Of a DNA stretch of 64,000 nt, positions 1 through 64,000 are shown piece by piece. Every line of letters starts with the position of its first letter. Positions within the stretch are counted from its first letter, which is position 1. The notes under the pieces were generated by a model. The model had not been told where the DNA came from. It searched no databases and saw nothing but the letters and a program-made list of their open reading frames with translations. The translations under genes were made by a program, and so were the position numbers. The stretch comes from an uncultured cyanobacterium (GTDB taxonomy: Bacteria > Cyanobacteriota > Cyanobacteriia > Cyanobacteriales > CAWCAG01), in assembly GCA_963803805.1 (NCBI GenBank), contig CAWDOD010000010.1, positions 416,001-480,000 on the forward strand. The letters run 5' to 3'.

Positions 1-89
1 TAATATTAATAATATTGGAGTTCACTATCATGTTCCTCTATTAGTTTCTCCTTGGTCTTATAGTACCTATCGAGGAAGCTGATTAAATA

Positions 90-596
90 ATGAAGGAAAA
101 GCAATACACAATTGCCAACTTAAATCAGATGTCTCAGGAGGAGTTTACGGCTGCTTTAGGAGATATTTGGGAAGACACACCAGAAATTGCTAAACAATCA
201 TGGCAAAAGAAACCCTTTGCCAATTTAGAAGATTTGTATCAAGAGATGGTGGCAGTTGTTGATAATATGTCTGACGAAAAAAAGTTAGCCCTCATTCAAG
301 CCCATCCAGATTTAGGAAGTAAGGCAAAGATGGCAGAAGCTTCAGTCCAAGAACAAGCTGGAGTAGGTTTAGACCGTTTATCAGAGTCAGAATATGAGCA
401 TTTTTTAGAACTCAACCAAGCTTATCAAAATAAGTTTGGTTTTCCTTTTATAGTGGCAGTTAAATACCATACTAAAGAGAGTATTTTAGCGGACTTTGAA
501 ACTCGTTTAGAAAACAACCAAGAGCAAGAAAAAAAACAGGCTTTAAAAGAAATTACTAAGATTGCACGACTACGTTTAGAGTCAATGGTGAGCTAA
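90..596 (+). CDS. uraD: OHCU decarboxylase (uric acid degradation)
   Basis: Motifs LIQAHPDLG, S..EQAGVGL, LNQAYQNKFGFPFIVAV, EITKIARLRL; 168 aa, the expected size. Confidence 0.93.
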   Translation: MKEKQYTIANLNQMSQEEFTAALGDIWEDTPEIAKQSWQKKPFANLEDLYQEMVAVVDNMSDEKKLALIQAHPDLGSKAKMAEASVQEQAGVGLDRLSESEYEHFLELNQAYQNKFGFPFIVAVKYHTKESILADFETRLENNQEQEKKQALKEITKIARLRLESMVS

Positions 597-664
597 TTAG
601 CTAGATTTAAAATGCCTGTTTAGTTTGTCTTTGATTACTATATATTCTTGACTTCAAGCCTAAT

Positions 665-679
665 TGTATACTGTATACA
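665..679. promoter_or_regulatory. Palindromic operator candidate TGTATAC-T-GTATACA upstream of the porin
   Basis: Perfect 7-1-7 palindrome about 70 bp before the porin ATG; the same 13-bp core recurs at 5018-5030. Confidence 0.7.
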
Positions 680-748
680 GCAATACTTTTCTAACTAGTT
701 AAAAATGCTAATTTTACTGATGAGAATTAGTTGGTGTGAGAGGGAAAA

Positions 749-2581
749 ATGAGTATCAAAGAAACTTTAAACAGGTTTTATCTTACCAAAAAAAGAATTA
801 AGTTGATTAATAAATTAAGTTTGTTACTTTTTCCTTTAACCTTATTATCTACGACTACAATTAAAACCCTAGCCTCAGAAGAAATAGTTAACTCCTCCAG
901 ACTAGAAAGTGCTAACACTTTTGAAAAAATAAATAGCCTTGATGACTCCGATTGGATGTCTCAAGTTACTAACGTAAACCAGTTACGAGATGTATCTCCT
1001 AGAGACTGGGCTTATGAAGCATTACGTTCTTTAGTAGAGGGTTATGGTTGTATCACAGGATTTCCTGACCAAACCTATAGAGGAAACCAACCCTTATCTC
1101 GTTACGAATTTGCTGCGGGTTTAAGTTCTTGTCTTGACAAAATAGAACAACTAACTTTTTCTGAAGGAGTTACTCAGGAAGATTTAGAAAAAATGCAACG
1201 CCTCAGCCAAGAATTTGAGGCAGAACTCGCCATTATTTCTGAGAGAATAGATGACTTAGAAGCGCGTACTAACTTTTTAGAAGAGAATCAGTTTTCGACC
1301 ACAACTAAACTATCTGGTGACATCTTTTTTAACCTAACAGGTGCGGGTGCAGGAGATAATGTTTCTGTCGAAACTAGCTCTCTTAATGCTCCTTTTGCTT
1401 TGCGTCGGGCAGGCAGAGATACTAATAATAACCCCTTAGTTAGTACGGTTACTAATGATCCTGCAACTACTCTGAGCTATTATGCCTGGATTAACTTAAA
1501 TTCTTCTTTCACAGGAAGAGACAACTTAGCTGTTCAGTTAGTAGCAGGTAACGGAATTTCTCCTGTCAATAGCTTTGTTTCCGCCGGACTTTTTAATACC
1601 TTTGGTACTCCTTTTTTAGATCAAACGGGTACATCAAGTGGGGCAGGTAGTGTAGAAATTCGGGAACTATTTTATGATTTTCCTGTCGGAGAAAAACTGC
1701 GGGTAGTAGTTGGACCAAGAATTAATTGGTATCGCTATTTTGATAATAATCGCTATACTTTTTTCCTCACAGGGGCAAGTAGCTTTAACGCTATTGGTGG
1801 TACTTTAGTTAACCCCATTGATCGTGGTTCAGGGGCTGTAGCAACTTATAAAGCTAATGATTGGCTGACTTTTAAATTAGGCTACCTGGGAGAAAATACA
1901 GAGTTTTTACCTGCCCCTTTCTTTAATACCTCTTCTGATCCTAGCAAAGGTTTATTTAGTGGTACACAAACCTTAACTGCTGAAGTAGATTTAGCGATCG
2001 CAGATCAAGCCAACCTTCGCTTAATATACACCAGAGGAACTTTAGACAACAATCAACCCCTTTTTGATACCAATGGCAATCTCACTGGTTTTGGTGTTGG
2101 TGGCGCTACAGGAGAGCCTATCTATGGAGTAGCAGACGATGGTTTTGGTGGTACAATTGGTGATGCTCCCAGTGATACTTTTGCTGTTAACTTTGATTGG
2201 GCAATTACAGAAAGATTCGGCGTTTTTGGGCGATATAACTACGGTAGCACCGACATTTCTCCTCAAAATACTACCAGAAGCTCAGGAGAAGTTAATGCTC
2301 AAGCCTTTCAAGGTGGAGTTGCCTTCCCCGACTTAGGTAAAGAAGGTGCGTTAGGAACTCTTTCTTTTGTGATTCCTTTTGATGTTCTTGATGGAGAAGA
2401 ATTTCTTGCTTCTGGTAATGGTGATGGAGGCACTCAGTATGAGTTTGAAGCTACTTATTTTTATCCAGTTAATCGTAATTTAGCAATTGTTCCGGCCTTT
2501 TATTTCATTGCTAATCCTAACAACTTTGAGAGTAATCCCAGTATTTTTGTGGGTAATTTGCGAATGCAATTTAGGTTTTAA
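749..2581 (+). CDS. Cyanobacterial outer-membrane porin (SLH domain + OprB-type barrel)
   Basis: SQVTNVNQLRDVSPRDWAYEAL SLH start, coiled coil, QFSTTTKL barrel start, C-terminal LRMQFRF. Confidence 0.92.
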   Translation: MSIKETLNRFYLTKKRIKLINKLSLLLFPLTLLSTTTIKTLASEEIVNSSRLESANTFEKINSLDDSDWMSQVTNVNQLRDVSPRDWAYEALRSLVEGYGCITGFPDQTYRGNQPLSRYEFAAGLSSCLDKIEQLTFSEGVTQEDLEKMQRLSQEFEAELAIISERIDDLEARTNFLEENQFSTTTKLSGDIFFNLTGAGAGDNVSVETSSLNAPFALRRAGRDTNNNPLVSTVTNDPATTLSYYAWINLNSSFTGRDNLAVQLVAGNGISPVNSFVSAGLFNTFGTPFLDQTGTSSGAGSVEIRELFYDFPVGEKLRVVVGPRINWYRYFDNNRYTFFLTGASSFNAIGGTLVNPIDRGSGAVATYKANDWLTFKLGYLGENTEFLPAPFFNTSSDPSKGLFSGTQTLTAEVDLAIADQANLRLIYTRGTLDNNQPLFDTNGNLTGFGVGGATGEPIYGVADDGFGGTIGDAPSDTFAVNFDWAITERFGVFGRYNYGSTDISPQNTTRSSGEVNAQAFQGGVAFPDLGKEGALGTLSFVIPFDVLDGEEFLASGNGDGGTQYEFEATYFYPVNRNLAIVPAFYFIANPNNFESNPSIFVGNLRMQFRF

Positions 2582-2625
2582 TTAAACTAAGCCTTGTTAT
2601 ATTTCTACCCTACTCCTTGCCATAG

Positions 2626-3861
2626 ATGAAATTATCAACAACAACTCAATTACTCGTAAATAGCGATCGCCTCAATCAAAGCATTGCCCGTTTAGCACAA
2701 ATTGGTCAACTACCTAACGGTGGTGTAAAACGTATTGCCTATAGCAAAGAAGATAGAGAAGCCCGTAACCTAATCAGGCACTGGATGGAAGAATCTCAGA
2801 TGCAGGTAAGGATTGATGCAGGGGGTAATATCATTGGCAGATATCCAGGTAAGCATCTTGATGCACCTGCGATCGCAACAGGTTCTCATATTGACACCGT
2901 CCCTTGTGGAGGACATTACGACGGTGCTTATGGAGTATTAGCAGGATTAGAAGTTGTAAGAATTCTCCAAGAAAATCAGCTTAGGCTAGATCCCCCCTTA
3001 GAAGTAATTGTCTTTACCGATGAAGAAGGTAGCATGATTGGTTCTAAAGCTATTTCTGGTAGAGTAATCAAAGACTCAAATTATTATCGTCGCTCTGATG
3101 GTACAGATATTGCCACTTGTTTAGAGAAAGTTGGCGGTAACTGGCATAACATTACTCAAGCCCGTCTCAATCCCCAAGATATCGCTATCTTTGTCGAACT
3201 TCATGTCGAACAAGGGCCTGTACTAGAGTCTATGGGTAAACAAATTGGCGTAGTTGAAGGTATTGTCGGACAAAGAAGATTTGATATTACCGTCAAAGGT
3301 AGCGCCAATCATGCTGGGACAACCCCGATGCAGATGCGTTGTGACGCTTTAGTGGCTGCTTCTCAGGTGGTTTTAGCTGTTAATCAAATTGCTAACAGCC
3401 CTGGACAACAGGTAGCTACAGTAGGGAAAATGGCAGTTTTGCCCAATGCAGCTAATGTTGTTCCTGGTTGGGTAGAAATGAGTTTAGATATTCGTGATTT
3501 ATCTAGCTTACATATAAATAATTTGCTCGAACAGTTACGCCTTCATTTAGAAGAAATTGCTGTTACTACCAATACTCAAATTAGATTGATACCCTGTTTA
3601 GACAACGAACCAGTTTTAGCTGAGCCTTATATCCAAAAGGCGATTGCCCTTAGTTGTGAAAGCCTTAACTTAAGCTATACTCACCTACCCAGTCGTGCTA
3701 GTCATGATGCCCAAGAATTGGCTCAAATTACTGACATGGGAATGATTTTTGTTCCTAGCAAAATGGGAGTCTCCCACGATGCCAGTGAATATACCTCTCC
3801 AGAACAATGTACCCAAGGTGCGAATGTTTTGTTGCAAACATTAATTCACTTAGGTGGTTGA
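2626..3861 (+). CDS. M20-family Zn hydrolase, allantoate amidohydrolase / N-carbamoyl-L-amino-acid hydrolase
   Basis: GSHIDTV, DGAYGV, DEEG, ELHVEQG, NHAGTTPM, HDA motifs; same strand as uraD. Confidence 0.85.
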   Translation: MKLSTTTQLLVNSDRLNQSIARLAQIGQLPNGGVKRIAYSKEDREARNLIRHWMEESQMQVRIDAGGNIIGRYPGKHLDAPAIATGSHIDTVPCGGHYDGAYGVLAGLEVVRILQENQLRLDPPLEVIVFTDEEGSMIGSKAISGRVIKDSNYYRRSDGTDIATCLEKVGGNWHNITQARLNPQDIAIFVELHVEQGPVLESMGKQIGVVEGIVGQRRFDITVKGSANHAGTTPMQMRCDALVAASQVVLAVNQIANSPGQQVATVGKMAVLPNAANVVPGWVEMSLDIRDLSSLHINNLLEQLRLHLEEIAVTTNTQIRLIPCLDNEPVLAEPYIQKAIALSCESLNLSYTHLPSRASHDAQELAQITDMGMIFVPSKMGVSHDASEYTSPEQCTQGANVLLQTLIHLGG

Positions 3862-4257
3862 TTGCTTTTGTTTATACATTGCCCAACCGCCCAGATTGGA
3901 AATATCGGGCCAGTTGTGTTTTTCGATTAATTCTTGAGGATAAAGCATGGCGATTGCTTGTTCTCCTCCTTCTAAATCCACCGTATCAGGATACATATGG
4001 GGAGGCTCATTTACCAAGAGATATTCGTACTCTTCCGTTGTCATTTCATAAATTTCCCCAGGAATGCTTACTCCCCCTGTTTCTACAGCATAAATTGCCG
4101 GATGCCAGCCATTTTCTGCGGCATGGAGGCGATATTTAGGAAGGGTTTTTGCTGCCTTAATGAACTTTGCAGACTGGAGATTTTGATGGTCTGGCTGACC
4201 TTTTAAAGCTGAACCACAGATAAAAACTTGCTTGATGCTTGATTCTGTTATTGTCAT
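3850..4257 (-). CDS. Gamma-glutamylcyclotransferase-fold protein resembling the allophanate hydrolase C-terminal domain
   Basis: FICGSALKG, KYRLHA, GGVSIPGEIYEM, DISNLGGW; ATG at 4257 preferred over the longer ORF that overlaps gntR. Confidence 0.75.
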   Translation of the reverse strand: MTITESSIKQVFICGSALKGQPDHQNLQSAKFIKAAKTLPKYRLHAAENGWHPAIYAVETGGVSIPGEIYEMTTEEYEYLLVNEPPHMYPDTVDLEGGEQAIAMLYPQELIEKHNWPDISNLGGWAMYKQKQSTT

Positions 4258-4273
4258 GAATTCATCTAGATAT

Positions 4274-4960
4274 TTAAGAGATGCCAATATTATTAATAAT
4301 TTCCAGTTCCTGCACTACTCTGACTTTACTAGCTATTAAATGTTCTGTAATCGTTTCTTGAGCAAAATTTGCATCTCCACCGGCGATCGCTTCATAAATT
4401 TGTCTATGTTCAAGACGAATTTCTAATACTTGGGGGTTATGTTTGGTGGTTTGTATTCTTAACAATGCCATTTTGTCAAAAACTTGTTCTAACAAAGTTA
4501 ATAGCCATTGATTACCAGAACTTTCTGCAATTAAATGATGAAATTGATAGTCTATTTCTAGTAGTTGAAGGGTATTAGATTTATCCTGCTGAGACTCTAG
4601 CAACTTCTCTGCCAAAAGTACGCATTTTTCTAATTTTTTTAGTTGTTTGGAGGTGATTTGTTCGCAAGCATCCGCAGCAGAAAGTTTCTCTAAAGCCATA
4701 CGACAATCATAAAGTTGTATGGCATCCTGAACAGAAAGGGTAGCGACCCTAAAACCGCCATTAGGGTTAGATACTATTAATTTTTCTCGTTGCAGTTGAC
4801 CGATTGCTTCACGAATGGGGGTGCGGCTAACCTGTAATTGTTCGGCTAATTTCGTTTCTACTACTCTTTCTCCTGAAGCTAAATCTCCTTTAAGAATAAT
4901 TTTTCTCAAAGCTTGATATACTTGTTGCCGTAAAGATTGACTTCTTTGAATAGCGAGCAT
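4274..4960 (-). CDS. GntR (FadR/FCD subfamily) transcriptional regulator
   Basis: wHTH LAEQLQVSRTPIREA; FCD motifs D..FHHLIAESSGN and EHRQI. Confidence 0.95.
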   Translation of the reverse strand: MLAIQRSQSLRQQVYQALRKIILKGDLASGERVVETKLAEQLQVSRTPIREAIGQLQREKLIVSNPNGGFRVATLSVQDAIQLYDCRMALEKLSAADACEQITSKQLKKLEKCVLLAEKLLESQQDKSNTLQLLEIDYQFHHLIAESSGNQWLLTLLEQVFDKMALLRIQTTKHNPQVLEIRLEHRQIYEAIAGGDANFAQETITEHLIASKVRVVQELEIINNIGIS

Positions 4961-5017
4961 AACCTGAGTTTTTACTTGGGAAAGACTATTAAATGGTTAA
5001 GTGTTTTTATCCTTTGA

Positions 5018-5030
5018 GTATACAGTATAC
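5018..5030. promoter_or_regulatory. Operator candidate GTATAC-A-GTATAC upstream of gntR
   Basis: Exact reverse complement of the 666-678 core; about 58 bp upstream of the gntR start; overlaps -10-like TATACT on the minus strand. Confidence 0.7.
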
Positions 5031-5531
5031 GAGACACGAGGAACAAACAATTTTAAAACTCAATTTCCACCGAATCTCCCGAAGTATCATCATTAGAATG
5101 CCCTAACTATAGCTTAGGGATGAGGTGAAGTGTTTTTTCTTTATACATACTGACAGTTGTACTTAAAAAAGTAATCTGCTAGGGTGGAATTTCAGACTAA
5201 AATCTTCCCCTTTATACACAAAATCACAAAAGAAACAGCATTACTTCCAATTACTTATCTGTAAACCTCAATAGCCCTACATATTGGTATAAATAAATGT
5301 TAAGTACCAAATCCAGACAGAATGGTCAATGTAGCTCTCAACGACTCAACTAATCTGGGCAATTTCAATCAATTAAGGCTATCATTGCCACATATTTGTG
5401 CTTCTATATTGAGTTTAAGAAACTGTCAGTTTACGTTTATTATCATCAGGCATCAGCAGTAGCATCTCAGTTTCAGATATTTATAGGATCTAAAGAATCC
5501 CGAAATTCTAGGTTAGAGTTCGTAGGCAAGA

Positions 5532-8500
5532 GTGTATCGGTGTATAGGTGAGATGCTCCAACAAGCAATATTAAGCATTAATACGCTCAAATCCCCAGAG
5601 CGAAAAGAGAGTGCTACCGTACAAGTAGGTATTTTGCACTCCTTAAGTGGCACTTTGGCTTTCAGAGAAACTTCTCTTGTAGAAGCGGAACTGATGGCCA
5701 TAGAAGAGATTAATGCTACAGGAGGGGTACTGGGCAAAATAATTGAGCCAGTTGTTGCTGATGGAGCTTCTGACCCCACTGAATTTGAGCAACTGGCTAA
5801 AGAACTAATTCAAGAGTGTGGTATCAACAATATTTTTGGTTGCTATAGTTCCTCAATTCGTAAAGCTGTCTTACCAATCTTTGAAGAATTGAATGCCCAA
5901 CTTTGGTATCCGGCTCAATATGAAGGGCTAGAATCTTCTAAAAATATTTTTTATACAGGTTCTTGCCCCAACCAACAAGCTGAACCTGGAGTTAATTGGT
6001 TATTGAGTAATGGTAACAAGAAGTTTTACTTAGTCGGTACAGAGGATATTTTTTCCCACGTAGCTCACAAACTGATTAAACAACAGCTTGAACAAGCAGG
6101 AATAGTTGTTGGTGAAGTCTATATGCCTGAAGGCATTGAAAATTTTAGACCTATTTTAGGTAACATTCGACAAATTCAACCTGATGTTATCATTAATACC
6201 CTTAATGAAGCCAGCAATCTTCTGTTTTATAGACAGTATCGAGAGTTAGATTTTCCTGGTGATACTATCGTCATGGCCCTTCGTTTAAGCGAAGTAGAAT
6301 TGCAAGAGATTGGCAAAGATGCCCAAGGAACTTATGCCACTCGCAGCTATTTTCAAAATCTTGATACCCCACGCAACCAAGATTTTATTAGGAATTTTCA
6401 AAATCGCTACGGTAAAAAGCGAGTTATCAACGAAGCTATCGAAACAGCCTATACCCAAGTTTATCTATGGAAACAAGCAGTAGAATTAGCCCAATCATTT
6501 GATTTAGAAAGATTGCGGGTAGCTGTGTATGGAGAAACTTTTAAAGCTCCTAACGGGTTAGTACAACTTGAACCCAACCACCATATTTGGAAACCCTATC
6601 GTATTGCTCAAGTCTTACCCACAGGAAACTTTAGCATCATTCATACTGCTCCTCAACCAGCTAAGCCTCTACCTTGGCTCAGTTTAGGAGAAAATAGTCC
6701 TCACCACTCTGAGGTAGTTACTGGTTTACTTTCAGAAGTTTCTTTGTGGATTCAAAGAGCCAAAGACTTACAAAAAAAATCTTCAGATTTACAGAGCAAT
6801 ATGGCCCAGCTACAAAGGGAAATGGCTCAAACTCAGAGAATTTCAACTCCCTTACCAGAATCTGAAGCTGAACTACAGAGCCTCTTTGAGGCGATGACAA
6901 AACTAATTTTGGTAATTAACAACCAGGGACGCTATCTCAAAATCGCCCCCAACCATAGCGATCTTTCCTACCAAGATGGTAGTCAATTGTTGGGTAAAAC
7001 CCTAGATGAAGTCTTTGACCGTAACCAAGCTGACACTTTTTTAGGTTATATCCAAGAAGCCTTGGAAAGCCAAGAAACTGTTCATTTTGAATATTGCCTC
7101 ACCATTAGAGAAGAGCAATTTTGGTTAGCCGGGAGCCTTTCCCCGATTTCCACAGATTCTGTACTTTGGGTGGCTAGGGACATTAGCCAACAGAAACAAG
7201 AAGAAGAGAATCTTAAACAAGCCAAAATAGAATTAGAAGAGAAAGTTGCTGAGCGTACTGCTGCCTTAAAAGAATCCAATGATCGCTTAGTAGGCGAGGT
7301 TGTCGAACGAACTCAAGCAGAAAAAGAATTAAGGGCCGCTAGAGATCAACTCCAGGCAGTATTAGAAGCAGTGCCTGGAATAGTTTCTCGTATTAGTGAT
7401 GACCTGCACTACCTAGAGGTTAATAGCCATCTAGCAGATATGTTTGAGCTACCCAGAGGAGCCTTTGTCGGCCAAGATATTGGTTTTCTCAATAGTAGCT
7501 CCGAATTCAACGACTTTGTTCGCCAATTTTTTGCGAAAAAAGACATTCAAGATGAATATAAAGAGATATCTGCCATTGTTAAAGGTGAAAAACGTAAGTT
7601 TTTACTAGTAGCTCAAAAATACGACGAAAACCGAGCAACTTTCATTGTTGGTATTGATATTACCAAACGTCATCAGGCAGAACAAGAACTTCTAGAAGCG
7701 AAAGAGCAAATGGAAACGGTGTTAGAAGCTGTACCAGGGATTGTTTCTCGCATCAGCCATGACCTAAGTTACTTAGAAGTTAATAGCCATCTAGCAGAGA
7801 TGTTTGAGCTGCCTAGAGAAGACTTTGTGGGTAAAGATATTGGTTTTCTTAATAGTAGTTCCGAATTTAAAGAATTTGTCCGGCAATTCTTTGCCAAAAA
7901 AGAAGCTCAAGACGAATACACAGAGGTATCTGCCACCTTCAAAGGGGTGGAGAAAAGACTGTTGTTAGTAGCTAGGAAATATAATCATAACCAAGCAACT
8001 TTTATTGTCGGCATTGATATTACTCAACGCCACCGGGTAGAAGAGCAACTTGTAGATGCAAAAGGTCAAATGGAAGCGGTGCTAGAAGCCGTACCAGGAA
8101 TTGTTTCTCGTATTAGCAAAGACCTGAACTACTTAGAAGTTAACCGCCATTTAGCAGAAACGTTTAACTTGCCAAGAGAAGCTTTTGTGGGTCAGAATAT
8201 TGGCTTTCTCAATAGTAGCTCGGAATTTAATACTTTTGTCCGCAAATTTTTTGCTGATAATACGATTCAAGATGCTTTCCGTGAAGTATCAGCTAAGGTT
8301 AACGGTATTGAGCGCAAGTATCTAATTGTTGCTCAAAAATATGATCACAACAAAGCCGCATTTACTATTGGTATTGATATTACTGAACGCCAACAAGCAG
8401 AAGAACGCCTGCGCCAAGCAGAAGCTAAATATCGTAACATTTTTGAAAATGCCGTAGAAGGAATTTTTCAAACAACTCCAGAAGGATACTTTATTAGCGC

Positions 8501-10295
8501 TAATCCTGCCCTAGCACGCATTTACGGTTATGATTCTCCAGAAGATTTAATTATCAACCTGGGGAGTATTGGTGATAATCTCTACGTTGAACCAGGAACT
8601 AGAGCAGAATTTATCCGCAGACTCAATCAGTATGGTTCGGTAGTCGGTTTTGAAGCTCAAGTTTATCGCCGCGACGGCACTTTAACTTGGATTTCTGAAA
8701 ATGCCCGTACCGTTTGTGATGAAGAAGGTAATCTCCTTTTTTACGAAGGTACAGTAGAAGATATAGCCGAACGCAAAGAAGCTCAAGAAGCTCTACAAAG
8801 AGCAAACGAACAGTTAGAAACTAGAGTCGAAGAACGTACTGCTGCTTTAAGAGACTCCAACCGTCAGTTGCTCATTGAAGTTAGTGAACGCCAAAAAGTA
8901 GAAGCGGAATTGCGGGCTTTATTTGCTGCCATGACAGATGTGATTGCGGTGTTTGATGCTCAAGGACGTTATCTTAAAATTGTTTCTACTAATTCAGAAC
9001 TTTTGTACAATCCTTCAACGGAGAGAATTGGCAAGACGGTTTATGAAGTTTTGCCTTCTAGTCAAGCAAAACTGTTTGTCAGTCATATTCAACGGGCCCT
9101 CAACACGGGACAAACAGTTAATTTAGAATACAACTTGCCGGTGACTCCAAATGGTAAAGATGCTCCGATGCAAGAAATGTGGTATGCAGCAAATGTTTCC
9201 CCTATGCCAGATAATTGCGCTATTTGGGTGGCCAGAGATATAACAGAACGCAAGTATGCAGAAAAAGCTTTAGAAAAAGCCGAAGAAAAGTATCGCAGTA
9301 TCTTTGAAAATGCGGCTGAGGGGATTTTCCAAATTGCTCCTGACGGTCGTCATATAAGTGCTAATCCGGCTTTAATTAATATGTATGGTTATCTTTCCTT
9401 AAGAGACTTAATTGGCAGCTTACCTAATGTCAACGAACAACTCTATGTAAACAGGGAACGCCGTCAAGAATTTCTGCGACTTTTGGAACGGGATGAGTTA
9501 GTATCCAACTTTGAATCGCAAATTTATCGTAAAGATGGTAGTATCATCTGGATTTCTGAAAATACTAGGGTAGTACGAGATGAAGTTGGTAAGTTGCTTT
9601 ACTACGAAGGTACAGCCACAGATATTACTAAGCGTAAAGAAGCAGAGGAAGCTTTGCGAGAAGAACAGGCTCGTTCAGAACGCCTCTTACTAAACATTTT
9701 GCCCAAAACCATTGCTGAGCAACTCAAACATTACGAAGGTTCTTTAGCAGAAAGATTTGATGAAGCAACGGTTCTTTTCGCAGATATTGTTGAGTTTACC
9801 CCTATTTCTGCTGATGTTGCCCCGTTAGAATTAGTTAGCACTCTTAATCAAATTTTCTCTTGCTTTGATCAACTGGCCGAAGAGCTTGGTTTAGAAAAAA
9901 TCAAAACTATTGGTGATGCTTATATGGTAGCAGGGGGGTTGCCTGTTCCTAGAGCAGACCATGTTGAAGCGATCGCTGATATAGCCCTAGCTATGCAAAA
10001 AGAAATTGGTCGTTTCAAACAAGAAAATGGTAAACCATTCCGCCTCCGCATCGGTATTAATACAGGACCAGTAGTCGCAGGAGTAATTGGTATTAAGAAA
10101 TTTATCTACGACTTGTGGGGGGATACAGTTAATGTTGCTAGCAGAATGGAATCCCAAGGAGCCGAAGGAGAAATTCAAGTTACCGAAGCTACTTACAAAC
10201 GGTTGCAGGAAAACTATTTATTTATCCATCGAGGTAAAGTGAATATTAAAGGAAAAGGAGATATGAAAACCTATTGGTTAAAGGGAAGAAAATAA
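5532..10295 (+). CDS. Class III adenylate cyclase with N-terminal UrtA/AmiC-type binding domain and seven PAS domains
   Basis: N-term VGILHSLSGT..E, DGASDP, QYEGLE, PNQQ; PAS/PAC units; C-term FADIVEFT, KIKTIGDAYM, YDLWGDTVNVASRMES. Start codon uncertain. Confidence 0.9.
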   Translation: MYRCIGEMLQQAILSINTLKSPERKESATVQVGILHSLSGTLAFRETSLVEAELMAIEEINATGGVLGKIIEPVVADGASDPTEFEQLAKELIQECGINNIFGCYSSSIRKAVLPIFEELNAQLWYPAQYEGLESSKNIFYTGSCPNQQAEPGVNWLLSNGNKKFYLVGTEDIFSHVAHKLIKQQLEQAGIVVGEVYMPEGIENFRPILGNIRQIQPDVIINTLNEASNLLFYRQYRELDFPGDTIVMALRLSEVELQEIGKDAQGTYATRSYFQNLDTPRNQDFIRNFQNRYGKKRVINEAIETAYTQVYLWKQAVELAQSFDLERLRVAVYGETFKAPNGLVQLEPNHHIWKPYRIAQVLPTGNFSIIHTAPQPAKPLPWLSLGENSPHHSEVVTGLLSEVSLWIQRAKDLQKKSSDLQSNMAQLQREMAQTQRISTPLPESEAELQSLFEAMTKLILVINNQGRYLKIAPNHSDLSYQDGSQLLGKTLDEVFDRNQADTFLGYIQEALESQETVHFEYCLTIREEQFWLAGSLSPISTDSVLWVARDISQQKQEEENLKQAKIELEEKVAERTAALKESNDRLVGEVVERTQAEKELRAARDQLQAVLEAVPGIVSRISDDLHYLEVNSHLADMFELPRGAFVGQDIGFLNSSSEFNDFVRQFFAKKDIQDEYKEISAIVKGEKRKFLLVAQKYDENRATFIVGIDITKRHQAEQELLEAKEQMETVLEAVPGIVSRISHDLSYLEVNSHLAEMFELPREDFVGKDIGFLNSSSEFKEFVRQFFAKKEAQDEYTEVSATFKGVEKRLLLVARKYNHNQATFIVGIDITQRHRVEEQLVDAKGQMEAVLEAVPGIVSRISKDLNYLEVNRHLAETFNLPREAFVGQNIGFLNSSSEFNTFVRKFFADNTIQDAFREVSAKVNGIERKYLIVAQKYDHNKAAFTIGIDITERQQAEERLRQAEAKYRNIFENAVEGIFQTTPEGYFISANPALARIYGYDSPEDLIINLGSIGDNLYVEPGTRAEFIRRLNQYGSVVGFEAQVYRRDGTLTWISENARTVCDEEGNLLFYEGTVEDIAERKEAQEALQRANEQLETRVEERTAALRDSNRQLLIEVSERQKVEAELRALFAAMTDVIAVFDAQGRYLKIVSTNSELLYNPSTERIGKTVYEVLPSSQAKLFVSHIQRALNTGQTVNLEYNLPVTPNGKDAPMQEMWYAANVSPMPDNCAIWVARDITERKYAEKALEKAEEKYRSIFENAAEGIFQIAPDGRHISANPALINMYGYLSLRDLIGSLPNVNEQLYVNRERRQEFLRLLERDELVSNFESQIYRKDGSIIWISENTRVVRDEVGKLLYYEGTATDITKRKEAEEALREEQARSERLLLNILPKTIAEQLKHYEGSLAERFDEATVLFADIVEFTPISADVAPLELVSTLNQIFSCFDQLAEELGLEKIKTIGDAYMVAGGLPVPRADHVEAIADIALAMQKEIGRFKQENGKPFRLRIGINTGPVVAGVIGIKKFIYDLWGDTVNVASRMESQGAEGEIQVTEATYKRLQENYLFIHRGKVNIKGKGDMKTYWLKGRK
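7362..8441 (+). repeat. Intragenic triplication of a 360-bp PAS unit
   Basis: LEAVPGIVSRIS...GFLNSSSEF...GIDIT units start at 7362, 7722 and 8082. Confidence 0.9.
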
Positions 10296-10341
10296 AATAG
10301 CTTTTTTAAGTAGTTGCTAGTTGGTAGTTGCGCTGTTATTT

Positions 10342-10746
10342 CTATTTCAGATCAGATAAGTTATTGAATACTTTTTCTACTAATTTTTGAGCTTTTTCCT
10401 CTAAAAGTTCCCAATTCACTTCTCCTGTGTTAGATAATAGAGTTGTATCAATTTCTACTTCGTAACTGAAGTTAACCAAGTCTGTAACAACATGGATGCG
10501 TTCAGGGTTATAGTTACTGAAGCAGACTTGAAAACACAAATCCCAAATATCTATTTCAATTTTACTTTCTCGGCGAGATAAAACTAATTTATAACCAGGA
10601 AAAGGATTGTTGGCTTCTTGATAATCTGCCTTCCAAGTAGTTTTTTCAACTTGTTTGCGAAGATTGTCAAGTACTCGGATAAAAGTAGGCTGCATCAAAA
10701 TTTGCGCCTGTTGCCAAGCGAGGGTATTTTTAAATTTGGGTTTCAT
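10342..10746 (-). CDS. Conserved cyanobacterial hypothetical protein
   Basis: 134-aa ORF with LMQPTFIRVLDNLRKQ and DIWDLCFQVCF blocks; directly downstream of the MscS gene. Confidence 0.8.
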   Translation of the reverse strand: MKPKFKNTLAWQQAQILMQPTFIRVLDNLRKQVEKTTWKADYQEANNPFPGYKLVLSRRESKIEIDIWDLCFQVCFSNYNPERIHVVTDLVNFSYEVEIDTTLLSNTGEVNWELLEEKAQKLVEKVFNNLSDLK

Positions 10747-10753
10747 ATTATGA

Positions 10754-10788
10754 CATTAATCATTAATCATTAATCATTTAACATTTAT
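10754..10788. repeat. Heptamer tandem repeat (CATTAAT x3 plus two degenerate copies), STRR-like
   Basis: Directly visible in the intergenic gap. Confidence 0.8.
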
Positions 10789-12467
10789 CATTTTTGCTCT
10801 CCATTTGAAGTAACTAATTGCAAAGCTGAAGCATTTTCTAGCCACAAAGATTGACGAGGTGCGCCGATGGTTATGTTTGCTTCATCGAAGGCTAGTTTTA
10901 AGCGACGGCGAAACTCTCTTCCTAAGCCTAAATGCTTGCCGGGTTGAGTTTTCAAGAAGAACAAGATTTCAATCCCCCTACTGCTAATATTATTAACCCC
11001 TAAGACATTAACCGGGTCAATAACTGAATCTTGCCAGTCTGGATCTTGTTGCATTCCTTCTGCTACTTCCCGAATTACCATTAGGGCTTGATCAACATCA
11101 ACATTAGGACTAATCTCAATAGTTAAATCGATACGCGACCAATCTTTAGTTAAGTTATGGGCAGTGGTAATTCTACTATTAGAAACTGTACTTAAACGTC
11201 CCCCCGAACCACGAATTTGGGTCATACGGAGATTCATATTTTCTACGAAGCCTCTAGTTTCTCCCACATCAACTATATCGCCAATGGCAAACTGATCTTC
11301 CCAAAGAATTAAAATGCCGTTGATGATATCTCTAATTAAATTTTGTGAACTAAAGGAAACAGCAAAGCCAATTATTCCGGCCCCAGCTAATATTGGGGCA
11401 ATGGGAATATGTAGTTTGTGAAGGAATAAAATAGTACCGATGAAAATGCCTAAAAAAGTAATGAGACTACGACAAACTTGAGATAATGTTGTTAAACGAG
11501 CTATTTGTCGTGGGGAAGCAGTTGGTTTTTGCGATTGTTGTTCAAACCATCTTTTGAAGCCGTAATCAAGGAGGAAGATACTACCTCGAATTACCAAGAT
11601 AGTGCCGATAACAATTCCGACTAAAATTGGTTTAGTAAGTAACCAATCTTGAAATCGACGAGTGTAGGGAAACAAGCCAACAATCCAAGCTAAACCTATA
11701 ACCCAAAAGATAAATAAACTGAGTAGCAAAAGCGATCTTTTAAGCTGATTAATATTAAGCTGGCGTTGCCAAATGAGCTTTTTTTGAGCATATTTCATCC
11801 CCTCGTCTTCTGAGTCGAGGTGTGATTCTTTTGTTGGGGGTTGAGGTTGCCCTTCGTGAATTTTCTCCCAACTATGAATAAGACGTTGATGCCAAAATAT
11901 CCAGAGGAAACTAACTATAATTAATCCTAAAAGGATTCCTCCAGCTACCAAACCTTGGTGTTGTAAGTATTCTTTTTGACGCTCCCGTTGTGCTTGAATA
12001 AGAGCAGGGCGAATGATGCGAGTTAAATGTTGAGCTAATTCCTGTACAGATAAGCCGTGAATTTGGGCATCTAACTCTGTTACCGTCATTAAAGCTTGTT
12101 CTTTTAATTGCTTTTCATCGGAGACAAAAATAATAGTTTGACCTTGGCGATCGCGAGGTGTTACAGATAAACTGCGAGGCTCAAAATCTGTGGCGAGGAT
12201 TTGCGAGAGGGCAGTTTCATACATTTCTACTCGCATTTCTAAAGGAGAGATGATATTAGGAGAATTAGGATTATTTGAGTTGCCAATATTCGCAGCAATT
12301 TGAAATAAATTTCTCCCATCTAAGGTTATGGGTGCATAAACTATATTGCCTGGGGTGACTTCTGAGGTGGCGGCCATGAGAGGATTGGAACAGCTTAAGA
12401 TAGTTAAAGTTAAGCTGAGGAAACTGATAAATAAAAATCTTTTTAGGGAAGGAATAGCAGTTTTCAT
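10788..12467 (-). CDS. MscS-family mechanosensitive channel with N-terminal extension
   Basis: AGAGIIGFAVSFSSQNLIRDIINGILILWEDQFAIGD, G.VENMNLR.T motifs; several TM segments. Confidence 0.92.
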   Translation of the reverse strand: MKTAIPSLKRFLFISFLSLTLTILSCSNPLMAATSEVTPGNIVYAPITLDGRNLFQIAANIGNSNNPNSPNIISPLEMRVEMYETALSQILATDFEPRSLSVTPRDRQGQTIIFVSDEKQLKEQALMTVTELDAQIHGLSVQELAQHLTRIIRPALIQAQRERQKEYLQHQGLVAGGILLGLIIVSFLWIFWHQRLIHSWEKIHEGQPQPPTKESHLDSEDEGMKYAQKKLIWQRQLNINQLKRSLLLLSLFIFWVIGLAWIVGLFPYTRRFQDWLLTKPILVGIVIGTILVIRGSIFLLDYGFKRWFEQQSQKPTASPRQIARLTTLSQVCRSLITFLGIFIGTILFLHKLHIPIAPILAGAGIIGFAVSFSSQNLIRDIINGILILWEDQFAIGDIVDVGETRGFVENMNLRMTQIRGSGGRLSTVSNSRITTAHNLTKDWSRIDLTIEISPNVDVDQALMVIREVAEGMQQDPDWQDSVIDPVNVLGVNNISSRGIEILFFLKTQPGKHLGLGREFRRRLKLAFDEANITIGAPRQSLWLENASALQLVTSNGEQK

Positions 12468-12535
12468 GACGTTTATTGTAAGCCTTAATTAATCTAGCTT
12501 AGATGCAAGAAATACTACCATTAATAAGTGGTGTT

Positions 12536-13837
12536 TTAACTTTGGAATGTTAAAAGTCCCAGAACATCATCGGCTAATTTTTCCATTGTCTCCTTACTAA
12601 TCGAAGGTTGAGAAACTACAAAGTTAAAAATCATCTTACCTTGAAAGGTTGTTACTGCTACAGTTAAAGTTCTTCCAAAAATAACGTTGGCAGGGAGAAA
12701 GCTAATTTCTTTTAACTCCAACTCTCCATATTTTGTTGGTGTATTTAACCTACCTAAGTTAGTTACAGAACTTGTTAGAGAAAGTTGATCAGGATTTGCT
12801 AGAGAATAACTAGCAACTTGTTTCATTAATCTCAAAGGCTTAAAGTAATCTTCTCTGCTTAATCCTAATCTAATCTCTTTACTTATTTCCTGAGCTAATT
12901 GCCAAAAAGTTTTTTCTGGGGTTAGGGTGTGGAAAGTATTGATAAAAGAGATGAAAATTCCCATAGCACTGAGGGGAATGGCTGGTTTGGTACGTCTGCG
13001 TAAATCAACATAGGAACTACAAGAAACATTGATGTTTCTAATTTCGCCATTTCTAATTTGATTGGCTACCGCAATAGACATTGCAGCACATAAGGCTCCC
13101 TGAATTGTAGTGTTATTTCCTTTACTCAAATCAACTAATTTATTGGTTAACTCTACTTTTAAATACCTTTGAGTCATGAGGCAACTGCGAGATTCAAGAG
13201 GTACTTTAAGTTCATTTTCAAGACATTCTGGTTTAAACAAAAACATCTTAATTTTCGTTTTCAATAAAAACAAAGCACTTGCCAAAAAACCTCTATAACC
13301 CTGTATTTTTTCTAGTGAAAAATCCTTTTTTAACTGAAAACTAGAAAAATCACTATTAGGAGTGGGAAATTGTCCAGAGGCAACCATTTTGTAAAACTTT
13401 AATAGTTCTGCTTGTAATTGTACAGCAGATAAGCCATCGGCAATACCGTGGTGAATAGTGGCAATCAAATAAGTTTTTTGCTGATTTTTCCAAAGTACAT
13501 AACGTAACAAGCATTCATGACTATTGGTTGGTTTGTTTGACTCTTCTGCTACTATATCTTGCCAAGAATTATAAGAGTTGCTCTTTACTACCTGGAGAGG
13601 AATTTTCTTGGTTCCTTCCTCAGTGAACTTTAAGCTATTAAAAGAACCCGAAATACGCCAATTGAGCCGAGGATAAGTAACTTGAAGCAAATCCAAACTT
13701 TTCCTAAGAATTGCCTCGTCAACTTCTCCTTCAATACAACTAATTACTACTATATTTAAAGAACCACTATGGCGATTAAACAATTCCATAGCTTGTTCCC
13801 TAGAAACCAGGCTTCTATCTTTAACCATTAATACCAA
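12536..13837 (-). CDS. Stand-alone condensation-domain / alcohol acyltransferase (PapA5-like) protein
   Basis: HHGIADG (HHxxxDG) catalytic motif, VDLRRR, VTNLG. Confidence 0.8.
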   Translation of the reverse strand: MVLMVKDRSLVSREQAMELFNRHSGSLNIVVISCIEGEVDEAILRKSLDLLQVTYPRLNWRISGSFNSLKFTEEGTKKIPLQVVKSNSYNSWQDIVAEESNKPTNSHECLLRYVLWKNQQKTYLIATIHHGIADGLSAVQLQAELLKFYKMVASGQFPTPNSDFSSFQLKKDFSLEKIQGYRGFLASALFLLKTKIKMFLFKPECLENELKVPLESRSCLMTQRYLKVELTNKLVDLSKGNNTTIQGALCAAMSIAVANQIRNGEIRNINVSCSSYVDLRRRTKPAIPLSAMGIFISFINTFHTLTPEKTFWQLAQEISKEIRLGLSREDYFKPLRLMKQVASYSLANPDQLSLTSSVTNLGRLNTPTKYGELELKEISFLPANVIFGRTLTVAVTTFQGKMIFNFVVSQPSISKETMEKLADDVLGLLTFQS

Positions 13838-13959
13838 AATATCTAAATTACCACGAATTTCTATGGCTACTAATTATCCGTATTTCACCATCAAAATAAA
13901 TTTGCTGAGGCGATCGCGATTTTTGAGGTAGTGTTAGAGCAATTTGTTGCAGTTATGCC

Positions 13960-14111
13960 ATGCCGGAAGCAAAAATTATTCACCTTGCTACCCATAGCTT
14001 ACTTGATGAAGGGAATACTTAAACCTAAATATACCCGGTGAAGCGCTTTAGCTCCTTCCGCCACAGAAGATGACTTAACTTACCACCGGGAAAATATTTG
14101 ATCTACACTTA
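13960..14111 (+). pseudogene. Decayed CHAT (caspase-like) domain fragment
   Basis: Translates as MPEAKIIHLATHSLLDE* then IPGEAL / APSATEDDL / TTGKIFDLHL across a stop and frameshifts, matching the IHLATHG...IPGAIALAP...DGLLT..EI..L pattern of cyanobacterial CHAT domains. Confidence 0.7.
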
Positions 14112-14570
14112 GCCCCAATTAACCTCCTTTTCTACACCAAAGCCATCTTGAATGGTATGGTTAGTATAAGAATTTGCCCTTGATTGAACAACAAGCCAAA
14201 TAAGCTCTTCTGTAGCTGAAGTGTTTCTCAAACAACGTTCTCCTTGAGGATCTACTCGTACTGTTGTTCCCTCCCTTAAAGGAAATATTTGACCATCAAC
14301 TTGAAATTCTCCTTCACCACGAATAAAAATATAGATTTCTTCGTTGAGACGATGTTTGTGATAAAAAGGAATCGATTGTTGGGGTGGGAGATTGTTAAGA
14401 GATATTTCTGCACTAGTGAGGTTGAGAAGTTGCTTAAGAAAGACTTTGCCCTCAAACTTAAAAGATTTTTCCGGAACTTCAAAGCTGTACTGGTGTAGCC
14501 CAGAAAAGTTTCCCAACTCGGCAACAGCAAAGTTTTGTCCTATTTTGGGTGCAAGGGAAGATTGGGTCAT
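14109..14570 (-). CDS. Cupin-domain protein
   Basis: PFYHKHRLNEEIYIFIRGEG cupin motif 1; ATG at 14570 preferred. Confidence 0.88.
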   Translation of the reverse strand: MTQSSLAPKIGQNFAVAELGNFSGLHQYSFEVPEKSFKFEGKVFLKQLLNLTSAEISLNNLPPQQSIPFYHKHRLNEEIYIFIRGEGEFQVDGQIFPLREGTTVRVDPQGERCLRNTSATEELIWLVVQSRANSYTNHTIQDGFGVEKEVNWG

Positions 14571-14576
14571 AATTTT

Positions 14577-14633
14577 ACTTGTAAATTGCAATTTAAAATT
14601 TATCTTAGGATGAGTAGCTTGTAAAATGCAAGT
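14577..14633. promoter_or_regulatory. Two pseudo-palindromic boxes in the cupin/HxlR divergent promoter
   Basis: ACTTGTAAATTGCAATT (14577-14593) and GCTTGTAAAATGCAAGT (14617-14633), 40 bp apart. Confidence 0.6.
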
Positions 14634-14667
14634 AGTATTTTATTCAAGTAACTTTAATTCTTGTAAG

Positions 14668-15021
14668 ATGTCCCAAGAGCAACGTTCCCCTTGTCCTATT
14701 GCCCGTACCCTAGATTTAATAGGCGATCGCTGGACGTTACTTGTGATTAGAGATATGATGTTTTTCGACAAGCATCGCTTTGAAGAATTTTTAGCCTCAG
14801 CAGAAGGTATTTCTACTAACATCCTCACCAATCGCCTCAAATCCTTAGAAGATTTAGGTTTAGTTAAAAAGCAGCCTTATAGCAACCATCGCCGTCGTAT
14901 GAATTACCAGCTTACAGAAAAAGGGGAAAGTCTGCGTCCTGTTTTAAAAGTAATCACTGCTTGGGGTTTGAAACATATTCCTGAAACAAGAATTCCTGAA
15001 GAAAAGGATAAATCAATTTAG
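14668..15021 (+). CDS. HxlR/DUF24-family winged-helix regulator
   Basis: SPCPIARTLDLIGDRWTLLVIRD, RFEEF, GISTNILTNRLKSLE, YQLTEKG; ATG at 14668 preferred. Confidence 0.92.
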   Translation: MSQEQRSPCPIARTLDLIGDRWTLLVIRDMMFFDKHRFEEFLASAEGISTNILTNRLKSLEDLGLVKKQPYSNHRRRMNYQLTEKGESLRPVLKVITAWGLKHIPETRIPEEKDKSI

Positions 15022-15142
15022 CTGCGGTTGTTTGTTTTTTTAGCAAACACTTAACTTAAACAGGGTTTGGTATCATAAACAGGTTCTGGCATAGCAGCCG
15101 TATCAGCCCACATCAAATTAGGATTCTTTCCCAACTAAGTTT

Positions 15143-15967
15143 ATGGAATTTCTAACTATCTTCCTCTCCAGCTTACTAGCTGCGGTTTCCCCCACAGGCT
15201 TAGTTTTAGATACGGTAGTAGAGAATCAGATTAGTTCTCGACTTGCAGAGGTAGAACAACTAGAAGTTCGCATTGATAACGCCCCTAGTTACCAAATCCT
15301 TCAAGGCAAAGTAGAAAAGGTACGCTTTGCTGGTAGAGGTTTATATGTAACCCCTGAGTTACGTATCAATGCCCTAGAATTAGAAACTGACCCCATCAGC
15401 CTTGATATTCAAGGTATAAGGCAAGGAAATTTATCTCAACTGCGTCAATCTCTGCGCCAACCTTTACAAGGAGGATTGCGTTTAGAGTTATCCCAAGCAG
15501 ATTTGAACCAAGCTTTACAATCTCCTGCTATCAAAGCCCGTATGCAAGCTGTTATTGTACGTTTGTTGAGTAGTTTTACAGGCTCTTCTAGTGAAGATTA
15601 CGAATTAATTAACCCTCGTATCGACTTCTTGGGCAACAATAAATTCCGCTTACAAATGGAGTTACGTCGTAATAATCCTGATGACTCTGGAAATAGCCAG
15701 CTTAACTTAAGTGTAGAATCTCAACTCTCTGTTTCTCAAGGCTATAAAATTGAGTTAGTTGAACCAACTGTAACCCTTAATGATAATCCCATACCCAGTT
15801 TTTTACTTCAGGGATTTACCGCCGGACTAAACAACCGCTTAAACTTACAAGAATTAGAACAGGCTGGGATTTTAGCAAGGGTCTTACAATTAGAAATAGA
15901 TGAAGAGGTAATGAATTTAGCCGCTTTTGTCCGTCTTGAACCTCTGCTAGCTAATTCTCTACCATAA
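15143..15967 (+). CDS. DUF2993 (LmeA-like) protein
   Basis: LEVRIDNAPSYQILQGKVEKVRFAGRG block; hydrophobic N-terminus. Confidence 0.75.
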   Translation: MEFLTIFLSSLLAAVSPTGLVLDTVVENQISSRLAEVEQLEVRIDNAPSYQILQGKVEKVRFAGRGLYVTPELRINALELETDPISLDIQGIRQGNLSQLRQSLRQPLQGGLRLELSQADLNQALQSPAIKARMQAVIVRLLSSFTGSSSEDYELINPRIDFLGNNKFRLQMELRRNNPDDSGNSQLNLSVESQLSVSQGYKIELVEPTVTLNDNPIPSFLLQGFTAGLNNRLNLQELEQAGILARVLQLEIDEEVMNLAAFVRLEPLLANSLP

Positions 15968-16071
15968 AATGAATAACGGGTGAACTTTTACTTTAAAAAA
16001 CTATAATTCACTTAACAATTGGTCTATAGTTATTTTTAAGCAAATACACTTATAAACTCAGGAGTAAAATC

Positions 16072-16707
16072 GTGGAAGAGCAAGAAAAGAGTCGTCAGTT
16101 TTCCTTCAGTACTATTGCGGGTATTTCCGCGGCAAGTCTCATTGCCGTAGGTTCGGTTACAGGTTTACTGGCTTGGCATATACTGACTTCTTCTACGGAT
16201 TTATCTTCATCAAGAAGTGAATATTCCCCTAGTTCTTCCCAAACAAGAAAACCCTCAAGCAATAAAATTCAACAAAAAGAAGCCCAGGTGTTTTGGATTG
16301 ATGCTTCTGGTAATAACATTGAGCTTGTCCCTAGCCCCATTGCTATTGAACAAGAGAAGTCCAATCAACCTGAAGCCGTCCTCGATAGTGCCTTTAAGCG
16401 TTTATTAGCTGGTTCTCCAGGAGAAGAATTAGCAACCAGCATACCAGAAGGAACAAAGCTTAATAATATTAATATTAAAGAAGATGGCATCCATATTGAT
16501 TTATCCAAAGAATTTACTACCGGAGGCGGTAGTGCTTCTATGATGGGTCGTGTAGCTCAAATCTTGCATACTGCAACTAGTTTAGACTCTCAAGCCCCTG
16601 TTTGGATTGAAGTCGAAGGAGAGCAGTTAGAAACTTTAGGAGGAGAAGGACTCCTACTAGAACAGCCTCTTACTCGTGCTAGTTTTAGAGAAGACTTTGA
16701 GCTTTAA
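16072..16707 (+). CDS. GerMN-domain protein
   Basis: TM anchor; TSIPEGTKL, DLSKEFTTGGGSASM.GRVAQI, VEGEQLETLGGEG. Confidence 0.88.
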   Translation: MEEQEKSRQFSFSTIAGISAASLIAVGSVTGLLAWHILTSSTDLSSSRSEYSPSSSQTRKPSSNKIQQKEAQVFWIDASGNNIELVPSPIAIEQEKSNQPEAVLDSAFKRLLAGSPGEELATSIPEGTKLNNINIKEDGIHIDLSKEFTTGGGSASMMGRVAQILHTATSLDSQAPVWIEVEGEQLETLGGEGLLLEQPLTRASFREDFEL

Positions 16708-16746
16708 GTTCATAAACCGAAGAAGAGATTTCACAGCGATTGCTAA

Positions 16747-16945
16747 TCAATTGCCATAAAAATCCATCACCTGCACTAAATCTAATTGAGGACTAGCTTG
16801 GGCAATAAAAGCTTGGTGTTTTTCATGGGGAGCATAAACTTCTAAATCAGATAGTTGTGATCATAATTTTTGAAGTGTGCTTCCCTATCTTCAAGAGCTT
16901 TAAGCCCTAGAACAACTTCTAAGACACCAAGGTGGGCTGGTAATC
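16747..16945 (-). pseudogene. Remnant of a Dabb (stress-responsive A/B barrel) gene
   Basis: Minus strand reads LPAHLGVLEVVLGLKALEDREAHFKNYDH, frameshift, then SQLSDLEVYAPHEKHQAFIAQASPQLDLVQVMDFYGN*; Y..H..H..F and terminal V.DF fit Dabb; no intact 5' end. Confidence 0.6.
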
Positions 16946-17083
16946 AGGTTCGGTAATGGATTACGACATGAGCAAAAGTAATATGTAGCTTCCAGCAATG
17001 CTACGCAAATCTATCAATCGTCATCATAACCTGACATCAACGACCAAATTAGGGACAATAGAAACAGTTTTTGATTCTCAGGA

Positions 17084-18004
17084 GTGAACGTGAAATTATT
17101 TGCTGTTAAAAGTCTGGTTTTTTTCTTCAGTATAACTGGAACAACTTTGCTTACTGTACCTGTTCTGGCTCAAACTGAGGAAGCTGGATTAGAGGAGAAG
17201 GTTAATCTTGAGTTGCAATGGTTTGATAGTACCCAGAAACTAGAAGCAGCGGTTCCTCCTCTGGTTTCAACCAGTGCAGAAAACTCTGTTGAAGAGCAAG
17301 CATTTACTGCTACACAAGAGGATTTACTACCTCAAACCTTAGCAGAAAATTCCCTTAAGTCTGTTGAAAAGCAAGCAGAAATTATCTTAGAAGAAGATTT
17401 ACCTGAAGTTGTAGCCAATCAACCTGTAGAATCTCAAGAATGGCGACAACCCATAACCAACTCAGCAGCCCTGCAACCTCTACCAAAAGAAGCCGATAAC
17501 TTCAATCTTGAATCTAGCTTTGAGTCAGATATTCCCCTGTTAGCACAAACAGATATTGAATTAGGGCGCTTAACCCGTTCTAGCTTCAGTTATATTGGCG
17601 TTGGGGGCAACATTGGTTTAACTGGGGATACAGGGGTTGGTGAAGGAGCTTTTGTTGTTAATGCAAAAATAGCCCTTTCTCGCAGTTTATCTCTACGTCC
17701 TGCGGCTCACTTTAGTGATAATACAGCCTTCTTAGCTTCTTTAACCTACGACTTCAACCTTCCTGGGCGAGATCCTTTTGAGCCAGTGCAGTTTTTTCCC
17801 TTTGTGGGAGGAGGAATCATCCTCAATACCGAAGACGATAGCGCCAATAGTGACAGTAGCGATGTCGGCTTTTTGTTAACTGGAGGAGTAGATTACCCCC
17901 TCTCAAGAGATTTTACGGCCAACGCAACTCTAAATATTGGTTTTCTTGATGAGACAGAAGTAGGTATTGTCTTGGGGGTTGGTTATACTTTTAGTAGTTT
18001 TTAG
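17084..18004 (+). CDS. Secreted protein with C-terminal outer-membrane beta-barrel-like domain
   Basis: Signal peptide, acidic linker, SYIGVGGNIG, PFVGGG, GGVDYP, terminal GVGYTF. Confidence 0.75.
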   Translation: MNVKLFAVKSLVFFFSITGTTLLTVPVLAQTEEAGLEEKVNLELQWFDSTQKLEAAVPPLVSTSAENSVEEQAFTATQEDLLPQTLAENSLKSVEKQAEIILEEDLPEVVANQPVESQEWRQPITNSAALQPLPKEADNFNLESSFESDIPLLAQTDIELGRLTRSSFSYIGVGGNIGLTGDTGVGEGAFVVNAKIALSRSLSLRPAAHFSDNTAFLASLTYDFNLPGRDPFEPVQFFPFVGGGIILNTEDDSANSDSSDVGFLLTGGVDYPLSRDFTANATLNIGFLDETEVGIVLGVGYTFSSF

Positions 18005-18024
18005 CTAATAGCTATTTGAAGTTA

Positions 18025-18906
18025 TTAGACCAATGGACTAAATTCCATTACCTTTTCATAACTTAAAACTGTATTTTGTAATAACATTGCTACCGTCATC
18101 GGCCCCACTCCGCCGGGGACGGGAGTAATGTAACCAGCAACCTCTGCTACGGAGTCGAAATCTACATCTCCTACTAAGCGGGATTGGCCGGTTTTTTCAT
18201 TGACAATCCGGTTAATCCCCACATCAATAACTGTAGCTCCTGGTTTAACCATGTCCGCAGTAATCATGCCAGGGGAACCTACCGCCGCAACTAAAATATC
18301 TGCACGACAAGTTAAATCAATTAAATCTTGCGATCGCGAGTGAGCAATAGTCACAGTGGCATTTTCTGCTAATAACATCAGGGATAAGGGTTTGCCTACT
18401 AAAATGCTTCGTCCCACCACCACCGCTTGTTTGCCGCTCAAATCAATTTTATACTCTTTGCACAACTCCATCACCCCAGCAGGAGTACAACTGCGCAAAC
18501 CAGGTTCTCCTCGCAACAAACGCCCTAAATTAACTGGATGCAAGCCATCAGCATCTTTATCAGGATCAATCTGTTGTAGAAGACTCACCCCATCTAAGCC
18601 TTCGGGTAAGGGAAGTTGAACGAGGATACCATCTACTTGCTGATTTTCATTAAGTTCGGCGATAACTTCCTGGAGTTCTTGTTGAGTTGTATTTTTAGGA
18701 AAGTGCTTACCCATTGAGGCGATGCCAACCTTTTGACAAGCTTTCTCTTTATTGCGAACATAGGCTGCACTTGCAGGATTGTCTCCTACCATCACTACCG
18801 CTAGTCCTGGAGGACGACCAACTTTTGCTTTTAGGATAGCAACCTTTTCCTTAAGTTGTACCTGAATCTTTTGAGCTAACGCTTTACCATCTAAAAGCTG
18901 AGTCAT
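18025..18906 (-). CDS. folD: Bifunctional methylene-THF dehydrogenase/cyclohydrolase
   Basis: [43 protein letters not shown]. Confidence 0.97.
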
Positions 18907-19020
18907 GGTTAATCAGTCCTAACTTTCGTTGCTTAGTGCTATAACAAATTAAATAATTTAATCTACGACAACGGCAAAGCCGTACAAATATTGAACGTAC
19001 TTCAGCAGTCGAGTAAACCA

Positions 19021-19413
19021 ATGATACAAAAATATAAAAGTGGTTTAATTACACTGCAATTACTTAGTTTACTTGGCTGTAGTCAGTGGCAGCGTTCCCA
19101 GGTAACTTTTCCTGTAGAAAAGAAACTTACCTTGACTCCCATTCAAAAACTAGAACAGCAGAATCTAGATTCTACAGTTTATATTAAGGGGCAAGTAAAA
19201 GAAAAAATTCCTTTGCTAGATGAAGGAGCCTATGCCCTAAGTGATTCTACAGGAACAATTTGGGTGAAAAGTGAGCAACATCTTCCTAAACCAGGAGATG
19301 TGGTTTTGATTAAAGGGCAAATTCAATATAAATCTATCCTGGTGGGTGAGCAAGAGTTGGGAGAAAGATATGTAGGGGAAATAGAACAGTTAGGGAAGCA
19401 AACGAATAAATAG
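19021..19413 (+). CDS. OB-fold lipoprotein
   Basis: Lipobox LLGC; VYIKGQV, Y.LSDSTGTIWV; ATG at 19021 preferred. Confidence 0.7.
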   Translation: MIQKYKSGLITLQLLSLLGCSQWQRSQVTFPVEKKLTLTPIQKLEQQNLDSTVYIKGQVKEKIPLLDEGAYALSDSTGTIWVKSEQHLPKPGDVVLIKGQIQYKSILVGEQELGERYVGEIEQLGKQTNK

Positions 19414-19424
19414 TACAGTACAAA

Positions 19425-19871
19425 ATGAATGAACCAGCAGTTTCTATCGCCGTTGCTATCCTTTATTGTGAAGGGAAATTCCTGATGCAATTGCGAGACA
19501 ATATTCCTGGCATTCGCTATCCAGGACATTGGGGTTTTTTTGGTGGCCATTTGGAAACTGGAGAAACCCCATTAGAGGGAGTCAAAAGAGAATTACTTGA
19601 AGAAATTAGTTATACTCCTCCTTCCCTGAGCTTGTTCGACCGCCGTATTGAAGTTGAGGTGATTAGATATATCTACCATGCTCCTTTAACAGTTGGCAAA
19701 GAACAATTAGTTCTTGGTGAAGGTTGGGATTTTGATTTTTTAACAATTGAGGATATTCACCGGGGGAATTGCTATTCTAAAAAAGCGGATCAAGTACTTC
19801 CCCTCGGTCTTCCTCATCAGAAAATTCTGCTCAATTTTATTGAGAGTGCCAATTTATTCAGGGAAAGTTAA
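19425..19871 (+). CDS. NUDIX hydrolase
   Basis: Nudix box GGHLETGETPLEGVKRELLEEI. Confidence 0.92.
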   Translation: MNEPAVSIAVAILYCEGKFLMQLRDNIPGIRYPGHWGFFGGHLETGETPLEGVKRELLEEISYTPPSLSLFDRRIEVEVIRYIYHAPLTVGKEQLVLGEGWDFDFLTIEDIHRGNCYSKKADQVLPLGLPHQKILLNFIESANLFRES

Positions 19872-20175
19872 TCTACCTAAGCTCGTAAAATCAAGAGCTT
19901 AATTGAAGCGCACAGACTGAGTAAACAGTGCAGTATCTTTGATTACCAATGTTAATAAAAAAACCTAACTTAAAGCCATGCAGCTAGAACCAACAGACAA
20001 TGAGAAAATTGGCACAAAAATATATCTAAATTTCTCACTTATTTAGTATTTTATTGATTAGACTAAAGATGGCTACCACTGCGATACCGAAGGTTGTAGC
20101 TCCCTCCCTAAGTCTAGGAAGATCGAAGATTATTCTCCTGTCTAACACGAAAATCACTTTTTTTTGAGCCAGCTA

Positions 20176-21489
20176 ATGAACCAAGCCAACAAAAATTTCC
20201 CTGTGCTTCATCGTCTCTTGTTTGGAGGAGCGATTGCAACGTCTTTAGTTACTAGTTCTCTAGTGATTCCCGGCTTCATTCCTTCTGTGAGGGCAGCCTT
20301 GGATGATAGTCCGAAAACAGTGGTTGATGAAGTCTGGCAAATTGTGAATCGAGAGTTTGTAGATAGAAGTTTTAATCAACTTGATTGGCAAGTGGTTAGG
20401 CAGGAACTTCTCAGTAAAGAATATGATTCCACTGAAGAGGCTTATGAGGCAATTCGCCAGGCTTTGAAGCAGCTTAATGATCCCTACACTCGCTTTCTCG
20501 ATCCCCAAGATTTTCAGAACCTTACAGATCAAACTTCTGGAGAACTTTCTGGTCTAGGTATTCATCTAGAAATCAATGAAAAAACCCAAGTTCTTACAGT
20601 AGTAGATCCTATACCTAACTCCCCAGCTAGCGAAGCAGGGATTCAAACCGGGGATCAAATTCTAGCTATTGATGGTAAACCTACCTCTCTGCTCAGTTTA
20701 GAACAGTCGTCAGCACTAATTCGTGGTGAAGTCGGCTCAGAAATCACCTTGAAGATAAATAGAGCAGGGCAGGGAGAATTTGTACTAACCTTAGCCCGCG
20801 CTCAAATTGAATTACCTGCTGTTTCCTACAGCCTTAACCAAGAAGATAGCATTAAAGTCGGTTATATTAACCTTACAGAATTTAGTTCCCACGCTGCCGA
20901 ACAAATGAAGGTGGCGATTCAAGATTTAAGTAAAGAGCAAGTAGATGGCTTCGTTCTGGATTTGCGGGGGAATCCTGGGGGATTATTGTTTGCTAGTGTA
21001 GATATTGCTCGGATGTGGGTAGATACGGGTAACATTGTTCGTACAGTAGATACCCGCACTGGCAATCGAGAATTTGCTGCTAACAACACAGCTTTGACTA
21101 ACTTACCTTTAGTGGTTTTAGTAGATGAAAATTCTGCTAGCGCCAGCGAGATTTTAGCAGGAGCATTGAAAGATAACAAACGGGCTACGGTAGTAGGAAA
21201 CCGTACTTTTGGTAAGGGAACCGTACAATCGGTACATTCTCTATCTGATGGTTCTGGCTTAGCTGTAACTATCTCTCAATATTATCCTCCTAGCGGTGTG
21301 GATATTAATAAAAAAGGTATTGCTCCAGATATTCAACAAAGTTTGACAAAGCTGCAACAGCGACGTTTAACTGGCAATCCTTCCTTGCTAGGAACTAATG
21401 ATGATCCCCAGTATGTGAGGGCCATTAGTGTCTTAAACCGCTTAAGTCAGACTCAATTACCTAGCGAACCCATTAGCGTTGCCCAGTAA
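20176..21489 (+). CDS. Carboxyl-terminal processing protease (S41, CtpA/CtpB family)
   Basis: DPYTRFL, PDZ, LDLRGNPGG, SASASEI, TFGKG; ATG at 20176 preferred. Confidence 0.93.
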   Translation: MNQANKNFPVLHRLLFGGAIATSLVTSSLVIPGFIPSVRAALDDSPKTVVDEVWQIVNREFVDRSFNQLDWQVVRQELLSKEYDSTEEAYEAIRQALKQLNDPYTRFLDPQDFQNLTDQTSGELSGLGIHLEINEKTQVLTVVDPIPNSPASEAGIQTGDQILAIDGKPTSLLSLEQSSALIRGEVGSEITLKINRAGQGEFVLTLARAQIELPAVSYSLNQEDSIKVGYINLTEFSSHAAEQMKVAIQDLSKEQVDGFVLDLRGNPGGLLFASVDIARMWVDTGNIVRTVDTRTGNREFAANNTALTNLPLVVLVDENSASASEILAGALKDNKRATVVGNRTFGKGTVQSVHSLSDGSGLAVTISQYYPPSGVDINKKGIAPDIQQSLTKLQQRRLTGNPSLLGTNDDPQYVRAISVLNRLSQTQLPSEPISVAQ

Positions 21490-21511
21490 TAATAATTTAA
21501 TTTTTGCAGCG

Positions 21512-21559
21512 ATCGCCTTAATGAGCCTCAACTTAAAAAGGAAATCTCATTAAGGCGAT
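21512..21559. terminator. 14-bp perfect inverted repeat after the ctp gene
   Basis: ATCGCCTTAATGAG (21512-21525) / CTCATTAAGGCGAT (21546-21559). Confidence 0.65.
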
Positions 21560-21760
21560 TTAATCTGTAGAGGGAGCTAAAAAACCTTTAGCCCAGAATC
21601 AACAAGAGTTTTAGACCTCAACTCACTAGGTAATAAATCAGGTTTACCAAGAAAATTTAACTTCTAACCATTCCTAATATTAGAATAAGGTGAATAAGTG
21701 TAAAGAAAAGTTTCCATAACTTTTCAATTGTCCACCTTCAAAGATGTTTTTAAGCGCAAA

Positions 21761-22564
21761 ATGCAACATCGTCTTATTCAAAAAACTTTAATATTCCTAG
21801 TTGCCTGTCTCTTGAGTTTATCTACTTGGGCGATCGCACCTGTAGCTTGGGCTTTTGATAATCCTGATTTATTGCCTGAAGTTGAAACACCGATCATTGA
21901 TTTAGCCAACTTCCTCCCTTCTCTGCAAGAAGAATCCCTAATAACAAATTTAGAAAGCTTTGAAGAAAATACAGGCTGGAAACTCAGAGTACTAACCCAG
22001 TATGATCGTACCCCTGGTAGGGCAGTCAAAAAGTTTTGGGGACTAGATGATCGCAGTATTCTCCTGGTTGCTGATGCTAGGGGGGGCAACCTTTTAGCTT
22101 TTAATGTTGGCGATGATATTTATCCTCTGCTTCCTCGTACTTTTTGGGTAGAACTGCAAACTCGCTACGGCAACCTTTATTATGTACGGGATGAAGGGGA
22201 AAATAACTCGATTGTCCAAGCCCTTTACACTGTAGAAGAATGCCTCAAAAACGGCGGTTGTAATGTCGTACCAGGATTACCGAAAGAACAGTGGATTCTG
22301 ACTTTAATTAGTTCTGTAGTTGGGGGATTTATTTTTGGACTGGCAGCAGTCCCCCGTAAAGAAGGTCAAATCTTTGCTTGGCAGTGGGCCTTAATTTTTT
22401 CACCTTTGTGGGGCATACTATTCATTGCTTTTGGTATCGGACCAGTTGTAACCAGAACTTCTGAGTGGTTACCCTTATTCAGAAATGTTATTGGTTTTGT
22501 TTTAGGTGCTTTAGTCGCTTACTTATCTCCTATGATCGCTCAATCAAATGCTTCAGAGACTTAA
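21761..22564 (+). CDS. TPM-domain thylakoid protein
   Basis: Signal peptide ending AWA; TGWKLRVLTQYDRTPG, FWVELQTRYGN; three C-terminal TM helices; ATG at 21761 preferred. Confidence 0.8.
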   Translation: MQHRLIQKTLIFLVACLLSLSTWAIAPVAWAFDNPDLLPEVETPIIDLANFLPSLQEESLITNLESFEENTGWKLRVLTQYDRTPGRAVKKFWGLDDRSILLVADARGGNLLAFNVGDDIYPLLPRTFWVELQTRYGNLYYVRDEGENNSIVQALYTVEECLKNGGCNVVPGLPKEQWILTLISSVVGGFIFGLAAVPRKEGQIFAWQWALIFSPLWGILFIAFGIGPVVTRTSEWLPLFRNVIGFVLGALVAYLSPMIAQSNASET

Positions 22565-22656
22565 AAGTATAGAGAGCAAATAATTCGAGGGTGTTCTATG
22601 ATACATTTGAGCTTTCTAAGCAAAAGATACTTTAAGCTGATGGGAAACTAAGCATC

Positions 22657-23277
22657 ATGGAATGGCATACAACCGATGCCCAAAGTCTATCTATTATTGA
22701 CCGAGAAGTTGGTGAACATATTTTTTCTCCTGCGGAGTATGAAATTGTTCGTCGCGTCATTTATGAAACAGCAGACTTTGAGTATAAAAGTTTAGTACGC
22801 TTTTCGGAACGTGCGCTTCAAGCTGGGGCAGCAGCTTTGGCTGCTCGTACTACCATTGTGGTAGATGTACCTATGGTACAGGTGGGTATTACCTATCATA
22901 TTCAAAACACCTTCGCCAACCCTGTTTATTGCGCTATGGAAACCTTAACTAGGCCGCAAAAAGAAAAGACTCAAGCGGCTTGGGGCATTCAAACTTTAGC
23001 AAGGCGCTATCCCGAAGGTATTTTTGTGGTTGGACAAGCTCAAACTTCCCTCACGGCTCTAGTAGAATTGATTGAAGCAGAGGAAATACGCCCAGCTTTG
23101 GTGATTGGTACTCCTTCTGGCTTTGTGGGGGTAGATAGGGCCAAGTCTAAGTTGAAAGATACCTTAACTCCTCATATTCGTATTAAAGGGCGTAAGGGTA
23201 GCTCTGTGGTGGCGGCTGCAATTGTTAATGGCTTGGTGGATTTAGCTTGGGAAGCTTATGGTAAGGAGGAAGGCTAA
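22657..23277 (+). CDS. cobH: Precorrin-8X methylmutase family
   Basis: SLSIIDRE, IVRRVIYETADF, DVPMV, LVIGTPSGFVG, GRKGSSVVAAAIVN. Confidence 0.85.
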   Translation: MEWHTTDAQSLSIIDREVGEHIFSPAEYEIVRRVIYETADFEYKSLVRFSERALQAGAAALAARTTIVVDVPMVQVGITYHIQNTFANPVYCAMETLTRPQKEKTQAAWGIQTLARRYPEGIFVVGQAQTSLTALVELIEAEEIRPALVIGTPSGFVGVDRAKSKLKDTLTPHIRIKGRKGSSVVAAAIVNGLVDLAWEAYGKEEG

Positions 23278-23307
23278 GAAGTAGGGAGTAGAATTGAAGA
23301 GTTAGGC

Positions 23308-24093
23308 TTAAAGCAGGACTTGTAAGAGAAAAGAAAGAACTCCTCCTAAAAATCTGCCTACACCACCTCCAGATCCCCCAGAGTTACGATTCTCGGCAGC
23401 TTGGCGGGCTTCTTCTATACTAACTAGGAATTGATCAGAAGTTTCTTTGCCCTTAACATTACCTTGTTTTTCAAACAAAGTACTAGCTATGGTGGCATTT
23501 TTAATCGCTTCTTCTTCATCGCGGAGGCGATATAAAGTCCAAGCACTTCCTAAATAAGCTGCGGCTAATTCTGGATCTAAAGCAAGAGCTTTATTGTAAT
23601 GTTCTAGGGCAGCAGCATAGTTTTGCCGATTAGCTTCCATAACCCCCCAAACATTAAATTGTTCGGCACTAGCAGCATCTAAAGGAATACCAATAGTTCC
23701 TTGAATATAAGCTGAGGCTAAACTAGTATCTTCGAGTTTGGCATCAAACAAGTAAGCATCTCTTAAGTCTGTACCATTAAGAATCGCCCCCCGAAGATCG
23801 GCCCCGGTTAAGTTAGCGCCGTTAAGGGAAGTACCCGTTAAGTTAGCACCCCTTAAATCTGCACCGCTTAAATCTGCCCTACTGAGGTTAGCGCGAGTTA
23901 AATTTGTTTGGGTTAGTTGAGCATTAGAAAGTCTAGCTAAAACTAAACCCGCCCCAGTTAAATCACACTGAACACATTGCTTTGTATTTAATAATTGACT
24001 TAGTTGAGTTAGATTCTCTGCCTTGGCAGGAGTTGCTAAACTAATTGTGGTTAAAAGTACAGCAGCAGTTACAATTTGAGGTTTCATAATCAA
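23308..24093 (-). CDS. Exported pentapeptide-repeat + TPR protein
   Basis: Signal peptide, LLNTKQCVQCDL, A(N/D)LxG repeats, TPR-like helices. Confidence 0.9.
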   Translation of the reverse strand: MIMKPQIVTAAVLLTTISLATPAKAENLTQLSQLLNTKQCVQCDLTGAGLVLARLSNAQLTQTNLTRANLSRADLSGADLRGANLTGTSLNGANLTGADLRGAILNGTDLRDAYLFDAKLEDTSLASAYIQGTIGIPLDAASAEQFNVWGVMEANRQNYAAALEHYNKALALDPELAAAYLGSAWTLYRLRDEEEAIKNATIASTLFEKQGNVKGKETSDQFLVSIEEARQAAENRNSGGSGGGVGRFLGGVLSFLLQVLL

Positions 24094-24234
24094 GTTACTT
24101 GAGCTTAGATAAAAGCTTTTTTAGGCAGCATTTATGTTCCAGGATAGCTTTGCTTTTCTCTCTTAGCCTAAGAAGTTATTTATTTGTTAAGCTGATGGGC
24201 ATTCTTAACAAGCATTTTTTATACCTGATAGCTT

Positions 24235-24534
24235 ATGCACGCTCTTTCTATTCCTACCTGGGTTATCCATGTTTCTAGCGTTTTTGAGTGGATAGCGGCG
24301 ATTTGGTTTATTTGGCGCTATGGTGAGGTAACGAATAATAAAGCTTGGTATGGGCTTTCTTTTGCGATGTTACCTGCTTTGGTTAGCGCCATGTGTGCCT
24401 GTACTTGGCACTTCTTTGATAATCCAGTTTCTTTAGAGTGGTTAGTTACTGTCCAAGCTTCTATGACTGTGTTAGGGAATTGCACTCTCTGCGTTGCAGG
24501 TTGGTGGATTTATAGAGAACAGGCAATAGAATAG
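24235..24534 (+). CDS. ycf49: DUF2499 / Ycf49-like membrane protein
   Basis: ALSIPTWVIHVSSV.EW, AMLPALVSAMCACTWHFFDN. Confidence 0.85.
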   Translation: MHALSIPTWVIHVSSVFEWIAAIWFIWRYGEVTNNKAWYGLSFAMLPALVSAMCACTWHFFDNPVSLEWLVTVQASMTVLGNCTLCVAGWWIYREQAIE

Positions 24535-24589
24535 TATTTTACTTGCCACCTCCGTTACTGCTCCCCGCTCCCTACTCCCTTCTTCCTCA

Positions 24590-24898
24590 ATGATTTCTAA
24601 AGATACTTTATTTGCTCTTTCCCTGTTTCCTTACTTAGGATTTTTGTGGTTTATTACTCGTTCTGGAAAAGCACCGCGTTTGGCTTTAATTGGGTTTTAT
24701 GTCCTGCTAGTTTTTGTGGCTGTTACTATTCCAGCAGGAATTTATGCTCAAGTGAACTACCACAAATCTTTAGCCAATGTAGACTGGCTTCATGGCAGTG
24801 CAGAAGCTTTTTTAACCCTTTCCAACATTTTAGTCGTGCTTGGTTTTCGCAAAGCGATTATTGAACACCAAAAAGATTCAGCAGAAGCTGAAAGTTAG
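24590..24898 (+). CDS. DUF3593 membrane protein
   Basis: LFALSLFPYLGFL, LANVDWLHGSAE; usual partner of DUF2499. Confidence 0.85.
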   Translation: MISKDTLFALSLFPYLGFLWFITRSGKAPRLALIGFYVLLVFVAVTIPAGIYAQVNYHKSLANVDWLHGSAEAFLTLSNILVVLGFRKAIIEHQKDSAEAES

Positions 24899-24934
24899 CA
24901 AGCAATAGGCAGCAGTTTTGCCTAGTCTCCCCAT

Positions 24935-25918
<984 letters not shown>

Positions 25919-26118
25919 TTATCAGTTCTTACTTTCGGTTTATCATACCAAGCTAAGTTTGATTGAGTTTCTTTTTGTTACTTAATTCTATATGTCAATT
26001 TGTTAAATTTCCTTGGCAAAAAACCTTTTTTACTCCTTGAGATGATATTATGTATGTGGTTAGAAATGTGCGTTCTTAAAAATAGGTTTTAAACAAGTTT
26101 TAAAAGTGCGATCGCCGC

Positions 26119-26165
26119 AAAAAAAATGAATTAGGCGCTCACCACAGTGAAATAAACCTAATTCA
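26119..26165 (-). terminator. Intrinsic terminator of the 26195-26566 gene
   Basis: TGAATTAGG / CCTAATTCA stem followed by a U-tract on the minus strand. Confidence 0.6.
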
Positions 26166-26194
26166 AAAACTCATACAACCGAAGCACTAGTCAA

Positions 26195-26566
26195 TTAATC
26201 AATAGCGTCTTTAGCATTCTCAACAGTTTCTTCTACTTTTTCTTTCGCTGTTTCTGCTGCTTCTTCAACACCTTCAGAACGTTGGTCAATAATTAGCTTT
26301 GTAGTTTCGGGGATATTTTCTGGTAACTCACGGATATTCTCTAAACCCGTGTCACCAATATCATCACCACCAAAATCTTCCGCTTTTTGTTGAATTCTTT
26401 TGACAGTAGCAGCATCTACTTGTTCAGTGTTGTCATTATCCAAGAATGGCAAAGCTTGTGCTGGTTGACTAAATGCAGCTACAGTAAAAAATGCTAATGT
26501 TGCCACAAAAAAGGCAGCTATTTGGCGTAGGCGTAAACTCCTAACCTGAGAAATGAATTTTCTCAT
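26195..26566 (-). CDS. Small exported acidic hypothetical protein
   Basis: Signal peptide ending AQA; hydrophilic LEA-like C-terminus. Confidence 0.75.
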   Translation of the reverse strand: MRKFISQVRSLRLRQIAAFFVATLAFFTVAAFSQPAQALPFLDNDNTEQVDAATVKRIQQKAEDFGGDDIGDTGLENIRELPENIPETTKLIIDQRSEGVEEAAETAKEKVEETVENAKDAID

Positions 26567-26700
26567 ATATAGATTTAAGACTCCGTTACTTATGACTTCA
26601 TTTGAAATATTAAGAAATCTTGCCTTAACTAATCGTCTTTCCTGAGAAGGTTTTTTGCTTAACTAAACTCTGCCTTTCGTCGTAGGTTTACCCTGCTTCT

Positions 26701-26889
26701 TCAGCTTTCACAATCTGTATCAATTTCAATATCAAGGGTATCTTCATCAATACGGATATAGAGGATGTTGGGGCGACAACAAACTTGACAATCTTCTGTA
26801 TAGGATTGTTGCAAACCAGCACTAATATCTATAAAAGTTGTACTCGGTTCGCCACAAAAGGCACAATAATATTCAGCCGTATTTTGCAT
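26701..26889 (-). CDS. CPXCG-motif cysteine-rich small protein
   Basis: CAFCGE ... Q.YTEDCQVCCRP. Confidence 0.88.
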   Translation of the reverse strand: MQNTAEYYCAFCGEPSTTFIDISAGLQQSYTEDCQVCCRPNILYIRIDEDTLDIEIDTDCES

Positions 26890-26912
26890 AGGGATTAATA
26901 AATAATCAATTG

Positions 26913-28532
26913 TTAAATGCTGCTGGATTTTGAATGAGTAAACGCTTCTTGCCGATGCTTCAGGAGAGTTTCTTGAGGCAGAAGCCCTTGGAGATGATTC
27001 CAGGGTAAAATTTGCTCAGTAGACCAGTTTTGATGGACGTAGAAATCTAGGTTGGGTAACTTACCTTGTAATTGCTTAAAAGCGCGTTTGTAACTTCCTA
27101 AAGAATCGCCGTAGTCGCGAGTAAGTTCTAATAATGGTGTCAAACGCCTATCCCCCCTGGATATTAAAGCTTGAATCACTGACCAATTGTAACTCTCTGG
27201 CCGAAAATCAACGCCTTGGGAACGTAATTGTTTTTGTAGGAATTTGAGACGCTTTTGAGATTGGGAGTTAACCCCAAACCATTGAAAAGGAGTGTGGGAT
27301 TTGGGTACAAAGGTGCTGCAACCTAAGCTTAAACGTAAACCGGGGGCAGCTTTTTTAATTGCTTGCATCATGGTTACTGTTGCTTCAACATCTTCAATTT
27401 CTTCCCCAGGAAGCCCCACCATACCATATAACTTTAATCCCTTTAATCCGCCAGCTTTGGCATTAATGGCTGCTTGAATTATTTCCTCGTTTGTCAACTT
27501 CTTATTAATAATCTGGCGTAATTTCTCTGAACCAGTTTCTACAGCGACGGTAAGGGAATTAGTGCCTCTGTTAGCTAAGGTTTTTGCTAAGTTTTCTGTT
27601 ACGGTATTAGTACGAACTGAAGCAATACTTAACCTTACCTGTTCATATTTAGGTTGAGAAAGATAAGCTAATAAATCATTGAATTCTGGATGTTGGGTTA
27701 CTGATGCCCCTAATAAACCGATACGATTAGTAACTTTTAGTCCCCTTTCAATGGCTGGAATTAAGGAAGTTTCTAAACTGGCGCTACGAAAAGGTAAAGT
27801 AAGATAACTTGCTAGGCAAAAGCGACACATTTCTGGACAACTGCGTACCACCTCCACCATATAAATGTTTTCCCAAGCAGCTTTTTCCGTCACTACTGTA
27901 GAAGCAGAAAGAATATTACCTCGGTAGGTTTGTTTATAAATTTGGGGAGGAATATCCTCAAAAATAGGTTCAATGGTTGCGATCGCCCCTTCTGGATCAG
28001 TGTAGGTTACTTCATATAAACTAGGAACATAAATTCCTGGAACCTTTGCTAAATGCTTTAATTGAGTTAAGCGTTCTGCATTCCTAACTTCTTGATAAGC
28101 ATTAATAAAATCATCAAGGAGATTTTCTCCATCTCCCAGAAGAATAATATCAAAAAAAGCGGCAAAGGGTTCAGGATTAGCGGTTAAAACTGGTCCTCCA
28201 CCAAAAACCAGGGGATGGGAATCATTTCTAATTTTGGAATGAAAGGGAATAGCTAACTTTTCTAACAGGTTGAGAATGTTGATGTAATCTAATTCCCAAG
28301 AAAGGGAAAAACCTAACAATTCCGAATTTCTTGGTAAGGATTCTTGAGTATCTGTAAACAGACGACTAACATCTAAATCAGAGCGTTTGGCTAAAGTAGC
28401 CCAAACAATTTGATAACCTAAACTAGTAATACCGACACTGTATTGATTAGGGAAAGCGAAAATAACCGGAATAGCATCGTGATCCGGAGAAGTTGGGGTG
28501 AAAAGAAGGTTTTCTTGGTTAAATACGCTCAC
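26913..28532 (-). CDS. B12-binding-domain radical SAM protein
   Basis: CPEMCRFC (CxxxCxxC), GGPVLTANPEP, GDGE. Confidence 0.9.
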   Translation of the reverse strand: MSVFNQENLLFTPTSPDHDAIPVIFAFPNQYSVGITSLGYQIVWATLAKRSDLDVSRLFTDTQESLPRNSELLGFSLSWELDYINILNLLEKLAIPFHSKIRNDSHPLVFGGGPVLTANPEPFAAFFDIILLGDGENLLDDFINAYQEVRNAERLTQLKHLAKVPGIYVPSLYEVTYTDPEGAIATIEPIFEDIPPQIYKQTYRGNILSASTVVTEKAAWENIYMVEVVRSCPEMCRFCLASYLTLPFRSASLETSLIPAIERGLKVTNRIGLLGASVTQHPEFNDLLAYLSQPKYEQVRLSIASVRTNTVTENLAKTLANRGTNSLTVAVETGSEKLRQIINKKLTNEEIIQAAINAKAGGLKGLKLYGMVGLPGEEIEDVEATVTMMQAIKKAAPGLRLSLGCSTFVPKSHTPFQWFGVNSQSQKRLKFLQKQLRSQGVDFRPESYNWSVIQALISRGDRRLTPLLELTRDYGDSLGSYKRAFKQLQGKLPNLDFYVHQNWSTEQILPWNHLQGLLPQETLLKHRQEAFTHSKSSSI

Positions 28533-28651
28533 AAATACAAGTACGATAAAGTATGGGTAAAATCTTAATTTTTAATTTTTAATTTTCTCTTATGAGAAGC
28601 TTAAGCCAATAATTTTTAATTAATACTATCCCCTATTCCCTTTAATAATAT

Positions 28652-28984
28652 ATGGATTACAAAACCGCCCGTAAATTTCTAATTAAACAAGGAACCCTAA
28701 CTGATCCTAACACTGAGACTTTACTCAAACGTCTCCGGGAAAGCCAAGCCCCTATACCAGGTCAAGTAACCAATATTTTGCTGGCTTTAAAAATCTTGTG
28801 GGAAAACTTGCAAAAATCCCCAGAACTAGAAAAAGAATTAATTTACCCTCTTTATTTATTAGCTTATAAAAGCAGACAATTCTATGAACAAGGACGTAGA
28901 TCAAGGGTGAATTGGCCTCCATTATTAGATGAAGACTTAGAACGCATTGCTGAGGCGGTAGGTAAAGTTTTTTCTAGTCATTAG
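28652..28984 (+). CDS. Conserved cyanobacterial hypothetical protein
   Basis: PIPGQVT.ILLALK and WPPLLDEDL.RIA blocks. Confidence 0.78.
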   Translation: MDYKTARKFLIKQGTLTDPNTETLLKRLRESQAPIPGQVTNILLALKILWENLQKSPELEKELIYPLYLLAYKSRQFYEQGRRSRVNWPPLLDEDLERIAEAVGKVFSSH

Positions 28985-29165
28985 ATTACCATTCTCCTGC
29001 TGCAAATATTTGTTTTGCACTTAGATTTAATTTAGGGAAAGTTGGGGAGACGATCATCTCATCTCCTCGAAACTGTTGCATCTGATACTCACCGTCTACT
29101 AAAGTACAAACAGAGAATGTAGGTTGCTTGGGGGAACCATTGTTCTACAGTTATACCACTTCTGC

Positions 29166-30485
29166 TTAAAGGGCTGAGTCCTGAGTTTCTATAAATTCAG
29201 GGAATTTCGTTATCCCTAATTCTCCCTCTTCCGTTACCCTCCAAACCTCGTAACTACCTACTACTACATCACCATTATTATCTAAATCAACATTACCGCT
29301 AACCCCTTGATAATTAATAGCTTTGCCTTCCCGCAATAACTCCATTCCTCGACAAACATCCTTAACCTCTTCTTTCTCCTCTGGCTTTTCTCCTGGATTT
29401 GCCACTGCCATAAGGTTACTTTTAATGCCTAGTCCTGTATTTTCTTGGGCTGCTTCTGCTGCTAGCATCAAAAGCATCGTTGCATCCCAAGTTTGGGCTA
29501 AAAAAGGAGTAATATTTTCCCCCGTTTGCTGATTCCAAAAAGAAGCGAATTCCGACAGCCCCATACCATTTGCCCCAGGTATTAGCCCCAAAACCCCAGT
29601 AATAATCGATCTATTATTGCTATCTTTAGGCATTTGTTGAGGAAAAGCTAGAGAATAAATACTATCGGTAGGAATAAATATTGCTTGCTTATTAAAACCA
29701 TGATTGTAAGCAGACTCTAACAACAAATTTCCTGTTTCTAGATTGCCCACAATTAGGACAGCTTCAGAATTACCATCAAAGGCTGCCATGGCTTCTTTGT
29801 CGAAATTGACTGCCGTAGGATCATAATGTATAGGTTCATCTTGATTGGTAACAATGCCTCCTTGGTTAGTGAAAGCATTAATAAATTCTTCCTCAAAGCC
29901 AATACCGTAATCGTTGTTAATCGCCACTGTTGCAATCTGGGTAAAGTCTTTTGCTAAGGCGAGTTTAGCAACTTGTTGGGCTTTAAGAATATCGCTTGAT
30001 ACTGTCCTTGTCCAATAACCCGCATAAGCCCTTTCTTCTCTCACCCTTTCTGTAAATACAGGACTAGTACTAGCCGGAGAAATTAGCATTACTTTATTAC
30101 GGGCAGCTATTTTCACAGCGCGATCACTTACACTGCTGGTAAAAGCCCCAACCACTCCAGCAACTTGATCTATTTCTACTAACTGATTCATCGCCTCTTC
30201 CCCCACAAGAGGATCAGCTTTGGTATCTGCAACAATTAATTGAACGGGTTGGTTATTAACACCACCACATTGATTAACTTTCTCCACTGCTAAGCTTACG
30301 GCTTGAGAAAGATTGTATCCTAGCAAAGTGGGGTCTTTTGTTTCTGGTAATAAAGCCCCTATTTTTAAAGGTTTTTCTCTTACCCCGCCAAATCTATTAC
30401 CCAGAAAAGAATTTTCGCAACCACTACTAAGTAAACAGATTATTAGGGCGATCGCAAGGAATAATTGGCGATTTGCTTGACCCAT
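29166..30485 (-). CDS. ABC transporter substrate-binding lipoprotein (LivJ/NatB-like)
   Basis: Lipobox SSGC, LKIGALLP, GAFTSSV, ISPASTSP, NNDYG, INYQGVSGNVD. Confidence 0.88.
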   Translation of the reverse strand: MGQANRQLFLAIALIICLLSSGCENSFLGNRFGGVREKPLKIGALLPETKDPTLLGYNLSQAVSLAVEKVNQCGGVNNQPVQLIVADTKADPLVGEEAMNQLVEIDQVAGVVGAFTSSVSDRAVKIAARNKVMLISPASTSPVFTERVREERAYAGYWTRTVSSDILKAQQVAKLALAKDFTQIATVAINNDYGIGFEEEFINAFTNQGGIVTNQDEPIHYDPTAVNFDKEAMAAFDGNSEAVLIVGNLETGNLLLESAYNHGFNKQAIFIPTDSIYSLAFPQQMPKDSNNRSIITGVLGLIPGANGMGLSEFASFWNQQTGENITPFLAQTWDATMLLMLAAEAAQENTGLGIKSNLMAVANPGEKPEEKEEVKDVCRGMELLREGKAINYQGVSGNVDLDNNGDVVVGSYEVWRVTEEGELGITKFPEFIETQDSAL

Positions 30486-30528
30486 AATTTTGTGAATGAT
30501 AAAGTTTTTTATTTAATTATCAAAAAAG

Positions 30529-30651
30529 TAGTGGCGTGACACGCCTAAAATGTTGCAATAGTAGAGGCGGGTTTACCAGTCAAATTGTGAGATTAACCTT
30601 AAACTAAATAAACCTGCCCTAATACACAATCTTAGCTGGGTCACACTAGTA
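30529..30651. repeat. Degenerate nested palindromic repeat elements
   Basis: Outer arms 30529-30548 / 30632-30651 match 14 of 20; inner GTAGAGGCGGGTTTA...TAAACCTGCCCT (30561-30620). Confidence 0.55.
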
Positions 30652-30735
30652 GGGTGTGTTAATGAAATGTCACCCATCATTCATTATGAAGCTTCTAAAA
30701 AAAAGGTGCGTTACGCTACTGCTAACACACCCTAC
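30649..30735. mobile_element. GTAG-ended REP/MITE-like element
   Basis: Perfect 13-bp terminal inverted repeat GTAGGGTGTGTTA / TAACACACCCTAC; internal GGTGCGTTACGCT. Confidence 0.7.
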
Positions 30736-30741
30736 GGTTTT

Positions 30742-31749
<1,008 letters not shown>

Positions 31750-31808
31750 TTATGCCAGCCTTTATATATTTATCGCAAACTGTTAATTTTATCTCAAAAG
31801 AGGATGGG

Positions 31809-32678
31809 TTAAAAATTATAAATTGTTAACAGAGGGTTAGAAGTTGCCAAAAATAAACAAAACCCAACAATCAATAAACAAAAAATACCAGCAACACCAG
31901 CTAAGGGTTTATTACCAATACCCGCTAACCATTGCCCTCCTTTACCTGTATAGGAAATTAATTCTGCTGAATCTAGGCAAGATAGTCCCCAAATCCAACT
32001 AGCATGAAGCCCCCAAGCAATCCCTAAACTTCCCCCATCTACCCAACGTGCCAAGACTAAAATCATGCCCATCAGCCATAATCCTGGGATTTGAGGAAGG
32101 GTATCTTTTTGTTCCCAAACTAAATGTAATAAAGCAAAAATTAAACTCGAAATTATCCCAGCAACTATTAGGGTATAGTTTTGTTGTAATTCAGTGAGAA
32201 TAAAGCCCCGGAAAATTAATTCTTCAGTGAGGCCAATGCATAAACCTACTAGTAATAGGGGCAATAAAAGCGATCGCAAACGGGTTAGATTTTCCCAACG
32301 CCATTGTAGTAAGCCTAATAACCACTCCCCCATAAAAGTTGCGACTAAGCTAAAAATACCTAAAAGAAAACCCAGTCCTAAAGAAGTAAAAATACTCCTA
32401 TGCCAGCTTAAGCCATAGTCTTGAAAGGAAGCTCCTTCTACCCAAGCTGAAGCGGCAATAATTAAAGGGGCAATTAAATAAAGAGAAGCTACTAAAGAGA
32501 GTTTTTGTTTTTCCCTTAAGGGTTGAGGTGGTCGCCACTTCACTAAAATTGCGACGAAAACTAACAGGGGCAACCACACAATTCCCCAAGCAAGAAAAAA
32601 AGCTGTTACTTTTACTAAGGCTGTAGTTGTTGCTAAGAAATTTAGCCACTCATTAAAGGTCAATGACAATACTACCAT
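31809..32678 (-). CDS. CPBP (CAAX/Abi) intramembrane protease
   Basis: EELIFRG, FALLH, GLHASW; multi-TM. Confidence 0.9.
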   Translation of the reverse strand: MVVLSLTFNEWLNFLATTTALVKVTAFFLAWGIVWLPLLVFVAILVKWRPPQPLREKQKLSLVASLYLIAPLIIAASAWVEGASFQDYGLSWHRSIFTSLGLGFLLGIFSLVATFMGEWLLGLLQWRWENLTRLRSLLLPLLLVGLCIGLTEELIFRGFILTELQQNYTLIVAGIISSLIFALLHLVWEQKDTLPQIPGLWLMGMILVLARWVDGGSLGIAWGLHASWIWGLSCLDSAELISYTGKGGQWLAGIGNKPLAGVAGIFCLLIVGFCLFLATSNPLLTIYNF

Positions 32679-32985
32679 AGGTAGAAATTAAGCCAAGTGA
32701 ATTATTGAAACTTGTTTGTCAAAATGCTTGCATTTTGGCTCGATTCGTGGATGAGAAGAGCCTTGGAAGATCAATTTGTTAGGAAAAAAGAAAAGAGGGA
32801 CTGATTGAGAATCTAACTAGTAGAGAGTAGCATTTCTTTACTGGTAATTTAACCAGGGTATACCCCTTAAATAGGGAGCCAATTTTTCATTCCTTAAAAA
32901 GATTGCTCTGCTGCTTAGAGGAGAAAATATTACTTTGCCTCTCAACCCATCCACTCTATTTATCTGGGATTTTTGGTACTAGAGT

Positions 32986-33396
32986 TTACACGGCTACAGC
33001 CTCAGCATCTTCTGCTAAGTCTTCGCCTTCAACATCTAGCTGTTTGAGGTGAATGTGTTTATAACCTAATTTGATTTCAAACTCATCCCCAGGTTTTAAA
33101 CCCATGGCGTGAGTGTAGGTTGAACCAATCACAATTTGACCATTTTTATGAACACTTACCCGATAGGTAGGTTCCCTTCCTCGTCCATCTTTTGTTCCTT
33201 CTGGATCTAGAGGAACTCCTTTTGCAGCAAGGACTGCATCATAAAAATCAGTTAAATTCACACGGGTTTGATTATTTTTAGTCACCGTGTAATAACCGCA
33301 GCGTTTCGCTGTTTCTCTTCGAGGTAAGTGGGAAAGCTCTTTAACTTTTTGCAGTAAAGATTTTCCCGTTAATGCTGTAGTTGGCATCTCACTCAT
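32986..33396 (-). CDS. cyAbrB regulator, clade A (CalA/cyAbrB1-like)
   Basis: RRETAKRCGYY, VNLTDFYDAVL, RGREPTYRVSVHKNGQIVIG. Confidence 0.9.
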   Translation of the reverse strand: MSEMPTTALTGKSLLQKVKELSHLPRRETAKRCGYYTVTKNNQTRVNLTDFYDAVLAAKGVPLDPEGTKDGRGREPTYRVSVHKNGQIVIGSTYTHAMGLKPGDEFEIKLGYKHIHLKQLDVEGEDLAEDAEAVAV

Positions 33397-33785
33397 GATG
33401 TGACAAAATATCCTTCAACTTTCTTAATTAGACAATATATCTTACTACCAAATTATTGGCTATATAAAAAATATATCGTTAAAAACCAATGATAGACAAT
33501 TTTTTTGAGTAGTTGTTTGTGATTTTTACAAAAACTATTGTACTTGAAGTTAGTTGTCTAATTTAAGAAGGTATAGTTGAAAAAATTAAATTCTCAATTA
33601 CAACTGGTAATTTTTCTAGAGGGGGAGATTTTTTGGTTTCCTTGTTTTAGACTAGAAATATCAGGGTGAGTTATCTCCAACAACAAAAAAGGTATTGACA
33701 AATAGGAATCAAAACGCTATTTGGTAATTGTTTGAGTTAAATCAAAATTCCCACTCAGGTAGGAAGATTTTTTAAGATCAATTCT

Positions 33786-34772
33786 ATGGAAGTAATTTTC
33801 AAAATAGTTCGCCAAAAACAAAAAGCAGCTTCGCCGAAGCTTCAAAGTTATAGCTTGGATATTGAGCCAGGAAAGACTATTCTTGAGTGTTTAAATACCA
33901 TCAAGTGGGAGTTGGATGGTAGTTTGGCTTTTCGTAAAAATTGCCGCAATACAATTTGTGGTAGTTGCGGTATGAAAATTAATGGACGTTCAGCTTTAGC
34001 TTGTAAAGAAAATGTAGGGCAAGAAATTGAGCGCTTCTGGACAAAATCTCCTCAATTAACTCCAGAAATTACCATAGCTCCTTTAGGAAATATGCCTGTA
34101 ATCAAAGATTTGGTTGTGGATATGCAAGGGTTCTGGCAGGGCTTAGAGGCGGTAGAACCTTATATAAGCACCAATGCCAGGTCAATACCGGAAAGAGAAT
34201 TTCTCCAGACTCCTAACGAGCGATCGCAGCTTGATCAAACCGGTAATTGTATTATGTGTGGTGCTTGTTATTCTGAATGTAATGCTAAGGATGTTAATGT
34301 TGATTTTGTGGGGCCCCATGCCTTAGCAAAAGCCCAAAGGATGGTAACAGACTCCCGCGATGATCACACAGAAGAGCGTTTAGAGTCTTATAATCAAGGA
34401 ACAGCAGGGGTCTGGGGTTGTACTCGCTGTTATATGTGCAACACCGTTTGTCCCATGGAAGTTGCCCCCATGGAACAAATTAGTAAAATTAAGCAGGAAA
34501 TTTTAGACCGCCAAGATGCTCAAAGCAGCCGTTCAATTCGCCATCGTAAAGTACTAATAGATTTAGTTAAACAAGGGGGCTGGATTGATGAGCGTAAGTT
34601 TGGTTTGATGGTGGTAGGAAATTATTTACGGGACTTAAAAGGATTAGCTAGTCTTGCCCCTTTAGGTTTACGAATGTTGGCACGGGGGAAATTTCCCCTG
34701 GAATTCACGCCTTCCCAGGGAACTCAGGAGGTGCGATCGCTGATTGAGTCTGTGCAAAATTTAGATTGCTAA
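33786..34772 (+). CDS. sdhB: Succinate dehydrogenase iron-sulfur subunit
   Basis: CRNTICGSC, CIMCGACYSEC, CTRCYMCNTVCP. Confidence 0.95.
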   Translation: MEVIFKIVRQKQKAASPKLQSYSLDIEPGKTILECLNTIKWELDGSLAFRKNCRNTICGSCGMKINGRSALACKENVGQEIERFWTKSPQLTPEITIAPLGNMPVIKDLVVDMQGFWQGLEAVEPYISTNARSIPEREFLQTPNERSQLDQTGNCIMCGACYSECNAKDVNVDFVGPHALAKAQRMVTDSRDDHTEERLESYNQGTAGVWGCTRCYMCNTVCPMEVAPMEQISKIKQEILDRQDAQSSRSIRHRKVLIDLVKQGGWIDERKFGLMVVGNYLRDLKGLASLAPLGLRMLARGKFPLEFTPSQGTQEVRSLIESVQNLDC

Positions 34773-34815
34773 TCGCTAACTTTTGTTTTCTTATTACACT
34801 TTTGACTCGTAAATT

Positions 34816-35010
34816 ATGGATACTGAAATAGAAACTTCTTTACCTAATCAACCAAAAGAAAGCTCCAGCCCAGAAACAGAACCCAGTTTTGGTTGGAATA
34901 TTTATGCAGAAAAAATTAATGGGCGCTTTGCTATGATTGGCTTTGTTGCCCTGTTGCTCCTTGAGCTTTTTACTCACCAAGATTTCTTTACTTGGCTAGG
35001 CTTACGATAA
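34816..35010 (+). CDS. High-light-inducible (one-helix CAB) protein
   Basis: [17 protein letters not shown] chlorophyll-binding motif. Confidence 0.9.
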
Positions 35011-35052
35011 GTTAGAATACACATTCAACTAAAAATTTTCCCTAACAGGAGT

Positions 35053-35658
35053 CTATTTTTTATTTTCCCCATCTTGATAGAGGGGATCTTCATCAAGGGA
35101 ACCTACGCGCCCCACAGGCCAAAATCTTACGGCTGCCCGACCAATAATATTTTTGCGAGGTACAAAACCCCAAGAATGGGAATCGTAGCTGTTGTTGCGA
35201 TTATCCCCTAAAACTAGATAATGATCTTCAGGAACCTTAGCAGGGCCATAATCGTAAGCGGGTTTTTGTTCAATATATTCTTCTTCTATTCCTTTACCAT
35301 TTACAAAAACTCTACCATTTTTAACTTGAATAGTTTCTCCAGGTAAACCAATAACTCTTTTAATAAAAGCCTCATGAAAATTCTGTTGCTTAAGGGTATC
35401 TGTGGGGTTGAAAACCACAATATCTCCTCGTTCGGGTTTTCTAAAGTTGTAGCTTACCTTTTCAATAAGGAGGCGATCATTAATTTCTAAAGTAGGAAGC
35501 ATCGAACCGGAAGGGATATAACGGGCTTCAGCGACAAAACTGCGTATACCCACAGCTAATACAGCACTGAGGGCAATGGTTTTCAGTCCTTCTATCCAAG
35601 GATTTTCAGGGCTTCTTTCCGGCTTAGGTTTGGGAGTTTGATTAGAAGTTTCGGTCAT
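35053..35658 (-). CDS. lepB: Signal peptidase I
   Basis: IPSGSMLPTL, FIKRVIG, GDNRNNSYDS. Confidence 0.96.
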   Translation of the reverse strand: MTETSNQTPKPKPERSPENPWIEGLKTIALSAVLAVGIRSFVAEARYIPSGSMLPTLEINDRLLIEKVSYNFRKPERGDIVVFNPTDTLKQQNFHEAFIKRVIGLPGETIQVKNGRVFVNGKGIEEEYIEQKPAYDYGPAKVPEDHYLVLGDNRNNSYDSHSWGFVPRKNIIGRAAVRFWPVGRVGSLDEDPLYQDGENKK

Positions 35659-35798
35659 AGCTATGCAATTTCAAGACAATTACCAACAAAGAACAACAAA
35701 AAATAAATTTAGGGATTGATGTATAGTTTCTTTTCTACTTGTAACTGCACAACCTCAAAAGTTGCAACTATTTAAGAATCGTTTAATTCTAACTTGAT

Positions 35799-37124
35799 AT
35801 GACATCTACTGCTCCGTTACTAATTCGTCAAGCCCGTATTCTCTTACCTGATGGCAACTTTCAGGTGGGAGATGTGGAGATCACAACTGGAAGAATTACC
35901 CAAATTGCGACCCAGATAGAGACAAATAACTCTGATAGAGAAATAGACGCTACTAATTTAACTTTGTTGCCTGGGGTAATTGACCCCCAAGTACATTTTC
36001 GAGAACCAGGGTTAGAACATAAAGAAGACTTGTTTACAGCTAGTTGTGCTTGCGCTAAAGGTGGTGTTACCTCCTTTTTAGAGATGCCGAATACTCGTCC
36101 TTTAACTACTACTCAAGAAGCTTTGGACGATAAATTAAGGCGTTGTGAACAGAAGTGTTTAGTTAATTATGGCTTTTTTATGGGGGCAACGGCAGAAAAT
36201 TTGGCTGCCCTTCGTGAGGCTTCTCCTAGTTGTGGCATCAAAATTTTTATGGGTTCTTCCCATGGTGCTTTGTTAGTTAGTACAGAAGCAGAAATAGAAC
36301 CAATTTTTGCTCAAGGGGAGCGCTTAATTGCTGTTCATGCTGAAGATCAAGCTAGGATTATAGAACGGCGTAAATTATTTGCCGGAGAAACTAACCCCGC
36401 TATCCATTCTCAGATTCAAGATAGCCAAGCTGCCCTAAATGCCACTAAATTAGCTCTGAAACTCTCTAAAAAGTATCAAAGACGTTTACATATTCTCCAC
36501 CTTTCCACAGGAGAAGAAGCGGAATTATTGCGTCAAGATAAACCGAATTGGGTAACAGCAGAAGTAACCCCTCAACATCTTCTTTTAAATACCCAAGCTT
36601 ACGAGAAAATTGGCACTCTCGCCCAGATGAATCCTCCCTTGCGATCGCACCAAGATAACGCCATCCTTTGGCAAGCTTTATTAGATGGGGTGATAGATTT
36701 CATTGCTACCGATCATGCCCCTCATACCTTAGAAGAAAAAGGTAAAGGCTATCCCCATAGTCCTTCAGGAATGCCAGGGGTAGAAACATCCTTACCCCTC
36801 ATGCTAACCCAAGCTGTACACGGGCGCTGCACCATTGCCCAAGTCGCTAATTGGATGTCTGCTGCCCCTGCCAAGGCATACCAAATTCCTAACAAAGGAG
36901 CGATCGCCGTTGGTTATGATGCAGATTTAGTTTTGGTAGATGTAGATAATTACCGCCCAGTCTTGAGGGAAGAATTGCTAAGCAAATGTGGCTGGAGTCC
37001 CTTTGAAGGTTGGAATTTAACAGGATGGCCGCAATTGACCATTGTTGGTGGTCAGGTTGTCTATGAGGCTGGCAAAGTTAATACAGAAGTACGAGGAAAA
37101 GCTTTAAGCTTTGGTGAAAAGTAA
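35799..37124 (+). CDS. pyrC: Dihydroorotase (cyanobacterial type)
   Basis: PGVIDPQVHFREPG, EMPNT, HAED, MNPPLR, ATDHAPH. Confidence 0.88.
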   Translation: MTSTAPLLIRQARILLPDGNFQVGDVEITTGRITQIATQIETNNSDREIDATNLTLLPGVIDPQVHFREPGLEHKEDLFTASCACAKGGVTSFLEMPNTRPLTTTQEALDDKLRRCEQKCLVNYGFFMGATAENLAALREASPSCGIKIFMGSSHGALLVSTEAEIEPIFAQGERLIAVHAEDQARIIERRKLFAGETNPAIHSQIQDSQAALNATKLALKLSKKYQRRLHILHLSTGEEAELLRQDKPNWVTAEVTPQHLLLNTQAYEKIGTLAQMNPPLRSHQDNAILWQALLDGVIDFIATDHAPHTLEEKGKGYPHSPSGMPGVETSLPLMLTQAVHGRCTIAQVANWMSAAPAKAYQIPNKGAIAVGYDADLVLVDVDNYRPVLREELLSKCGWSPFEGWNLTGWPQLTIVGGQVVYEAGKVNTEVRGKALSFGEK

Positions 37125-37150
37125 AAGGTAGGGATGTAGGGAGGTAAGGA

Positions 37151-37185
37151 CAATTAGCAAATAGCCATTAGCAAATAGCCATTAG
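37151..37185. repeat. Heptamer tandem repeat (CAAATAG/CCATTAG), STRR-like
   Basis: Five units between the convergent pyrC and TPR genes. Confidence 0.8.
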
Positions 37186-37190
37186 CAAAA

Positions 37191-37853
37191 TTACCTTCCC
37201 AATCTTCGTAAAGTCAAATCAAGATTTTCTTGGGTAACTCGATCATTAACATCTATCTCTAAAGCTATTTCAAAAGCTTCCAAAGCCTCTAAATAGCGCC
37301 CCAACTTGTATAAAGCAACCCCTTTATTATTCCAGGTTGTTTGGTCATCAGGTTTGAGGGCGATCGCTTGTTCATATGCTTCAACCGCTTGGGTATAGCG
37401 TCCTAACCGACGCAAAGCCACTCCTTTTGCTGTCCAAGCTAGATATACTTCTCCATCTCCCCAATTACCATCTCCTGCCAAGGCTAGTTCACAACTAGTA
37501 ACAGCCTCTTCATATCTGCGTAAATTGTTCAGAGCTGTACAACGATTGTACCAAGCTAAAGAATTGTCGCGATCCAGTTCAATGGCGCGGTTGTGGTAAG
37601 TCAAAGCTTCACTGGGCTTTTTAAAATCTCGATGGAGTATTGCCCCCCTTGTCGTCCATAACATTGCCTGATCTTGTTGTAACTCAATGGCGCGATCGCA
37701 GGCTTCTAAACCTGCTTCCCCTCTTAATTCATAGCATTGCTGAGTCCAATAGTTAAAGTCATTAGGCTCTTGGGCAACAGCAGCCGTACCGATTAAACCT
37801 GTTCCCCCCAAAACCATGAGAGTAAGTAAAATTTTTCTATATATTCTGGTCAT
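37191..37853 (-). CDS. Exported TPR-repeat protein
   Basis: Signal peptide; repeated W.N.G.AL..LGRY.EA... Confidence 0.88.
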   Translation of the reverse strand: MTRIYRKILLTLMVLGGTGLIGTAAVAQEPNDFNYWTQQCYELRGEAGLEACDRAIELQQDQAMLWTTRGAILHRDFKKPSEALTYHNRAIELDRDNSLAWYNRCTALNNLRRYEEAVTSCELALAGDGNWGDGEVYLAWTAKGVALRRLGRYTQAVEAYEQAIALKPDDQTTWNNKGVALYKLGRYLEALEAFEIALEIDVNDRVTQENLDLTLRRLGR

Positions 37854-37922
37854 TTCGAGCGAGTTAATTTTAAATTAGCCTATCTATATAGCTATTTAAA
37901 CAGTTCGCTTTCATATTGAGAC

Positions 37923-38070
37923 AAAAAAAATCCCCACCAGTGGGTGTTGGGCGGGGCAGTTACTCGTTTGTCGGTGAGAGCATAGATTTAGCTATGCTAC
38001 GAGGAACCTTATTGATGGAAGAAGCAAGGTAATAACCTTGTTACTTTGTTTAGACTATTTTGCTTTCTTC
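37923..38070 (-). ncRNA. Candidate small RNA (possibly PsrR1-like)
   Basis: -10-like GATAAT (38081-38076) or TAGTCT (38057-38052), TTCCTCG, AGCATAG/CTATGCT hairpin, ACCGACA, GC-rich stem plus U8 terminator; no ORF. Confidence 0.5.
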
Positions 38071-38240
38071 TATTGATTATCAAGCAACACTGTTTACGAT
38101 CATGTTTGCTTAATGTATATTTTTTGTATGACTTTGGTATATTTTCTCAAAAACTAGTTGATTGCCCAGCTTCTCAAAGGGAAAAGCGGTATATTATTCA
38201 ACTAGGAAACAAACCATCTCCCCATCTCCCTCTCAACTTT

Positions 38241-38279
38241 GTCACACAATCTTCACAACACCGTCACAAGAAAGTCATT
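38241..38279 (+). promoter_or_regulatory. Four direct repeats at 11-bp period (OmpR-type box) upstream of the htrA-family gene
   Basis: GTCACA 38241, TTCACA 38252, GTCACA 38263, GTCATT 38274. Confidence 0.6.
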
Positions 38280-38388
38280 TCTTTAATCTAACTTGAAAAG
38301 TGTCAGCTAATGAACACCTTGAACACTCACTCACACCACTAGCTGACTTTTCCTCCTCTGTAGAAGCTATTAATCAAGTTAAGTAACT

Positions 38389-39552
38389 ATGGAAATTAAT
38401 AATTTAGACTCTTCCTCACCTCAAAAAAACAATCCTCTGCAAAAAACGGTTACTTACTTATCTTTGGTGCTTTTAGGCGCAGGTATAGCCTTTGGTAGTG
38501 ATGCTTTAATTGAGCGAAAAGAATTATCTGCCCTTGTTCCCGACTCATCAGCCCAACTTCAAGAAAAGAAAGTTACAACCCGTTCTATAGATAGTTCCCT
38601 AATTCCCAATAACTTCGTCACTGAAGTTGTAGACACTGTTGGAGATAGCGTTGTACGTATTGATGCTTCTCGCCAAACAGGAAGATTTAGAATGAGTGAA
38701 GGTACAGGTTCAGGTTTTGTGGTTAGGGAAGACGGACAAATCCTTACCAATGCTCATGTTGTTGATGGTGTTGATACTGTAACTGTTACCCTCAAAGATG
38801 GTCGCACTATGGAAGGAAAAGTTATGGGAAGTGATCCTGTAACTGATGTGGCAGTTATCAAAGTTGAGGAAGAAAATCTTCCTGCGGCGGCTTTAGGAGA
38901 TTCTGATCAACTTAAACCAGGAGAATGGGCGATCGCCATTGGTAATCCTTTAGGTTTAAATAATACTGTCACCACAGGAATTATCAGCGCTACAGGTAGA
39001 TCTAGTTCTCAAGTGGGTGTTGCGGATAAAAGAGTGGATTTTGTCCAAACCGATGCTGCAATTAACCCCGGAAATTCTGGAGGCCCTTTACTAAATCAAA
39101 AGGGTGAAGTTATTGGCATCAACACTGCTATCTTCCGTGATGCCCAAGGCATTGGTTTCGCTATCCCCATCAATACTGCTAAAGATATTGCTGATCAGTT
39201 AGTAGCTAAAGGGAAAGTTGAACATTCTTACTTAGGCATCCAAATGGTAGATCTCAATCCAGAAATCAAAGAAAGTATTAACAACAATCCCCAAAATGGT
39301 TTTCGGGTGGAAGCACAAGAAGGAGTAATTATTGCCGGAATTGTTCCTAACTCTCCTGCGGCTAAAGCTGGATTACAAACAGGGGATGTACTCCAAAGTA
39401 TTAATGAAGATCAAGTCATTGATTCTCAAACAGTTCAAAATATAGTCAATAAGGTTCCTGTAGGCGAAAAAGTATCTTTAGAATTAGATCGCCAAGGTCA
39501 GAAAGTAAAGTTAAATCTCAAAGTAGGGGTCTTACCTCCTAACCTGAAATAA
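38389..39552 (+). CDS. HtrA/HhoA/HhoB serine protease with PDZ domain
   Basis: GTGSGF, LTNAHVV, DVAVIK, QTDAAINPGNSGGPL, C-terminal PDZ. Confidence 0.95.
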   Translation: MEINNLDSSSPQKNNPLQKTVTYLSLVLLGAGIAFGSDALIERKELSALVPDSSAQLQEKKVTTRSIDSSLIPNNFVTEVVDTVGDSVVRIDASRQTGRFRMSEGTGSGFVVREDGQILTNAHVVDGVDTVTVTLKDGRTMEGKVMGSDPVTDVAVIKVEEENLPAAALGDSDQLKPGEWAIAIGNPLGLNNTVTTGIISATGRSSSQVGVADKRVDFVQTDAAINPGNSGGPLLNQKGEVIGINTAIFRDAQGIGFAIPINTAKDIADQLVAKGKVEHSYLGIQMVDLNPEIKESINNNPQNGFRVEAQEGVIIAGIVPNSPAAKAGLQTGDVLQSINEDQVIDSQTVQNIVNKVPVGEKVSLELDRQGQKVKLNLKVGVLPPNLK

Positions 39553-39597
39553 ATTTCCCTTGTTATTATAATCACCAAGTAAGCAAACCAAACTTAA

Positions 39598-39691
39598 CTA
39601 GTAGTTTGTCAGTCTATCTATAATTTTGGAGTTACAAGAATTACTGAATCCTGACCTCTGAACCTTAGATTTCCAATTGACAAACCACTAG
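39598..39691. mobile_element. CTAG-ended MITE-like element, copy 1
   Basis: Terminal IR CTAGTAGTTTGTCA / TGACAAACCACTAG; related copy at 48404-48489. Confidence 0.7.
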
Positions 39692-39700
39692 GTTACAGAC

Positions 39701-39990
39701 AAAAAAAAGCTGAGCCTCCCAAACTTTGGCCCAGCTAATATCCATTCTGAGAACTAACCTTTGTCAAAAAATAGCCATCTTACATCAAAGACCTAATTGC
39801 TTTTTCCTTACACCTCCTTGAATTAATTAACTAAGGGATTTCCAATGAGCAAAACCCACAAAGTAGAAGCATTAAAGGCAATTTAGTTAGAGTTTCGTGG
39901 CTCAGTGCTAAGGGCATATAAAAACAATTTTTTTGTTTGACTACCTTTAGCTGTAAAGAGCGCGTTCCTCTTTTCTTTGCTTTGCTATGT
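39701..39990 (-). ncRNA. Candidate ~290-nt small RNA or micro-ORF transcript
   Basis: -10-like GATAAT (40000-39995); terminator AGCTGGGCC/GGCTCAGCT plus U8 (39736-39701); only a 28-codon ORF inside. Confidence 0.45.
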
Positions 39991-40184
39991 ACTTATTATC
40001 AAATCCTGAGATATGCGTTTGTGTATACGCTAGTGTTTGATTTAGGTTTTATTTGTATACTTTTGAAAATTTCTTGCTTTGTATCAGTAGTCTTAGTGAT
40101 AAATTTGTAACATTTTTATCTCAATTTGCTACATATAGGGATGAGGAGTAAAAATATTTTTAGCAGTGGTTTTTCCCATCAAGA

Positions 40185-41729
40185 TTAAAAGTCAAAATAA
40201 ATATACGGTAGTCCTCCTTCCGGTGCCAAAAGCCAAACTCCTAAAAGGCAAATCGGAGCGAAGACTAGTTTAATAGGCCAATTTAGTCTTAACTGCAAAC
40301 CTCGTTGAATGGCATAGGCAATGGCCATAGCAATAAATATTAAAGTAATTAATACCGAAACTTGATACTGACCTAAGCCAATTGCCTCTCCATAAACCTT
40401 CTGGGCAAACTGGGCATCTCCTGAATAGTTCCATAAATGCCTTATTGCCAAACCAGCTTGCCGAAGATCCGGGAGACGAAAAAAGATCCAGGATGTGAAT
40501 ACCATCAATTGGGTAATTAACCAAGCCATAAATATTCCGGGCCAACTTTTCCACCAAATCGTTAACCCTTCAACCTTCTTACTAACTGTATCTGTAAGGC
40601 GATGTATAGCTAAAGCCAAACCGTGCAAACCTCCCCAAACTACATAACCCCAAGCTGCACCATGCCAAATTCCCGCAATAAGCATCACCAATAATAAATT
40701 CAGGCAAGTCCTCCCTAAACCCTGACGAGAGCCTCCCAGAGGGAAATATAAGTAATTACGTAACCAATCTCCCAAAGTCATATGCCAGCGTCGCCAAAAG
40801 TCAGCGATACTGGTACTAAAGTAAGGGTAGTTAAAGTTTTCTGGGAGATTGAAGCCCAATAGCATAGCACTACCACGGGCTAAGTCTACATAGCCGCTAA
40901 AATCAAAATAGAGTTGCAACCCATAAGCAATAATCCCCAGCCAAAGATCCCAACTACCGGCCCTTTCTAGATTACCAAAACATAAATCTACGAAAATCCC
41001 TAAGCGATCTGCTAACAAAGCTTTTTTGACTGCCCCCAAAGCAATTAACCAAAATCCTTCAATAAAGTTATTAAGAGCTGGTGTTTGGGGAGTATTAAAT
41101 TGTTTAGCTAGTTCGTGATAGCGAGTAATAGGGCCGGAAATTAATTTAGGAAAAAAGAGTTTGTAACTAATAAATTGCAACAAACTCTGACTAGCTTTGC
41201 TCCCTCTAGAAATATCAACTAGATAAGCAATACATTCAAAAGTAAAGAAGGAAATTCCCAAGGGGGCAAGCAAGTTTTTGCTCAACCAATTAGCGTTTTC
41301 ACTTGCCGCAGGTGAGTTGAAGCTAGTAGCAAAGGTATTGATAAGAAAAGGAAGATATTTAAAAGCTACCAATATGAGAATGTTGGCAACAATACCCAGA
41401 ATCAGAATATTAGTAGCCTTACGATTCCAAGATTTTTGTAAGTTTTCCCATTCTTGGTTAGAAAGATTCTGATCCTGTGCCTGTTTAACTCCAATGCCAA
41501 CTTTCTCCTCCATAGCCTTGCCCAGATAGAAGTTCAGCAAAGCCATAATTAAGAGTAAAGGAATGTACCACCATTGCAAAGAAGCATAGAAGGCAATACT
41601 CGCTACTAAAAACAACCATAGTTGTAATTGCTTACGGGTTTTACCTTGGGAGGCTAATTGCCTTAGTAACCAAGCGACTTCTATGATGACAAGGAGAAAA
41701 AGTGCGTAAAGAGGATCGAGAAAGGACAT
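40185..41729 (-). CDS. MBOAT O-acyltransferase (AlgI/DltB-like)
   Basis: PLGISFFTF, FFPKLISGPI, YFDFSGY, ENF..PY, FWRRWH, GIWHGA. Confidence 0.93.
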   Translation of the reverse strand: MSFLDPLYALFLLVIIEVAWLLRQLASQGKTRKQLQLWLFLVASIAFYASLQWWYIPLLLIMALLNFYLGKAMEEKVGIGVKQAQDQNLSNQEWENLQKSWNRKATNILILGIVANILILVAFKYLPFLINTFATSFNSPAASENANWLSKNLLAPLGISFFTFECIAYLVDISRGSKASQSLLQFISYKLFFPKLISGPITRYHELAKQFNTPQTPALNNFIEGFWLIALGAVKKALLADRLGIFVDLCFGNLERAGSWDLWLGIIAYGLQLYFDFSGYVDLARGSAMLLGFNLPENFNYPYFSTSIADFWRRWHMTLGDWLRNYLYFPLGGSRQGLGRTCLNLLLVMLIAGIWHGAAWGYVVWGGLHGLALAIHRLTDTVSKKVEGLTIWWKSWPGIFMAWLITQLMVFTSWIFFRLPDLRQAGLAIRHLWNYSGDAQFAQKVYGEAIGLGQYQVSVLITLIFIAMAIAYAIQRGLQLRLNWPIKLVFAPICLLGVWLLAPEGGLPYIYFDF

Positions 41730-41739
41730 TGGGAAGAAG

Positions 41740-41767
41740 TAATAAGTGATAAGTAACGAGTAATAAG
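41740..41767. repeat. Heptamer tandem repeat (TAATAAG-like x4)
   Basis: TAATAAG TGATAAG TAACGAG TAATAAG. Confidence 0.65.
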
Positions 41768-41831
41768 TAAAGAACCTAACTATTGCTAAAATTCCTATTA
41801 CCTAATTCCTGTCACCGCTAGCCACTAGCAA

Positions 41832-43067
41832 CTAGCTATTAGCAGCTACTGCCATCGCCTTTATTTCAAATATTTTCTTAATAGCATCTTCTACCACCTT
41901 ATCAGGAGTAGAAGCCCCAGAGGTTACACCTACGGTAATTGGACCTTCGGGGAGCCAATTTTCCTTGATTTCTAAATCTTTACCTAAAGGTTTATGTTCA
42001 ACTCTATTTTCTGAGCTAATGCGCTCTGCACTATCAATATGATAAGAAGGAATTTTTTCTTCAATAGCAATCTCTTGTAAATGAGTGGTATTGGAAGAAT
42101 TGTAACCACCAATTACTAACATCAAATCGAGCTTTTCTTCTACTAAGCCGAATATAGCATCTTGTCTTTCTTGGGTAGCATCACAAATAGTGTTGAAACT
42201 CATAAAATGCTCAGTGAACTTAGCGAGTCCATATTTTTTGAGCATAGTCCGTTCAAACAATTTACCAATTTGCTCTGTTTCACTTTTGAGCATAGTAGTT
42301 TGGTTAGCAATGCCAATTTTATCTAAATCTGTATCGGGGTCAAAATTAGCAGAATGAGCGTTTTTAAATTTAACAAGAAATTCTTCGGAATTGCCCCCTT
42401 GCAAAATATAATCAGCGACATAATGGGCTTGCTCTAAATTGAGAACAACCAAATATTTATCAGCAAAAGAACTTGTAGCAATGGTTTCTTCATGGGCATA
42501 TTTACCATGAATAATCGAAGTAAAGTCTTTTTTCTTATGCTTTTCTACAGAGTTCCAAACCTTAGATACCCAAGGGCAAGTGGTATCAACAATAGTACAA
42601 CCCTTATCATTGAGGAGTTGCATTTCTGTTACGCTAGCTCCAAAGGCGGGTAAAATTACTACATCTCCTGTACCAACTACAGAAAAATCTTTATCACCAT
42701 TAACAACGGTAATGAAACCAACATTCATCTCTCGCAAACGTTGATTAACAGAAGGATTATGGATAATTTCATTGGTAATCCAAATGTGTTCTGTGGGGAA
42801 ATGCTGGCGAGTTTCATAAGCCATAGCCACAGCACGCTCCACCCCCCAACAAAAGCCGAAAGCTTCTGCTAAGCGAATAGTGACATCTCCTTTGCTTAAA
42901 CGATAATTGTTGTCGCGGATTTCTTGAATCAAATTGCTTTGATATTCAGAGTTTAGAACAGCATTAACTTCCTCACTATGACCAAATCCTTTGCGGTGGT
43001 AGTTTTGAGAGTGGGCAAGAGAACGTTTAAAAGCTTTTGTATCTATTTTGCTTGGATGATCGCTCAT
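41832..43067 (-). CDS. ispH: 4-hydroxy-3-methylbut-2-enyl diphosphate reductase
   Basis: [37 protein letters not shown]. Confidence 0.97.
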
Positions 43068-43094
43068 TTGTCGATTAAGTAATTAATTAAAAAT

Positions 43095-43913
43095 TTAGGG
43101 TGTCTCAATCTCTAACTGGCTAGAAACTTGCAGGGCAATACGCCAAAGTTCATAACCTTCTTCATTGAGATGTAAACCATCTGTAGTCAGTTCTGTGTTT
43201 AGATTACCTTGGTCGTCGGCAAAAAGGGAGTAGAGATCAAGATAAATAATTTCTTTTTGTTCAGCAATTTTCTCCAGACGACGATTAATATTACGAATAT
43301 CTAGGTTAGGAATCTCTAACAAACGCTCCCGCCCTTCCCAGGTTGCCTGAGAGCCGCTATGGGGCAAAATAGATTGCAAGATTATCTTACTTTCAGGATG
43401 ATTGCGCTTTAAGTATTTAACAATTAACTCCACATTGGCGACAACAGTTTCTCCTTCAACTCCCCGAATCAGATCGTTAATACCGATCATAATAAAAATA
43501 CCCTGGGGATCAGTTTCATCTATAAGTTGTAAACGTCTAAGCAATCCTGCTGAACCTTCCCCAGAAATACCTTGATTAAGCCAGTATCTTTGCTCAGGTA
43601 ATAATTCAGGAGGAAACCAGAGACTAATAGAGTCTCCCAAAAGTACAGTAAGATGTTCTGGTTGTTTTTTTGCTGCGACTTTAGCTTCTTGTTTTAGTAA
43701 ATTAACCCACTCTTGATAGGTAAGTTTTTGTTTTTCCCCTAACTCAGGACTAGAAGTTATTTTCGGGACAGAATTGTTTTCTACTGAAAAGTCTGACCTA
43801 GCCACAGAAAGCAAGTTGCTTTCTTCGTCCCCCCACCAAAGATAGGTAAGGAGAAGAATAAATAGTCCATTGATGACTAAGGAGAAAAAAGCCCAACGAG
43901 GACAGCGCTTCAA
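43095..43913 (-). CDS. Membrane-anchored SGNH/GDSL hydrolase
   Basis: GDSIS, NQGISG, GINDL, DGLHL; N-terminal TM. Confidence 0.9.
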   Translation of the reverse strand: MKRCPRWAFFSLVINGLFILLLTYLWWGDEESNLLSVARSDFSVENNSVPKITSSPELGEKQKLTYQEWVNLLKQEAKVAAKKQPEHLTVLLGDSISLWFPPELLPEQRYWLNQGISGEGSAGLLRRLQLIDETDPQGIFIMIGINDLIRGVEGETVVANVELIVKYLKRNHPESKIILQSILPHSGSQATWEGRERLLEIPNLDIRNINRRLEKIAEQKEIIYLDLYSLFADDQGNLNTELTTDGLHLNEEGYELWRIALQVSSQLEIETP

Positions 43914-44071
43914 GACAATAATACCGCTTCTTTGGAAGTCAAAAGGGGCGAGAGTCCCTCGCCGAATTCAAAAGTCAAAAGTAATGAGGATCAACTTTGT
44001 ATTAAAAGTATCTCAAACCGCAACTTCATCAAAATAGTATAAACACGAATTGTTCTTAATAATTTTGTACC

Positions 44072-44126
44072 AAAAAATGCCCGCCTTCAACCGAGAATTG
44101 ATTTTTCTCGCTCAAAGACGGGCTTT
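44072..44126 (-). terminator. Intrinsic terminator after amt
   Basis: GCCCG...CGGGC long stem followed by a U-tract on the minus strand. Confidence 0.65.
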
Positions 44127-44163
44127 CCTTAACTAAATGGATAAAAGTTAAGAGTAGTGAAGT

Positions 44164-45663
44164 TTAGATTTCTGATGGTGGAGCAACATCACTTGCGCTG
44201 CCAATGGTACTGGGGCTGACACCGAAAGCGTCAGCTTCAGTAACAAAACCAGCATAGGCTTCCATACCATGTTCGGCTTTGTCTAAGCCCTCGAACTCTT
44301 CTTCTGGATGAACACGAATACCAATAGTTGCTTTGAGTACACCCCAAACAATGGCGCTGAAAATAACGGTAAAGGCTCCAACAGAGAGGATACCAATGAT
44401 TTGGTGAATAATACTAGCGCCGCCGAATATACCAACCGCTAAAGTTCCCCAAATACCACAGACAAGGTGGACAGAGGTCGCACCAACAGGGTCATCAATT
44501 CTGATTTTGTCAAAGAAAGCCACAGAGAAGACCACAATGACTCCAGCAACTGCACCAATAATGATCGCAGAGATTAAGCTGACGGAGGCACAACCAGCAG
44601 TAATACCCACTAAGCCCGCTAAGATACCGTTGATAATCATAGAGAGGTCGGGTTTACCGGAGGTTATCCAACTAGTGGCAGTTGCCGTACAACCTCCTGC
44701 TGCCGCAGCGAGGTTAGTGGTAACAGCAATATAAGGAACATTCGCATCAGCCGCTAATTGAGAGCCAGGGTTGAAACCAAACCAGCCAATCCAGAGAATT
44801 AAGCAACCAAGGGTCGCCAGACTCATGTTGTGACCAGGAATAGCTCGGATCGAACCATCCGGAGCATATTTACCTTGACGAGGCCCTAAGAATGCTGCTC
44901 CTACTAAAGCTGCCCAACCACCCACAGAGTGAACGATGGTGGAGCCAGCAAAGTCAACAAAACCGGCGGGGTCTCCTGCTGCATCTGTACCCAATTCCGC
45001 TAACCAACCACCATCCCATAACCAATGTCCGGTAATAGGATAAGAAATAGCAACGAGCAAGAAACTGAAAATCAAGAAAGCATCAAACTTAATCCTTTCA
45101 GCAACAGCACCGGAAACAATAGTCGCTGCCGTAGCAGCAAAGGCTACTTGGAAAAGGAAAGAAATCGCTACAGGTACAGCTTCTGGGTAAGGATCATCTC
45201 CGTAGGGAACAGGATCATTGTTGAAGAAAAAGCCATCTAAACCAATGAAACTATTACCTTCGCCATACATTAAACCAAAACCAATGGCCCAATAAGCAAT
45301 AGTGGCAATGGCGAAAACGATCAGGTTTTTGGCCAAAATATTGACGGCATTCTTTTGGCGACAGAAACCTGTTTCTAGCATCCCGAATCCTGCATTCATG
45401 AAGATGACTAGGACTGAGGAAAACAGTAAGAAAATAGAGTCGAGGACGACTTGCATTTCTTCAGGACTTGAAGGAGCTTCAAAATCCTGAGCCGAGGCAG
45501 CCGTGTTCCAGAAAACAACAATGATTGCTGCTAAAGGAATACAAGCTAGCCAGTAGGGGGAAAATAGGCGAGCCACTGTTTTAATTGGCTCGAAATAGGG
45601 AGCATCCCAAAAGCTTGGGGGACGCTGTTTTTTCTTTTTAAGACTTGGATTAGACATCATCAC
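44164..45663 (-). CDS. amt: Ammonium transporter (Amt1-like)
   Basis: [44 protein letters not shown]. Confidence 0.96.
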
Positions 45664-46004
45664 TGGACTTTCCTGGGTTAGTGAAGCATAACTGCAAATT
45701 TTTTAGCTCGAAGTGGGTAGACTACCTCCTGAAAGGTTAGGAACATTTTTTTGAGTTACCTGAGCTAGGTTAAAAGTTTCATAGCTCAGTCACTTTTTAA
45801 GGCTCTGAGCAGAGGCAAGCACCAAATTTTTTCTCTACTCTAAAAGCACTAAGTTGTCCTACGAAAAAAACCTACAGATATTTTGTGAAAGAGTCAAGAG
45901 AGCAATAGCTTAATACTTAAGTATTCTTTTCCCTTGAAGCTAGTAAATAGAGCTAGCTTATTCTGCTAAGTTTAGAAATGTTCTGCTTCTTCAAGATAGT
46001 TTTC

Positions 46005-46020
46005 TGTATCAGAAAATACA
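46005..46020. promoter_or_regulatory. NtcA-binding site upstream of amt
   Basis: TGTA-TCAGAAAA-TACA fits GTA-N8-TAC; amt1 is an established NtcA target. Confidence 0.8.
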
Positions 46021-46605
46021 GTTTTGTCTGAATGCTGATAAATTTTGCTAACAAACCCATAGTTAATGCTTAAGGTCAAATTTCTAGACATTAGTTATCA
46101 ATATCTGTTACTAGAAGGGATCTAGAACTACTTTTAGACTGGGATTTTTAGGAAAAACATCTTACTGAGAGCAATAAAAATGGTAATTTAACGATATTTT
46201 TTATTTTGCAACACCAACCAATGCAAGTTAAGTAACAATAATCACTTTTGTAAATATTAATCAATTTAATTAATTAATGATGAAAGATATAAAATCCCTT
46301 GATTTTATATAGTTAGTTTTTAATGGCTCCGTGATATTTGTTACTGAGTTGCTAGTTATCTAGCTAAGGAAATTATGATATTTCGGAAGAACAATATAGG
46401 AGTTATCAGTACCTCATGGTACTGTCTAGACTATTGTTTTTGCTAATAAGCTAGTGGCTAATGGAAATGTACCTCAGCAGCTTAGGAATTGCTATTTTAA
46501 AAAAAGGGAATAGGAAACGGGGGAAATAAATACCTCGTTTTTTCCTCTAGAAAAAGAGCGATGTTAGATTTTTACGAATCACTTAGGATTGCTATGTTCC
46601 TTTAC

Positions 46606-47133
46606 TCATTCTTGAGTTTGGAGATATTGTTGATAACCAATTGCTTCGAGCTTTTCTTGTTTTTTTAACACAGAGTTATGTAAATTTTGGCGGTATTGCT
46701 GTACTTTTTCTAATAAATTGGACTGGTGGGAAGCAATAATTTGTACGGCTAACAATCCGGCATTTTGAGCATTGCCAATAGCTACCGTTGCTACAGGAAT
46801 ACCTCTAGGCATTTGGACAATTGAGTATAAAGAATCAACCCCATTAAGATGGCGCGTTGCTATAGGTACACCAATGACTGGAAGAGGGGTTAAAGAAGCT
46901 ACCATACCAGGCAGATGGGCAGCCCCTCCTGCCCCAGCAATAATGACTTTAATTCCCCTACTATGGGCATTCTTGGCATAGCTAACCATCTTTTCAGGAG
47001 TACGATGGGCTGAAACGATCGCTACTTCATGAGCAACAGCAAATTCCTCACAAACAGCGATCGCCGCTTTCATGGTGGGTAAATCGGAATCGCTACCCAT
47101 AATAATACCGATTGAGGGTATAGTTTCACTCAT
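46606..47133 (-). CDS. purE: N5-carboxyaminoimidazole ribonucleotide mutase
   Basis: [38 protein letters not shown]. Confidence 0.97.
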
Positions 47134-47232
47134 AATGGAAAAGGGAGTGGGTAGTAGGGAACAAGAAGTTGACTTTCCTGAATTTTATAACAGCAGGGGC
47201 AAGGAAGTCCTTGTTATTACCAGTAAACAGTT

Positions 47233-48438
47233 ATGACTCAAGCATTTACAGCCTTTCAACAGCTCCCAAACAGTTTTACAATTATTAATGCCCGATTGTC
47301 AGGATATCAGGATTTACAGCAAGTTCAGGTAAAAGAAGGCGCAATTAGGGCCATAATGCCCACAAAAGAGGTACAAAAGCAGGAAAATACTGTGGATTTT
47401 GGAGGAGACTGGCTTTCTCTAGGAGGAATAGATTTACAAATCAATGGAGGTTTAGGTTTAGCTTTTCCAGATTTGGAAAAACAGCATTTTCCTTTATTGA
47501 CAAAAATAAGTAAATACTTATGGAATCAGGGAGTCGATGGATTTTTACCAACTATTGTCACAACTTCCCCCGAAAAAATTCGGCGATCGCTAGCTACAAT
47601 TGCTGCTTATCTTTCTTCTCAACCAAGTCAAACAGCCCAGATCCTTGGTGTTCACTTAGAAGGGCCTTTTTTAAACCCAGAGAAGCGGGGCGCTCATCCC
47701 CAAGAATATCTTTTACCATTAACTTTAGATAGAGTTAAAAGGATCTTGGGGGATTACGACAAGATAGTCAAAGTAATCACCTTAGCACCAGAATTAGATT
47801 CTAGCGCTCAAGTAATTCCTTACTTACATTCGGCAGGCATTACCACCAGCCTCGGCCATTCCTTAGCTACAGCCTCCCAAGCAAAAGAAGCCTTTAAACA
47901 AGGGGCATCAATGGTAACTCACGCTTTTAATGCTATGCCCAGCTTACACCACCGAGAACCAGGGTTATTAGGGGAAGCCTTAGTTAATCCTCAAGTTAAG
48001 TGTGGTTTCATAGCTGATGGGCAGCACATTTGTCCAACGATGATGAAGTTGTTACTTCGTGCCGGAAACTATAATCAAGGCATCTTCTTAGTCAGTGATG
48101 CCTTAGCACCAATAGGTTTACCCGACGGTACTTATCCTTGGGATAGCCGTCAAATTGAAGTCAGACAAGGAACAGCAAGATTAGCTGACGGTACTTTGTC
48201 CGGTACAACCTTACCCTTGTTAGAAGGAGTAAAAAACTTAGTCGAGTGGAAAATATGTAATTTAGGAGTTGCGATCGCCTTAGCTATAGAATCTCCACGA
48301 CAAGCCATTGGTTTAACAGGTTTAGGAATAGGAACTCGGGCTACTCAATTATTACGTTGGCATTGGCAAAAAGACTCTTCTTCTTTAAGTTGGCAAAGGT
48401 TAACTAGTGGTCTGTCAATTGAAAAAGGTAAAGGTTAG
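47233..48438 (+). CDS. nagA: N-acetylglucosamine-6-phosphate deacetylase
   Basis: DLQINGG, GVHLEGPF, GAH, TLAPE, THAFNAM, ADGQH, VSDA. Confidence 0.93.
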   Translation: MTQAFTAFQQLPNSFTIINARLSGYQDLQQVQVKEGAIRAIMPTKEVQKQENTVDFGGDWLSLGGIDLQINGGLGLAFPDLEKQHFPLLTKISKYLWNQGVDGFLPTIVTTSPEKIRRSLATIAAYLSSQPSQTAQILGVHLEGPFLNPEKRGAHPQEYLLPLTLDRVKRILGDYDKIVKVITLAPELDSSAQVIPYLHSAGITTSLGHSLATASQAKEAFKQGASMVTHAFNAMPSLHHREPGLLGEALVNPQVKCGFIADGQHICPTMMKLLLRAGNYNQGIFLVSDALAPIGLPDGTYPWDSRQIEVRQGTARLADGTLSGTTLPLLEGVKNLVEWKICNLGVAIALAIESPRQAIGLTGLGIGTRATQLLRWHWQKDSSSLSWQRLTSGLSIEKGKG

Positions 48439-48489
48439 TATTGTTTGATAGTCAAGTTATCCCTAAATTTAATCTTGACAGACTACTAG
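48404..48489. mobile_element. CTAG-ended MITE-like element, copy 2, between the convergent nagA and pyrR 3' ends
   Basis: Terminal IR CTAGTGGTCTGTCAA / TTGACAGACTACTAG. Confidence 0.72.
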
Positions 48490-49025
48490 CTGTTCCCCCG
48501 AATTAATTCAACAGCATCCCGACCATCAATTTCTTCAAGATAGACTTTAATATTTTCATCCTTGGCCGTCGGTAAATTTTTACCTGTAAAATCAGGATGA
48601 ATGGGGAGTTGACGATGGCCTCAATCTACCAATACAGCGAATAAAATTGCCTCTGGTCGGCCGTACTCTGTGATAGCGTTTAAAGCGGCACGAGCAGTAC
48701 GACCTTTATATATAACATCATCCACCAAGACTATAGTTTTACCTGTAAGATCGAAAGGAATCTCCGTTTGAGCGGGAGTTCGGATACCAATCTTATCTAG
48801 ATCGTCTCGATAAAAAGTAATATCCAAAGAACCTACAGGAACTTGAACTTTTTCTAATATTTCGATTTGCTGCTTTAGTAATTTAGCAAGCATCGCTCCT
48901 CTTGTATAAATGCCCAACAAAGCCAATTGAGAAATGTTGCCAGATTCTTCAATAATTTGGCAAGCCAGGCGAGTCAGAGTACGACGCATTTCTTGGGCTG
49001 AAAGAATTTCGACAACCTCACCCAT
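48486..49025 (-). pseudogene. pyrR: pyrR (uracil PRTase / regulator) interrupted by an in-frame TGA
   Basis: [20 protein letters not shown]; after VLVD-TGA (48623-48621) the frame continues [18 protein letters not shown]...ELIRGNS*, restoring VDRGHR.LPI..DF.G. Confidence 0.88.
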
Positions 49026-49079
49026 AGGTCAAATCAGCATTTTAGTGTTTACTTATTCAAATTAAAAGGAAATTGGTCG

Positions 49080-50087
49080 CTAGTAAACAAGGAAGATCAA
49101 TAAATGGCTACCTAAACCGACTCCTAACCAAAGCAAAAAACAATTACGACTTAGATTGAGAGCCTGGTTAACCTTGTTTATTGTAATCTCTTGAACAGGT
49201 TCTCCTAAAAGTGGTTTATATTTAAGCGTTCCACCATAAGAATTTTTTCCTCCTAATTGAACTCCCAAAACTGCCGCAAAAGCAGTTTCACTCCAACCAG
49301 AATTAGGACTAGGATCTTTAGGGGCATCGCGCCAACAAAAATACCAAACTTGTTGATATTTACCCGTTAAAACTGCCACACTCAAAACTGTGAGACGACA
49401 GGGAAGCCAAGTAAGATAATCTTCTAATCGGGCGCTAAACCAACCTAGATAAGTGAAAGGTTCATAGCGGTAGCCAACCATAGAATCTAGTGTACTAGCA
49501 GCTTTATAACCAAGGGCTAGGGGGACAGCACCAACCCCTGGTATAAAAGTTCCTAAAATACCATAAAAAAGAGGAGCTGTTACTCCATCTGTGGTATTTT
49601 CTGCTACGGTTTCTAAAATAGCTCGCAAGATTTCTGAGGTTGAAAGTTGGGCTGTATCTCTACCAACATATTGACTTAGTTTAGTACGGGCTAATACTAA
49701 ATCTCTTTTTAGTAAAGATGGCAGAATATCTTCTGCGGCAAAGCGCAAACTGCGACTAGCAAAACAGCTTGCCAAAATGATTATTTCCAAGGTAATAGCT
49801 AAAAAAGAATTAATTTTTGTGGCGCTAAATACTATTAACCAGCCGAAAAAACCACTACCAATAATTAAACCTAATCCCAAACCAATTCCTGCTAAGCGCC
49901 GTTGCCAAGGTTTTTGCCAATATTTAATCACAAATTGCTGAAAATTTACAATCCCCCAGCCCATTATTTGTACAGGGTGAAGTAAATAGCGTGGGTCAGC
50001 AATTAAATAGTCTATAGTCGCTGCTAGTAGTAAAACTATAATCTGTCTAGATTCGTTGTCAATTAACTCGGACAAAATCGCTAACAA
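49080..50087 (-). CDS. cbiB: Adenosylcobinamide-phosphate synthase
   Basis: DP...HPV, VGRDT, ENTTDGVTAPLF, YKA.STLDSMVGY, SPNSGW.E. Confidence 0.95.
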   Translation of the reverse strand: MLAILSELIDNESRQIIVLLLAATIDYLIADPRYLLHPVQIMGWGIVNFQQFVIKYWQKPWQRRLAGIGLGLGLIIGSGFFGWLIVFSATKINSFLAITLEIIILASCFASRSLRFAAEDILPSLLKRDLVLARTKLSQYVGRDTAQLSTSEILRAILETVAENTTDGVTAPLFYGILGTFIPGVGAVPLALGYKAASTLDSMVGYRYEPFTYLGWFSARLEDYLTWLPCRLTVLSVAVLTGKYQQVWYFCWRDAPKDPSPNSGWSETAFAAVLGVQLGGKNSYGGTLKYKPLLGEPVQEITINKVNQALNLSRNCFLLWLGVGLGSHLLIFLVY

Positions 50088-50124
50088 ATAATTATGTAAC
50101 AGCTTTTTAAACCTTGGTCATTCA

Positions 50125-50568
50125 CTAGATAACAAAGCTAGTTTCTTCTCCAAGAGCAGCTTGCCGACTCCTAGCATCATAATAAAGTTCAGCTAGAGTA
50201 ATACTATGGAGTGCCTGTTTCAATCTTTGATGTAATTGTCGCCAGATGCTAAAAGTTACCCAATCTTCTACTCGATCTGCGTCAAGATTATGATGGGGCA
50301 ATGGTTCAATAGTTTCTCCTACTGCTGTTAAAATTTGTCCTAGAGAAATCAGTCCTGGACTAGTTGCAAGTTGATAGCCGCCTTGAGAGCCTCGTATTGA
50401 TTTAACTAAACCAGCACGACGCATTTCAATTAATAATTTTTCTAAATAAGGAGCAGGTAAATCTTGGCGAGAGGCAATTTCTTTTACTGAAGTAGGGCCA
50501 TGATCAGGCTGTAAACTTATATCCAGCAAAGCTTTAACGCTATAGTGTCCACGAGTAGTTAGCTTCAT
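50125..50568 (-). CDS. Rrf2-family regulator lacking cysteines (Slr0846-like)
   Basis: MKLTTRGHY, YLEKLL, SIRGSQGGYQL; no Cys, so no IscR-type Fe-S ligands. Confidence 0.88.
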   Translation of the reverse strand: MKLTTRGHYSVKALLDISLQPDHGPTSVKEIASRQDLPAPYLEKLLIEMRRAGLVKSIRGSQGGYQLATSPGLISLGQILTAVGETIEPLPHHNLDADRVEDWVTFSIWRQLHQRLKQALHSITLAELYYDARSRQAALGEETSFVI

Positions 50569-50826
50569 CTTTGTTTTTTGACATCAATAATTATTAGAAA
50601 TTAGATTGCTTATTTAAGCTTGTCGTTGAGTTTCAATACACTAGAAGTATTTGTTCACAAAATAGCAAATTTTTGTTATCAGACAGATAGTTTATAATCA
50701 GATTGACTTACTGCGTGTAATATAGTTTTATATCTTAATAACAGACCAGGATTTTTTTGCCTTTGCTTTTCAAAGAGCTAGACAATAAACCTATCTAGTA
50801 CTTAAGTCTTTAGTTATATATACAAG

Positions 50827-51228
50827 TTGATGGCTAAAAAGAAAAAAGTCGAACCTTTAACTGGTGAAGCCCTACTCAAGAAAGTTAAAGAACTAGGCAA
50901 TCTTAGTAAGGAAGAAAAAGCAAGAGAGTGCGGTTACTACACAGTAACTAAAAACGATGTAGAGCGTGTCAATATGATGAAATTTCTCAATGCTCTAATT
51001 GATGCAGAGGGAATTGAATTAGACAGTACCGTCAACGGCCATGGTCGGGGAGGGCGTTCTGCTAGCTATCGTATTAGTGTACAGTCTAATCATAATTTGT
51101 TAATTGGCTCTGCTTATACAAAGAAAATGGGCTTGAAGCCTGGAGATGAATTTGAAATCACTCTAGGCAGGAAACACATTCATCTTAAACAAATAGATGA
51201 ATCTGAAGAAATGGATGAGGAATCTTAA
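50827..51228 (+). CDS. cyAbrB regulator, clade B (CalB/cyAbrB2-like)
   Basis: KEEKARECGYY, RVNMMKFLNALIDAEG, GGRSASYRISVQSN. Confidence 0.9.
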   Translation: MMAKKKKVEPLTGEALLKKVKELGNLSKEEKARECGYYTVTKNDVERVNMMKFLNALIDAEGIELDSTVNGHGRGGRSASYRISVQSNHNLLIGSAYTKKMGLKPGDEFEITLGRKHIHLKQIDESEEMDEES

Positions 51229-51258
51229 AGTTATTGATATTTCTCCAGAGAAAATGGC

Positions 51259-52968
51259 TCAGTTTTCTAATTTGACTCTATCTTTAGAAAGCAATTTCCA
51301 CTCAGGAGAAATATCTGCTAGTTCTTTGACATTGAATAAAGCCAACTCTTTAAAAGTTTTGTAATCAAGCAATAGGTAAGGCTTCGACTCTAAATTCCAA
51401 CGCTGTTTTAACCAGTAGTGTTTAATTTCTTGGGGTGAAGGCTCTGGTGCTGCTTGCCAGTGTCTTTCCAACCAAGAAGTTCTTAATTGAGTCTGTTTGA
51501 GTGGGGACAGAGCAACAATTTGGCGATCACTATAAAAATCAAGAGATGAACTAAACTCAGAAGAAGTATAAATAAGCTGATTTTCTGGTACAGAACTTTT
51601 AATAACCTTAGCAAGTTTCTCCACCGGATAAGTTTGATTTAAACCGCTAATCCAGTGAGGAGAAAGAACTAATAATAAAAGTGATATATAAATTCCCCAG
51701 AATAGCATTGGGATAAACTGCCGATCTTGTCGCTCAATTAGTATGGTAACTACACCTAAAGTAAGAGCTACCGAAGCAAAAATAACTACCAAAGAATTGT
51801 CCGCAGCATAGGCAATACTAAAATAAATAGAAGCTAAGCCACTAAATGAAGTTAATAAACCAAAAATAACAGTCCAAGAGCGTGGATAAACAGCAAAACT
51901 AGGTAAGGTATAAATCTGTGCTAACTGAGCGCCTCCAGCTAAAGCTAGGGAGGGATACATCGGTAAAACACTCCAAGGAGTTGGGCTTAATAAAAAAGAA
52001 GCCGCTACAAAATAAAATATCGTCCAAACTAAAACTAATTTAGCCCAACTCCAAGTACAATCTATCCAAGCTTGTTTGAAGCCGTAGAGCGAGAAAAACA
52101 ACCATGGCCAAGAATACTTGAGTATTTCTCCCAAGTGATACCAAGGATAAGTATTATGAGTACCTAAATTATGCCAAGTATCTTCAAGATACTGACCAAT
52201 TGCTACTTTGCTAATCAAGGGTAGCTCGTAGTGGAAAGATTGAGCTAAATACCAAAAAGTAATAGGCATACTTCCTAGAATTAAACCAAACCAGAGGTAT
52301 ATAGAACTTAATAATCTAGGTGTATCCCAAGCTAAAAAACAGATAATAATCGCTCCAATTAATAATCCCTCTGTTTTTTGGGCTAAGAACATTAAGCTGA
52401 AGCCAATTCCTGCTAACAAAGTCCATCTAAGATCACGACGGGAGCGTAAAATACATAGAATTGTCAAAGTTTCAAAACATAGTAAAGGTCCTTCCAAGAT
52501 AGCTAAGCGACCGTAGCAAACCACAGGTAAAAAAGTTAAGTAAATTAAAGCAGCAAAAATTCCCGGAATGCGGTTGGAGAAAATTTCCCTGCCAATGCTA
52601 TAAACCAAAGGTACAGAAATAGCGGTTAGCAAAGCTGTAGGCAAACGTGTTGTCCATTCATCAATACCAAACCAAGAGTAAAAAATAGCAATTAAACCCT
52701 CAATTAGAGGGGGGTGATGCAAATAAGGTATTTTCCATAGAGTAGGAAATAACCATTGCCAACTTAGGGGGGGAGCTAAACTAATTTCCTTAGCTACTTG
52801 GGCTATAACTCCTTCATTTCCATCTTGTAAAGGCAGATTATTGAGGTTAGTACCGAATAAGACAAAAGCAGCTAAAAATAAACCACAAATCCAGAGCCAT
52901 TCGAGCCAATAGTCATGACTACGTAGATTCTTTTCTGGACGATCCCCGACAAAAATTTGACGTTCCAT
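51259..52968 (-). CDS. ArnT/GT39-like membrane glycosyltransferase
   Basis: Multi-TM; D.NEG..AQVAKE, YLHHPPL, WTTRLP. Confidence 0.82.
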   Translation of the reverse strand: MERQIFVGDRPEKNLRSHDYWLEWLWICGLFLAAFVLFGTNLNNLPLQDGNEGVIAQVAKEISLAPPLSWQWLFPTLWKIPYLHHPPLIEGLIAIFYSWFGIDEWTTRLPTALLTAISVPLVYSIGREIFSNRIPGIFAALIYLTFLPVVCYGRLAILEGPLLCFETLTILCILRSRRDLRWTLLAGIGFSLMFLAQKTEGLLIGAIIICFLAWDTPRLLSSIYLWFGLILGSMPITFWYLAQSFHYELPLISKVAIGQYLEDTWHNLGTHNTYPWYHLGEILKYSWPWLFFSLYGFKQAWIDCTWSWAKLVLVWTIFYFVAASFLLSPTPWSVLPMYPSLALAGGAQLAQIYTLPSFAVYPRSWTVIFGLLTSFSGLASIYFSIAYAADNSLVVIFASVALTLGVVTILIERQDRQFIPMLFWGIYISLLLLVLSPHWISGLNQTYPVEKLAKVIKSSVPENQLIYTSSEFSSSLDFYSDRQIVALSPLKQTQLRTSWLERHWQAAPEPSPQEIKHYWLKQRWNLESKPYLLLDYKTFKELALFNVKELADISPEWKLLSKDRVKLEN

Positions 52969-53218
52969 ACGACCCCAAAACTCTTAAGATTACTTTTTCT
53001 TGCTATTGCTGAATTGATTACCTCTTTAACTATATAAACTCGCCTGCTCCGGGAGTGAGGTGTTAGAATACGCGGGGTGAATAGAAATTCCCAAGTTTAA
53101 TTTATTTTATTTAAAAATTTTTCAGAACTTATCGGTATTTGTTTTCCTATTTTAAGCCCATTAGAGCTTATGAGATTGAAAGCAACAAACCAAATAAATA
53201 CTCTGCGATATCAAGCCT

Positions 53219-55141
53219 ATGGAAGGATCTTTTGAACTGACCCTACAAATAGTAATTACTGTCGTTGCAGGAATTAGCGCTCAGGTTTTGGCTGAATATC
53301 TTAGAGTACCTAGCATCGTCTTCCTACTAATTTTCGGTATCTTGTTGGGTACGGACGGTTTGGGAGTATTACATCCTCACGAATTAGGAGTTGGTTTAGA
53401 GGTTATTGTTGCTCTCTCTGTTGCTGTAATCCTGTTTGAGGGAGGACTCAACCTTGAGTTACGGGCCTTAAATAAAGTATCTGGTAGTCTTCGCAACTTG
53501 GTTACTTTAGGAACTCTTATCACTCTCTTGGGGGGAGGAATGGCAGCCCATTGGCTAGGGGAATTTCCTTGGTCAATTGCTTTTCTCTACGCTTCTTTAA
53601 TTGTAGTTACTGGGCCTACCGTCATTAGTCCTTTACTTAAACACGTTGAAGTTGACAGGCAAGTAGCAACTTTATTAGAAGGAGAAGGGGTTTTAATAGA
53701 CCCAGTGGGAGCAATCCTCGCAGTTGTTGTTCTTGACACCATCTTGAACAGCGATGCTGGTGCTATTCAGGTGGCTAGTGGTCTAGTACTGCGCTTGGGT
53801 ATTGGTGTGGCTATCGGTGTGCTAGGGGGTTGGTTATTAGGCTTGATTCTCAAGGGTACTAGTTTCTTATCAGAAGAATTAAAAAATTTGGTAGTTCTTG
53901 CAGTAGTATGGGGTCTTTTTGGTATTTCCCAAACTATTCGTAGTGAGTCGGGGCTGATGTCTACTGTAGTAGCGGGAATTGTCCTAAGAGCTTCCTCTGT
54001 ACCAGAAGAACGCTTGTTGAGGAGATTTAAGGGACAGCTAACAGTTTTAGGAGTATCGGTTTTATTTATTCTCTTAGCAGCAGATCTGTCCATTGCTAGT
54101 ATTTTTGCTCTCGGTTGGGGAAGCATTTTTACTGTTCTGTCTTTGATGTTGATAGTCAGACCAATCAGTGTTCATTTGTGTACCTGGAATGGGGGCTTAA
54201 ATTGGCGACAAAAGCTATTTGTATCTTGGGTTGCTCCTAGGGGAATAGTTTCTGCCTCTGTGGCTTCTTTATTTGCTATTCTGCTTACTCAAAGGGGAGT
54301 TAACGGAGGAGATTCTATTAAGGCTCTCGTTTTCTTAACTATTACCATGACAGTATTTGTCCAAGGGCTATCAGCGCGTTGGGTGGCTAATTGGTTACAA
54401 ATAAACTCTTCTGAAGCAACTGGGGCAGTTATTGTGGGTTGCAATGCTTTGGGGCGTATGATTGGTCGCTTGTTTCAAGAGCAAGGTGAATCTGTAGTTT
54501 TGATTGATACAGATCCAGAAGCTTGCCAGAAAGCTGAAGCAGAAAACTTAACAGTGTTTCAAAGTAGTGGTTTAGATCCTGATGCCTTAGAAGAAGCGGG
54601 CATCGAGTCTATGGGAACTTTCTTAGCTGTAACTAGCAATGGTGAAGTTAATATGGTGTTAGCCCAAAGAGCTTCTGAGGAATTTCAACCTCCCCGGGTT
54701 TTAGCTGTATTTCCCCATAATCCAGAGGGAAATAATCCAGGAAACAAAACGAAAAAAAACAAAATCAATCAAGCTTTTATTGCTCAGTTACCAATTAAAA
54801 TCTGGAATCAGTATCTCAGTAACGGCCAGGTTAAACTAGGGAAAACAGTATTTAAAGAGCAAGGGTTTTCTTTTCAACAAGCTCATTTTAAAGCTCTCAT
54901 TCGCTCAGGGGAGCTTTTACCTTTGCTATTAAAGCGAGAGCGGAAACTTCAAGTGGTAAAAGCATCTGAAGAATGGCAAGTAGGAGATGAAATTATCTAC
55001 TTGCTACATGACCCTCGGCCAAAGCTCTTAAAACGCTTGTCTGGTGGTAGTCAATCCTCTCGGTTAGCTTTAGAGAAGTTGTCGGAAGTAGAAGAAGTAC
55101 CTATTGCTTCAGTATCTACTGAACCAGCTCTAGGTAAATAA
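53219..55141 (+). CDS. CPA1 cation:proton antiporter with TrkA-N domain
   Basis: ILFEGG, TGPTVI, EGVLIDP, APRGIV; C-terminal VIVGCNALG Rossmann fold. Confidence 0.9.
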   Translation: MEGSFELTLQIVITVVAGISAQVLAEYLRVPSIVFLLIFGILLGTDGLGVLHPHELGVGLEVIVALSVAVILFEGGLNLELRALNKVSGSLRNLVTLGTLITLLGGGMAAHWLGEFPWSIAFLYASLIVVTGPTVISPLLKHVEVDRQVATLLEGEGVLIDPVGAILAVVVLDTILNSDAGAIQVASGLVLRLGIGVAIGVLGGWLLGLILKGTSFLSEELKNLVVLAVVWGLFGISQTIRSESGLMSTVVAGIVLRASSVPEERLLRRFKGQLTVLGVSVLFILLAADLSIASIFALGWGSIFTVLSLMLIVRPISVHLCTWNGGLNWRQKLFVSWVAPRGIVSASVASLFAILLTQRGVNGGDSIKALVFLTITMTVFVQGLSARWVANWLQINSSEATGAVIVGCNALGRMIGRLFQEQGESVVLIDTDPEACQKAEAENLTVFQSSGLDPDALEEAGIESMGTFLAVTSNGEVNMVLAQRASEEFQPPRVLAVFPHNPEGNNPGNKTKKNKINQAFIAQLPIKIWNQYLSNGQVKLGKTVFKEQGFSFQQAHFKALIRSGELLPLLLKRERKLQVVKASEEWQVGDEIIYLLHDPRPKLLKRLSGGSQSSRLALEKLSEVEEVPIASVSTEPALGK

Positions 55142-55256
55142 AGTTTGGGTGAATTTAAACTTTATGAAATACTTAAAGTTGCCATCTTCTATAAAGGTTT
55201 CTTGGGAAGTATTTGCCTTATTATGAATGTATATAGTCAGTAGAAGTAAAAAAATT

Positions 55257-55379
55257 ATGGATGTCAAATTGGTTTTGATAGTTTTAACAGCCGTTTTTAC
55301 TGTATCTAGCCTCTTTTTCGCTACCAAGAATGGATTTTATGATTCAGATAACTATCATGGTAATGGTTCTGCTCACTGA
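55257..55379 (+). CDS. ndhP: NDH-1L small subunit NdhP (40 aa, below the ORF-track cutoff)
   Basis: MDVKLVLIVLTAVFTVSSLFFATKNGFYDSDNYHGNGSAH; one TM plus the NGFYD...YHGNGSAH tail. Confidence 0.93.
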   Translation: MDVKLVLIVLTAVFTVSSLFFATKNGFYDSDNYHGNGSAH

Positions 55380-55437
55380 AATCTCATAACTATTTAAACA
55401 AACACCAAGGTTGTGAATACTATAGCTGGAGGGGAGC

Positions 55438-57054
55438 ATGAGTAGAAATGACCAGGTATCCTCTGATGCTGAGACTCAGCTAAGTTGTTTGCCCTATGGT
55501 TCAGGACATAGTTCTGAAGGAGTATGTCTTTTAGTTCAAATGGGTCCTCATCGCATTCTTCTTGATTGCGGTTTAGAAGATATTTCTGCTCTCCAAAATA
55601 TTCAACCTCCAGCAGAGATGGTTTTTTGTACCCATGCTCATACAGACCATGCTCAAGGGATTTGGCCGTTATACCAAACTTTTCCTCAAATACCAATTTA
55701 TGCTAGTGAAGTAACAGCAGAACTTTTACCCCTTAACTGGCCTGACTTACCCTCGCAGGAGATGAACAAGTTTTGCCAAGGCTTACCTTGGTATGCTCCT
55801 ATAGAATTTGCTGATAATTTAGTAGCTCAACTTTTTCCTGCGGGGCATTTACCAGGAGCCGCAGCTATTGCCCTTACTTACACTAGTTATCAACGTTCCT
55901 ATACTTTAGTCTATACAGGAGATTTTTTTCTCTCTAACTCTCAGTTGGTAGAGGGGCTATCGGTGGAGGCTTTGCGTAGCTTATCTCCAGATGTGCTGAT
56001 TGTAGAAGGTACTTATGGTACAGCAAGACATCCCCATCGCAGGCAACAAGAAAAACAATTAATGGAACGAATCAATCAAGCTATTGCTCAAAATAAGAGT
56101 GTCTTGATGCCTGTTCCTCCTTTGGGTTTAGGGCAAGAAATCCTCAAACTTTTACGCTCTCATCACCAATTCACAGGTCGAGACTTAGATATATGGGTGG
56201 ATGAAAAAGTTGCTAGAGGTTGTGATCGCTACTTAACTCTTTTATCTGAATTTCCAGCCTCAGTTCAGAACTTTGCTAAACATCAACCTCTATTTTGGGA
56301 TGAACGAGTTCGCCCCAGAATGCGTCGTCTTGATAATTGGCAACAAATTCTTCAATTTGACCAAAAACCATGTCTTCTCCTGACAGATATTAGTGGTGAT
56401 TGGCAAAATCATCGCTACTTTGAGGAAGATTCGTGGTTAATATTACTACCAGAGTATCTCGAATATTTAGTCAATGGGGAATTTAACCAAAAGTTGAGGG
56501 TAGAGAACTATCTCCTCACACAACACAGCGATCGCCAAGGAACAACGCAGTTAATTCATAACTTGCGACCTCAACACGTTGTTTTTATCCACGGTTCCCC
56601 GGCATATTTAGCAGACTTAACTAGTCTAGAAGAGTTGCAAAACCGCTACCATTTACATTCTCCCCCAGCAGGTAGTTTGGTAGAACTTCCTATTGGAGAA
56701 ACCTTCATTCAACCAGCCCCTCCCCCAGAAATTTATTATGAAGGACAATTGAGTGAACTAGAAACAGGAGTGAACATCACCTTACCTACTTCTATTGCTA
56801 CCGACTCGCGCTGGAATAACTTTGGTGATACGGGATTAATAGAAGCTCGTTGGCAGGGAGAGGATCTCGTTTTACGGGGTTTATCCCAAAGAGAATTACT
56901 AAGTCAGAGCAGTGATGCCAGGATTATCGCAGAGGTGGATTGCTGCGGTAACTGCCTTCATCAAAAGGGTCAACGTTGCTGGAATCAAGCTTCTCCACTT
57001 TATGGATTCAAGGTAACTCCAGATGGATATTGTCCTGTTTTTGAATCTGAATAA
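55438..57054 (+). CDS. MBL-fold / beta-CASP nuclease-like protein with C-terminal Cys cluster
   Basis: LLDCG, THAHTDH, AGHLPGA, YTGDF, EGTYG, QHSD, FIHG; tail CCGNC...C...C. Confidence 0.85.
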   Translation: MSRNDQVSSDAETQLSCLPYGSGHSSEGVCLLVQMGPHRILLDCGLEDISALQNIQPPAEMVFCTHAHTDHAQGIWPLYQTFPQIPIYASEVTAELLPLNWPDLPSQEMNKFCQGLPWYAPIEFADNLVAQLFPAGHLPGAAAIALTYTSYQRSYTLVYTGDFFLSNSQLVEGLSVEALRSLSPDVLIVEGTYGTARHPHRRQQEKQLMERINQAIAQNKSVLMPVPPLGLGQEILKLLRSHHQFTGRDLDIWVDEKVARGCDRYLTLLSEFPASVQNFAKHQPLFWDERVRPRMRRLDNWQQILQFDQKPCLLLTDISGDWQNHRYFEEDSWLILLPEYLEYLVNGEFNQKLRVENYLLTQHSDRQGTTQLIHNLRPQHVVFIHGSPAYLADLTSLEELQNRYHLHSPPAGSLVELPIGETFIQPAPPPEIYYEGQLSELETGVNITLPTSIATDSRWNNFGDTGLIEARWQGEDLVLRGLSQRELLSQSSDARIIAEVDCCGNCLHQKGQRCWNQASPLYGFKVTPDGYCPVFESE

Positions 57055-57077
57055 CCTTTGAATAAACTGGAATACAA

Positions 57078-57389
57078 CTACTCTTGATTGGAGTCTGGGG
57101 AATGAGGGTGTATTTGCTCAGCCTCTGGACATTCATCAGAAATAAGAACGTCTATATTTCCCCTCGGTACAGAAGCTAGCTTGCGAGTTATAGCTCCAAT
57201 ACTCTCTAAACGCACCATTTCTTCCCAAGAACTTATTTCGTCATCTTCATCAATTTCATAGCGAATAGTAACTAAATCACCTTCAAGATGAAGGATGCGA
57301 GCGCCTTCTATCCAGCGCTGCTGGTCCCGCAAAAAAATACAAACTTCATGACCATCTGCACAGAGTTGATAAATCTTGCGGTGTAGCAT
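57078..57389 (-). CDS. Conserved cyanobacterial small protein (DUF6679-like)
   Basis: MLHRKIYQL, IFLRDQQRWIE, SWEEMVRLESIG. Confidence 0.78.
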   Translation of the reverse strand: MLHRKIYQLCADGHEVCIFLRDQQRWIEGARILHLEGDLVTIRYEIDEDDEISSWEEMVRLESIGAITRKLASVPRGNIDVLISDECPEAEQIHPHSPDSNQE

Positions 57390-57612
57390 AGGTTAATTCT
57401 CCTAAGCAAAAAATCTTCTTGCAATTTTCGTGACAATATTAGGTTAACTTGACTTGAATTTGAGTATAAATCTCAAAAAGCAGTAATTGTAATTTAATCT
57501 AAATTTATGGTCAAATTTTTCTTTCTAATGGAGTGTTAAGCCTAAGATTATAATGCTATTGTTACACAATATTGACTATAAATGTTGGCGATACAGAGGG
57601 AATATTTATTAT

Positions 57613-58551
57613 TCAGAGCAAAGCTGGAGAGAATTCATACTTTTGCAAAATAGCACTAATTTCTGAGGCAACCCTATCCGTTCTTTCCACCATGGACATA
57701 TGGCCACAATCAGATATTTCTACAACGTTATCACTACAATTACCAAACAACCGATGGAAACTAGCTAGATGATGAACATATTGGAGTTCCATAACTTTGT
57801 CCTTCGCACCAGCTAGAAAATAAACTGGCTGCTTCAGACGAGAGACGATTTGAGGCAAAAGATGAACTTCTTTTTCTGTTGTTGAATCTAGTAAAGCTCC
57901 TAAAGCAGCCTGGGCATCCGCAGTTACAAAATCGATTAGTCTTTGCTGCCCCCATTGTCGATTAAGAGGACGCTCTACCATGATTCTGGAAAATACCAAA
58001 TCCAGTAAGGGAACATATCTAAGCCAGGAAGGACGACGTTTAACTAGTTGTTTCCCCACAGAGCGAAAGCGTTCAAACTCTTCTTTAAGATAAATACCGC
58101 CTCCAGAATTTAAGCAAATAATGCCTTTAACTTGCTCAGGAAAAAGTTCTGCTCCCCATACAGCTATGCTTCCTCCTAATGAATGACCTATAAGCCAGGC
58201 TTGTTCTATGTCAAGCTTTTCGAGTAGAAAATGTAAGTCTTTCGCATAGGCAGCTAAAGTGTAATTTCCTCTACTGGCATCTTGGGTATTTTGAGAATTT
58301 GAGGTAGGGAAACAGAAATCCCGAAAACTTTTTGGTTGATTGGCTGGGGAATTTTGTTGAGACTCTCCAAATCCTCTCAAGTCGTAAGTCAAGCATTGAT
58401 AACTCGTTGATAACTTCTCAACAAGAGGGTTCCAATACCGACGGCTCAAAAGCCAGCCATGGATAAAAACTAATACAGCTTTGGATGGTTGAGGAACAGG
58501 GGGTGTGAGTTCATAAGCATGAGGCACTCCCAAAATATCTATCATTACCAT
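57613..58551 (-). CDS. Alpha/beta-fold hydrolase
   Basis: FIHGW, YDLRGFGES, GHSLGG, CGH. Confidence 0.92.
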   Translation of the reverse strand: MVMIDILGVPHAYELTPPVPQPSKAVLVFIHGWLLSRRYWNPLVEKLSTSYQCLTYDLRGFGESQQNSPANQPKSFRDFCFPTSNSQNTQDASRGNYTLAAYAKDLHFLLEKLDIEQAWLIGHSLGGSIAVWGAELFPEQVKGIICLNSGGGIYLKEEFERFRSVGKQLVKRRPSWLRYVPLLDLVFSRIMVERPLNRQWGQQRLIDFVTADAQAALGALLDSTTEKEVHLLPQIVSRLKQPVYFLAGAKDKVMELQYVHHLASFHRLFGNCSDNVVEISDCGHMSMVERTDRVASEISAILQKYEFSPALL

Positions 58552-58576
58552 ATGTTAATCGTATCAGTTATAGCCT

Positions 58577-59305
58577 CTAAAATTGCTGACCAAGTAATCT
58601 TTGTCGTACGCTTTCAGCAATTTTTTGGCCAAGATATTCAGGAATCAAGCTTTCGTTAGGCCCTAGCAAATAGAGGATCAAGCGAGTACGGCCACGCCAA
58701 ACTAGTAAATTAGCGTTGACAACCAGTAAGTCTTCTTGCCAAATGGTATACATCACTTTGTAAAAGAGTCCAGGCTGGTTATCTGCTTCTATTAACAGTG
58801 CAGGAAGATGAAAAACCGGATCAATATAAAACTCTGTTTCCACTTGTTCTAAGCCGGCATTAAGATTAAATTCTACCGCTAGCATTTCTTCTACTTCAAA
58901 TCTTCCTGCTAGTGCTTCTCTAATAGCTCGACAGACGTTATCTGCTGTTTGCTCTGTTAAAGCTTTGCTGCCGCGAGAAACCACTAATTTGAGAAATACC
59001 AACATCGGTGGCTTTATTTGACCGTAAAGGCTCAAACTACTGTGAATAGTTAATCCATAGGCATGAAGTACACCAAAAATATCACTGAGTAAAAAAGACT
59101 GATTGCGGTAAGCAAAGTGTAAAGCACTTTTAGAGCCTTCTGGTTTAAGTTCGATTACCGCTCGCTTAGTTCGGTATAGCCGATATGCTAACCGCAGGTT
59201 CTGTAGTTGTATTTCACTACTAACAAACTGTTCATAGAACTTGGGAAACGCTCTATTAAAGCGCTTTAAGAGTTCCAAAGTAGATGATTTTAAACCCGCA
59301 GTCAT
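58577..59305 (-). CDS. Conserved protein with two ACT-like domains
   Basis: NQSFLLSDIFGVL..YGL.I and ADNQPGLFYKV..TI ACT-like signatures. Confidence 0.65.
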   Translation of the reverse strand: MTAGLKSSTLELLKRFNRAFPKFYEQFVSSEIQLQNLRLAYRLYRTKRAVIELKPEGSKSALHFAYRNQSFLLSDIFGVLHAYGLTIHSSLSLYGQIKPPMLVFLKLVVSRGSKALTEQTADNVCRAIREALAGRFEVEEMLAVEFNLNAGLEQVETEFYIDPVFHLPALLIEADNQPGLFYKVMYTIWQEDLLVVNANLLVWRGRTRLILYLLGPNESLIPEYLGQKIAESVRQRLLGQQF

Positions 59306-59579
59306 AAGGGTTATAGGTCTTGCCTGATAGGATGAACAAGGAGCAATGCCAGATTTTTAACTAGCTCCTTTAAAGTTTTTGATAAACCCAGTCTAATTCA
59401 AATCATGCTATGGCTGGGCTTACTCGGAGATGAGTATAGGTAAAGATAAGATATCTTTGTTGTGCTAATATCTAAATCGTGGATTTTAAGTTAGATTAAT
59501 AATTTAGTCCACAATTTGGGAATCTTGTGTTAACTTACCTTAGCGCAGCAAAGAAATCACCTAACTTAGCCAAATAGGC

Positions 59580-60104
59580 ATGGGGTTTTGGAAAAACTTA
59601 TTTAGTAACTCTGATGCTGTTGCTGCATCAGCAACAATAGCCCCTGATAACGAGACGTTTCAGGGAATCAATGCTAACATCCGCCAGCCGAAGATACTAT
59701 TTAGTACAGATCGAGAACTCGATTTGTATGAGTTAGAGGAGTTGTGTGATGCTGTCGGTTGGTCTCGTCGCCCTCTCCGGAAAGTCAAAAAAGCTCTCCA
59801 GCATAGTTTTTTGGTTGTATCTATGTGGGAAGTTAAAGGCAATAGGAGACGTTTGATTGGCTTTGCTAGAGCAACATCTGATTATGCCTTTAATGCAACA
59901 ATCTGGGATGTTGTGGTTCATCCTGACTATCAGGGCAAAGGATTTGGCAAAGGGTTAATGAAATATATAATCAAAAAACTTAAAGGAGAAGATATTAGTA
60001 ATATTACTCTTTTTGCAGATCCTCAAGTAGTGGATTTTTATCGCCAACTTGGTTTCATTTTAGATCCAGAAGGTATCAAAGGTATGTTCTGGTATCCCGA
60101 CTAA
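59580..60104 (+). CDS. GNAT N-acetyltransferase (Ycf52-like)
   Basis: [36 protein letters not shown]. Confidence 0.9.
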
Positions 60105-60163
60105 ACTTGATGAGCTTTCTAGTCAAAAACCAGAAAGCAAGTTATACTAGATTGGCTATGTTA

Positions 60164-60237
60164 CGGGATGTAGCGCAGCTTGGTAGCGCGCCTGCTTTGG
60201 GAGCAGGATGTCGCAGGTTCAAATCCTGTCATCCCGA
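60164..60237 (+). tRNA. trnP: tRNA-Pro (anticodon TGG)
   Basis: CGGGATG/CATCCCG acceptor stem, CCTGC-TT-TGG-GA-GCAGG anticodon arm, GGTTCAAATCC T-arm; CCA not encoded. Confidence 0.97.
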
Positions 60238-60400
60238 TGAAAGATTTTTAATAAACAATTAAAGTGGTATTTTAATAGCGCTTCACGATTAATATAAATG
60301 AACCTTCGTCCAGATAAAGTTCTATCATGGGGCTGGAACTTCCATTAATTGAGTGAAGTCAGAACTTACCACCAGGGTTAATATAAAGTAAAGTTGAGCA

Positions 60401-61126
60401 ATGGAATTTTTAACTAACAAGAGTACAGCCCTAAGTTTGATTAGTAGCATTTTTATAAGCTCTATCTGTGCTTTTAACCAACAAGCTTTAGCTATGCCAG
60501 AAGCAGAAATTGTTGATAAATTAAGAACAATAGTTGTATTCGCTATAGTTAATGAGCAAGGCTCTCCTTTAATAACCTTGGTAGATAATAAGATTAGGGA
60601 GAAGCCAGTATTTGTGAGCAAAAATGATGCTCAAGGTTTTATTAACAGAAGACAAGCTTTGAGCAAAAGCGAACTTGTGGAACAATTACAAGTTAGGGCA
60701 GTTTCCCTAGCAGATATTTATCAAATCACCCAAGAGGATTCTCAAAAGCTCAATAGCCCTAGATTTCGTCTTACTCCTAGGTCTAATACCGTTTTTTCAG
60801 CTAGAGAAATTTCAGATGGGCGAGAGATTTTTCAGGTAGTACCTCTGTTTTATGTTTATACTAAACAGGATTCTCTGCAAATTTCTTATTTAGAAAGAAA
60901 GGAGGGAAATAAATCAGTAATTCCTTTATTTTTTGAAAAAAAAGCTGCTGAGGAAATGATAGCTAAATTCCAGCAAGAACATCCAAATTTAACTCTTCAG
61001 TTAGAGATCGGCTTCACTTCTTTAGAAGTAATATTAGAGCGTTTTGAAAGAGAAGATAACGAAACAGTACGCAAAATGGTTTTAGAGCCAACAGAAGAAT
61101 CCTTAGAGTTTTTGAGATCCTTGTAG
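60401..61126 (+). CDS. Tic22-family protein (divergent copy)
   Basis: Signal peptide ending ALA, EIVDKL..I.VFAI.NEQG.PL, VPLFY, IPLFFEK. Confidence 0.8.
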   Translation: MEFLTNKSTALSLISSIFISSICAFNQQALAMPEAEIVDKLRTIVVFAIVNEQGSPLITLVDNKIREKPVFVSKNDAQGFINRRQALSKSELVEQLQVRAVSLADIYQITQEDSQKLNSPRFRLTPRSNTVFSAREISDGREIFQVVPLFYVYTKQDSLQISYLERKEGNKSVIPLFFEKKAAEEMIAKFQQEHPNLTLQLEIGFTSLEVILERFEREDNETVRKMVLEPTEESLEFLRSL

Positions 61127-61222
61127 AGGAAACTAGTAGGTAAGTTTAGAAGTCAATTATTTATGTCCTAGCAATATTACTTAAAGTAATACTTTCCGAA
61201 TTACAAATAATTTTTGAGGTAA

Positions 61223-62020
61223 TTGAACATGAAAGCATTAATTCGTTTTGCTGCTACACTAGGTTTGGTCAGTAGCACTTTGGTGGGAGTCGTTTTTGGC
61301 ATTAGTCCTAGTTCTATAGCTTTACCGGAAACCGAAGTTATTGATAATTTGCAAGGGGTTCCTATCTATAGCATTACTGATAGTGAAGGCTTACCCTTGT
61401 TAACGGTTAGAGAAGGGCAAGAAAAGGGTATTGCTAACTTGTTTTTGAGTTTGAAGGATGCTGAAGCAGCTATTGAGCAGCTAAAGCAAACTAATCCAGA
61501 CATTGCTCAGCAAGCACAGTTAGTTATTGTTTCTCTACCAGATATTTATCAAAAAGTAAAGGAAGCTGCCCAACAATCTGATAGCCCTGATTTCCGGTTT
61601 GTACCGATGCAGCAAGAGGTTAATTCTGCTGTTAGTCTTCTCAAACAGCAAGGGCAAGAAGTAAGTCAGTTTCGGGGAGTGCCACTATTTTTTGCTACAG
61701 TAGAAGTCCAACGGGAAGGGCAGTCAGCAAAACAAGAAATCTACTTGCCTGCACCAGGAAGTGATCAAATCCCCCTCTTTTTTGAACAAGAACAAGCCCA
61801 AAAATTAGCAGAACTTTTTAAGCAGCAGGAACCAGGAATGGCTTCAGATGTAAAAATCAGGGTTTTGCCTTTGGAGTATGTAATTGAGCTTTTTGAAAAT
61901 GAAAGCGGTGAGGCGATCAAAAATATGTTCCTGGTTAGATCCCAAGAAGCAGAATCTTTAGTGCAAGAATTACTTAAGCAGCAAGGAGAGGCTCAACCCG
62001 GTAACAACCCTGGAAATTAA
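61223..62020 (+). CDS. Tic22-family protein
   Basis: LQGVPIYSITDSEG.PL, FVP...V..A, FRGVPLF, IPLFFE. Confidence 0.85.
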   Translation: MNMKALIRFAATLGLVSSTLVGVVFGISPSSIALPETEVIDNLQGVPIYSITDSEGLPLLTVREGQEKGIANLFLSLKDAEAAIEQLKQTNPDIAQQAQLVIVSLPDIYQKVKEAAQQSDSPDFRFVPMQQEVNSAVSLLKQQGQEVSQFRGVPLFFATVEVQREGQSAKQEIYLPAPGSDQIPLFFEQEQAQKLAELFKQQEPGMASDVKIRVLPLEYVIELFENESGEAIKNMFLVRSQEAESLVQELLKQQGEAQPGNNPGN

Positions 62021-62033
62021 GGTTAAAAAGGGG

Positions 62034-62921
62034 ATGAAGTTAGTGTCGGGGCAAAAACTTGGTGCTTGGAGGTATGAAGCAAAGCAAGCAGCGATCGCTG
62101 CTTCTATACCTCCTGGGGAGGTAGACTGGTTATTGCAAGAAGTGACAGAACTCGATAGTCTTGCTTTGCGTTTGTCAAGTTTTGAAGAGGGATCTCAGCT
62201 TAAAAGTGATTACTCTTTGCCCCAACTAGCTCAACTTTGGCAAAAGCGCATTACGGACAAGATACCAGTACAATATCTGGTGGGAAAAAGCCCTTGGAGA
62301 AATTTCCGGCTGGAGGTTTCCTCAGATGTATTAATTCCTCGTCCAGAAACAGAATGTTTGATTGATCTAGCTGTAAATGCTGTGAAAAATTTCCCAGAAT
62401 TAAGTAGGGGAAATTGGGTGGATTTGGGTACAGGGAGTGGCGCGATCGCTCTAGGATTAGCGGAGGTTTTTCCTGATGCTACTATTCATGGTGTGGATTT
62501 TAGTGCCGCAGCTTTAAAAGTAGCGACAGCTAATGCTAACCGATTAGGTTTTGGACAAATCAAATTTTATCCAGGTTTTTGGTGGGAACCTCTAACTGAT
62601 CTCAAGGGCAAAGTAAAGGGAATGATTTCCAACCCGCCTTATATTCCCACAACTTCTGTAGCAAAGTTACAACCAGAAGTGGCTAAACATGAACCCCACC
62701 TCGCTTTAGATGGTGGGAAAGATGGTTTAGATTCTATCAGACATTTGGTTACTACTGCTCCTAATTATCTCCAGTCAGGGGGGATTTTTTTAATTGAGAT
62801 GATGATGGGGCAAGCAGAAGAAGTTAGTAATCTTTTACGACAGCAAGGCAGTTACCAAAATATAAAAATTCTCCCTGATTTGGCAGGGGTAGAACGTTTT
62901 GCTCTAGCTTATTGTATTTGA
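62034..62921 (+). CDS. prmC: Release-factor glutamine methyltransferase
   Basis: PVQYL, VLIPRPETE, DLGTGSG, SNPPY, HEP..ALDGG. Confidence 0.96.
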   Translation: MKLVSGQKLGAWRYEAKQAAIAASIPPGEVDWLLQEVTELDSLALRLSSFEEGSQLKSDYSLPQLAQLWQKRITDKIPVQYLVGKSPWRNFRLEVSSDVLIPRPETECLIDLAVNAVKNFPELSRGNWVDLGTGSGAIALGLAEVFPDATIHGVDFSAAALKVATANANRLGFGQIKFYPGFWWEPLTDLKGKVKGMISNPPYIPTTSVAKLQPEVAKHEPHLALDGGKDGLDSIRHLVTTAPNYLQSGGIFLIEMMMGQAEEVSNLLRQQGSYQNIKILPDLAGVERFALAYCI

Positions 62922-63065
62922 TCAAGAGAACAACTAGAAATCTCTCTTAACTTAGAGAACTCCAACAAATAAAATATCCTCACCAAGTCTAAGATTTTAG
63001 CAACTAGCAATTGGCTTTTGGGTAAATCTTTTCTTGAATCTCTCTTATTACTTATTACTTAAAGA

Positions 63066-63992
63066 ATGAATCCCCATCTCATCATTCCCGAAGGAACACA
63101 AGTTGTTGCTCGTCGGGAAGTCAAAAATTCTGCCCAGGAAATAATCTGTTTACGAGGGGCAGTGGGAACTATTATTAAAGCGCCTACAGATAATTCTCAT
63201 AGTTACAGGGTGCGCCTTCCTAACAGTATAGAAGTGACTTTGCATCGCCAAGAATTTAGTATCCGCAAGCATTTTCAAAAAGAAGGTTTGCTTGCCGCAG
63301 AAGATATGTTGGCAGAGTTGAATTTATTTGATCAGACAATTTACCGTTGTATTGTTGGTTCTAAAGCTTTTGATTTAGATAATAACAATTCTGATACAGA
63401 TATTCGAGGTATTTATCTTCCTCCTGCTTCAATTCATTGGTCACTTTATGGTATTCCAGAACAAATTGAAAATGATCTTACTCAAGAATGTTATTGGGAA
63501 TTACAGAAGTTTCTGATCCTCGCTTTGAAAGCTAATCCTAATGTTTTGGAATGTCTTTATACACCCTTGATAGAAAAAGCTACTCCTTTAGCAGAAGAGT
63601 TATTGTCTCAAAGAGATATGTTTCTTTCTCAGTTGGTATATCAAACCTACAACGGTTATGTTATGTCTCAATTCAAGAAAATGGAGCAAGATTTACGTAC
63701 TAAAGGGCAAGTAAAGTTGAAACACGCTATGCACTTAATTCGTTTATTGTTATCAGGTATTACTGTGCTTAAAGAAGGTTTTGTACCAGTTAAAGTTGAA
63801 GAGTTTCGACAAAAATTATTAGCAATTCGCAATGGAGAAATGCCTTGGGAAGAAGTAAATAGTTGGAGACTTAAGCTACATAAAGAGTTTGATTTGGCCT
63901 TCACTCAAACTTCTTTGCCCGAACGTCCTGACTATGAACAAGCTAACGCTTTTTTAATTAAGGCGAGGCGTTCGCAGGTAAGTGATAGATGA
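63066..63992 (+). CDS. Pol-beta superfamily nucleotidyltransferase (YcgL/RlaP-like) with N-terminal extension
   Basis: GS.....SDTDIRG, KANPNVLE, KH..HL.RLL. Confidence 0.82.
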   Translation: MNPHLIIPEGTQVVARREVKNSAQEIICLRGAVGTIIKAPTDNSHSYRVRLPNSIEVTLHRQEFSIRKHFQKEGLLAAEDMLAELNLFDQTIYRCIVGSKAFDLDNNNSDTDIRGIYLPPASIHWSLYGIPEQIENDLTQECYWELQKFLILALKANPNVLECLYTPLIEKATPLAEELLSQRDMFLSQLVYQTYNGYVMSQFKKMEQDLRTKGQVKLKHAMHLIRLLLSGITVLKEGFVPVKVEEFRQKLLAIRNGEMPWEEVNSWRLKLHKEFDLAFTQTSLPERPDYEQANAFLIKARRSQVSDR

Positions 63993-64000
63993 TTGTTCTC

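Follow-up and report, generated by a model that had tools for sequence, protein, structure and literature searches.

A predicted soluble adenylate cyclase with an altered UrtA-type sensor, and a putative family of cytoplasmic urea-sensing enzymes in cyanobacteria

Introduction

Does a protein that joins the fold of a urea receptor to an adenylate cyclase, and that is encoded beside genes of purine catabolism, couple nitrogen metabolites to cAMP? The question is raised by a gene for a 1587-aa protein in the window, the 64,000-nucleotide stretch of DNA from an uncultured cyanobacterium (genome G000) that was analysed here. The initial annotation proposed that intracellular urea, amide or ureide levels control cAMP synthesis through this protein and took it as a candidate for an undescribed system. 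In the portions of the literature consulted, the usual account of cyanobacterial nitrogen sensing is built on 2-oxoglutarate, PII and NtcA. Solute-binding folds are already known as cytoplasmic sensors (AmiC), and on cyclases they are familiar from receptor guanylyl cyclases.

Results

A UrtA-derived domain, seven PAS domains and a class IIIa cyclase in one chain

The gene and the domains of its product are as follows; pocket positions are numbered here and throughout as in Prochlorococcus UrtA.

5532..10295, + strand: sensor-PAS7-adenylate cyclase gene, soluble product of 1587 aa; GTG start, alternative ATG at 5553
5613..6686, + strand: UrtA-derived type I solute-binding domain without export signal; W120Y (5844), Y190D (6045), S274R (6282)
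6876..9629, + strand: seven PAS domains with predicted coiled linkers between them; boundaries approximate
9675..10292, + strand: presumed helical transducer element (SERLLLNILP) and class IIIa adenylate cyclase domain; six of six catalytic and substrate residues

The ortholog P0002 has Met at the position of the GTG start, and the closest labelled relative among the matches listed is a Spirulinaceae protein fragment (89%). In good agreement with the architecture first read from the sequence, namely a UrtA/AmiC-type sensor, seven PAS domains and an intact cyclase, we found Pfam matches to Peripla_BP_5 (E 3e-122), PAS families and Guanylate_cyc (E 3e-65), seven PAS C-terminal motifs (residues 548, 707, 827, 947, 1076, 1234 and 1362) and solved relatives of the sensor. 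Self-matches reveal PAS2-4 as tandem repeats of 120 aa, with PAS1 resembling PAS6 and PAS5 resembling PAS7; PAS2-4 returned no solved relative at E 0.01 and only generic PAS clusters in the Atlas. In run X4 one contig lacks 360 bases (7409-7770), the exact length of one PAS repeat, which reflects either PAS copy-number variation or assembly collapse.

All six cyclase residues (D1418, K1458, D1462, D1527, N1534 and R1538) are present. The Guanylate_cyc domain with the metal-binding Asp pair D1418/D1462, N1534 and R1538 assigns the protein to class IIIa, and K1458 and D1527, aligned to AC9 C2, form the ATP-selecting pair that had been noted at the outset. Class IIIa adenylate cyclases have Lys and Asp at the substrate positions, not Thr/Ser and not Glu/Cys. 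Judged by its sequence, the 1587-aa protein is thus a soluble class IIIa adenylate cyclase with an intact active site. The same catalytic domain, the preceding helical element, which we take to be a transducer, and the Lys/Asp pair are found in the mycobacterial class IIIa cyclases 4P2F, 5O5K and 7YZ9 and in mammalian AC5/8/9. These relatives are anchored in the membrane, whereas the 1587-aa protein is soluble and carries a solute-binding domain and seven PAS domains. Arthrospira CyaG, a class IIIa cyclase with the same type of catalytic domain, is likewise membrane-anchored. Receptor guanylyl cyclases such as NPR-A also combine a type I solute-binding fold with a class III cyclase in one chain; there, however, the binding domain is extracellular and recognises peptides, a transmembrane helix and a kinase-like domain follow, and the substrate is GTP, and the likeness is an analogy, not whole-protein kinship.

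The sensor domain has the UrtA fold and an altered pocket

The best solved relatives of the sensor domain are the urea-binding protein 8TG1 (E 2e-105) and the UrtA structures 8HIC, 7S6E and 7S6F (~1e-86), followed by AmiC 1PEA (3e-46). Its AlphaFold model (pLDDT 92.7) superimposes on 8TG1 with a Z score of 48.7 and an rmsd of 2.9 Å over 357 residues; the rmsd to closed 8TG1 is 2.9 Å for the sensor domain versus 2.4 Å for a control that has an intact pocket and was modelled from the same alignment rows. Across the UrtA structures (8HIC, 7S6E, 7S6F, 8TG1) the common fold gives Z 47-49, with 42-47% identity and six of nine pocket residues shared. The UrtA profile TIGR03407 scores the domain at 391.3 bits, below its curated cut-off of 492.75, and in a tree rooted on the genome's UrtA the fused sensor domains branch within UrtA-like sequences. 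UrtA itself is exported as the lipoprotein component of an ABC transporter, whereas the sensor domain lacks an export signal, is fused to a cyclase and carries W120Y, Y190D and S274R. Nor is the cyclase gene encoded with urtBCDE; urtABCDE, with its own urtA, lies on contig C2.

The reported lack of a signal peptide, lipobox and transmembrane helix holds up. Only ~25 polar residues precede the sensor fold, and no lipobox occurs in the first 45 residues, where the genome's own UrtA has one. The highest 19-residue hydropathy is 1.34, but the same crude scale gives the UrtA signal only 1.25, and the argument against export therefore rests on the short polar N-terminus and the missing lipobox. The domain is under purifying selection (dN/dS 0.107 against the ortholog in G001, a 98% complete genome of a sister species of the same genus).

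In the part of the source available to us, the urea pocket of UrtA consists of W120, S122, Y141, Q144, E146, Y190, F192, N246 and S274 (PMC10392092). According to the same part, mutation of S122, Q144, Y190 or N246 strongly reduces or abolishes urea binding and W120A abolishes it, although the mutants assayed were alanines and not the residues found in the 1587-aa protein (PMC10392092). The latter keeps S122, Y141, Q144, E146, F192 and N246 (6/9), whereas W120Y, Y190D and S274R (its residues 105, 172 and 251) alter the remainder, including two of the five most binding-critical positions. Three motifs flagged initially as differing from UrtA (GCYSSSIRK, TEDIF and TLAFRE) differ from both the genome's own and the solved UrtAs. 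Since W120Y and Y190D fall on critical residues and S274 has become Arg, the protein probably does not bind urea; and since AmiC, too, has Tyr at position 190, binding of amides is likewise in doubt. On sequence grounds, the 1587-aa copy is a poor candidate for urea or amide sensing, as residues needed for both appear to have been removed. The altered pocket had been read as a hint of another ligand; the alteration is real, and the switch of ligand is retained only as a rival reading (see Discussion).

The comparison with AmiC of Pseudomonas aeruginosa (1PEA, 1QO0), a cytoplasmic sensor of the same fold with 29% identity to the sensor domain, is two-sided. AmiC has Tyr at the W120-equivalent position, as does the 1587-aa protein; overall, the two are identical at four of the nine pocket positions and different at five. 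The equivalents of Tyr150 and Thr233 (AmiC numbering) are Asp and Arg in the sensor domain. Unlike the 1587-aa sensor, which is fused to a cyclase, AmiC has no enzyme output and acts as a protein of its own, in complex with the antiterminator AmiR (PDB 1QO0 title). An amidase and an ANTAR regulator accompany the stand-alone AmiC; neither family was detected among the eight neighbours scanned near the cyclase gene.

W120Y, Y190D and S274R are shared by the G001 ortholog and P0122, whereas P0002 shares D190 and R274 and differs at two further positions (W120N, N246D). All four close relatives, from three distinct lineages and with domain identities down to 81%, thus keep D190 and R274. The pocket tree (FastTree, UrtA-anchored columns, 186 of 296 rows) places the protein in a subclade (support 0.96) whose five lineages carry five different pocket changes.

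The purine cluster is a neighbour by insertion

The surroundings of the gene comprise the following elements.

1..5030: right half of a 9.9-kb purine/ureide island (OHCU decarboxylase, porin, amidohydrolase, AH_C protein, gntR)
5039..5106, + strand: right copy of a 45-bp imperfect direct repeat, displaced 3' end of a UvrD-like gene; right edge of the island
673-686 and 5018-5030, and G000:C10:412152 and 413117: candidate GntR operator GTATACAG, in four intergenic island regions

As first described, the cyclase gene is divergent from the gntR of the purine cluster (4274-4960, - strand), at a distance of 571 bp. Upstream of the window the cluster continues with a polysaccharide-deacetylase-fold gene (which we take to be the PuuE allantoinase), EamA, NCS2 permease, FAD monooxygenase and HIUase genes, after which comes the OHCU decarboxylase. 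The repeat proper spans 5039-5083, with the open frame continuing to a stop at 5106; the left copy, outside the window at G000:C10:411096-411140, lies inside the UvrD-like gene. The two copies agree at 39/45 positions, and the open frame to 5106 matches the end of the G001 UvrD-like gene at 61 of 68 bases. The UvrD-like gene of G000 (G000:C10:406862-411175) encodes a 1437-aa protein with weak UvrD helicase matches (E 3e-7), and its 3' end is the insertion site.

In G001 the cyclase ortholog (93% identical over 1587 aa, same pocket residues) directly follows the 1437-aa UvrD-like gene, whereas in G000 the cluster separates the two genes. An OHCU decarboxylase is missing from G001, and island DNA finds no match there beyond pieces of 69-104 bases at the boundary and in the porin. 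The 430 bp upstream of the cyclase are common to this island-free genome, and dN/dS over the whole cyclase is 0.087 between the two. The cyclase, with the same pocket, thus persists under purifying selection without the purine pathway. Contigs in three of four public runs also join across the island; since these runs come from one study and may be of the G001 organism, they corroborate the empty site without adding independent lineages. Three more distant UvrD-like homologs end at about the G001 position, which makes gain of the island in G000 likelier than its loss in G001. The caveat attached to the initial proposal, that the adjacency could be coincidental, was well placed: the cluster is an island between 45-bp repeats, a neighbour by insertion and unrelated to the signalling unit.

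The exact 12-mer of the candidate GntR operator occurs three times in the genome, always inside the island; the gntR regulon therefore looks island-internal, and the candidate at 5018-5030 most likely serves gntR autoregulation. Upstream of the cyclase gene we found no NtcA box (15 matches in the window vs 10.7 expected), and a sigma-70 scan returned 2 sites vs 2.5 expected.

Several further observations concern this region. The island NCS2 permease (G000:C10:413175-414568) is split by a frame change near 413520, either a true break or an assembly error. An SLH/OprB-type porin (749-2581), possibly for purine uptake, lies within the cluster, and DNA matches suggest that G005 and G016 likewise have porins within or close to their clusters. 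A stand-alone allophanate hydrolase C-terminal domain protein (3850-4287, - strand), also in the cluster, overlaps the end of gntR. Beyond the island, recent recombination between the two species probably accounts for the segment 9732-10746: the 3' end of the cyclase has 99-100% DNA identity to G001, the next ORF has 99% protein identity, and dS is 0.03 at the cyclase 3' end vs ~0.6 in the 5' part.

Purine genes do not accompany other fusions

We surveyed 54 loci from 45 other genomes, namely the long open frames among the matches listed (319 further matches lie outside this set), with at least 5 kb on both sides for 44 of 55 domains; nine loci encode cyclase fusions. At E 1e-8, tblastn gave no match at the 54 loci to any of eight purine-cluster proteins (enzymes, permease pieces and regulator), and neither urtB, urtC nor ureG was found nearby. 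No neighbour gene that would hint at a ligand recurs at these loci. The initial annotation had staked its proposal on a recurring linkage to nitrogen catabolism; purine linkage was seen at 0/54 loci. Together with the sister species, which keeps the cyclase without the island, this leaves the proposed link between the cyclase and the ureide pathway without support. A separate related-locus search gave 80 loci, nearly all non-cyanobacterial and UrtA-like, which were left out of the counts.

Among the matches listed, an OHCU decarboxylase is encoded elsewhere in 29/45 fusion-bearing genomes and somewhere in 5/7 other genomes with a cyclase fusion. Urease is present in 45/45 fusion-bearing genomes (among the matches listed) vs 129/151 in a class-wide sample, an excess that is suggestive only, kin and genome size being uncontrolled.

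UrtA-type domains occur on several kinds of signalling enzyme

G000 itself holds four copies of the UrtA fold: the 1587-aa cyclase, two further fusions and the true urtA, which belongs to a genome with urease and urtABCDE.

G000:C4:149935-152580, - strand: 881-aa paralog; UrtA-like domain with 9/9 pocket residues, two PAS domains, class IIIa cyclase; also in G001
G000:C2:1108007-1110772, + strand: 921-aa protein; UrtA-like domain with 9/9 pocket residues and histidine kinase

Going by sequence, the 881-aa paralog is the strongest candidate for a cyclase truly gated by urea, and it would make a better test case than the 1587-aa copy. The middle domain of the 921-aa kinase looks GAF-like by eye, and its gene lies directly downstream of a response regulator gene.

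The sensor-domain search took in the best 120 of 497 matches in proteins of 869-2765 aa and the best 120 of 6441 shorter ones. The family as counted here combines these top-ranked matches with the genome loci and is not a census; two locus domains below threshold have no row in it. Among the matches listed, fusion partners are adenylate cyclases (at least 97 rows), histidine kinases (at least 73), PP2C phosphatases (at least 23), GGDEF (at least 6) and GGDEF-EAL (at least 1), with 28 rows partial or other. A lipobox or transmembrane-like stretch was found in none of the database fusions listed (0/89 cyclase, 0/46 kinase, 0/11 PP2C and 0/5 GGDEF); of the stand-alone proteins among the matches listed, 44/68 have a lipobox. 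Catalytic motifs are kept in 96/97 of the cyclase fusions listed.

Mapped via the genome's own UrtA, the pocket is complete (9/9) in 65/68 stand-alone rows among the matches listed; invariant UrtA sites were defined after dropping four rows judged to be truncated fusions, including the three exceptions. Once rows that share a pocket and 90% identity are collapsed, a full 9/9 pocket remains, among the matches listed, in 18/19 PP2C, 4/5 GGDEF, 36/53 kinase and 34/71 cyclase fusions (46/97 cyclase fusions before deduplication). Pocket conservation among the matches listed is 0.99 for PP2C, 0.98 for GGDEF, 0.95 for kinases and 0.86 for cyclases; at other UrtA-invariant sites the fusions score 0.81-0.83 (for cyclases, 0.86 in the pocket vs 0.83). 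A pocket conserved above other invariant sites in the non-cyclase fusions implies extra selection and argues for real urea binding, whereas the cyclase pocket, hardly above the other sites, suggests relaxed constraint; about half of the cyclase fusions appear to have drifted there. The commonest pocket loss in cyclase fusions is that of Y190, kept by 62% of those listed. Several independent cyclase lineages have an acid at position 190, in three cases together with a base elsewhere in the pocket. We considered charge-pair covariation and rejected it: counted by eye, ~3 lineages have acid and base, ~6 acid only and 3 base only, for which general decay suffices.

Six proteins (P0003, P0004, P0005, P0006, P0007 and P0009) have at least two UrtA-like domains; some have Ser/Thr kinase domains, and one comes from a eukaryote transcriptome set. 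L152 (G222:C35) encodes an 860-aa protein with a UrtA domain at its C-terminus and, by eye, a caspase-like N-terminus; the UrtA domain groups with true UrtAs in the tree.

Discussion

Our tentative preference, held a little short of even confidence, is that the 1587-aa sensor is most likely a ligand-blind folded module that has lost urea and short-amide binding, with cAMP set by the PAS array or partners. W120 and Y190 are among the five binding-critical residues of UrtA (PMC10392092, as far as available), and Y190 is Tyr in AmiC as well; at the same time the domain is retained as a confidently modelled, selectively constrained fold (dN/dS, pLDDT and Z as above). The varied pocket changes in its subclade, the relaxed constraint across cyclases, the intact 881-aa paralog that could do the sensing in both sister genomes and the absence of the island from the sister species fit this loss of binding. 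It has to contend with the six pocket residues that remain, with an intact site as the family default in 46/97 cyclase fusions listed, with the use of alanine, not Tyr, Asp or Arg, in the UrtA mutants (PMC10392092, in the part seen), and with the retention of D190 and R274 in four close sequences, which fits a new specificity too. That alternative, a pocket that now takes a different small ligand outside purine catabolism, such as a charged or zwitterionic nitrogen compound read by Asp and Arg and controlling cAMP, seems to us rather unlikely. The conservation of D190 and R274 over three lineages down to 81% domain identity and the recurrent acid at 190, three times with a base in the pocket, would suit it, yet W120N and N246D in P0002 indicate that the site is not fixed even among orthologs, acid and base occur apart about as often as together by our tree count by eye, and no recurring neighbour at the 54 loci suggests a ligand.

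We consider it distinctly improbable that urea or a short amide is still sensed with lower affinity, the protein supplementing the intact paralog when concentrations are higher. For this speak the kept residues S122, Y141, Q144, E146, F192 and N246, the Tyr that AmiC also has at the W120 position, and a genome with urease and urtABCDE; against it, Asp replaces a Tyr that in UrtA contacts the carbonyl oxygen (PMC10392092, as far as available) and that AmiC also has, and Arg replaces a pocket-lining Ser. Sensing of a ureide (allantoin or allantoate) jointly with the adjacent purine cluster is largely refuted and scarcely credible: the divergent gntR 571 bp away, the candidate GntR operator ~500 bp upstream of the start and the OHCU decarboxylase in 5/7 other cyclase-fusion genomes listed are outweighed by G001 (98% complete), which has the same pocket residues and neither an OHCU decarboxylase nor island DNA, by contigs in 3/4 runs that join across the island, by 0/54 other loci with purine genes and by the 430 bp upstream of the cyclase in common with the island-free genome.

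Under the ligand-blind reading, a homodimeric cyclase would be built along a coiled-coil/PAS spine. Where a family member has kept its pocket intact, binding of urea would bring the two lobes together, and the spine would relay this closure to the output domain; in the 1587-aa copy, the new Arg and Asp may fill the urea site, and cAMP output would then depend on the expanded PAS array or on partners. A urea-mimicking role of the Arg guanidinium at this site is speculation.

Taken together, the sequences point to a putative family of cytoplasmic urea-sensing enzymes in cyanobacteria. We regard it as an evenly balanced proposition that the UrtA receptor was co-opted as a module for sensing urea in the cytoplasm, attached to at least five kinds of signalling enzyme (adenylate cyclase, histidine kinase, PP2C, GGDEF and GGDEF-EAL) and providing a direct urea-to-cAMP route, and that cyclase pockets diversified repeatedly, the 1587-aa copy being a retuned or self-plugged variant. 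Of the original idea that urea, amides or ureides control cAMP, urea signalling thus remains plausible at the level of the family, the ureide link finds no support, and the 1587-aa copy itself is a poor urea or amide candidate. The suggestion of an undescribed system fares similarly: the ureide system as framed falls, and for the fusion we found no description of UrtA-fold domains joined to cyclases, kinases or phosphatases in the literature searched, mostly papers available without subscription. The accessible parts of PMC8050422, PMC2853384, PMC1262709, PMC10443332, PMC9953108 and PMC8547431 make no mention of UrtA-fold fusions. The architecture is visible in automatic annotation (P0106), and databases mislabel the fusion proteins as 'urea ABC transporter substrate-binding protein'.

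The 1587-aa gene carries a caution, in that a persuasive neighbour can be a recent island. The worthwhile lead is the fusion family behind it and not the ureide system; since the pocket is structurally known, a urea-sensing family would be easy to test. If such one-component enzymes read urea directly, they would provide a separate nitrogen input, relevant to urea-fed blooms and mats.
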